Shown here: piece by piece, positions 1 to 64,000 of the stretch
How positions within the stretch are numbered: position 1 is the first letter of the stretch
How the letters are laid out: each line of letters starts with the position of its first letter
Assembly (NCBI GenBank): GCA_963781755.1
Contig: CAWAGZ010000002.1
Coordinates: forward strand, 83,325 to 147,324
Length of the DNA stretch: 64,000 bases
Source of the DNA: an uncultured Acidobacteriota bacterium
Lineage (GTDB): Bacteria; Acidobacteriota; Thermoanaerobaculia; Multivoradales; JAGPDF01
Reading direction: 5' to 3'
Position numbers and translations under genes: made by a program
Notes under the pieces: model-generated
What the model was told of the DNA's origin: nothing
The model's input: the letters and a program-made list of their open reading frames with translations, nothing else
The model's database searches: none

Positions 1-2
1 TC

Positions 3-2752
3 TTCGACCGCGCCGTCGAGCTGGCGCAGCGGGTGATCTCGGCGCTCGGCGCCGAGATCGGCCGCGGCAAGGCGCGCGCCCTGGTGCTGCCGGCAGCGGT
101 CGCGATCCGCGGCGACGGCGCCCGGCTGCTCGACGACCTGCTGCTCGAGGAGATCCGCGCGCGTCAGCCGGAGCTGGCTGCCGACGTCGTCCACCTGACC
201 ACCCACGCCGCGCTCTCCATGGAAGGCCCCCGGTCCCAGGTGACCGCGGGCCAGCTGCAGATGAAGGGTGGCCGGCTCCTGCCGCTGGTCACCCTCGGAC
301 CGCCGCTCGTCGACGTTCCGCCGTGGCGCAACCCGACCGTCCTCGGCCGCTCGCCGCGCTGGGTCCCGAGGGAGGAGCCAGCGGCGACGCTGGCGGAGCT
401 CGCCTTGCTGCCGGCCGCCCGGGTGCTGGGCCCCCTCGGCGTGGGCAAGACACGGCTCGTCCAGGCGGTCCTGCGCTCGGGCGCCCGCACGGCGCTGTGG
501 CGGCCGACGGCCGACCAGGAGCCGGAGCCGACCTTGAGCGACGCCCTGGCGCGCCAGCGCCGACGCCCGCTCTGGCTCGTCTACGACGGCCTGGAGTCGG
601 CGTCCGCAGCCGTCTGGGACGAGATCGACTCGGTGCTCCGCCTCCGGGACCTCGGCCGCGGGCTCCACGTCCTGCTGGTCGGCCGTGCCGGAGCGCCGTG
701 GAGCCCCGCCGCCGCCGAGCTGCCCGAGCTCCACCTCGACGCCCTCGAGGGCGAGGAGTGGGAGCGCGTCTGCGAGCAGCTCTTCCACGGACTCTCGCTG
801 CCCCCGGTGGTCGCCGAGCGGCTCGCCGACGGCGCGGCGGGATCCCCGTTCGCCCTCGAAGAGGCCCTGGTACACCTGGTGCGGGACCGCCAGCTCCGGC
901 AGGTGTTCGGCTCGTTCTTCTTCAGCGGCAACGAATCCGAGGCCCGGTTCGAGCCCGGCCCGCGCCTGCGCCTCCACGTCGAGGCCGAGACCACCCGTCT
1001 CGGCGACCCGACCCCTCTGCGTCTGGCCGGGCTGGTCGAGGAGCCGGTGCCGGCGACGGAGCTGCGCGCGGCCGCCATGGCCCTGACGGCCTCCCCGGTT
1101 CCCCCGACCTGGAGCGACGCCTACGTCGCCGCCGGAATGGTCGAGGTTGCGCTCGGGCCCTGGGGCGACGGACTGCGGCCGCGGATGCCGGCGATCACCC
1201 AGGCTCTGGTCGCGGCGCTCACGGAGGAATCCGTCCTGCGCGCCCGCGCCACGCTGGGCGAGCTGCTGGCGGCGCGCAGCGGCTCCGCCGAGGAGCTCTG
1301 GCAGTCCTGGCCCCTGGTCGCCGGCACCGACGAGGGGGCGCGCACGGCGTTGGCCGCCGTCAAGAGTCGCGGCGGATCGACGCGCGAGGAACAGTTCACG
1401 GCCCTGCGCTCGGAGCTGGCGTCGCTCGCCGAGCGCGGCGGCGACCGAGTGCTCGAGCTCGAGCTGCTCTGGGCCCTGCTGCCGATCGCCCGCCGGCTCG
1501 GGCGGCTGCACGAGCTCGAGCGCGCGATCGACCGTGGCCTGTCCCTCGCCGAGGACCAACCCGAGCGCTTCGTCGCCATCGCCGCCGTCGCGGCAGAGCT
1601 GGCCCAGAAGGAGGGCCGGCTGCGCGAGGCCGAGACCGTTCTGCGCCGCGCACTGGCCGCCGGGCAGGGGGATCGAGGAGCATCGCAAACAGCTCCTGGT
1701 GATCGAGCTCGGGCGCGTTCTCGTGCAGCTCGGACGCAAGGACGAGGCACGCGACCTGTTCGAGAAGACCCTCGAGATCGCCGAGCGCGCCGGGCGCACC
1801 GGGATCGCGGCTCACAGTCTGTTCCTGCTCGGCAACCTCCGCTTCCACGACCTCGACTTCGCCGCCGCGCGCGAACTCCACGGCCGCGCGCTGGAGCTTC
1901 GTCGCACCGCCCGGCAAGCCGCCGCCACCTCGGCGTCGCTGGCCGCCCTCGGAGCGGTGGCCTACGCGGAAGGCAACTTCCCCGCGGCGATCCGCAGCTA
2001 CGAGGAGGCCCGCGAGGTGCTCGAGGGAAGCGGTGCGGAAGTCGAGGAGTCGTGGGCGCTGCTCGGGCTCGGGCGCGCTCTCGGCCGCCTCGGCGACCCG
2101 GCCGCCGCGCTGCCCGAGCTGCGGCGCGCGCTGCAGTTGCGCGAGGGCCGCGACGACTCGCGCGGCGAGGGGATCGCGCGCGCCGCGGTCGCCGAGACGC
2201 TGCTCCAGCTCGGGCAGCTCGAAGCCGCCCACTCCTCGGCGCGCAAGGCCCACTTCGCGCTCGCGTTGCTGCCCGAGAGCGAGGCGCGGGCCGAGGCCGA
2301 ACGGGTGCTCGGCGAAGTCCTCCTGCGCCACCGCCGGCCGGCGGAGGCTTCGACCCACTTCGCGGAGGCCGAGCGACTGTTCCGCGCCGCCGGCAACGAC
2401 CTCGCCCTGCCGGAGGTCCTCGCCGCACGGCTCGAGGCGGCGCTGGTGATCGGGAACGTGGACGCCGTCCGCGACGGCGTGGACGGCGCTCGACGAGGAG
2501 CGCAAGCTCCGGACCAAGCTGAGCTCCGGAGCGATCGCCGACTTCCAGCTCTTCCGCGCCGCGGAATGGCTGCGCCAGACCGGCGCGAAGATCGACGAGC
2601 CGACGCGGTACCTCGAGCGGGCCTATCAGGAGCTGATGCGCGAGACCGCGTTCCTGGCGCCCGAGCTGCGCCAGCGCTTCCTCTTTCAGGTCCCCGACCA
2701 CCAGGCGATCGTCGACGCCGCCACGCAACGCGGCCTGGGCCTGCCGGCCTGA
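3..2752 (+). CDS. P-loop ATPase (STAND/MalT-like) with C-terminal TPR repeats; 5' end outside window; two apparent frameshifts (~1665 and ~2478)
   Basis: Walker A GPLGVGKT and Walker B LVYDGLE in ORF 33..2522. TPR-like helices continue in ORF 1147..3045 (EHRKQLLVIELGRVL...). A third frame gives WTALDEERK...RGLGLPA ending at TGA 2750-2752. Confidence 0.7.
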
Positions 2753-2783
2753 CCGCTCCGCGGCGCGGCGACGGAAGGCGCGC

Positions 2784-3467
2784 TCAGGGAGTCGGCGCGG
2801 CGATCAGGGCGTCGAGCTGCCCGCGCTCGGACGGGGTCAGGTCGCCGTCGGCGAGGAAGAACTCGTGGCCCTGGGCGGGCAACGGCACGTCCGGATGCTC
2901 GAGCGACTGCTGCAGAGCTCCGCAGTCGATCGCTCCCAGCGAGAGCACCGCCGCGCCGTCGCACAGCGACTCGATCTGGTTGACGAGCCGCGAGCGGATC
3001 TCGACCGGCACGCTCGCCGGGAGCTTCTCGGCGATCACGCGGTAGCCACTGACGCCCCGCAGGATCCGGACCACGCCGTCCACGGTGACATGCTGCGGCG
3101 GCAGGATGAGCTCGTCCGTGAGCTCGCGCACCGTGCCGCCGAAGTCCACGTCGGCGACGAGGGCGCCCTTGCCCAGCAGATCGATGTCGAGCGTGCCCCG
3201 GGCGCGCCCGCCACCCAGCGCCACCACCCGCGCGACGTGGTCGCGCACCGAGATCAGCTGGCTGGGCGAACGCAGGCGCACCGTCGCGCCGCCGAGGTCG
3301 AACGGGGCGAGCTCGCCCACCAGGTCGGAGTAGACCCGGTTGAAGCTCGGGAAGCGCAGCTCGCGCGGCGCCGGGGTCGCCGCCGCGAGCAGGGCGACGG
3401 CGCCCGACGCGACGATCAGCGCGACGGCGGAAACCACGGCCCGGGCCCGGGGCGGCTGGAAGCTCAT
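2784..3467 (-). CDS. Hypothetical exported protein
   Basis: ORF from MSFQPP with a hydrophobic signal-like N-terminus; TAGACT hexamer 7 nt upstream of the ATG. Confidence 0.7.
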   Translation of the reverse strand: MSFQPPRARAVVSAVALIVASGAVALLAAATPAPRELRFPSFNRVYSDLVGELAPFDLGGATVRLRSPSQLISVRDHVARVVALGGGRARGTLDIDLLGKGALVADVDFGGTVRELTDELILPPQHVTVDGVVRILRGVSGYRVIAEKLPASVPVEIRSRLVNQIESLCDGAAVLSLGAIDCGALQQSLEHPDVPLPAQGHEFFLADGDLTPSERGQLDALIAAPTP

Positions 3468-3514
3468 CGCGCCGAGTCTAGCCTGCAACACTCGCCGGGA
3501 CGTGCCGGCTGGCC

Positions 3515-6022
3515 TCACGGCGTGTAGCCGCGCGCCGAGCGGGCCTTCAGGCCCCGGCCCTCGACCCGGACCTCGAGCGCGTGGCGCTCGCCCTCCTGGG
3601 CCGGCGGATCGGGCGAGAAGGCGAGCAGGTACTGGCTCCGGAGCTCGCGGTCGATCTGCGCGTAGACCCCGGCCAGCTCCTCGGCCTTGGAGATGAAGAA
3701 GGTCCGGCCCCCGGTTTCCGTCGCCAGCCGCTCGAGCTTGTGACGGATCGCGACCTGGCCCCTGCCGATCGCCAGGCCGATGGTGTAGATGGCCACGCCG
3801 CTGCGCTCGGCGTAGGCGAGGGTGTCGTCCCAGGAGATCAGGCTCGAGGTGTCGTCACCGTCCGAGAGCAGGACCAGGGCCTTGCGCCCGCGTACGCCGC
3901 GGTACTGGTAGAGCGCGTAGACGAGCGCGTCGTGGAGCGAGGTGGAGCCGAGCGCCGGCAGGTCGCGGAAAGCGGTCTCGATCGCGCGCGCGTCCGATGT
4001 CATCGGCATGAGCAGCGCCGGACGTTCCGAGAAGCCGACCGCGAAGCAGCGGTCCCGCGGCGTCATGATCTCGCTCAGGAAGTCGCGCGCCGCGGTCTTG
4101 GCCTCGACCAGCGACTCGCGCATCGAACCGGAGGTGTCGAGCAGCAGCCCGAGGGTCAAGGGCAGGTTGCGCACCATCTCGAACTTCCGGATCTTCTGGG
4201 GCTTGCCGTTGTCCAGCAGGCTGAAGGCGTCCTGGCCGAGGGTGTCGACCAGGTTGCCGGCGGCGTCGGTGACCGTGGCGTAGACCTCGACCAGGTCGAC
4301 GCGCACCTCCTCGACGAAATCGGTCGAGTTGAGCACCCGGAAGTCCTCGACCTCGGTGTCGTTGTCGTAGACCGCGCTGACCGTCAGGTAGGCCAGCTCC
4401 GCGCCCGCGGGAACGTCCAGGTCGACCTCCCAGGGCGGCTGCTCGAGCGTGGCGACGACCTGGTCGTTGAGCTTGAAGGTCACGCTGCGCACGCGCCGGC
4501 CCTCGGGCACCACCACCGCCGCCCGGGCGCGCACGTGTCCGGTGACCTTCTTGCCGCGCGGCGGGTCGAGCAGACGCACCCGGGGCTCGCCCTGCGGCTC
4601 GTTGAGCAGGACCTCGTCGGCGGCGACGACCTTGCCCTGGGCGTCGAGCCCCTCGGCCCGCACCACGATCTCCTTCGGGATGTCGGGCAGCCGCAGCTCG
4701 GCGCTCCAGGGTGGCGCCGAGCGGGTCAGCTGCGGCTTGCCGTCGAGCGAGAAGACGACCTGCTGGATGCGGTTGCCGGAGACGATGGCGTCGGCCCGGA
4801 ACAGGCCGAACACGACGTCCTCGGGCGGCGGCATCAGCACCAGGCTGTCGCGCCCCTCCCGGGCCAGGCCGAGGTCCTGACCCAGGACCGCGCCCGGCGG
4901 CGCCGGCGCGACCTCGGCGACCGCCTCGGCCGGGACCTCGAAGCCGCGCTCGAGCCAGGCCACCTTGCCGCTGGTCTCGTCGCGCACCTCGAGCCGGGCG
5001 ACGAAGCTCTCGCGCGGGCGCAGGGCGCGGTCGAACAGCAGCACCGCCGGGTCGCCCGTGGCCGGAGGCGGGAAGACGAAGCGGTTGCGGAACTCCTCGA
5101 AGACCCCCTCCTTGCGGTCGATGACGCCCGCCACCGTGACCCGGATCTCCTTGCCGCCGTCCGCCTCGACCGCCCCGAGCGGCGCGCTCGGCAGGTCGAT
5201 CCGGAAGCGGGTCACCAGCCGTTGGTCGTGGCGTCCGGGGAAGGAGATGCGCAGCCCGGGCGCCTCGAGCGGGGCGTTGCCCTCGGGCAGCGCGGTCGCC
5301 GCCGCCGCCTTCGCCCAGGCGGCCAGATCGTCCGGGGGCGCGAGCAGGGCTTCGGCTTCGGCGTCCGTCATCCGCTCGCGGTGGAAGCCGAACAGGCCGT
5401 CGACGCCGGTGACCTTGTCGATCGTCTTGGCGTCCTTGCAGAAGTACAGGTCCGGCCGCTTGCCGGTGATCCGTCCGCGCAGCTCTTCGAACTGCTCGAG
5501 CAGGTACTGCATCTCGTCGGTGTAGAGGACGCGCTTGGAGTCGGTCGGCCGCCACAGCCGGTCGTGGCGGTCGACCGCCGGCGCGTAGACGATGGCGACG
5601 CGCGCGTCGGGCGCCACGCCCCAGCGCCAGATCTCGACCGCGCGGAAGGTCTCGCCGCACTCGACCTTGGTGCGCTCGTCCGGCGCGCCGTGGAGGAAGA
5701 GGAGCTGGCCCCGGACGTCGAAAGGCGAGAGGTGGAGCGCCTCGGTCAGCTCGCGCCGCTTCTCGATCCCGGTGACCAGCTCGTTGTCCGGCGTCTCCGG
5801 GACCGGGTCGCGGGCCAGGTACTGCTCGATCCAGGCGCTGCGGGCGGCCTGGGAGAGCTGGCCGACCTCGCTGCGCTGGTCGGCCGACAGCAGCAGGGCC
5901 GGCCCTTCGTCGACGAAGCGCCGGACCTGCTCGGGGGTGAGCTCCGCGCCGGCCCGGCCGGCGCCGGAGGCGAGGCACGCGAGGGCGGCGGCGAGGACGA
6001 CGAAAGCGACGCGTCGGGGCAT
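3515..6022 (-). CDS. Secreted protein with GWxTD-like N-terminal domain, Ig-like segments and C-terminal acidobacterial-type VWA domain
   Basis: Signal peptide MPRRVAFVVLAAALACL; RDPVPETPDNE...DVRGQLLFLHGAPD (GWxTD-like); MIDAS motif LLDTSGSM, LSDGDDTSS and ELRSQYLLAFSP. Confidence 0.8.
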   Translation of the reverse strand: MPRRVAFVVLAAALACLASGAGRAGAELTPEQVRRFVDEGPALLLSADQRSEVGQLSQAARSAWIEQYLARDPVPETPDNELVTGIEKRRELTEALHLSPFDVRGQLLFLHGAPDERTKVECGETFRAVEIWRWGVAPDARVAIVYAPAVDRHDRLWRPTDSKRVLYTDEMQYLLEQFEELRGRITGKRPDLYFCKDAKTIDKVTGVDGLFGFHRERMTDAEAEALLAPPDDLAAWAKAAAATALPEGNAPLEAPGLRISFPGRHDQRLVTRFRIDLPSAPLGAVEADGGKEIRVTVAGVIDRKEGVFEEFRNRFVFPPPATGDPAVLLFDRALRPRESFVARLEVRDETSGKVAWLERGFEVPAEAVAEVAPAPPGAVLGQDLGLAREGRDSLVLMPPPEDVVFGLFRADAIVSGNRIQQVVFSLDGKPQLTRSAPPWSAELRLPDIPKEIVVRAEGLDAQGKVVAADEVLLNEPQGEPRVRLLDPPRGKKVTGHVRARAAVVVPEGRRVRSVTFKLNDQVVATLEQPPWEVDLDVPAGAELAYLTVSAVYDNDTEVEDFRVLNSTDFVEEVRVDLVEVYATVTDAAGNLVDTLGQDAFSLLDNGKPQKIRKFEMVRNLPLTLGLLLDTSGSMRESLVEAKTAARDFLSEIMTPRDRCFAVGFSERPALLMPMTSDARAIETAFRDLPALGSTSLHDALVYALYQYRGVRGRKALVLLSDGDDTSSLISWDDTLAYAERSGVAIYTIGLAIGRGQVAIRHKLERLATETGGRTFFISKAEELAGVYAQIDRELRSQYLLAFSPDPPAQEGERHALEVRVEGRGLKARSARGYTP

Positions 6023-6089
6023 GATGTCTCCGCTCGAAGCAAGCTCCGTTCCGGGCATCCTACGGGGCGCCTGCCCTAGAATGGAGCCG

Positions 6090-7184
6090 ATGCCGACCCG
6101 AGCCCGAACTTCCCGCCCGATCGCAGCCTGGAAGCCCGGAGAGGCGGTCCAGGGGTTCGCCCTCCTGCGCCGCCGTGAGGTGCGCCAGGACAAGAGCGGC
6201 CGCGAGTACCTCGACCTCGAGCTGGCCGACGCCTCGGGGTCGATCCCGGCCAAGGCCTGGTCGGACTCGAAGGCGCTCGGGCGGGAGCTGGCGCCGTTCG
6301 ACTTCGTCCGGTTCTCGGGCCAGGTGCAGAGCTTCCGCGACCAGCTCCAGCTCAAGGTGGACGACTGCCTGCGGGCGACCGAGGCCGACCGCGCCGACGG
6401 CTTCGACGAGGCGCTGCTGATCCCCTCGACCCGGGAGGACCTGGACGACCTCTGGAGCCGCCTCGAGGGGATCCTGGAGGCGCACCTCACCCGTCCCCTG
6501 GCGCGCCGCCTGGCCGCCGAGACGCTGGCGGTCCACGGCGCCGCGCTGCGCGTCCACCCCGCGGCCAAGGCGATCCACCACGCTTTCCGCGGCGGCCTGC
6601 TCGAGCACACGGTGTCGATGCTCGAGCTGGCGGTCAAGGTCTGCGAGAACTACCGCGAGCTGGACCGCGACCTGGTGATCCTGGGCGTGCTCTTCCACGA
6701 CCTGGGCAAGCTCGCCGAGCTCGGCGCCATGCCGGTCAACGACTACACGCCGGTGGGCCGGCTGGTCGGCCACATCATCCTCGGCCGCGACCTGCTGCGC
6801 GAGCGGATCGCGGCGATCGACGGCTTCCCGGCCGACGTCGCGCTCCAGCTCGAGCACCTGGTGCTCTCGCATCAGGGGCGCAAGGAGTTCGGCTCGCCGG
6901 TCGAGCCGATGACGCCGGAGGCGATCGCCCTGCACATGATCGACGACCTGGACTCGAAGCTCGCGGTGCTGCGCGGCCTGAAGAAGGACTCCGCCACCGG
7001 CGCCGGATTCGTCTGGGTCCGCAGCCTCGACCGCTTCGTCTGGCTGGCCGAGGACGCCACCACCGACCCCGGCGCCGACCTGCCCCCGGGCACCGCTCCG
7101 CGGCCCGAGACCTCCGCCGCCGCGGGCGCCGACCGAGAGCCCGACGCGGCGACCCCCGCCATCGACCAGAAGACGATCTGGTAG
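6090..7184 (+). CDS. OB-fold plus HD-domain 3'-5' exoribonuclease, YhaM family
   Basis: LADASGSIPAKAW (OB fold), HHAFRGGLLEH, LFHDLGK, GHI, HLVLSHQG...GSP, IDDLDSK. Confidence 0.9.
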   Translation: MPTRARTSRPIAAWKPGEAVQGFALLRRREVRQDKSGREYLDLELADASGSIPAKAWSDSKALGRELAPFDFVRFSGQVQSFRDQLQLKVDDCLRATEADRADGFDEALLIPSTREDLDDLWSRLEGILEAHLTRPLARRLAAETLAVHGAALRVHPAAKAIHHAFRGGLLEHTVSMLELAVKVCENYRELDRDLVILGVLFHDLGKLAELGAMPVNDYTPVGRLVGHIILGRDLLRERIAAIDGFPADVALQLEHLVLSHQGRKEFGSPVEPMTPEAIALHMIDDLDSKLAVLRGLKKDSATGAGFVWVRSLDRFVWLAEDATTDPGADLPPGTAPRPETSAAAGADREPDAATPAIDQKTIW

Positions 7185-7212
7185 GGGTCCGAGGCCGGGG
7201 AGGACGAGGGGC

Positions 7213-9539
7213 GTGGCGAGGTTGGCGATCCGGTCCCTTCTGACTGTTCTCCTGCTGGCTCCCGCGGCCGCGCGGGGGATCTCGCTCCACGCCGTCCTCG
7301 CCGACGGAGCCACCGGAGTGGAGCTCGCCTTCCGCGCGACCCCCGAGACGACCGGCGATCCCGCGGACACGGAGGTCGGGACACCGAGGTCCACGTCCGC
7401 AGCGGCGAGACCGCGGCGCTGACCCTGGCCGGCAAGGGGGCCTGGACGCTGCGCCTCGAGACGCCGGGCTACTTCGCCCCACCGACGATGGTCGCCTCCA
7501 GCCCTCCGGGCGCGACCTTCGAAGTCCAAGTCTGGCCCACGGTGCCGCTCACGGTGGCCGTCGCGGCCGACCGGAGACAGCCGCTGCCGACGGCGGTTAC
7601 CGCCGGCTTCTCGGCTTCCGATCCCAACGACCACCGCTTCCCGAAGGGAGAGGTGCCCTGCTCCGTCGACGCCGAGACGCGCAGGATCTCGTGCGAGATT
7701 CCGATCGGCGGGCCCTTCGACCTCGCGCTGCGCGCGCCGGGCTACGCGAGCGCCTATGCCTGGGATCTCGTCCACCGCCGCGATGCACCTGCGAAACCCC
7801 CGGCTTGGCGCCTGGCGAGGGGGGGCTCCGTGACCGGTTTCGTCCAAGCCTCCGGCCGCGACCTCGATCCCGCCCGCTGCACCGTGGCGCTCGAGCCGGT
7901 GGTCGCGGATCTCCAAGGGAGCGAGCGCGAGGTCACCCAGCTCGAGAAGCGAGGGGCGAGCGTTCATCCCGACCGCCGCGGGTTCTTCCAACTGGCGGAC
8001 GTCGCTCCCGGCAGCTACCGGATCCGCGCGCACCAGGAGGGCTACACCGAGGCGGTCGCCGGACCGGTCACGGTGGCGAAGGACGAGGAGTCGAGTCTCG
8101 GCTCGCCGCTCGAGCTGGTCCGCCCGTTCGGGCTCGAGGTCGACGTCGAGCCACGCGATCGACACCCACCAGCAGCCGTGGCGGATCCGGCTCGACCGGC
8201 ACGAATCCGCCAGCTCCCGGGTCACCCACGCCTGCGACCTGCAAACCTCGCCCCAGGGCGTCGCGCTCTGCCCCGACCTCTCCCCGGCGTCCTACGCGGT
8301 CCGGGTCGAGGACTCGAGCGGAAGCACGTGGTACGACGACCGGATCGAGCTCCACGGCCCGGGAGCGCCGCTCTGCGTCTCGCTCCCGCTGCTCGAGGTC
8401 TCGGGCACCGTGACCCTCGGCAACGACCCGCTCGCGACCGGCCTGGAGTTCCGCAACCAGCTAGGGGCGGTGGCCATCTCGGCGACGAGCGGCGGAGGAC
8501 GGGCGCTACTCGGTCGTCCTGCCTCGAAAGGACTTCCCCTGGGAGATCGAGATCGGTCCCGCCGGCGACTACCCGTTGAAGCGCTTTCCCGAGATCGATC
8601 TGCGCCCGGCTCCGGGTTCCGGAAGCAGGGTGACCGCCGATTTCGAGCTCTCTCCGGAGCCGAGCTACACGGGCGGGTCGTCGACGAGGAACGGAGGCCC
8701 GGCGAAGGCCGTCGTCGCGGGCCGCAGCGTGGACGACCAGTTCAGCGACCCGGACCGACGACGACGGGCAGCTTCGTCGTGCGCGCGGTGACGCCCGGTC
8801 CGTGCGAGATCCACGCGCAGGGGCTCGCGGGTGTCTCGGAGCGGCGGAGCGTGGCAGCGTCGGAAGACGACGAGTCTTCCGGAGATCGTCCTCGTGCTGC
8901 ACCGCGAGCTCCGCTTCACCTTGCGTGTGGTGGCGCCCGACGGCCGGCCCGTTCCCGGGGCCGAGGTGACCTGGTGGGGCCTCGACCCCGCCGGCGAGAG
9001 GATCGACGCGGACTCCGGAGCCACGGGTCTGGACGGAACGCTCCCCAGTCAGCGCCAGCCCTGCGGACGCCGCGATGGTCTTCTTCGTGTCGGCCAACGG
9101 CTTTCCCCTGCTCGCCCAGACCGCGGAGGTTCCTTCCGACGGCGGGCTCGTGGAGCTCTCGTTGGGCCGCGACTCCGGCGCGATCGAGCTGCTCTACGAC
9201 GTCCCCGGAGGCAGACCCGATCCGACGATCGACTCCCGTCATCCTGCGATCGAGCTCTACTGGCGCGGCCTGGAGCTCGGGTACAACGAGGTGCGCCAGT
9301 GGGCTCTGCTCCATGGCGCGCCGGCCGCGAATCGGGAGTTTCCGTCGCGGATCGCGGCCCTGCCTCCGGGCCGCTACGACGCCTGCTGGGACGACTTCCT
9401 CAGCCGGCCGGGAGCGCGGAGTTCGGTCCTCGGCCCCTCTCCAGGATCGCAGTGCGTTTCGGGCGAGCTGGCGCCGGGCGGGACGCTGACGCTGGAGCTG
9501 CCGGAGTTCCGGCCGCCGGCCTCGGCCGGCGGTGGCTGA
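7213..9539 (+). pseudogene. Secreted protein with carboxypeptidase-regulatory-like (SdrD B-type Ig) repeats, broken by several frameshifts
   Basis: Consecutive fragments in different frames (7213-7422, 7488-, 8410-, 8576-, 8831-, 9075-9539) with motifs DRRGFFQLADVAPGSYRIRA, VVAPDGRPVPGAEV and LPPGRYDAC. May be an intact gene with sequencing indels. Confidence 0.6.
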
Positions 9540-9547
9540 CCGGCCGC

Positions 9548-9970
9548 TCAGCCCCAGGTCGTGCGGTAGAGCATCCAGTAGACGACCACGCCGGTGACCG
9601 AGACGTAGAGCCAGATCGGCAGGGTCCAGCGGGCGATGCGCTTGTGCTTGTCGAAGCGGCGTCCGAGCGCGCGCGAGAGGGTGAGGATCGCCAGAATCGG
9701 CACCGTCGCGGCGAGCACCGTGTGGGTGGCGAGGATCGTCAGGTAGACCGTGCGCGCCGTGCCGGTACCCGGGAAGCGCACCGTGCCGACCTGGAAGTGG
9801 TAGACCAAGTAGGACACGAGGAAGACCACCGAGCAGCCGAAGGCGGTGATCATCACCCGTCGGTGGGCCTCGATGCGGCGGGCGCGGATCAGCAGGTAGC
9901 CGACGACCAGCAGCACCGCCGACGTCGCATTGAGCGACGCGTTCAAGCTAGGCAGGTCGGCCAGGGTCAC
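9548..9970 (-). CDS. DUF420 family membrane protein (CtaM-like oxidase assembly factor)
   Basis: LPSLNASLNATSAVLL...HKRIARWTLPIWLYVSVTGVVVY; GTG overlaps the SCO stop. Confidence 0.9.
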   Translation of the reverse strand: MTLADLPSLNASLNATSAVLLVVGYLLIRARRIEAHRRVMITAFGCSVVFLVSYLVYHFQVGTVRFPGTGTARTVYLTILATHTVLAATVPILAILTLSRALGRRFDKHKRIARWTLPIWLYVSVTGVVVYWMLYRTTWG

Positions 9971-10578
9971 GGCGCGGTGCGCTCGTCGCGCAGCAGGCGG
10001 CCGGCGTCGTCGACCAGACGGTCCAGCGACTTCGGGTCGTAGGCGTCGTAGAGGCCGCGGATTCGGCCGGCGCCGTCCACCAGCACGAACCGGGTCGAGT
10101 GGAGCACCGGCTGCGCGGCGTTGTCCGGCGTGTCCTCGACCGGCTGCAGGAAGCCCTCGCGCACCAGCTTGCGCACCGAGTCCGGGCCGTCGGTCAGGAA
10201 CAGCCAGTCGCGGCCCGCGATGCCGTATCTCCTCGCGTAGGCGCTCAGCACTTCCGGCGTGTCGTGCTCGGCGTCGACGGTGAAGGACACCGACCGGATC
10301 CGCGCCGGATCGGCGAGCTTCGGTCGCAGCTCCTTCATTCGCGCGGTGAGCACCGGGCAGGCGAGCTGGCAGCGGGTGAAGATGAAGTCGGCGATCCAGG
10401 GCGAGCCCGCCAGGTCCGCCAGGGCGACCTTCGAGCCGTCGCGCTCGGTGAGCTCGAAGTGCGGCAGGGTCGCGATCACCGGCAGGGGCGGCCGGGAGCG
10501 CTCGCGGACGTAGAGCGCGCCGGCCACGGCCACCGCCGCGATCAGCAGCCACCAGGCGACGAGCCGCCGCAGCCTCAC
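9967..10578 (-). CDS. SCO1/SenC family copper chaperone
   Basis: FIFTRCQLACP (CxxxC), DTPEVL, HSTRFVLVD. Confidence 0.92.
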   Translation of the reverse strand: MRLRRLVAWWLLIAAVAVAGALYVRERSRPPLPVIATLPHFELTERDGSKVALADLAGSPWIADFIFTRCQLACPVLTARMKELRPKLADPARIRSVSFTVDAEHDTPEVLSAYARRYGIAGRDWLFLTDGPDSVRKLVREGFLQPVEDTPDNAAQPVLHSTRFVLVDGAGRIRGLYDAYDPKSLDRLVDDAGRLLRDERTAP

Positions 10579-11465
10579 CCGCGCGGCCACCAGTGATCTC
10601 CGACCAGCACCGCCAGCACCGCCGGCAGGTAGGCGACCGAGGCGAGCAGCAGCCGCCGCGCGCTGGCCACCCTCGGCCGGCGCGCGAAAGCCAGCGCGAC
10701 CGCCAGGAACGCGCCTCCGAGCACCAGCGCACCGACGAGGTAGACCGCGCCGGCCAGCCCCACCGCGGCCGGCGCGAGCGAGACCGGCAACAGCGCCACC
10801 GTCCACAGCGCCGACTGGCGCGCGGTGCGGCCGAAGTCCGGGTCGTCGATGGTCAGCAGGCGCATCCCCGCGTTGCGGTAGTCCTCGCGGTAGAGCCAGG
10901 CGATCGACAGGAAGTGCGGCAGCTGCCAGAGGAACAGCAGCGCGAAGAGCACCCAGCCGCCGAGCCCGAATTCGCCCGAGGCTCCGGTCCAGCCGATCAG
11001 CGGCGGCGCGGCGCCCGGAACCGCGCCCACGATGGTGGCGAGCGAGGTGTGGGTCTTGAGCGGCGTGTAGGCGAAGACGTAGGCGACCAGCGTCCCGGCG
11101 GCGATCAGCGCGGTCAGCGGGTTGACCGCCAGGGCCAGCTCGAGGATTCCTCCGGCGCCGAGCAGGGCTCCCCAGAGCAGGGCGTTGTCGGGTTCCATCC
11201 GGCCACCCGGGAGCGGGCGCCGCGCGGTCCGCTTCATGCGCCGGTCCAGCTCGCGCTCGACGAACTGGTTGAGCGCGCCGGAGCCGGCCGCGACCAGGGC
11301 GGTACCGACGACCGTGTGGATCAGGCCCGCCCAGGGGAGCTCGCCGGGGGGCGTCGCCAGCAGGAATCCGGCCGCCGTGGTCACCGAGACCAAGCCCGTG
11401 ATCCGGGGCTTGGTCAGCTCGAGCAGGTCGGAGAAGAGCTTCGGCGGAGCCGCCGCGCTGCGCAT
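10575..11465 (-). CDS. cyoE: Protoheme IX farnesyltransferase (heme o synthase)
   Basis: LTKPRI, NQFVERELDRRMKRTARRPLPGG, YTPLK, WQLPHF...YREDY. Confidence 0.95.
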   Translation of the reverse strand: MRSAAAPPKLFSDLLELTKPRITGLVSVTTAAGFLLATPPGELPWAGLIHTVVGTALVAAGSGALNQFVERELDRRMKRTARRPLPGGRMEPDNALLWGALLGAGGILELALAVNPLTALIAAGTLVAYVFAYTPLKTHTSLATIVGAVPGAAPPLIGWTGASGEFGLGGWVLFALLFLWQLPHFLSIAWLYREDYRNAGMRLLTIDDPDFGRTARQSALWTVALLPVSLAPAAVGLAGAVYLVGALVLGGAFLAVALAFARRPRVASARRLLLASVAYLPAVLAVLVGDHWWPRG

Positions 11466-11527
11466 CCCGCCGATGCTATCGCGGCGGGGGGCGCCCCGAG
11501 CCGGCCGGCGTAGGATCGCGGCCGGCC

Positions 11528-36049: not shown

Positions 36050-37552
36050 TCAACCCCCTCCCCGGGATCCGGCCGCAGCCGGTGGATGCTTCGGCAACGT
36101 GACGTGGAACGTGGCTCCTTCGGACGGCTTCGACTCGACCCAGATCCGCCCGCCGTGGCGGGCGACGATCCGGCGACAGATCGCCAGGCCGATCCCGCTG
36201 CCCGGGATCTCCGATTCGGTGTGCAGGCGCTGGAAGATGACGAAGATCCGCTCCGCGTCCTTGGGATCGATTCCGATGCCGTTGTCGCGGAATCGCAAAT
36301 GCCAGGTCTCGCCTTCGTCGTCGGCGGCGACGGTCAACCGCGGCGCCGCCTTGCCGCGGAACTTGAGGCCGTTCTCGATCAGGTTCTGGAACAGCTGCTC
36401 GATCTGCGACTCGTCGCCGCGTACCGTCGGCAGATCCTCGTGCTCGACCTCCGCATCGGCCGCGCCGAGGTCCGGCGCGAGACGCTCCAGGACGCGCTCG
36501 AGCAGGGCCTCGAGATCCACCGCGGCGAAGGCCTCGCCGCGGCTCTCGATGCGGGCGCAGCGCAGGACGGCGTCGACCATCCCCTCCAGCCGTCCGGCGC
36601 TCTGCCGGGCCTGCTCGAGCACCGAGCGGGCGTCGCGGCCGAGACGGGTTCCGGACTCCTCCTCGAGCAGGTCGAGGAAGCGCGCGATCTGGGTCAGCGG
36701 CTTGCGCAGGTCGTGGGAGACGACGTAGGCCATCTCGTCGAGCTCGGAGTTCGACCGCGCCAGCGCCGCCGAGCGCTCGGACAACGCCTCGTCGGCCGCC
36801 CGCGACGAGGTGCGGTCCTCGACCATCCCCTGCAGCTGCGCTTCGCCGTCCCCGACCGGGGCGACGCGCCAAGCGCTGATGCGCACCCAGATCGCGTCGC
36901 CGTCGGCGCGGCGCAGCCGCGCCTCGACCGGGTTCACCCCCACCCCCGGGGCCAGACCGGCCCGGAAGGCCTCGGCCTCCGCGCGCGCCACGAAGAGTCC
37001 CGCGAGCGGACGCTGGACGCACTCCTCGGGGCGCGCATAGCCGAGGATGGCGGCCAGCGCCGGGTTGACGTCGAGCAGCGTGCCCTCCTCCGAGGCGACG
37101 AAGACGCCGACGGGCAGGGCGTCGAGCAGCCGGCGGTGCGGGGCGTCGCGATTCTCCTCGTCGCTGCGCCGGCGCACGTGGTAGAGCGCCGAGCGGATCA
37201 CGCGCGGCAGGCCCGCGAGGCCGGTGCTCGTCTTGGGCACCAGGCCGTCCGGCGAGAGGTGGAGGATCTCGGAGGCGACCTTCTCGATCGGCAGGCCGGT
37301 GACGACGATCACCGGGCAACCCGGATGCAGGTCGCGGATCAGCCGCAGAACGTCCTTCGACTTGATCCAGGACAGCTCGTGCTCGGTGAGGACGACGCCG
37401 AACCGCCCCGTCGTGACGGCGCGCGCCAGCGCCGCCGCCTCCGAGACCTCTTCGACCTCGACCTCGCCGAAGGCACCGGTCAGCACGAGCGAGAGCAGCT
37501 CGCGGTCGTCCGCGGACTCGTCGATCAGCAGTACGGGCGGCAGCAGGCTCAT
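36050..37552 (-). CDS. Receiver-like-PAS-histidine kinase
   Basis: VSHDLRKPL, QNLIENGLKF, DNGIG, GSGIGL; N-terminal receiver-like domain lacks the phosphoacceptor Asp. Confidence 0.92.
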   Translation of the reverse strand: MSLLPPVLLIDESADDRELLSLVLTGAFGEVEVEEVSEAAALARAVTTGRFGVVLTEHELSWIKSKDVLRLIRDLHPGCPVIVVTGLPIEKVASEILHLSPDGLVPKTSTGLAGLPRVIRSALYHVRRRSDEENRDAPHRRLLDALPVGVFVASEEGTLLDVNPALAAILGYARPEECVQRPLAGLFVARAEAEAFRAGLAPGVGVNPVEARLRRADGDAIWVRISAWRVAPVGDGEAQLQGMVEDRTSSRAADEALSERSAALARSNSELDEMAYVVSHDLRKPLTQIARFLDLLEEESGTRLGRDARSVLEQARQSAGRLEGMVDAVLRCARIESRGEAFAAVDLEALLERVLERLAPDLGAADAEVEHEDLPTVRGDESQIEQLFQNLIENGLKFRGKAAPRLTVAADDEGETWHLRFRDNGIGIDPKDAERIFVIFQRLHTESEIPGSGIGLAICRRIVARHGGRIWVESKPSEGATFHVTLPKHPPAAAGSRGGG

Positions 37553-37640
37553 CGGCATCCGAGGCGGAAGACGGCGCTGCCGTCGGGCGGATGCCCACCC
37601 GACGCGCCGACGTTCCGGGGGCGCAGTGGACCTCGCAGAG

Positions 37641-37659
37641 TTTGTGGAGATTATCACAA
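37641..37659. promoter_or_regulatory. CRP-type site upstream of the kinase-DGC/PDE operon
   Basis: TT-TGTGG-AGATTA-TCACA-A, 9/10 match to TGTGA-N6-TCACA, in an AT-rich intergenic patch. Confidence 0.55.
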
Positions 37660-37750
37660 CCCGTTGTACCCGGGTCGGCTCCAAACGCCATCCCTAGTGG
37701 GTTCGGGCCCTTGCGGGGCCTTTCCAGGGGCGCGCCGTAGGGGGCGCGCG

Positions 37751-39520
37751 TCAGGCCGGGGCCTCGCCGCTCCTGGACGGCCGCGCGCGACGGCCGAGCG
37801 CCGGCACCAGGATCAGCGCCACGCCGTAGAGCACGAGGCTGAAGACCAACGTCGCCGCGCGCCCGACCCGCAGGTCCTCGGCCAGGAGCTTGAGGCCACC
37901 CAGACCGAGCACCACGACGGCGAGACGGCCGAGCTCGCGCGCCTCCGGGAACCGGCCCGCGGCGGCCGCCAGCAGCAACGCGGCGACCACCAGCACCGCC
38001 GTGCGGACCACGGCGAGCCGCCCGGGATCGGCCCCGGGCCCCGGCGCACCGGCCAGCGGAAGGGCGAGCCGGGCGACCACCCAGCCGCCGCAGCCGACCA
38101 GCGCCACCAAGAGCGCCGTCGCGCGCGCGGCGGCCGCCACGGCCGAGGAGGCCCGGGCGGTGCGCGCGCCGGCGTAGAGCAGCGCCGCGGTCACCGCGAC
38201 GAGGACGAGGACGACCTGCGCCGTCGCATCCATCTCGTGCCACGCGCCGAGCGCCGCGGCGGCGAGCGCGCTCGCTGCCGCGGCGAGCAGTCCCGAGGCG
38301 ACGGCTGCCGCCAGGGTCAGCAGAGCGGCGTGGATGCGGAACACCGGGCGGCCCCCCGGAACCGTCAGGGCGGCGACGGCCACGGCAGCCAGCGCCCAGA
38401 CCGCCGGGAACGCCGCCCCGGGCAGCAGGACGCGCACGGCCTCGGCCGCCAGGAAGGTCGCCAGGGTCGTGAAGTACGCCACCGCCGGGCCGTGCCCCGA
38501 GAGCGTCTCCTGGCGCCGGGCCAGCACGCTGTGCAGCACGCCCCCGGCGACGAGCGCCGCGACCGCCGTGGCCGTGCGCACCGCCGGCTCGGCCAGCCAC
38601 AGAGCGCCCTCGAACCCCAGCACCGTCACGAGAACCGTCTGGGTGACGGCGAACGAGGTCACGAAGCGGCCCTGGATCAGCAGTCGCAGCACGAAGGCGC
38701 CGAGATAGACCACGACCAGTCCGAGCTGCGCCAGGACCACGGCGTCGAGCGCCAGCCAGGCGGGAGGATGCTCGGGCACGATCCGGAGCAGGCCCAGGAG
38801 GAACACGACCAAGTCGAGGCCGACCGCCACGAGCCAGCGCTGTCCGCGCCAGCCCCGCCCGTAGGCGAGCAGCAACGAGGCGAGCGCGAGCGCGAGCAGA
38901 AAGCAGACGAAAGGCAGCACCGCCCGGGCGCGGAACAGCAGCGCGACGCCCGTGGCCAGCGCCGCGATCTCGGTGATCCACGCGATGGTGCGGAAGGCGC
39001 GCCGCCAAGCCACCGCGAGGCCCAGCGCGGTGGCGACGCCGAGCACGGCCGCGGCCGGCAGCGGCGCCAGCAGGCCGAACCGGGTCGTCGCCTCCGCGAC
39101 CAGCGGGAAGACGATCAGCGCCGAAGCGAGCGCGTGGAAAGCTCCGCTCAGGTGGCGATCGCTGGCCGCTGCGCGGTCGGCGAGCACGAGCCAGACCAGG
39201 GCGTAGAGGATGCCGAGGGAGATGCCGACTCCGGCCGTCAGCGTCCTCGACTCGGTCAGCGCGCGGATGACGAAGGCGCCGCCCAGCACCAGGAAGGTGC
39301 GCCCGGCGAGTGCCGGAACGCCGCGCAACCGCTCCGGCGAGAGGGTCGCGTCCGCCGTCGCGACGGGCTCGGAGGCGCCGGGTGCGACGTCGCCCGGAGC
39401 CGAAGCCGCCGACGGACTCTGCTCGCGCCCGGCTTCGAGCCCGCGAACCCGGACGGAGAGCGACTCCACCGCCCGTTCGAGCTCGAGCATCCTCCGCTCC
39501 AGGCCCTCCTTCTCGTCCAC
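37751..39520 (-). CDS. Multi-pass membrane protein (DUF2339-like)
   Basis: Short N-terminal coiled coil followed by many hydrophobic helices; GGLKLLAEDL near the C-terminus. Confidence 0.7.
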   Translation of the reverse strand: MDEKEGLERRMLELERAVESLSVRVRGLEAGREQSPSAASAPGDVAPGASEPVATADATLSPERLRGVPALAGRTFLVLGGAFVIRALTESRTLTAGVGISLGILYALVWLVLADRAAASDRHLSGAFHALASALIVFPLVAEATTRFGLLAPLPAAAVLGVATALGLAVAWRRAFRTIAWITEIAALATGVALLFRARAVLPFVCFLLALALASLLLAYGRGWRGQRWLVAVGLDLVVFLLGLLRIVPEHPPAWLALDAVVLAQLGLVVVYLGAFVLRLLIQGRFVTSFAVTQTVLVTVLGFEGALWLAEPAVRTATAVAALVAGGVLHSVLARRQETLSGHGPAVAYFTTLATFLAAEAVRVLLPGAAFPAVWALAAVAVAALTVPGGRPVFRIHAALLTLAAAVASGLLAAAASALAAAALGAWHEMDATAQVVLVLVAVTAALLYAGARTARASSAVAAAARATALLVALVGCGGWVVARLALPLAGAPGPGADPGRLAVVRTAVLVVAALLLAAAAGRFPEARELGRLAVVVLGLGGLKLLAEDLRVGRAATLVFSLVLYGVALILVPALGRRARPSRSGEAPA

Positions 39521-39669
39521 GGCACCACCTCGCGGCCTCGAACCGCCGCCGTCGGTCGTCCGTCAGCTCCGGAAAGTCCGAATCCAACCTAGCAGGCCGG
39601 GGCGCAAGGGCACCGGCCCGCACGGGTGGCCGGTCCCCGCGTCGCCGGGTTGGCGGGCGCAAGCGCCGG

Positions 39670-41301
39670 TCAGGCCGCGGGGAGCGAGACGGAGAAGACG
39701 GCGCCGCCGCCCGATCGGTTGGCGGCCTCGACCCGGCCGCCGTGCGCCTCGGCCACCGCGCGCACGATCGCCAGTCCCAGTCCGGCGTGGCCGGGTTCGC
39801 AGTCGCGGCGCTCCGGACGCCAGGTGAAGAAGCGATCGAAGACGCGGTCGAGGTGCTCGTTCGGCAAGCCGGGACCACGGTCCGCGACGCGGACGTGGAC
39901 CAGCGCGCCCGCGCGCTCGAGCGTCACCTCGACCTCGCCGTCCGGCGGCGAGAAGCCGGCGGCATTGTCGAGCAGGTTCTCGAGCAGCGCGGCGAAGCGC
40001 TCCGGGGCGCCGTGGACGGTCACCGGCTCCGGCGGCCGCTCGAGCACGAAGCGGACGCCGTCGACGCCGCGCACGCGGAAGGCCTCGACCAGTTGCTCGG
40101 CCAGAGCGCCGAGGTCGACGGGCCGGCTCTCGCCGCCCGGCTCCGGGGCGTCGAGGTGGACGATGTCGCGCACTCCGGCGAGCAATCTCTCCATGCGCGC
40201 CACTTCCTGCTCGACGACGGCGAGGAAACGACGGCGTTCGTCGGGATCCCCCGTCGCAGCGAGCATCTCGGTGGCGCCGCGGATCGAGGCCAGGGGGTTC
40301 TTGAACTCGTGCGAGAGGTCCGCGGCGAATCCCTCGGTCGCCGCCTGCCTCGCTTCGAGCCTGCGCGTGAGCTCTTCGAGCGAGCGCGCCAGCTCCCCGA
40401 TCTCGTCGGCGCGCGCCGAGCCCCGGAAACGGCCGCGCAGCCGGCCGCGACCGTCGACCAGCGCCCGCGCCTCGGCGGCGAGCGCGCGCAGCGGGCGCGC
40501 GATCGTCCCGGCGAGGAACACCGAGAGCAGGACCGCGCCCGCCACCGAGGCCAGGAAAACCTCGAACAGGCGCAGGCGGACCTCGTAGAGCTCGGCGAGG
40601 ATGCGTACCGTGGACTGCGAGACGAGAACGGCGCCGGCGACTTCGCCGGCGACGCGGATCGGAATCGCGCTGTACAGGATCACCGCGCGCTCGGGCGCCG
40701 GCGAGAATCGCGTCGCGGCGCCGTAGCGCCCGGCCAGCGCGGCGCGGACCTCCGGCCCGTCCAGCCGCTGCGCCGTGGCGTAGTACTCGCCGGGCTCCGC
40801 CTCGTCGATCGCCGGCGGTTCGGTCAACCGGCTCCAGAGCTCGAACGGCAGGGCCCCGAGCCAGTAGAGCGGACTCTCGCGCGCGCCGGCCGGCGCTTCC
40901 CCGCGCGCCGGCGCCTCGCCCTTGCGCCGCGGTCCGAGCACGCTCGAGTCCGCCAGCAGACGGCCTTCCCCGTCGACCACGCGCAGCCGCGAGTCGCTGC
41001 GCCGGCCGAGCTCGGCCAGCAGGCGCCGGGCGCTCGCCGCCGAGACCTCGCCGCCGCTCGCCAGCGCCGAGGCGGCCAGCCGCCCCTGCTGCACCATCGC
41101 GCGCTCCTGCGATTCGAGCAGCTGCCGCTCGTAGGGGCCGAACAGCACGAAGCCGGCGACCGGCAGGAAGACGAGCAGCAGGTTGAACGCGAGCAGCCGC
41201 GCCACCAGCCGCGCCCCGCGCCGCCGCCGCGCCTCCGGCGGCGTGCGCGGGTCAGGGCTCGCGGAGCCGGTAGCCGAGTCCGTAGACGGTCTCGATGACA
41301 T
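39670..41301 (-). CDS. Membrane HAMP sensor histidine kinase (ChvG/CreC-like; PdsS-like context)
   Basis: Two TM segments, DEIGELA HAMP, SHEFKNPL, NLLDNA, HAGLGL. Confidence 0.93.
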   Translation of the reverse strand: MSSRPSTDSATGSASPDPRTPPEARRRRGARLVARLLAFNLLLVFLPVAGFVLFGPYERQLLESQERAMVQQGRLAASALASGGEVSAASARRLLAELGRRSDSRLRVVDGEGRLLADSSVLGPRRKGEAPARGEAPAGARESPLYWLGALPFELWSRLTEPPAIDEAEPGEYYATAQRLDGPEVRAALAGRYGAATRFSPAPERAVILYSAIPIRVAGEVAGAVLVSQSTVRILAELYEVRLRLFEVFLASVAGAVLLSVFLAGTIARPLRALAAEARALVDGRGRLRGRFRGSARADEIGELARSLEELTRRLEARQAATEGFAADLSHEFKNPLASIRGATEMLAATGDPDERRRFLAVVEQEVARMERLLAGVRDIVHLDAPEPGGESRPVDLGALAEQLVEAFRVRGVDGVRFVLERPPEPVTVHGAPERFAALLENLLDNAAGFSPPDGEVEVTLERAGALVHVRVADRGPGLPNEHLDRVFDRFFTWRPERRDCEPGHAGLGLAIVRAVAEAHGGRVEAANRSGGGAVFSVSLPAA

Positions 41302-41965
41302 CGCAGTTCGGGTCGGCGGCGGCGAGCTTCTGGCGCAGGCGCTTGATATGGCTGTCGATGGTGCGGTCCGAGACGTAGGCGTCGTGCGGGTAGCCCTGCT
41401 CCATCAACTGCGGACGGGTCTTGACGTGGCCCGGGTGCCGCGCCAGGGCCAGCAGCATCATGAACTCGGTGACGGTCAGCGCCAGCGCCCGCTCGCCGAG
41501 CCGCGCCGTGTAGCGCGCCAGATCGAGACTCAGGCGGCCGACCACCAGCGGCGTCTCGTCGGCCGCCATCGGGTCGGCCAGCCGCGCCGCGCGCCGGAAG
41601 AGGACGCGCACACGGGCCACGAGCTCGCGCATCGAGAACGGCTTGCACAGGTAGTCGTCGGCGCCCAACTCGAGGCCGAGCACGCGGTCGAGCTCCTCGT
41701 CGCGCGACGACAGGAAGAGGATCGGCAGCGTCTCGGAACGCTGGCGCAGACGGCGGCACAGGTCGAGGCCGTCCATGCGCGGCATCAGGATGTCGAGCAC
41801 CACGAGCCCCGGCAGCCGGTGCTCGAAGGCGCTCCAGGCCACCGCGCCGTCGGCGAAGGTCTCGACCAGGAAACCCTCCTTGCGCAGCGCGAATCCGACC
41901 GTCTCCCGGATGTTGGCCTCGTCGTCCACGACCGCCACCAGTCCGCTGCCCGCCGGTTTCGACAT
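41252..41965 (-). CDS. OmpR-family response regulator (ChvI/PdsR-like)
   Basis: VVDDE, LDILMP, GADDYLCKPF, DRTIDSHIKRLRQK, VYGLGY. Confidence 0.95.
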   Translation of the reverse strand: MSKPAGSGLVAVVDDEANIRETVGFALRKEGFLVETFADGAVAWSAFEHRLPGLVVLDILMPRMDGLDLCRRLRQRSETLPILFLSSRDEELDRVLGLELGADDYLCKPFSMRELVARVRVLFRRAARLADPMAADETPLVVGRLSLDLARYTARLGERALALTVTEFMMLLALARHPGHVKTRPQLMEQGYPHDAYVSDRTIDSHIKRLRQKLAAADPNCDVIETVYGLGYRLREP

Positions 41966-42159
41966 ATCGCGCGATTCTCTCGCCGGCCGGCGCGCCGCTG
42001 TCAAGCGATCCGGGGCCGGGCGCCCACGATTCCACGATTTCGCCACATTCACCGGCCGGATCTCCTCGCGGCGACCACCCGGCCCGCCCGCCGACACGCT
42101 CGAATGCCCGCGAGGTGACGAGGCGGAGCGGGCGGCGGCCCGCAGAAAGGAGCGACACG

Positions 42160-44280
42160 ATGTGGCCCGGTAGAAGGGAGGAGAAGCGGAGGATCCGGCG
42201 CGCGCTGATCGCGGCCCTGGCTTCGCTGGCGGCGGGGATCGCTCTCGGGCAACCATTGCAGGATTCCGGAGCCGACGGCTCGGCCGCCCGGCTGGAGCGC
42301 CCCGGCGACCTGGGCGGCGCCGGGCTGGTCGTACGCGGAGCCGGCGCGGGGCCCGACGAGGTCGGCGGCTGGCAACCCGCTCCCACGGTCGCGACCACGA
42401 TCGCGATCACCGTCACCGGCATCGTGGCGCGGGCACGGGTCGACCAGAGTTTCGACAATCCGTCCGACCAGCTCGTCGAGGCGGTCTACGTCTTCCCGCT
42501 GCCCGAAGGGGCCGCGATCGACCGGCTCGAGCTCGAGGCCGGCGGCCGGCGCATCGTCGGCCGCGTGCGCGAGCGCCAAGAGGCGCGGCGGGCCTACGAG
42601 GCCGCCAAGCAGCAGGGCCGGCGCGCCTCCCTGCTCGAGCAAGCGCGCCCCGACCTGTTCACGGTCGCGGTGGCCGGGGTCGCTCCCCACGAGCGGGTCA
42701 CGGTGCATCTCGAGTACCAGGATCTGGTGCGCTACGACCTCGGGGTCTTCCGCCTTCGCTTCCCGCTGGTCGCCGCGCCGCGCTACACGCCGCCCGCCGC
42801 CGCGCCGGCGATGGCGACGTCCGGCTTCGCGATCCTCCGCACCCCCGCCGGAGCTCCCGCGGTCGCCCTCGATCCGCCTCCGCCCGCCGCGCCGATCGTC
42901 GTCCCGGCTTCGGCCGCCGCGGCGAGGGCGTTGCGGCCGGTCCGCCTGACGGTCGACCTGCGCGCCGGCATCCCTCTGGCCGCGGTCGAGAGCCCGACCC
43001 ACTCGCTCACCGTCCACCGGGTCGAGAAGGGCCTGTGGCGGGCCGAGCTCGCCGACGGCCAGGTCGCCGCCGATCGCGACTTCGAGCTGGTCTGGCATCC
43101 ACGGCGGGAGGCGGCCCCTACCCTGGCGCGCTTCGAGCAGGACGTCGGCGGCGAGCGTTACGCCGCGCTGCTCTTCCTGCCGCCGGCGCCGGAGGCTTCC
43201 GCCGTCCCGATCCCGCGCGATCTGGTCGTCGTGCTCGACACCTCGGGCTCGATGGGCGGCGCCTCGATCGAGCAGGCCAAGCGCGCGGTGCGCGCCGCGC
43301 TCTCGCGCCTCGGCCCGGCCGACCGCTTCGACGTCATCCGCTTCGCCGACGCCGCCGAGGCGCTCTTCCCGGCCAGCGTCGAGGCCGGCCCGCGCTCGCT
43401 CGGCCAAGCCTACGCCTGGGTGGACGGGCTCGCGGCGAACGGCGGCACGAACATGCTGCCGGCACTCCGGATGGCGCTCGACGACCCGCCCGACCCGACG
43501 GTCGTGCGTCAGGTGCTCTTCGTGACCGACGGTTGCGTCGGCAACGAGGAGGAGCTCTTCTCGTACCTCGAGCAGCACCTCGGCCGCAGTCGGCTGTTCA
43601 CCGTCGGCATCGGCTCGGCGCCCAACTCCTGGTTCATGACCCGCGCCGCCGAGCTGGGCCGCGGCACGCACACGTTCATCGGCAGCGTCGCCGAGGTCGA
43701 GGACAAGATGGCCGGGCTGTTCGCCAAGCTCGAGCGCCCCGTGCTCGCCGACCTCGACGTCGTCTGGGACGACCCTTCGGCGGAGAGCTACCCGCAACTG
43801 CCCCCCGACCTCTACGTCGGCGAGCCGCTGCTGCTGGTCGCCCGGCTGGAGCGGCCGGACGCGGCGGTCCAGATTACGGGGCGGCGCACGGACGCGCCCT
43901 TCGAGGAGACCCTCGCACCGACGACGCCGCGCCCGGCTTCCGGGTTGGCGCGCCTGTGGGCGCGGCGCAAGATCGACGCGCTCGAGGCGGCGATGCGCGC
44001 CCCCGGCGCGGACCGGGACGCGCTGCGCGGCCAGATCGTGGACTTGGCGCTGGCCCACGGGCTGGCCAGCCGGTACACCAGCTTCGTCGCGGTCGAGGAG
44101 CGCCCCTCGGTGGCGCCGGGCACGCCCCAGGCCACCCGCGAGGTGGCGAACCTGCTGCCCGCGGGCTGGAACGGCGCCGAGCTGCCGCAGGGCGGCACCC
44201 GCGCTCCGCTCGAGCTGGCCGCGGCATTCCTGCTCGCGCTCGCCGGTTTCGTCCTGCGCCGGGCGGGGTCCGCGCCGTGA
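42160..44280 (+). CDS. VIT plus VWA domain sortase target protein with LPQGG sorting signal
   Basis: RBS AAAGGAG; VIT (EAVYVFPLPEGAAI), VWA (LDTSGSM, FVTDG); C-terminus LPQGGT plus hydrophobic helix plus RR. Confidence 0.9.
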   Translation: MWPGRREEKRRIRRALIAALASLAAGIALGQPLQDSGADGSAARLERPGDLGGAGLVVRGAGAGPDEVGGWQPAPTVATTIAITVTGIVARARVDQSFDNPSDQLVEAVYVFPLPEGAAIDRLELEAGGRRIVGRVRERQEARRAYEAAKQQGRRASLLEQARPDLFTVAVAGVAPHERVTVHLEYQDLVRYDLGVFRLRFPLVAAPRYTPPAAAPAMATSGFAILRTPAGAPAVALDPPPPAAPIVVPASAAAARALRPVRLTVDLRAGIPLAAVESPTHSLTVHRVEKGLWRAELADGQVAADRDFELVWHPRREAAPTLARFEQDVGGERYAALLFLPPAPEASAVPIPRDLVVVLDTSGSMGGASIEQAKRAVRAALSRLGPADRFDVIRFADAAEALFPASVEAGPRSLGQAYAWVDGLAANGGTNMLPALRMALDDPPDPTVVRQVLFVTDGCVGNEEELFSYLEQHLGRSRLFTVGIGSAPNSWFMTRAAELGRGTHTFIGSVAEVEDKMAGLFAKLERPVLADLDVVWDDPSAESYPQLPPDLYVGEPLLLVARLERPDAAVQITGRRTDAPFEETLAPTTPRPASGLARLWARRKIDALEAAMRAPGADRDALRGQIVDLALAHGLASRYTSFVAVEERPSVAPGTPQATREVANLLPAGWNGAELPQGGTRAPLELAAAFLLALAGFVLRRAGSAP

Positions 44281-44851
44281 CCTCGAAGCTCGGCGCCGTG
44301 CTCCTGGCCGCCGCGGTGGCGCTGGGCGGCGACGGCCTCTGGCTCCACGCCAAGGCCGTCCTCGCCCAGGCGCTTCTGGCCCACGCCTGGAGCGCCGCCG
44401 AGGCGGGCGACGCCCGGCCGCGTCCCTGGCCGTGGGCCGACACCTGGCCGGTGGCCCGGCTCGAGGTGCCGCGGCTGGGGATCGAGGAGATCGTGCTGGC
44501 GGGCGCCTCGGGGCGGGTCCTCGCCTTCGCCCCCGGCCACGTGGACGGCACGCCGCTGCCGGGGGAGCCCGGCAACGCGATCCTCGCCGGCCACCGAGAC
44601 ACCACCTTTCGCTTCCTCGAGCGGCTGCGACCGGGCGACCGGATCCGCACCCGGCTGCCCGACGGCCGCGAGACGCTCTTCACGGTGGACTCGACCCGCG
44701 TCCAGGACGCCGCCGACCCCTGGGCCTTCGACGGCCCCGGAGGGCGACGACCGTGCTGACGCTGGCCACCTGCTGGCCGTTCGACTCCCCCGTCCCGGGC
44801 GGCCGCCTGCGCTTCGTCGTGCGCGCCGTGGAGGCCGACCCGAAGCGCTGA
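44277..44851 (+). CDS. Class GN (dedicated, Gram-negative-type) sortase; apparent frameshift near 44743
   Basis: KAVLAQALL, PWPWADTWPVARL and AGHRDT in one frame; LTLATCWPF...RLRFVV in the next frame; His/Cys/Arg triad present. Confidence 0.88.
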
Positions 44852-44864
44852 GAGCGCCACCCGC

Positions 44865-44908
44865 CGCACCGCTGTGCGCTTCCACGCCGGCACGCGGTCC
44901 CCCAGGAT
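44865..44908 (+). promoter_or_regulatory. Palindrome CGCAC-N4-GTGCG copy 1 with downstream CAGGAT
   Basis: CGCACCGCTGTGCGCTTCC at 44865; hexamer starts 29 nt after the start of GTGCG. Confidence 0.6.
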
Positions 44909-44945
44909 CGAAGGCATCGAGACCGAACGATCCTGGAGAACCGCC

Positions 44946-45728
44946 ATGACACGACCCGTCCCTCGCACCGACCCCGATCCTCCCGTCCGCAGCGCCGCCG
45001 CGGCGCTGCTGGTCGCCGCGCTCCTGACCGGCTGCGCCGGCGTGCTCGGTGGCACCCGTCCCTTCGTGTTGCCGCTCGAAGCGCCCGCCGGCAGCGTCCC
45101 GCGCGCCGCCGTCTCCCTGGCCGGCTTCGAGGTCGCCCCGGGCGCCAACGAGGTCAAGGCGACCGGCACCTTTCCGCTCGGCGCCTTCGGCGAAGACGAC
45201 CGGCGCGTCGTCGAGCGCTCCTTTCGCGACACGCTGGCGCGGGCGAGCTGGCCCGAAGCGCCGCCGCCCGTCCGTGACTGGAAGCTCCACGTCCTGCTGC
45301 GCCGGCACCTGGTCGCCCACAGCACCAGCTCGGGCGGGGTCCTCGCCTGCGTCGGCTGGGCGCTGGTCTCGGGAGACGGCCGCGTCGTCTTCAGCGAGCA
45401 GTTCTACGCCTCGGTCGCCGGCGCCGGCTCCGGGCGGCGCAACGGCGAGAAGGTCCCGGACAACCTGGGTCGGGTCAAGGACGCTCTCCACCGAGCGATC
45501 GTGGAGCGGATCGTCGCGACCAGCGTGCGGCTGGCGTCGGAGCCCGACGGCGCGCCGCGACCGCCCGCCGTCGCGCACACCTACGAGACGATCCAGGAGG
45601 CCGCGCAACCCCTGCCCACCCGTCTGACCACGATCATGGGGATCCCGCCCATCGCCCATCGCCGGGTCGACTGGACCCTGATCGACCCGCAGCCCCCCAT
45701 CGACTGGGCCCGGCGGCTCCGGCGCTGA
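44946..45728 (+). CDS. Hypothetical lipoprotein
   Basis: RBS GGAG; lipobox ALLTG-C. Confidence 0.75.
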   Translation: MTRPVPRTDPDPPVRSAAAALLVAALLTGCAGVLGGTRPFVLPLEAPAGSVPRAAVSLAGFEVAPGANEVKATGTFPLGAFGEDDRRVVERSFRDTLARASWPEAPPPVRDWKLHVLLRRHLVAHSTSSGGVLACVGWALVSGDGRVVFSEQFYASVAGAGSGRRNGEKVPDNLGRVKDALHRAIVERIVATSVRLASEPDGAPRPPAVAHTYETIQEAAQPLPTRLTTIMGIPPIAHRRVDWTLIDPQPPIDWARRLRR

Positions 45729-45731
45729 TCC

Positions 45732-45776
45732 GCGCACGCCTGTGCGCTTCCGGCGGCGCGAAGTCCGCCCTAGCGT
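45732..45776 (+). promoter_or_regulatory. Palindrome GCGCAC-N4-GTGCGC copy 2 with downstream TAGCGT
   Basis: GCGCACGCCTGTGCGCTTCC; same spacing to the -10-like hexamer as copies 1 and 3. Confidence 0.65.
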
Positions 45777-45812
45777 GTCGTCGAACTGGAACGACCCGCT
45801 CCGGAGGACCGC

Positions 45813-47387
45813 GTGGAGAACCGAACCCTCTTCCCGATAGCCCGCACGCTTCGCGGACTCCGCATCGCGACGCTGCTGCTCGCCGGCGCGGGCGCCCTCG
45901 CGGCGCAAGAGCCCGGCTTCGACTGGGCGGCGCGGATCGGCGGCGCGGGCGCCGGGGACGTCGCCTGGGCCGCCGCCACCGATGCCGCCGGCAACGTCTA
46001 CGTCGCCGGCAGCTTCGGGGGCACCGTGGACTTCGACCCCGGCGCGGGAGTCCACGAGCTGACCGCGACCGTCGCCGATCCCTTCCTGGCCAGCTACGAC
46101 GCCGACGGCAACTTCCGCTGGGCCGACGCCTTCGTGGGGACCAACCTGAGCGACGAGGCCCGGGCGGTCGCGGTCGCCGGCGACGCGGTGATCGTCTGCG
46201 GCACCCACTCGAGCACGCTCGACATGGACCCGGGGCCGGGCTCGTTCCCGCTCGTCAACTCCAACCCCTCCACCTCGAACTTCTTCTGCGGCCGCTACTC
46301 CGCGGCCGACGGCGCGTTGGTCTGGGCGTTCTCGATCGGCGGCGCGGCGATCGAGCAGGCCTCGCGCGTCGCGCTCGCTCCCGGCGGCGATCTCGTCGTG
46401 GTCGGGATCTTCCAGAACACGGTCGATTTCGATCCCGGTCCGGGGAGCGCGGAGCTCACCGCCACGGTGGGCGCCGACGCCTTCTTCGCCCGCTACACCG
46501 CCGACGGGGATCTGGTCTGGGCGGAGTCCCTCCGCCAGCTCGCGACCGGCGGCTCGGGCTCCGACGAGATCGGAGGGATCGCGATCGATCCCTCGAACGG
46601 CTCGATCTACCTGGTCGGCACGCTCAGCGGCACGATGGACTTCGACCCCGGACCGGGCGAGCTCCTGCTGACCGCCTCCGGTACCGATCCCTTCCTCGCG
46701 CGCTACGACTCGGCAGGGGGCGTCCTGTGGGCCGAAGCGCTCCTCGGCTCCACCAACTCGAACCGGGCCACCGCCGCGGCGATCGGCGCCGCCGGCGAGC
46801 TCTACGTCGCCGGATTCGTCACCGGCGAGACCGATTTCGATCCCGATCCGGTCGCCACCGCGCTGCTCACCGGCCCCGGCGGCGCCGACCCCTTCCTGGC
46901 CCGCTACGAAGCGGACGGCACCTACGCCTGGGCCGGGGTGATCGGCAGCACCGGCACCGACTCCGTCGCGGACCTGCGTCGCTCGGCCGCCGGCGTGCTC
47001 ACTCTTCTGGGCGAGTACGGCGCCGAGTTCGACGCCGATCCCGGTCCGGGGACGTTCCCGCTGCCGGCGCCGATGGCCAACGTCAACGGCTTCCTGGCGC
47101 GCTACGACGCCTCCGGCGCCCTGCTCGCGGCCGGCGCCCTGCGCGAGCTCACCGGAGGCAGCAACACCGGCATCCACCCGCGCGCCCTCGACCTCGGTCC
47201 CGACCCCGGCGCGATCGCGGTCGGCTCGTTCACCTTCGAGGGCGACTTCGATCCGGGCCCGGGAGTCTTCCCGCTGACCTCCGCCGGGCTCGCCGACGCC
47301 TTCTTCCTGCGCGCCGACCCGACCCTGATCTTCGCCGACGGCTTCGAGTCCGGCGACCTCGCGCCCTGGAGCTCGGCCGTCCCCTGA
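45813..47387 (+). CDS. Secreted 7-repeat beta-propeller (SBBP-like) with C-terminal IFADGFESG tail
   Basis: Signal peptide; seven roughly 65-aa repeats with D[FMA]DP[GD]xx cores; ends IFADGFESGDLAPWSSAVP. Confidence 0.85.
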   Translation: MENRTLFPIARTLRGLRIATLLLAGAGALAAQEPGFDWAARIGGAGAGDVAWAAATDAAGNVYVAGSFGGTVDFDPGAGVHELTATVADPFLASYDADGNFRWADAFVGTNLSDEARAVAVAGDAVIVCGTHSSTLDMDPGPGSFPLVNSNPSTSNFFCGRYSAADGALVWAFSIGGAAIEQASRVALAPGGDLVVVGIFQNTVDFDPGPGSAELTATVGADAFFARYTADGDLVWAESLRQLATGGSGSDEIGGIAIDPSNGSIYLVGTLSGTMDFDPGPGELLLTASGTDPFLARYDSAGGVLWAEALLGSTNSNRATAAAIGAAGELYVAGFVTGETDFDPDPVATALLTGPGGADPFLARYEADGTYAWAGVIGSTGTDSVADLRRSAAGVLTLLGEYGAEFDADPGPGTFPLPAPMANVNGFLARYDASGALLAAGALRELTGGSNTGIHPRALDLGPDPGAIAVGSFTFEGDFDPGPGVFPLTSAGLADAFFLRADPTLIFADGFESGDLAPWSSAVP

Positions 47388-47403
47388 CCTGGAGACCTCG
47401 ATC

Positions 47404-48473
47404 ATGACTCCGATTCCTCGTGGCCTTTCCGCCCTCGCCCTCTCGGCAGCGATCGCAGGGGCCTCAGCTGCCCGCGCCGACATCTTCTGCGTCGAGACCG
47501 CGAGCCAGCTCGAGGGCGCCCTGATCGCCGCCGGACTCAACCACCAGGACGACGAGATCCGCATCCGCCCGGGCACGTACGTCGCGCCCCAGCCGGTCGG
47601 CTTCGACTACTCGCCGGGACTCGATGACGAGAACCGGGGGCTCGTGATCTCGGGAGGCTGGTCGCAGGGTTGCTCTCGACTATCGGGCCACGCGACGGAG
47701 ACGGTGCTCCAGGGCAGCGCCGACCTCCGTGCCTTGCTGCTCTTCGCCGGCTCCCAGCCGGAGCTCTTCACGATCCGGCTCCTCACCATCACCGGCGCGA
47801 CCAACGTCCCTGGCGTGGTGGTGATCTTCAGTGACACGGCCGCCGGATCGGGAGTGACGATCGACCGGGTCATCTTCCGGGACAACCAGTACACCGCTCT
47901 CTTCGTGTCGATGATCTGGACGCCGGTTCGCCTCACCGGCTGTCTCTTCCACCACAACGACATCGCCACCTCGTCGGGCGCCGCCGCGGTGATCCAGGCG
48001 ACCCACAACGACGTGGAAGTCTTCAACAACACCTTCACCGACAACACGGTCTCGGGCCTGGGTGTCGTGGCAGGGCTGCGCCTGGAGAGCAGCGACCCGC
48101 AGAACATGTACCTCGTCAACAACATCTTCTGGGGCAACGAGAACGTGGACGTGCTGGTTCCCGACAACACGCATCTCTTCTCGTACAACGACTACGGCGT
48201 CGCCGTGGGCGGCTTCCTGGGCTCGCAGAACCTGCAGGTCGACCCTCTCTTCCAGGACCCGGGCAGCGAGGACTACCGTCTCCGCTCCAATTCTCCCCTG
48301 ATCGACGCCGGCGACGACTCTGGATCCGGGTATCCAATACATCGACCTGCTGCGCACGCCGCGCCCGCGGGGGGCGAGCTGGGAGATCGGCGCCCTACGA
48401 GTTCTGGCCGCCGATCTTCGCCGATGGCTTCGAGAACGGGACCACGGGGCGTTGGAGCTCGACCGTTCCCTGA
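47404..48473 (+). CDS. Secreted right-handed beta-helix / choice-of-anchor-Q-like protein with IFADGFE tail; two apparent indels near the 3' end
   Basis: NNTFTDN, NNIFWGN, DPLF...DYRLRSNSPLIDAG. Frame-corrected end IDLLRTPRP...EIGAYEFWPPIFADGFENGTTGRWSSTVP, TGA at 48471-48473. Confidence 0.8.
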
Positions 48474-48488
48474 CCTGGAGGCCCCGAC

Positions 48489-49577
48489 ATGACCACCACC
48501 CTTCGTCGCCGACTTCCTGTTCCCGCCCTTCTCCTCCTGGCCTGGACCACCTCCCACGTGGCCCGCGCCGCGACCTTCTGCGTCGAGACCCGGGACCAGC
48601 TCGAGGGCGCCCTGATCGCGGCCGGGCTGAACCAGGAGAGCGACGAGATCCGGGTCCGTCCCGGCGTCTACCTGGCGCCGCAGCCCAACGGCTTCGACTA
48701 CCTCCCGACCGGCAACGCGATCCACTACTCCGTCACCCTCACGGGCGGTTGGTCGGCCTCGTGCACCCGGGCCACCCACGACGCCCGGCTCACCGTGCTG
48801 TTCGGGAACCTGAACGGTCCGGTGCTGCGCTTCCGCACCCCGGAGGGGACGATGCGGGTGCGCGACCTGACCCTGCAGGGCGGCTTCGTCGCCAGCGGCG
48901 TCCACGGCGCCGGCCTCCACATCGACCACACCAGCGGCTTCGGCCCGGCCGTGGAGATCGAGCGGGTGATCTTCCGCGACAACCAGGGCTACGCCGCGCT
49001 CTACGTCCAGACCAAGGGTGCGATGCTGCTCACCGGCAGCCTGTTCCACTCCAACCTGATCGACGGCACCGGCAGCGGCGCGGCCAACCTGATCAGCGAG
49101 AGCGTCAACGACCCCCGGATCACCAACAACACCTTCGCCGGCAACACGACCACGGGCTCGTCGCCGATCGGTGGGCTGCGATTGGACAACTCCGCGGCGG
49201 CCGACCCCGGCGCCAACGTCACCAACAACATCTTCTGGGGCAACGACCACTTCGACTTCCTGGTGATCGGGCACGCCGAGCCCTTCCAGTACAACGACCT
49301 GGGCAACGGCTCGGGCAGCTACACCGGGGCGAACAACACCTTCGTCGATCCGCTCTTCCTCGATCCGGCCGAGGACGACTACCGGCTGCGCTTCGACTCT
49401 CCGATGATCGACAGCGGCTCGAACACCGCCGCCTCGCTGCCCGACCTCGATCTGCTGGGCGTGGCACGGCCGCAGAACGGCACCTACGACCGGGGCGCCT
49501 ACGAGTACCGCCCCCCGATCTTCTCGGGCGACTTCGAGAGCGGCGACGCCTCGGCCTGGAGCGTGGTCCAGCCCTGA
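48489..49577 (+). CDS. Paralogous secreted beta-helix / choice-of-anchor-Q-like protein with IFSGDFESG tail
   Basis: N-terminus closely similar to the previous gene; DPLF...DYRLRFDSPMIDSG...DRGAYE; ends IFSGDFESGDASAWSVVQP. Confidence 0.85.
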   Translation: MTTTLRRRLPVPALLLLAWTTSHVARAATFCVETRDQLEGALIAAGLNQESDEIRVRPGVYLAPQPNGFDYLPTGNAIHYSVTLTGGWSASCTRATHDARLTVLFGNLNGPVLRFRTPEGTMRVRDLTLQGGFVASGVHGAGLHIDHTSGFGPAVEIERVIFRDNQGYAALYVQTKGAMLLTGSLFHSNLIDGTGSGAANLISESVNDPRITNNTFAGNTTTGSSPIGGLRLDNSAAADPGANVTNNIFWGNDHFDFLVIGHAEPFQYNDLGNGSGSYTGANNTFVDPLFLDPAEDDYRLRFDSPMIDSGSNTAASLPDLDLLGVARPQNGTYDRGAYEYRPPIFSGDFESGDASAWSVVQP

Positions 49578-49602
49578 CGCCCCGCGTTGCTAGGCTGGGC
49601 GG

Positions 49603-52600
49603 GTGATCCGCCGAGCGTCGGTCGTGGCGCTGGCCCTGGTCGCCGCGGCGGCCGCGGCCGAGCGGCTGCCGGTGCGCGCCTGGGGCGCCGCCGACGGCCT
49701 GGGGCACGACCACGTCCGCTGCGCGCTGCGCGACTCTCAGGGCTTCCTCTGGTTCGGTACGGCGCTCGGCGTCAGCCGCTTCGACGGCGAGCGCTTCCGG
49801 CGCTTCGGCGTCGCCGACGGCCTGCCCGGCGCCCGGGTCCACGCGCTGGCGCAGACCGCCGACGGCAGCCTCTGGGCGGCGACCGAGCGCGGCCTGGCGC
49901 GGTTGGCTCCGGCGCCGGTGGCCACGGCGCCGCGCTTCGAAAGCGTCCCGCTTCCCGACCGGCCGGAGGCGGTCGGCGTGCGCGCTCTGCTCGTGGACTC
50001 CGACGGCTCGCTGCTGGCCGGAACCGAGCGGGGGCTGGTGCGGGTGCGCTGGACCGGCACCGGCGAGATCGAGGCGGAGGCGGTCGAGCCCTGCGACGGC
50101 GTCCGGTTCGACGTCCGCGCCCTGACCCGCGACGCGCGCGGCAAGCTCTGGATCGGCGGCGCCGACGGACGGTTGGTGGGCGGATCCGGAGACGGTTGCC
50201 GGAGCCTCGAGCTGGCGGCTCCCGGCCAGTGGATCCGCGCCCTGGCGGTCGACCGGAGAGGCCGGCTCTGGATCGGGTCCGACGCCGGCCTCGCGCGACT
50301 CGACGATCCCGGCGCGGCGGGACCGGTCCGGCGCATCGGCCCGGCCGAAGGGGTCGCCGCGAACCGCGTGCGCTCGCTCCACGAGGATCCGGACGGAGTG
50401 CTCTGGATCGGAGCCGTCGGTGGCCTCTACCGCGGCGACGGCGAGCGCTTCGAGCGCTACACCGTCGCCGACGGCCTGCCCGACGAGACGGTCAACGGCT
50501 TCGCGCGCGATCGCAACGGCCGGCTCTGGCTGGCCACGGACAGCGCCGGCGCGGTGCGGCTGCTCGAGGACGGCTTCGTCAGTTACGACCGCGCCGACGG
50601 GCTCGGCCACCCTTCGGTCTCGAACCTGTTCGAGGACCGCGACGGAGCGCTGGTCGTCGGCGGCGAGGTCGGCGGGTGGATCTCGCGGCGCGCCGGCAGC
50701 CGCTTCGAGGGACTGCAGCCGAAGCTGCCGGCGGCGCTCGCGGCGCGGGTCGCGGGCTCGGTCACCTGGGCGCTCGAGGACCACGCCGGCGAATGGTGGC
50801 TGGCCACCGTCGGCGGGCTCGTCCGCTACGCGCGGCCGGCGCGCTTCGGCGACCTCGCCCGCACCGCGCCGCTCGCGGTGTGGGGAACCGGCCGCGGCCT
50901 GCCCGCCGACTGGTGCTATCGCCTGTTCGAGACCGGCTCGGGGGAGCTCTGGGTCGCCACCGACCGCGGCGACGACGGTGACACCCTGGCGCGCATCGCC
51001 GCCGACCGCCGTGGCGTCGAGCGCTTCGGTCCGGCCTCCGGCCTGCCCGGCCGTGGCGGCGCCTCGAGCTTCGCCGAGTCGCCGGACGGCGGCCTCTGGG
51101 TGGGCTGGAGCGACGGCTCGCTGCTGCGCTTCGAGGGTGGCCGATTCCGCCGGGTCGGCGGCCCCGACGGCTACCCGGTCCAGGACCTGCTGTCCGGCCC
51201 CGACGGTCTCTGGCTGGCCACGGGCGGCGCCGGCCTGGGCCGGCTGGGGCCGGACGGAGTGGACGGAGCGCGCAGCGGCGGCCCGGTCCCGGCCGGACCG
51301 CCGGAGCTCGCCCACGCCGATATCCGGGCCCTCGCCCGGGGTGCCGACGGCATTCTCTGGATCGCCACCACGGAGGGGGTCTTCCGCTGGCGCACCGGCG
51401 ACGAGCGCGCCCGCCGTTTCACCGGCGCCGAGGGGCTGGCCGGCCTCGAGGCGACCGCCGTCCACGTCGACCGGAGCGGAGCGGTCTGGGTCGGCACCTA
51501 CAACGGGCTGTCGCGCAGGAGCGGCGAGACGCGGCGCTCGGCGCCGCCGCCGACCCCGCTGTGGATCCGCTCGCTCGAGATCGACGGCGCGGTGGTGCCG
51601 GTGTCGCCGCTCGGCCAGGACCGACTGGGACCGCTGAGCCTCGGCGCCGGCCGTCACCGGCTGCGCATCGGCCTGCTCGGCCTGGCTTTCGGCCCGGGCG
51701 AGTCGCTGCGCGTGCGCTACCGGCTGGTCGGCCTCGACTCGACCTGGAGCGCCCCGGCGGAAGCCACCTCGCTGACCTTCGGCGGGATCGGCGCCGGCCG
51801 CTACCGGTTCGAGGCGGTGGCGGCGGGCGCCGGCTCCGCGGCGCGCCCCGCGGTCATCGAATGGCTCGTCCCGCCGCCCCTCTGGCAGCGCGGCTGGTTC
51901 CTCGGCCTGATCGCGCTGGCGGTCGCCGCGGCCGGAGTCGGCGGCCACCGTCTGCGGGTGGCGCGCCTGCTCGAGGTCGAGCGCGTCCGCAGCCGCATCG
52001 CGGGCGACCTGCACGACGATCTCTCGGCCAACCTGACCCGGATCTCCATCCTCTCCGAGGTCGCCCGGCGCGGCCTTCCCGGCGACGGCGCCGAGCGCGT
52101 CGCGCCGCTGCTGACCGAGATCGGCGAGGGCGCCCGCGACCTGCTCGACTCGACCCGCGACCTGGTCTGGGCGATCGACCCGCGCGAGGAGACGCTGGCC
52201 GCGCTCGTCGCGCGCCTGCGCTCCTTCCTCGCGGGCCTGCTCGACGCCACCGAAGTGGCGTGGCGGCTGACCACGAGCGGCGAGCCGGCCGCGGTCCATC
52301 TCGGACCCGAGGCGCGCCGCCATCTCCTGCTGCTGCTCAAGGAGGCGGTCCACAACGCGATCCGGCACGGCCGGCCGGGGCGTCTCGAAGTGCGCCTCGA
52401 CGCCGGCCCGGAGGGGCTGCACGCGACGATCGAGGACGACGGTCGCGGCTTCGACGCGGACGCGTTGCTCAGCTCGGGCGGGCTCGGGCGGGGCCTGCGC
52501 GGCATGGAGCAACGGGCGCGCGCCCTGGGCGGCCGCCTGCGGGTCGAATCCCGGCCCGGAGTGGGTACCTGTGTCCGGCTGGAAGCCGCGCTGCCGGTGA

Positions 52601-52656
52601 GGCGCACGGATGTGCGCTCCTTCTCGCGCCGCCGATCGGAGAGACTGGGACGATGA
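49603..52656 (+). CDS. Periplasmic beta-propeller (Reg_prop/Y_Y_Y) sensor histidine kinase, HisKA_3 type
   Basis: Repeated DxxGxLW blades; YRLVG...GRYRFEA; TM helix; RIAGDLHDDL, KEAVHNAIRH, DDGRG, GRGLRGM. Confidence 0.93.
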   Translation: MIRRASVVALALVAAAAAAERLPVRAWGAADGLGHDHVRCALRDSQGFLWFGTALGVSRFDGERFRRFGVADGLPGARVHALAQTADGSLWAATERGLARLAPAPVATAPRFESVPLPDRPEAVGVRALLVDSDGSLLAGTERGLVRVRWTGTGEIEAEAVEPCDGVRFDVRALTRDARGKLWIGGADGRLVGGSGDGCRSLELAAPGQWIRALAVDRRGRLWIGSDAGLARLDDPGAAGPVRRIGPAEGVAANRVRSLHEDPDGVLWIGAVGGLYRGDGERFERYTVADGLPDETVNGFARDRNGRLWLATDSAGAVRLLEDGFVSYDRADGLGHPSVSNLFEDRDGALVVGGEVGGWISRRAGSRFEGLQPKLPAALAARVAGSVTWALEDHAGEWWLATVGGLVRYARPARFGDLARTAPLAVWGTGRGLPADWCYRLFETGSGELWVATDRGDDGDTLARIAADRRGVERFGPASGLPGRGGASSFAESPDGGLWVGWSDGSLLRFEGGRFRRVGGPDGYPVQDLLSGPDGLWLATGGAGLGRLGPDGVDGARSGGPVPAGPPELAHADIRALARGADGILWIATTEGVFRWRTGDERARRFTGAEGLAGLEATAVHVDRSGAVWVGTYNGLSRRSGETRRSAPPPTPLWIRSLEIDGAVVPVSPLGQDRLGPLSLGAGRHRLRIGLLGLAFGPGESLRVRYRLVGLDSTWSAPAEATSLTFGGIGAGRYRFEAVAAGAGSAARPAVIEWLVPPPLWQRGWFLGLIALAVAAAGVGGHRLRVARLLEVERVRSRIAGDLHDDLSANLTRISILSEVARRGLPGDGAERVAPLLTEIGEGARDLLDSTRDLVWAIDPREETLAALVARLRSFLAGLLDATEVAWRLTTSGEPAAVHLGPEARRHLLLLLKEAVHNAIRHGRPGRLEVRLDAGPEGLHATIEDDGRGFDADALLSSGGLGRGLRGMEQRARALGGRLRVESRPGVGTCVRLEAALPVRRTDVRSFSRRRSERLGR
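52602..52646 (+). promoter_or_regulatory. Palindrome GCGCAC-N4-GTGCGC copy 3 with downstream GAGACT (internal promoter of the response regulator)
   Basis: GCGCACGGATGTGCGCTCC inside the kinase 3' end; hexamer at 52641-52646, 6 nt before ATG 52653. Confidence 0.6.
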
Positions 52657-53315
52657 ATCCGGAACCCTCCGCGGCGCGGCCCCTGGCCGTCGCCATCGTC
52701 GAGGACGACCGCGGCACGCGCGAGGGTCTGGCGATGCTCGCCGGCGGCACGCCGGGCTACCTCTGCGTCGGCAGTTGGGGTTCGGTCGAGGAGGCGCTGC
52801 ATGCCGCCGTGGCCTCGCCGCCGCTGGTCATCCTGCTCGACATCGACCTGCCGGGCGTGCCCGGATCGGAGGGGGTCGCGAAGCTGCGCGAGCGCTTCCC
52901 GGAAGCGACCGTGATCATGCTCACCGTCTACGACGGCGAAGACCAGGTCTTTCTCTCGATCCTGAACGGCGCCAGCGGTTACCTGCTCAAGAGCACGCCT
53001 CCGGCGCGGCTGCTCGAAGCGATCGGCGAGGCCGCCGCCGGCGGCGCGCCGATGACGCCGATCGTCGCCCAACGGGTGCTCGGAATGCTGCGCGGCGGCT
53101 CGCCGCCGCCGGCGCGCTCGAGAGTGGAGCTCACGGCGCCGCAACGACGGCTGCTCGAGCTGCTCGCCGACGGCCACGGCTATCGCGCGGCGGCGGCCGA
53201 GATGGGGATCAGCACCAACACCGTCCGCAATCACGTCCGCGCGGTCTACGACAAGCTCCACGTGCACTCGAAGAACGAGGCCGTCGCCCGCGCCCTGCGC
53301 GCCGGCCTGATTTGA
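52653..53315 (+). CDS. NarL/FixJ family response regulator
   Basis: IVEDD, LLDIDLPG, GYLLK, ISTNTVRNHVRAVYDKLHV. Confidence 0.95.
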   Translation: MNPEPSAARPLAVAIVEDDRGTREGLAMLAGGTPGYLCVGSWGSVEEALHAAVASPPLVILLDIDLPGVPGSEGVAKLRERFPEATVIMLTVYDGEDQVFLSILNGASGYLLKSTPPARLLEAIGEAAAGGAPMTPIVAQRVLGMLRGGSPPPARSRVELTAPQRRLLELLADGHGYRAAAAEMGISTNTVRNHVRAVYDKLHVHSKNEAVARALRAGLI

Positions 53316-53341
53316 GACGGCGTCGGGCGGCGCGGCCCAGG

Positions 53342-54281
53342 TGTGACTGCTCAATAGGTTGTTCACCCGGACTGCTGTGGCAGGCTGGCTTTGTCGAGAA
53401 GTCGGCCGACCACGGAGGCAGCCCGGATGAACCTGCATAGAAGAGCAAAGACTGGCCCTGAAAGTCGAGCGTTGCTGGCACGTCGGGTCTTGGAGGAGGC
53501 CTGGTCCATGGACCAGGCCTCGCGCGCGGCGGGGGTCAGCCGCCAGACCGCTCGCAAGTGGGTGAACCGCTTTGCCACAGAAGGGGAAGCGGGGCTGCAG
53601 GACCGCTCCTCGAGGCCCCGGCGCTCGCCCCGGCGGTTGGCCGCGGACCGTGCGCAGCTGCTCGTGGAGCTGCGGCGCAAACACCACTTGACCGCCCAGG
53701 CCCTGGCCGAGCTGACCGGGATCTCGCGGGCGACGGTGGGCCGGGTGCTGCGTCGGCACGGGCTTTCGCGGGCCCGGGACCTGGAGCCCAAGCCCGTGGT
53801 GCGGCGCTACGAGCGGGCGGCTCCGAGCGAGCTGATCCACCTCGACATCAAGAAGCTGGGCCGGATCCAAGGTGTGGGTCATCGCATCCACGGCGACGTG
53901 AGCATCCGTAGCCGGGGCATCGGCTAGGAGTTCGTTTACGCTGCCATCGACGACTTCAGCCGTCTGACCTATCTGGAGATCTTGCCCGACGAACGCGGAG
54001 CCACGGTGGCGGGCCTTCTGCGCCGGGCCCTGGCCCGGCACCGGGAGCGCGGCATCCAGGCCCGCTGCATCCTCAACGACAATGCCTCGGGCTAGATCTC
54101 CAGGGTCTTCGCCCGGCTGTGCACCGGGGAGAAACTTCGCCACCTGCGCACCAAGCTCTACACGCCCCGCACCAGCGGCAAGGCCGAGGGCGGCGTGCCT
54201 CGGGTTCCGCGGGGCGGCCTCGGAGGCTCGCGGACTTCTCGGCAGAGCCCGCCTGGAACGGCGGTCCGGGTGAAGAAACTG
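53342..54281 (+). mobile_element. Decayed IS481-family element
   Basis: Left end TGTGACTGCTCAATAGGTTGTTCACCCGGAC; partial inverted copy GTCCGGGTGAA at about 54264; transposase remnant inside. Confidence 0.75.
53427..54190 (+). pseudogene. IS481-family transposase pseudogene
   Basis: HTH (VSRQTARKWVNRF), LIHLDIKKLGRI, G*EFVYAAIDDFSR, DNASG*, YTPRTSGKAE then loss of similarity; two in-frame TAG stops. Confidence 0.9.
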
Positions 54282-54437
54282 CGGTGGCCGCCGGCGACCT
54301 GTCCTAAACCGAGCGGCGACGCTGTTGTGGTAGCTGGTACCCGTCGAGTCGTCTGACCCTGCTTCCGGCGAGAGCACGCAGGAAACCTGTGAAGCCCACG
54401 TCGGTCCTTGATGAAGGTCACAGCCTGGAGGTGAACC

Positions 54438-55484
54438 GTGTCACTGGACACCCGTCCTTCTCCTCATCGGGAAAGATCTGCCAAGCCAGGGCCTGACATC
54501 CATCCGGGCAGGAGCCTGCGCTTCACCTGGCTCGCACTCGCAATCGCCTCGTCGGTGGCTCTTCCGGCGTTGGCGGACGACGCAGGGTGCGTCTGGAAGA
54601 CGACCGACATCATCGACACGCGGATCGACATCGGCGCTCAGCAGGCGCTCTTCCACATGATGAGCTCCGGCCCGCCCGACAGCAAGATCGCGTCGGCGAT
54701 GATCGGGGCGGTCAAGGACGGAACGCTCGCGGGCATCCTGCTGCCCCCGCGCCAAGCCGTGGCGAAGAGGTCCGCCCGCATGGCGCCGCCGCGCGGCTAT
54801 TGGGAGCTGTTGGACGGTCACAGCTCCGTCTGTCTACTCGAGCCCGAAGGCGAGCCACCGATGCTCGTATACCGCGAAGGAATGGAGCGCGACGCGATCG
54901 TGGACGCTCTCGAGGATGCGTGGCCGCAGTGTGGATTGTCCACGCCGGATCCGCCGTGCGGCTACAGCGTCGACGCCTGGAAGCCGGACAGCGAATGCGA
55001 CAGCGACCAAGCTTGCGTGGACAAGGGGCTGGGCTGGAAGTGCCTGGATCACCGTTGCGTCGACTGCGAGACCAGCGCCGAGTGCCAGGCCGACGACCGT
55101 GGCAACGTCTGTACCGCCGACCATCGCTGCGTCTACTCGTTCGAGGGCGGGGACATCGGACCCGACGGAGGCTCGAAGGAGCCCGACTGCTGGTACGACG
55201 CCAACTGTCGCGAAGGGTGGACCTGCACCAATGGGCGTTGCATCCCACCCGACGCCCCTGAGCATCGATGCTACGAGCGAGCGCAGGCCGAGTATCGACA
55301 GGAAGACAAGAAGTGCGAGGACGACGAGGCACCGCGCTTGGTCGAGTGCGCGGCCGAGAACTGGTCCGATCCGGTACCGCTCGCCAAGTGCCTGCACGAC
55401 TCCTACGACGAGAAGACCGAGTGCAAGAAGGGCGCCTTCCGAAAGTTCGAAGAAGAGAAGAAGGATTGCTATGGCTCTTCGTAG
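54438..55484 (+). CDS. Secreted cysteine-rich protein
   Basis: Signal peptide ending ALPALA; Cx5C...Cx4C repeats (CDSDQAC, CETSAEC, CWYDANC); Cys-spaced helical C-terminus. Confidence 0.75.
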   Translation: MSLDTRPSPHRERSAKPGPDIHPGRSLRFTWLALAIASSVALPALADDAGCVWKTTDIIDTRIDIGAQQALFHMMSSGPPDSKIASAMIGAVKDGTLAGILLPPRQAVAKRSARMAPPRGYWELLDGHSSVCLLEPEGEPPMLVYREGMERDAIVDALEDAWPQCGLSTPDPPCGYSVDAWKPDSECDSDQACVDKGLGWKCLDHRCVDCETSAECQADDRGNVCTADHRCVYSFEGGDIGPDGGSKEPDCWYDANCREGWTCTNGRCIPPDAPEHRCYERAQAEYRQEDKKCEDDEAPRLVECAAENWSDPVPLAKCLHDSYDEKTECKKGAFRKFEEEKKDCYGSS

Positions 55485-55810
55485 ATCACTTTGCGTCGAT
55501 TGTCTCTGGCTGGCGAGCGCGGCTCCGGCCTTGCGAGCCCAGAACTTCAGTGGGCTCCTGGGCGAGGAGCTGCGTCTCTCGAGTGACCTCGAGTCCGGGC
55601 TGACGTCGCTCTTCACCGGCGCTCTCACCGGCAGCCAGGGTCGCATCGAGCGCGTCGTGGTCACCGACGACCGGGAGCAGCTCCTGGTCGTGCGGGTCAG
55701 CTACCGCGAACTCGCCGGGCGTCGTCTGGTCGGCGCGCCGCAGGCGGAGCACGGTCACGGTCAACCCGAGTTGAATCGCGCGAGCGCCGATCTCGAGATG
55801 GCGACGGTGA
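55471..55810 (+). other. Probable 5' fragment of another exported protein gene
   Basis: ATG overlapping the previous gene end; MALRRSL...AAPALRAQNFSG signal-like; coding-like until about 55800, then runs into the next gene. Confidence 0.35.

Positions 55811-64000: not shown

Follow-up and report, generated by a model that had tools for sequence, protein, structure and literature searches.

Why does one inverted repeat, CGCAC-N4-GTGCG, stand at a constant distance from three promoter-like hexamers beside a two-component system, and which protein, if any, reads it? We addressed this in a 64,000-nucleotide stretch of DNA from an uncultured Acidobacteriota bacterium (the window). An earlier note had placed the repeat at 44865, 45733 and 52603, each time followed by CT, and both a pattern search of the window and the letters of the sites bear this out. 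The exact sequence CGCACNNNNGTGCG matches the window three times, at these same positions, against an expectation of 0.27, and three matches were reached in 1 of 100 shuffles. Relaxing the pattern brings no enrichment: when the 17-mer is allowed up to 3 mismatches, 25 matches are found in the window compared to 21.65 expected.

The three copies, like all features described here, lie on the + strand and precede genes for secreted proteins or the regulator of the two-component system. Site 1 (44865..44878; CGCAC-CGCT-GTGCG, then CTTCC) is found 14 nt 3' of the stop codon of a frameshifted class GN sortase gene and is followed by the -10-like hexamer CAGGAT (44903..44908), which recurs at the same offset in the orthologous locus L024. 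Transcription from this putative promoter, P1, would start near 44915 and leave a leader of roughly 30 nt, which includes GGAGA, ahead of the ATG of a lipoprotein gene (44946..45728), whose 260-aa product has a signal peptide and the lipobox LLTGC. The lipoprotein matched no Pfam or NCBIfam family. In the protein atlas it falls into hypothetical-protein clusters only; in one of them 12% of the members carry Lipoprotein_16, which we note as no more than a lead.

Site 2 (45733..45746; CGCAC-GCCT-GTGCG, then CTTCC) lies 4 nt 3' of the lipoprotein stop codon, with the hexamer TAGCGT at 45771..45776. The corresponding start, P2, is predicted near 45783, with GGAGGA ahead of a GTG at 45813. This GTG opens an operon (45813..49577; intergene gaps of 16 and 14 nt) for three secreted proteins that carry an IFADGFE-type C-terminal tail: an SBBP beta-propeller repeat protein (45813-47387), a first beta-helix protein (47404 to ~48474, with two frame changes, near 48330 and 48398) and a second, beta-helix/choice-of-anchor-Q protein (48489-49577). 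A sensor histidine kinase with Reg_prop repeats and Y_Y_Y, HisKA_3 and HATPase_c domains follows (49603..52656). The hexamer TAGGCT (49591..49596) lies 6 nt 5' of its GTG and, at 6-7 nt before the kinase start, is kept in both close orthologues; it may represent a leaderless kinase promoter that lacks the repeat.

Site 3 (52603..52616; CGCAC-GGAT-GTGCG, then CTCC) starts 50 nt 5' of the ATG of a response regulator gene (52653..53315; 220 aa). In this assembly the kinase frame is open through the site and its TGA overlaps the regulator ATG, which places site 3 within the kinase frame here; by a reading of the frames, the kinase of the two closest orthologues stops 5 nt before the repeat. The hexamer GAGACT (52641..52646) lies 6 nt 5' of the ATG inside ATCGGAGAGACT, which is kept around it in two close orthologues. 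We also observed a GGAG inside ATCGGAGAGACT, 11 nt before the regulator ATG and kept in the window's clade, which could serve as a ribosome-binding site on a read-through mRNA.

At all three sites an nAnnnT hexamer begins 38 nt after the start of the repeat, in agreement with the earlier statement that CAGGAT, TAGCGT and GAGACT each begin 29 nt after the start of GTGCG. Counted from the repeat start, the repeat occupies +0 to +13, the -35 position +15 to +20 and the -10-like hexamer +38 to +43. The -35 position is degenerate at the three sites (TTCCAC, TTCCGG and TCCTTC), which fits dependence on an activator. No consensus sigma-70-type promoter was found in 43000-55000, a result that is expected if the promoters are weak, yet carries no positive weight. 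A sigma-54 promoter was rejected by reading the letters: its GG and GC elements would be misplaced by one, and a C stands where the first G should be. If transcription starts at the ATG, the palindrome at site 3 would be centred at -43.5, close to the value of -43 proposed before.

The full arrangement is restricted to this locus. Across the genome (15 contigs, 3,850,560 bases or 3.85 Mb, 71% G+C), the symmetric core CGCAC-N4-GTGCG occurs at 11 places. A genome-wide scan for the asymmetric form CGCAC-N3-TGTGCGCT returned 3 occurrences only, which are the three window sites, all on the + strand, and the form with the trailing CT, CGCAC-N3-TGTGCG(CT), marks the same 3 places. The nAnnnT pattern has a genome-wide frequency of 0.0195 per position; it stands at +38 from the repeat start at 3/3 locus sites (+ strand) compared to 1/19 of the other core strand readings genome-wide, and this single reading is intragenic. 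With up to 1 mismatch, the core has 328 genome matches, 90 of them outside crude gene calls, and none of these 1-mismatch matches shows the downstream CTTCC or the promoter geometry. Allowing up to 2 mismatches and requiring the hexamer gave 907 candidates, against 604 when the genome was reversed, and this search is therefore uninformative. The expectation that the motif would be enriched upstream of IFADGFE-tail genes as a class fails, as only the operon described here, with 3 of about 30 tail genes, is preceded by the repeat. We rejected a genome-wide regulon, the exact asymmetric motif being confined to three sites, with weaker sites possible; the predicted regulon is the local cassette.

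The gene behind site 3 encodes a protein with the features of a NarL/FixJ-type response regulator. A domain search assigned it a receiver (Response_reg, E 1.2e-16) followed by a GerE/LuxR helix-turn-helix (GerE, E 6.4e-11), and it is encoded beside a HisKA_3 kinase (49603-52656; HisKA_3, E 4.2e-11; HATPase_c, E 2e-15). Its best relatives of solved structure are NarL (E 1.1e-25), DevR, VraR and DesR. The regulator scored below every NCBIfam equivalog cut-off, including those for MctR, MadR and NarP and that for NarL (NF007935; 110 bits against a cut-off of 250). The genome holds one regulator of this subfamily, which pairs with propeller/Y_Y_Y kinases and carries the helix signature NTVRxYxRxVYDKLHVHSKSEAV, and the next NarL-type homologue is 28% identical. 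Kinases beside distant family members share the same Reg_prop/Y_Y_Y/HisKA_3 architecture, and further repeats lie upstream of secreted proteins at these distant loci. From its domain architecture, the kinase may sense an extracellular ligand.

The repeat and the regulator gene are conserved together. Upstream of regulator homologues of at least 45% identity, the exact repeat CGCAY-N4-RTGCG lies -65 to -40 nt from the start codon in 25/49 distinct regions, and a copy with up to 1 mismatch in 28/49, against a chance expectation of 0.08 (from 63 places in 1,005,057 nt), with the reservation that these counts overstate independence, since many of the family sequences are closely related and the 28 comprise 27 distinct 60-nt regions of which several differ by a few bases. 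Start codons were picked by a script rule, as the in-frame start nearest the alignment-expected position. Homologues below 45% identity have the repeat in 0/32 upstream regions over the same -65 to -40 range. The remaining 21/49 homologues of at least 45% identity lack it there within 1 mismatch, and some of them have one farther upstream or a looser one. The repeat and the regulator gene occur together in different Acidobacteriota classes, and also in MAGs that bear a Planctomycetota or Binatia label. We found no clean pattern of recognition-helix residue changes that would track the CGCAC and CGCAT operator variants.

The spacing is conserved as well. In 22/28 family copies the repeat starts at -49 to -52, and the anchored consensus reads CCGCATG-NN-CATGCG-GTTG, then TAAnAT at +38 to +43. 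Between the -10 element and the start codon lie 6 or 7 nt in 19/28 family promoters; for the window this distance is 6 nt. This layout of repeat, TTG, 17-nt spacer, TAnnAT, 6-7 nt and start codon resembles a sigma-70-like promoter with +1 on the start codon. It suits a promoter through which the regulator controls its own gene, probably by way of a leaderless transcript, with the centre of the repeat near -44. Table 2 of PMC3160421 gives leaderless genes as predicted in 3/3 Acidobacteria genomes. As a sequence feature, a candidate operator upstream of the regulator's own gene suggests autoregulation.

In addition, three related genomes have orthologous cassettes in which genes of the same types are preceded by the repeat, with the repeat-hexamer geometry common to the three window sites. 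G022 (L023) carries the repeat upstream of its SBBP gene, between kinase and regulator, and again 3' of the regulator, ahead of the gene for a secreted 499-aa protein that has Chlam_PMP-type repeats. In G009 (L024), each of the two beta-helix genes has the repeat upstream (with 1 mismatch in one copy), and the gap between kinase and regulator holds it as well. G024 carries the variant CGCAY-GAAG-ATGCG before the regulator (L026) and before an unlinked lipoprotein orthologue (L025); among 60 relatives, a lipoprotein homologue was found only in G024, there too behind the repeat variant. An nAnnnT-like hexamer stands 37-38 nt after the repeat start in every copy in these genomes except L026, where TAAGTC, the closest -10-like hexamer, begins at +39 and does not end in T. 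When the three relatives were scanned whole, the credible copies adjoined this two-component system, apart from the one before the lipoprotein orthologue. Among the 60 relatives, the exact motif was matched once each in 5 genomes, and not at all in 13 that belong to the same genus. A looser 18-mer has matches in 32/61 genomes, mostly single and of the form CGCACC...GGTGCG; in the two genomes followed up, G006 and G051, we rejected these as chance, with no cassette genes nearby and no hexamer.

The conservation of the cassette, the family upstream regions (25/49 versus 0/32) and the presence of a sole subfamily regulator in the genome all support the earlier reading of the three sites as a regulon of the adjacent regulator. 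From these sequence comparisons, the repeat is most likely the regulator's own predicted binding site, and we consider it likely that a dimer phosphorylated by the kinase activates the three promoters from it. In the proposed circuit, the Reg_prop/Y_Y_Y kinase would phosphorylate the regulator, and the phosphorylated dimer would bind CGCAC-N4-GTGCG directly 5' of the poor -35 region, where the operator would span about -50 to -37, with its centre near -43.5, on the predicted starts. Activation of P1 would yield the lipoprotein, and that of P2 the three secreted propeller and beta-helix proteins, probably with reading on into the kinase. Activation of P3, at site 3, would yield the regulator itself, probably from a leaderless mRNA starting at the A of the ATG. 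The outcome would be a self-amplifying local circuit over a secreted-protein cassette.

The same regulator could act at the same operator with the opposite sign, blocking RNA polymerase from about -50 to -37 and repressing itself and the cassette until the signal arrives; we regard this as unlikely. The core promoter of the wider family looks usable on its own (TTG, 17-nt spacer, TAACAT or TAGGAT) and the operator touches the -35 hexamer, as repression would have it, but the poor -35 region in the window's clade suits activation, and norms of operator position and of the sign of autoregulation also count against a repressor. Repressors more often have operators that extend over -35 to +1, and two-component systems commonly regulate themselves positively.

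It is very improbable that the repeat is bound by another protein, for example some other transcription factor or an alternative sigma factor reading around -35. The tie between the repeat and the adjacent regulator is circumstantial, which leaves room for such a protein. However, the repeat follows the regulator gene through the Acidobacteriota classes and into the Planctomycetota- and Binatia-labelled MAGs and is missing from homologues below 45% identity. Against another protein also stand the limitation of the repeat to the cassette in this genome and of its credible copies to the neighbourhood of the two-component system in the three relatives scanned whole, with the lipoprotein orthologue copy in addition, and a dyad symmetry that suits a dimeric helix-turn-helix protein more than a sigma factor.

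Hardly credible, finally, is a function in RNA, as a G+C-rich intercistronic hairpin with a role in transcript termination, pausing, protection or processing: the three copies do each follow a same-strand gene (14 nt and 4 nt past a stop codon, and at the kinase end) and their arms can pair as a 6-bp stem with a 4-nt loop, a fold chosen at sites 2 and 3, but the best fold at site 1 does not use the repeat, folding z-scores of +1.17, -0.43 and -0.45 are no better than shuffles, and no T-run follows the stem (tails CTTCCAC, CTTCCGG and CTCCTTC; none among the terminator-like sites), so the copies do not look like intrinsic terminators. The arm letters are fixed in the 28 family copies and the one variable pair reads T/A in 19, C/A in 4, C/G in 3 and T/G in 2, a mix which indicates that the repeat halves vary independently, and C/A would break the pair. 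The L023 copy before the SBBP gene sits between divergent genes and thus does not qualify as the 3' structure of a preceding gene, and a hairpin leaves the fixed distance to the -10-like hexamer and start codon without explanation.

As a circuit type, a two-component system that regulates itself through a dyad operator is textbook; the regulator subfamily is unstudied. NarL/FixJ-type regulators bind inverted repeats as dimers, and the arrangement of a receiver and GerE/LuxR helix-turn-helix regulator beside a HisKA_3 kinase recalls NarX-NarL, DevR/DosR, VraR and DesR. The half-site here, CGCAC or CGCATG, is unlike the NarL heptamer, and where NarX has a small periplasmic domain, the kinase carries a sensor of some 730 aa made up of Reg_prop and Y_Y_Y domains. 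In DegS-DegU of Bacillus subtilis, the kinase gene precedes that of a NarL-type regulator, which activates its own promoter at the kinase gene end and controls secreted proteins. The window shares this gene order, the secreted targets and, as predicted, a regulator promoter at the kinase end, whereas organism, sensor and operator are unrelated and the promoter here would yield a leaderless mRNA. LuxR/TraR activators are ligand-controlled helix-turn-helix dimers on an 18-20 bp dyad whose centre falls slightly upstream of -40 and which adjoins a weak -35 or overlaps it. On the predicted start, the dyad here would likewise lie a little upstream of -40 at a weak -35, in a class II-like position, but it measures 14-16 bp, would be centred at about -43.5 to -44.5 and would be controlled by phosphorylation, not by a ligand.

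A literature search found no study of this system, and one with three tail peptide strings found no paper. The nearest work is a preprint whose passages on BguR, a one-component regulator of marine Bacteroidota with a GerE domain, give a conserved motif upstream of its targets, predicted by a comparison of the kind used here (bioRxiv 10.64898/2026.01.10.698779). As far as those passages go, BguR and the Bacteroides hybrid systems share with the window a periplasmic tandem beta-propeller and Y_Y_Y sensor and adjacent secreted or surface protein genes (bioRxiv 10.64898/2026.01.10.698779). The present pair differs from the hybrid layout in being a classical kinase with a separate regulator, the receiver and helix-turn-helix sitting in their own 220-aa protein, and the cassette has no SusC/D-type genes or recognised glycan-degrading enzymes.

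More tentatively, and with somewhat less than even confidence, we suggest that a fixed module of about 54 nt (CGCAYG-N2-CRTGCG, TTG, 17-nt spacer, -10, 6-7 nt, start codon) accompanies the whole NarL-type subfamily, so that the regulator would be made from a leaderless, self-activated transcript uncoupled from the kinase, and the operator would tag neighbouring secreted-protein genes into portable local regulons. The predicted operator gives a testable DNA-binding specificity and promoter layout for a regulator subfamily that is widespread in Acidobacteriota, where gene regulation has seen very little experimental work, and the three sites and the family consensus can be used for regulon prediction in MAGs. 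It would also mark the neighbouring secreted proteins as answering to a propeller/Y_Y_Y sensor, a type linked to glycan sensing in Bacteroidota.

The window contains three copies of the inverted repeat CGCAC-N4-GTGCG, at 44865, 45733 and 52603 (sites 1, 2 and 3; CCGCACCGCTGTGCGCTTCC, GCGCACGCCTGTGCGCTTCC and GCGCACGGATGTGCGCTCC, all on the + strand), against 0.27 copies expected, and three copies were reached in 1 of 100 shuffles. The earlier note had reported three palindromes with an identical hexamer spacing, and this is borne out by the three exact copies: CAGGAT, TAGCGT and GAGACT all begin 29 nt past the start of GTGCG, or 38 nt past that of the repeat. Relaxed forms of the motif were at chance level in the window, with 25 matches versus 21.65 expected. 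Across the whole genome (3,850,560 bases in 15 contigs, 71% G+C, the window being C2:83325-147324), the symmetric core was found at 11 places, and the asymmetric form, which has a T ahead of GTGCG, only at sites 1-3, on the + strand every time. The hexamer nAnnnT, which has a genome-wide frequency of 0.0195 per position, lies at +38 in all three locus sites versus 1 of the 19 other strand readings of the core, and that single case is intragenic.

All three sites lie within a run of genes encoded on the + strand. Site 1 is found 14 nt past the stop of a class GN sortase gene (44277 to about 44851, in two frames matching profile positions 2-137 and 150-174) and ahead of a gene for a lipoprotein of no known family (44946-45728). 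Site 2 starts 4 nt past the lipoprotein stop and precedes an operon encoding an SBBP repeat protein (45813-47387), beta-helix protein 1 (47404 to about 48474) and beta-helix protein 2, which carries a choice-of-anchor-Q domain (48489-49577). Next come a kinase with Reg_prop repeats, Y_Y_Y, HisKA_3 and HATPase_c domains (49603-52656) and a NarL/FixJ-type regulator (52653-53315). Site 3 is 50 nt ahead of the regulator ATG, and in this assembly the final 18 codons of the kinase frame contain it; the TGA that closes this frame overlaps the regulator ATG. In our reading of the frames, the kinase stop lies 5 nt ahead of the repeat in both close orthologues. Since beta-helix gene 1 changes frame twice (48326-48400) and the sortase gene once (44277-44851) within 8 kb, an indel at the kinase end (52590-52656), real or an assembly error, is plausible; the frame changes at all three places could be either assembly indel errors or decay of an accessory cassette. 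The pair directly upstream of the cassette (42115-44851) combines a 'marine proteobacterial sortase target' (VIT plus VWA, 42115-44280, 670 bits versus a cut-off of 552) with the class GN sortase in an acidobacterial MAG, an organism that related-record titles place in Thermoanaerobaculia, phylum Acidobacteriota.

Among 60 relatives, close orthologues of the kinase are present in genomes G022 and G009 (both at 58% identity), and G024, the only relative with a lipoprotein homologue, has a more distant one (43%). The gene order is SBBP, beta-helix, kinase, regulator in G022 (locus L023) and beta-helix, kinase, regulator, beta-helix in G009 (locus L024), and in both the kinase-regulator gap holds the repeat. 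In G022 the repeat also lies ahead of the SBBP gene, between divergent genes, and 3' of the regulator, ahead of a secreted 499-aa protein with Chlam_PMP repeats; in G009 it precedes both beta-helix genes, one copy having a single mismatch. Each of these copies is followed at +37 or +38 by a TAnnnT-like or nAnnnT hexamer (TACCGT, TAGGTT, CAGGAT, TAGCCT, GAGACT). A variant, CGCAY-GAAG-ATGCG, is found in G024 ahead of the regulator on contig 11 and ahead of an unlinked lipoprotein orthologue on contig 9. Contig 9 also carries a second copy of the two-component system, with repeats at the kinase-regulator junction and 3' of the regulator. Since this paralogous propeller kinase and regulator pair (G024:C9:94975-95737; L153, L156) has its own dyad variant, CGCATCGGCRTGCG, paralogous systems within one genome seem to keep distinguishable putative operators. 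Scanning G022, G009 and G024 whole gave 30 pattern matches, where low coding periodicity together with promoter geometry was confined to those beside these systems and the remaining matches were coding-like.

With the regulator as query, we assembled a family set to which genome records contributed 33 loci and metagenome contigs 80, taking as start codon the in-frame start closest to the alignment-expected position. For homologues of at least 45% identity, an exact CGCAY-N4-RTGCG was present, with its start at -65 to -40, in 25 of 49 distinct upstream regions (28 with at most one mismatch), compared to a chance expectation of 0.08 derived from 63 places in 1,005,057 nt of fetched loci. The pattern was found at that position in none of the 32 homologues below 45% identity. 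Together with the orthologous cassettes, this phylogenetic footprint gives good support to the proposal in the earlier note that the repeat is a shared operator of the adjacent two-component system.

Most family copies of the repeat (22 of 28) start at -49 to -52, and alignment on the repeat gave the consensus CCGCATG-NN-CATGCG-GTTG. From +38 to +43 the consensus reads T, A, A, n, A, T, the five specified bases being held by 17, 18, 19, 16 and 19 of 28 copies, and 6 or 7 nt separate this -10 element from the start codon in 19 of 28 family promoters. Such a layout (TTG, 17 nt, -10) would constitute a promoter with +1 on the first base of the start codon, the regulator mRNA being probably leaderless and the repeat spanning about -51 to -38. 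Site 3 fits this arrangement, with its repeat at -50 to -37 and centred on -43.5 relative to the inferred start. By the same ruler, transcription from sites 1 and 2 would start near 44915 and 45783, the values predicted earlier. In an in-silico survey, all 3 of the Acidobacteria genomes covered were predicted to contain leaderless genes, averaging 13.3% of genes (PMC3160421, Table 2). Since TAGGCT is kept 6-7 nt ahead of the kinase start, without a repeat, in the window (49591-49605) and in the beta-helix-kinase gaps of L023 and L024, the kinase may have its own repeat-free leaderless promoter besides read-through from P2, the putative promoter behind site 2.

The regulator would bind the dyad upstream of its own gene and of the cassette genes, forming a self-regulated two-component system. 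Binding of the repeat by another protein is possible, yet the adjacent regulator is the most economical candidate, given the dyad symmetry, the half-site spacing (centres about 9-10 bp apart), the co-inheritance with the regulator gene and the restriction to its neighbourhood. This regulator subfamily has a single member in the genome, the nearest other NarL-type homologue being 28% identical, and the helix region is strongly conserved across the subfamily (NTVRxYxRxVYDKLHVHSKSEAV). Kinases beside distant family members have an identical propeller/Y_Y_Y/HisKA_3 build, and extra repeats at those loci precede secreted signal-peptide proteins, including some with CBM20/48 and Calx-beta domains. 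It is also possible that the repeat-bound regulator represses; in the window's clade the -35 region is degenerate (TTCCAC, TTCCGG, TCCTTC), which favours activation. The arms of the repeat could alternatively pair as an RNA hairpin, but this is unlikely, as there is no T-run, sites 1-3 are absent from the terminator-like sites, fold stability is no better than that of shuffles (z-scores +1.17, -0.43 and -0.45), the site 1 fold leaves the repeat unused, one copy lies between divergent genes, and arm sequence is kept rather than pairing alone, the sole variable arm pair being C/A in 4 of 28 family copies.

A tail like IFADGFESGD..W....P forms the C-terminus of the SBBP protein and of the two beta-helix proteins (47325-47387, 48411-48474 and 49515-49577). 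About 30 predicted proteins share this tail of about 20 residues, [ILV]F[AS]DGFE[ST]GD..W....P and then the stop, and no hydrophobic stretch comes after the motif; a few proteins have the motif at an internal position or close to the N-terminus. The three window proteins had no NCBIfam or Pfam model reported on their tail, and three tail strings had no match in the literature searched; the tail may serve Thermoanaerobaculia as a sorting, docking or secretion tag that has yet to be described. The expected enrichment of the repeat upstream of tail genes fails: because only the three genes of this operon, of about 30 in the genome, lie behind it, the tail genes as a class are ruled out as the regulon. 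A genome scan allowing one mismatch found no further convincing sites, and two mismatches gave noise. The patchy distribution of the cassette, with close versions in 2 of 60 relatives plus the diverged one in G024, and the IS481-family transposase fragment directly 3' of the regulator gene (53391-53927, a 178-aa frame) suggest an accessory, possibly mobile, locally wired unit.

The best solved relatives of the regulator, which falls below all curated equivalog cut-offs, are NarL, DevR, VraR and DesR. In DegS-DegU, the regulator promoter lies at the end of the kinase gene, the regulator activates itself and secreted proteins are controlled; this system and LuxR/TraR-type class II-like activation are the closest functional parallels. 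A sensor of this type is also found in the hybrid two-component systems of Bacteroides and in BguR, a one-component regulator described recently, where a conserved upstream motif has also been predicted; unlike these, the window system is split into a classical kinase and regulator (bioRxiv 10.64898/2026.01.10.698779, for the sensor type and BguR). No study of the system, of its operator or of the tail came up in our literature search. We infer all of the mechanism, from regulator binding and the direction of its effect to the points where transcription begins and the ligand that is sensed. A two-component system that regulates itself through a dyad operator, as is well supported here by comparison of sequences, is a known kind of circuit, to which our analysis adds an operator consensus for the whole family and a regulator promoter that is probably leaderless.

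Follow-up and report, generated by a model that had tools for sequence, protein, structure and literature searches.

Three adjacent genes on the forward strand of the window (the whole 64,000-nucleotide stretch of Acidobacteriota DNA analysed here) encode proteins that share a C-terminal tail of ~20 residues, found at the positions given in an earlier note on this DNA. The genes and their features, with the tails labelled as tags and the genes as cargo, are as follows.

45813..47387, forward strand: cargo gene 1, a 524-aa ORF comprising a signal peptide, an SBBP-like beta-propeller and a C-terminal tag
45813..45905, forward strand: signal peptide of gene 1, about residues 1-31 with an approximate cleavage site, from the translation, RGLRIATLLLAGAGALAAQ
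47325..47384, forward strand: tag of gene 1, LIFADGFESGDLAPWSSAVP followed by a stop; HMM domain of 39.1 bits, ending at the stop
47404..48473, forward strand: cargo gene 2, comprising a signal peptide, a right-handed beta-helix and a tag, with the frame broken twice
48411..48470, forward strand: tag of gene 2, PIFADGFENGTTGRWSSTVP followed by the stop at 48471-48473; HMM domain of 39.2 bits, ending at the stop
48489..49577, forward strand: cargo gene 3, a 362-aa ORF comprising a signal peptide (residues 1-27), a beta-helix, a choice-of-anchor Q region and a tag
49515..49574, forward strand: tag of gene 3, PIFSGDFESGDASAWSVVQP followed by a stop; HMM domain of 38.6 bits, ending at the stop

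The note had read N-terminal signal peptides on all three proteins, and these are textbook-like when the translations are inspected by eye; that of gene 1 was also scored positive by a signal-peptide heuristic. Its description of the bodies as one beta-propeller and two beta-helices agrees with Pfam and NCBIfam matches. Protein 1 scores 20.3 bits against Pfam SBBP (PF06739), marginally under the gathering threshold of 20.5, and 46 bits against NCBIfam Lepto_SBBP_lipo, far under the cutoff of 400. Pfam Beta_helix matches protein 2 with 25.9 bits and protein 3 with 23.5 bits, and residues 298-340 of protein 3 pass the choice-of-anchor Q model (NF041518; 40.1 bits, cutoff 25). In a three-frame reading, the tail of gene 2 becomes readable only once the frame is shifted twice by +1, around 48330 and around 48395. 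Its ortholog P0184 (355 aa) has an intact, uninterrupted frame, and the breaks in gene 2 may reflect an assembly error or a pseudogene.

Scans of the three window proteins against Pfam and NCBIfam at E ≤ 1 placed no family on the tails. In the AF2 monomer of protein 3 (mean pLDDT 85.2), tag residues 346-362 have pLDDT < 50, adopt no secondary structure and stand free of the beta-helix, in line with the proposal that the tail is a terminal module without a transmembrane helix, separate from its passenger. At the site of the tag, orthologs carry other C-terminal modules. No orthologs of window protein 3 were found in five tag-free genomes.

The tail occurs far beyond chance in the source genome (G000, 3.85 Mb), where a 26-position tail HMM run against the six-frame translation at i-E < 0.1 returned 97 tag domains. 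Each tag is a single, unduplicated motif, phi-F-x-D-G-F-E-S-G-D-x-x-x-W-S, usually forming the last 20 residues of the protein and ending W-S-x-x-x-P-stop. It is acidic, with D, E and D invariant or nearly so in addition to F, F and W. In a set of 43 tails from unrelated passengers, F, E and W never vary. A C-terminal position holds for the great majority, 84 of 97 domains ending no more than 5 residues before a stop codon, and fails for about six proteins, in which the tag sits at the mature N-terminus directly after the signal peptide. Spacing among the 84 terminal tags is similarly regular, with exactly 5 residues between the last W and the stop in 66 and a terminal P in 70. Passengers are diverse: the 42 full-length proteins scanned, from 51 with a usable start, contain 42 Pfam families. 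A DUF1501 family member is among the tagged proteins, and one tagged ORF opens with a motif that appears twin-arginine-like by eye. The suggested co-occurrence with Sec signals is also seen, signal peptides being enriched on tagged proteins (46/69 versus 414/1631 in a crude proteome control; p = 2.5e-12). These counts come from a stricter heuristic with a crude start model, an earlier version having been too permissive (56% of the control set).

The tag shares homology with the beta-hairpin that opens a ConA-like jelly-roll domain of ~205 aa. Whole domains, opened by the tag motif and closing with FDxFESRR, were found at five loci (four Chloroflexota MAGs, one labelled Enterobacteriaceae), and the tag motif precedes body domains in large proteins of the relatives G036, G037, G009, G039 and G026. 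No whole copy was found in the source genome. A Foldseek search with the whole-domain model returned at least 500 PDB matches at E ≤ 0.001, the best being 7ncz (E 4e-8, TM ~0.5). The modelled fold matches solved members of the ConA-like lectin/glucanase jelly rolls, and the domain looks like a sugar-binding-type, lectin-like module in these models. PL7 alginate lyases, TtX122 and LamG/CBM_4_9 resemble the whole domain at fold level, whereas identities are 10-15% and the Pfam scores fall below cutoff (PF14099, 15.8 with a cutoff of 29.9; PF02018, 13.9 with a cutoff of 25.9; both at the domain start). An AF2 model of a natural whole Chloroflexota-type domain has a mean pLDDT of 71.5; its first 42 residues have pLDDT < 50, and the model therefore gives no independent confirmation of the place of the hairpin in cis.

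The body without its hairpin is encoded separately in the source genome.

G000:C4:228934-229626, outside the window: acceptor gene, 230 aa, the sole ORF of the source genome matching profile A4 (the ConA-like domain minus its opening hairpin)

This gene is preceded by a GGAG ribosome-binding site and encodes a Sec signal peptide ending in ...TAFA, a mature N-terminus beginning ANSLVV... and a C-terminus of ...FDEFESYR. The mature protein starts exactly at the point where the tag ends, and all 12 acceptor homologs that were read have the same start, without a tag. Tag-lessness was read directly for ~18 Acidobacteriota-type acceptors and inferred from small ORF size for the others. Among 179 family proteins in a wider database, 96 are small and tag-less versus a single small protein with a tag in cis; the tag precedes every body in 57 of the 80 large proteins and some bodies in 22, mostly N-truncated fragments. 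A longer-form search of a large protein collection returned one 1131-aa protein, which was uninformative on fusions.

The acceptors match no family in Pfam or NCBIfam. That of the source genome has no transmembrane helix, lipobox or SLH domain, and SLH domains (PF00395) were found nowhere in that genome. Across 14 acceptor loci no neighbouring gene is conserved, a transporter or outer-membrane gene included. A sulfatase adjoins the acceptor in only four genomes, and an AlgX-like gene was seen in the source genome only. In genus g7 (three of three genomes), the only body is a protein consisting of a signal peptide, a tag-less body and SLH domains, the last scoring 45-47 bits against PF00395 in all three proteins (gathering threshold 20.8).

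Tag and body are distributed together among 41 relatives. Of the 29 genomes with at least 14 tags, 26 encode a small or SLH-fused body, one a cis domain only and two neither. Seven related genomes from seven genera, one of them of the same genus and 91% complete, carry no tags; none yielded a body with profile A5, nor did the five tested with the broad profile A7. The co-occurrence is significant by Fisher test (p = 4e-6), with the qualification that relatives are not independent samples. The exceptions were searched with A5, A7 and a g7 protein as queries, which recovered only a cis domain from G035 (133 tags, 97% complete) and no body from G011 (42 tags, 93% complete) or G007 (62 tags, 65% complete). 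In a second lineage, G199 has at least 42 tags and one tag-less acceptor, and G179 of the same family has no tags and no body. G198 carries three tags together with an unsplit small protein made up of signal peptide, tag and body.

A second break point is seen in Marinicella and its relatives. Seven proteins of Marinicella litoralis end in DLIFxDGFE (none in a reversed-pattern control), and 12 of 12 body proteins read from this species and its relatives carry xCDxxNxxAW directly after the signal peptide. The W strand is retained in these bodies, and the first strand alone is missing. The break is shifted by one strand towards the N-terminus, and here too tail and body complement each other. 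Association of the two halves is loose and only moderate in this group, a body being present in 18 of 26 genomes with at least five short tails versus two of four with none or one. Taken together, tag and body are homologous to a single domain family, their break points are complementary, both halves occur as orphans, and the halves co-occur.

Complexes of the acceptor with 32-aa tails, that of gene 1 among them, were predicted by a single predictor with ipSAE values of 0.77, 0.82 and 0.81 (best of three controls, 0.00), scores to be read with the caveat that the halves of a split fold may score high merely by jointly resembling a contiguous solved fold. Partner pLDDT was at least 73 and contact agreement between runs at least 82%. 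In calibration of the predictor, 58 of 80 solved complexes attained this mark, compared with two of 110 mismatched pairs. In the predicted pairing, tag residues L13-F19 run antiparallel to acceptor residues 202-208, and W27-A30 pair with 32-35. These models suggest that the tag physically binds the acceptor. A hint of covariation, with Arg at tag position x in 20/84 tails of the source genome (acceptor E205) versus 0/29 tails of g7 (acceptor V), was not counted as evidence because paralogous tails are not independent.

The balance of these data, all of them computational, tips slightly in favour of the tail being a fold-complementation docking tag made from half of a domain that has been split. 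Under this model, a ConA-like domain has been cut in two such that ~85 exported proteins keep the hairpin and a single gene encodes the remainder. After export, the tag would insert as a beta-hairpin between the C-terminal strand of the acceptor (FDEFESYR) and its strand 29-37. The jelly roll would thereby be rebuilt non-covalently, and many different enzymes and binding proteins could be plugged onto one common adaptor. In genus g7, whose adaptor carries SLH domains, tagged proteins would be anchored to the cell wall. The adaptor of the source genome has no recognisable anchor, and its lectin-like body may bind polysaccharide. Binding is predicted in silico, and the non-covalent character of the bond, the site of the complex and its part in anchoring are conjectural elements of this model. 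The tail had been proposed as an export or anchoring signal; of the two, attachment is the better fit because the partner bears SLH cell-wall anchors in one genus.

A different use of the same pairing is conceivable, in which the body binds the tag as a recycled periplasmic pilot or chaperone, delivering cargo to an export route or holding it until folded, rather than as a static anchor. The ratio of one acceptor gene to ~85 cargo genes, which the docking model does not account for, would suit such a carrier, as would an acceptor that has only a Sec signal peptide and lacks an anchor. The DUF1501 member and the twin-arginine-like ORF fit as well, since with these the tag would also act on proteins exported folded. 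Nonetheless, the SLH fusion of g7 suggests a fixed position at the wall, the 14 loci offer no conserved transporter or outer-membrane neighbour, and whole cis domains lie at the ends of giant proteins, often in tandem, as binding modules do. We regard a pilot or chaperone as unlikely.

The tail could also be an autonomous sorting or export signal for an envelope machinery, its likeness to the start of the domain reflecting descent only. Its terminal position, fixed distance to the stop, terminal Pro, enrichment on signal-peptide proteins and replacement of other C-terminal modules are all as expected of such a signal, and its abundance may be on a par with that of PEP-CTERM or T9SS signals in the genomes that use them. 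However, no candidate machinery emerged, and the tag is found at either end of the mature protein. A sorting signal would further leave unexplained both the single hairpin-less body, conserved just where tags are, and the complementarity of tail and body at two break points. In particular, nothing points to the outer-membrane secretion or processing machinery that the earlier note had envisaged as reading the tail; homology to a jelly-roll hairpin and a co-occurring secreted body were found instead. We consider this explanation quite improbable; a tag that plugs into a docking partner is the more probable identity of the tail than a sorting signal of classical type. It is very improbable that the tail acts alone, as an acidic-aromatic hairpin binding Ca2+ or a surface glycan or self-associating, or is a mere remnant of truncated domains. 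In favour of such a role, the motif combines acidic residues with F, F and W, ConA-like and CBM folds commonly have structural Ca2+ sites at this edge, and G035, G011 and G007 have tags without a detectable stand-alone body. Against it, the invariance of F, E and W on unrelated passengers argues for selection, independent folding is unlikely for a peptide of 20 residues with pLDDT < 50, and the body is also absent from tag-free genomes.

In its widest form, the docking model describes a natural "tag and catcher", in which ~3% of genes encode exported proteins that dock on one adaptor through a rebuilt split lectin-like domain, with two apparent break points, one for Acidobacteriota and one for Marinicella-type Gammaproteobacteria, and an SLH link to the wall in one genus. 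We offer this wider statement tentatively, at somewhat less than an even chance. If true, it would represent a previously unrecognised way in which bacteria organise their exported proteome, with one gene giving most of a domain for binding or anchoring to ~100 enzymes, each bearing a 20-residue plug. Such a system would amount to cellulosome-like display by fold complementation instead of cohesin-dockerin pairing. The model would account for an orphan motif that is very abundant in Acidobacteriota, a phylum dominant in soil and sediment and poorly cultured, and likewise for the shorter FxDGFE tail of marine Gammaproteobacteria. Two new annotation families, tag and acceptor, would follow, as would a defined cargo set for a surface or periplasmic scaffold, and protein engineering could gain a natural pairing of a short peptide with a protein partner.

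In the families and the literature searched, the tag/acceptor system is undescribed, the GFESGD and choice-of-anchor literature being unrelated among the matches listed; literature searches on Thermoanaerobaculia sorting and on Acidobacteriota S-layer homology gave no matches. LPXTG/sortase, PEP-CTERM/exosortase and GlyGly-CTERM/rhombosortase systems resemble the present one in placing a C-terminal tag genome-wide on many signal-peptide passengers, with choice-of-anchor regions before it. Unlike those tripartite signals, this tag has no transmembrane helix, basic cluster or cognate sorting enzyme and also occurs N-terminally. The tails contain no hydrophobic stretch and end five residues after W, and the three in the window match no curated NCBIfam sorting-domain model at E ≤ 1. 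The T9SS CTD likewise labels a large number of secreted proteins within a clade, downstream of beta-helix and propeller passengers, but is a complete beta-sandwich of 70-100 aa as opposed to a 20-aa tail; models of this type (TIGR04183/PF18962) matched neither the three window proteins (E ≤ 1) nor the tagged proteins scanned.

Donor-strand complementation, as in chaperone-usher and type V pili and, reportedly, archaeal cannulae (10.1101/2024.12.30.630787), completes an incomplete beta-sandwich in trans with an essential terminal donor, as the tag would complete the acceptor. Those systems polymerise like subunits of Ig-like fold, whereas here ~85 unrelated cargo proteins would each supply a two-strand hairpin to one non-polymerising jelly roll. 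The fold is ConA-like rather than the Ig-like pilin fold, and the 14 acceptor loci have no conserved neighbours, chaperone and usher included. SpyTag/SpyCatcher, a man-made pair joined by a covalent isopeptide bond, uses a short peptide to complete a truncated beta-sandwich domain, as is proposed here; the present pair is natural and has no conserved Lys to suggest covalent chemistry.

In cellulosomes, the dockerin is an autonomous Ca2+-binding fold of ~70 aa, the cohesin is a complete domain, and scaffoldins are SLH-anchored. No Pfam family, dockerin (PF00404, a duplicated F-hand of ~22 aa × 2) included, matched the tails of the 42 proteins scanned, and the two systems have no sequence relation. 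Cellulosomal enzymes plug into a common receptor through a short terminal module, as many different secreted proteins would do here, and the receptor can bear SLH domains, as in g7, but the tag described here is only 20 aa long and is predicted to become an integral hairpin within the fold of the receptor itself.

Three consecutive genes, all on the plus strand of the window, encode proteins that share a C-terminal motif of about 20 residues (the tag):

45813-47387, +: gene 1, 524 aa, ending LIFADGFESGDLAPWSSAVP then stop
start 47404, stop codon 48471-48473, +: gene 2, ending PIFADGFENGTTGRWSSTVP then stop once the frame is shifted by +1 twice, near 48330 and near 48395
48489-49577, +: gene 3, 362 aa, ending PIFSGDFESGDASAWSVVQP then stop

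The earlier note had read these tails as a candidate export or anchoring signal common to all three proteins. The shared tail was confirmed, for gene 2 only after the two +1 changes; the 355-aa ortholog of gene 2 (P0184) is intact, with no frame break. Both breaks lie inside ~70 bases (window 48300-48420). Across the source genome many further tag ORFs are shortened or open in an apparently wrong frame, and 6 of 84 segments are <150 aa; the assembly appears to hold many frame breaks like those of gene 2, which suggests assembly indel errors and not true pseudogenes. The passenger bodies agree with the earlier note's one propeller and two beta-helices: protein 1 resembles an SBBP propeller, with a score just under the cutoff (20.3 vs 20.5 bits), and a right-handed beta-helix is matched in both protein 2 (25.9 bits) and protein 3 (23.5 bits), with a choice-of-anchor Q domain at residues 298-340 of protein 3 (40.1 bits vs cutoff 25). 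None of the three tails has any Pfam or NCBIfam match at E<=1. The AF2 model of protein 3 (mean pLDDT 85.2) has a confident beta-helix and leaves residues 346-362 unstructured (pLDDT<50), and orthologs of this protein end in the full tag, in a short tag closing with GFD or GFE and stop, or in an unrelated ~130-aa domain; the tail is therefore a free, exchangeable module. Other features of the window are as follows:

18105-23338, -: complete rRNA operon (5S 18105-18221, 23S 18321-21333, 16S 21782-23338)
21486-21558 and 21593-21666: two tRNAs in the rRNA spacer
42115-44759, +: dedicated sortase pair, directly upstream; first gene a marine proteobacterial sortase target protein (TIGR03788, 670 bits vs cutoff 552), second a class GN sortase (TIGR03784, 153.8 bits vs cutoff 158.25)
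44874-45728, +: 284-aa ORF directly upstream of gene 1, with a lipobox-like LLTGC and no NCBIfam family at E<=1e-5
49603-53315, +: 1017-aa sensor histidine kinase with propeller-type repeats; the ORF after it resembles, by eye, a NarL/FixJ-type response regulator

The rRNA operon accounts for a GC dip to 58%, and the sortase pair appears to be without relation to the tag.

A tag HMM (26 positions, 67 regex seeds) was run against six-frame segments of at least 50 aa from the source genome G000 (3.85 Mb, 72% GC, 15 contigs; window at G000:C2:83325-147324). At i-E<0.1 it found 97 tag domains, 84 of them with a stop codon no more than five residues away. Exactly five residues follow the last W in 66 of these 84 terminal tags, 70 have a final Pro, and in 35 a further tag gene is no more than 3 kb away; an alignment of 43 tails shows F, E and W without variation. 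About six of the 13 non-terminal copies sit at the mature N-terminus, directly behind the signal-peptide cleavage site, and the remainder look like extended or frame-broken C-termini. The N-terminal tags, each followed by a Pro-rich or Cys-containing linker, are:

C5:12281-14368, tag directly after signal peptide
C1:80952-81920, tag directly after signal peptide
C3:301258-302670, tag directly after signal peptide
C10:44379-47105, -, tag directly after signal peptide
C9:11231-13372, tag directly after signal peptide
C2:315992-316876, tag directly after signal peptide

The expected co-occurrence with Sec signals and with diverse passengers also held. Signal peptides were called in 46 of 69 tag proteins vs 414 of 1631 control ORFs (p=2.5e-12; stricter heuristic, crude start model), and among the proteins missed, several are truncated by frame breaks or plainly begin with a signal peptide. 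A first heuristic had been rejected, as 56% of controls scored positive. A usable start was available for 51 tag proteins; the 42 scanned match 42 different Pfam families, most commonly Beta_helix (5), DUF5122 (4), DUF1554 (3) and Peptidase_S8 (2), with GDSL lipases, GSDH, cytochrome c7 and DUF1501 among the others.

The tag is present in 34 of 41 genomes of the window's order, mostly in 40 to at least 150 copies; one of the seven without it, G010, belongs to the same genus and is 91% complete. Only 12 of 201 genomes in an evenly spread phylum sample (all >=90% complete) carry it, with high counts confined to this order and one other lineage of the class (G199). In a wider scan of one genome per species, the best 80 of 216 confirmed places were examined, and in 69 of these 80 a stop lies within six residues. 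The contigs of most of these terminal loci bear the labels Thermoanaerobaculia, Holophagae or Acidobacteriota; the few other labels are Polyangiaceae, Gemmatimonadota, a gammaproteobacterial MAG and the cultured Marinicella litoralis KMM 3900. Submitter labels are unreliable here, since a MAG that its submitter labelled Deltaproteobacteria (L093/L094) has the same match coordinates as G036, from the window's own order. Two further loci (L109, L078) have a stop inside or just past the tag W (…TSRW-stop-SITP-stop and …SGWS-stop), which may be premature stops or sequencing errors. On a contig labelled, as given, Candidatus Bathyarchaeota (L047), the motif lies 37 residues from the ORF start with >1000 residues after it.

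At five of the best 80 loci, four from Chloroflexota MAGs and a fifth labelled Enterobacteriaceae, the motif is not terminal; there a complete C-terminal domain of ~205 aa opens with it (~22 residues) and ends FDxFESRR. AF2 and Foldseek place this whole domain among the ConA-like jelly rolls, with PL7 alginate lyases as best matches (7ncz, E 4e-8, TM about 0.5) and TtX122, PL20 and LamG-type domains next; at the domain start, Pfam gives only sub-threshold Polysacc_lyase and CBM_4_9 matches. Relatives of the window organism also have whole domains, the tag motif preceding the body, often as tandem sets of two or three that close proteins of 600-2100 aa. In G036 and G037 (L167, L170-L173), giant proteins of 1200-2100 aa in the sequence covered end with two or three tandem tag-plus-body domains.

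A profile of the domain minus its first hairpin (A4) matched exactly one ORF in the source genome:

G000:C4:228934-229626: 230-aa acceptor, A4 profile match

It has a GGAG ribosome-binding site, a Sec signal peptide ending LATSTAFA before a mature protein of residues 23-230 that starts ANSLVVNAGAALNATNFGLQ, and the C-terminus YYFDEFESYR-stop. The mature N-terminus aligns with whole domains exactly after the tag; the genome therefore contains a single orphan body beside 84 or more orphan hairpins, and lacks a whole domain. Twelve acceptor homologs were read in relatives, and all of them have this start and are tag-less. Neither Pfam nor NCBIfam has a model for the family, which goes only by 'hypothetical protein' in the sources; an exhaustive HMM search returned 1753 cluster representatives at E<=1e-3. 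When 179 family proteins were classified by size and tag, 96 were small (<=260 aa), single-body and tag-less, and one was small with a cis tag. Every body is preceded by a tag in 57 large proteins and some bodies in 22, most of these being N-truncated fragments; one large protein had no tag, and in two no body was seen. The hairpin is therefore systematically absent from stand-alone proteins and kept in embedded domains.

The best-supported reading of these sequences and models is docking: the tag, carried on many exported proteins, would join the one adaptor that they all share and so make a split jelly roll whole again. In the source genome there is one acceptor gene vs about 85 tagged partners, and the neighbours, a sulfatase and an AlgX-like gene, are not broadly conserved (14 loci). 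A less well supported possibility is that the body is a recycled pilot or chaperone. In genus g7 the only body (3/3 genomes) is a 440-447-aa protein in which a tag-less body follows the signal peptide and precedes an extension of ~195 aa with SLH domains (PF00395, 45-47 bits vs cutoff 20.8); judged from its domains, this partner is evidently a cell-wall-anchored protein, and g7 tags are likewise C-terminal. SLH domains are absent from G000; the positive controls of this search matched.

Tag counts were combined with body searches using profile A5 and the broader A7. A small or SLH-fused body occurs in 26 of 29 same-order genomes with at least 14 tags; G035 (133 tags, 97% complete) has the cis domain only, and G011 (93% complete) and G007 (65% complete), both with at least 14 tags, gave no body with A5 or A7. 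The body is absent from the seven tag-free genomes (seven genera) with A5, and also with A7 in the five that are >=90% complete. Fisher's test gives p 4e-6, though the genomes, being related, are not statistically independent. Outside the order, a single tag-less acceptor occurs in G199 (at least 42 tags) and none in G179, a genome from the same family with 0 tags; in G198 (3 tags) a small protein is unsplit and consists of signal peptide, tag and body. Tag-lessness was read from the sequences of about 18 acceptors and elsewhere taken from ORF size. The tag might alternatively be an autonomous sorting signal read by a putative machinery; like the pilot reading, this fares less well than docking.

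For complex prediction, an alignment of 11 mature acceptors was paired with one of 33 cargo tails of 32 residues, in which window gene 1 came first. The pair reached ipSAE 0.77, 0.82 and 0.81 (best of three controls 0.00), scores that halves of one fold may owe to their likeness to contiguous folds, a likeness that is itself the hypothesis. Partner pLDDT was >=73 and contacts agreed at >=82% between runs; in calibration, 58 of 80 solved complexes and 2 of 110 mismatched pairs reached the same mark. The tag LIFADGF is placed antiparallel to the last acceptor strand (residues 202-208) and WSSA is paired with acceptor residues 32-35. The model supports tag-acceptor binding as a prediction; a tag acting as a self-sufficient metal- or glycan-binding hairpin is again a less well supported reading.

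In Marinicella the break falls elsewhere. Seven proteins of M. litoralis (G041, L216-L222) end DLIFxDGFE-stop (reversed-pattern control 0), an ending with no occurrence in G000, G010 or G045. It recurs in 28 of 31 Marinicella relatives (G241-G270 among them), with a maximum of 43 per genome and controls of 0-1: 27 have 5-43 such proteins, one has just a single one and three lack it altogether. The same ending occurs on orthologs of window protein 3, among them one from a Dokdonella MAG. The M. litoralis body gene encodes 267 aa. The body proteins read in M. litoralis and relatives begin xCDxxNxxAW after the signal peptide (12/12), retaining the W strand and missing only the first strand; the complementarity of tail and body therefore holds for two distinct cut sites. 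Co-occurrence is only moderate: 18 of 26 genomes that have at least five tails, and 2 of 4 that have none or one, hold a body, across genomes of whatever completeness. As far as our searches show, the short tail is a second undescribed terminal tag.

Neither a curated family nor any paper in our literature searches describes the tag or its partner. The proposed tag-acceptor pairing would work like donor-strand complementation, and the tag-adaptor pair would be put to a use like that of cohesin and dockerin.
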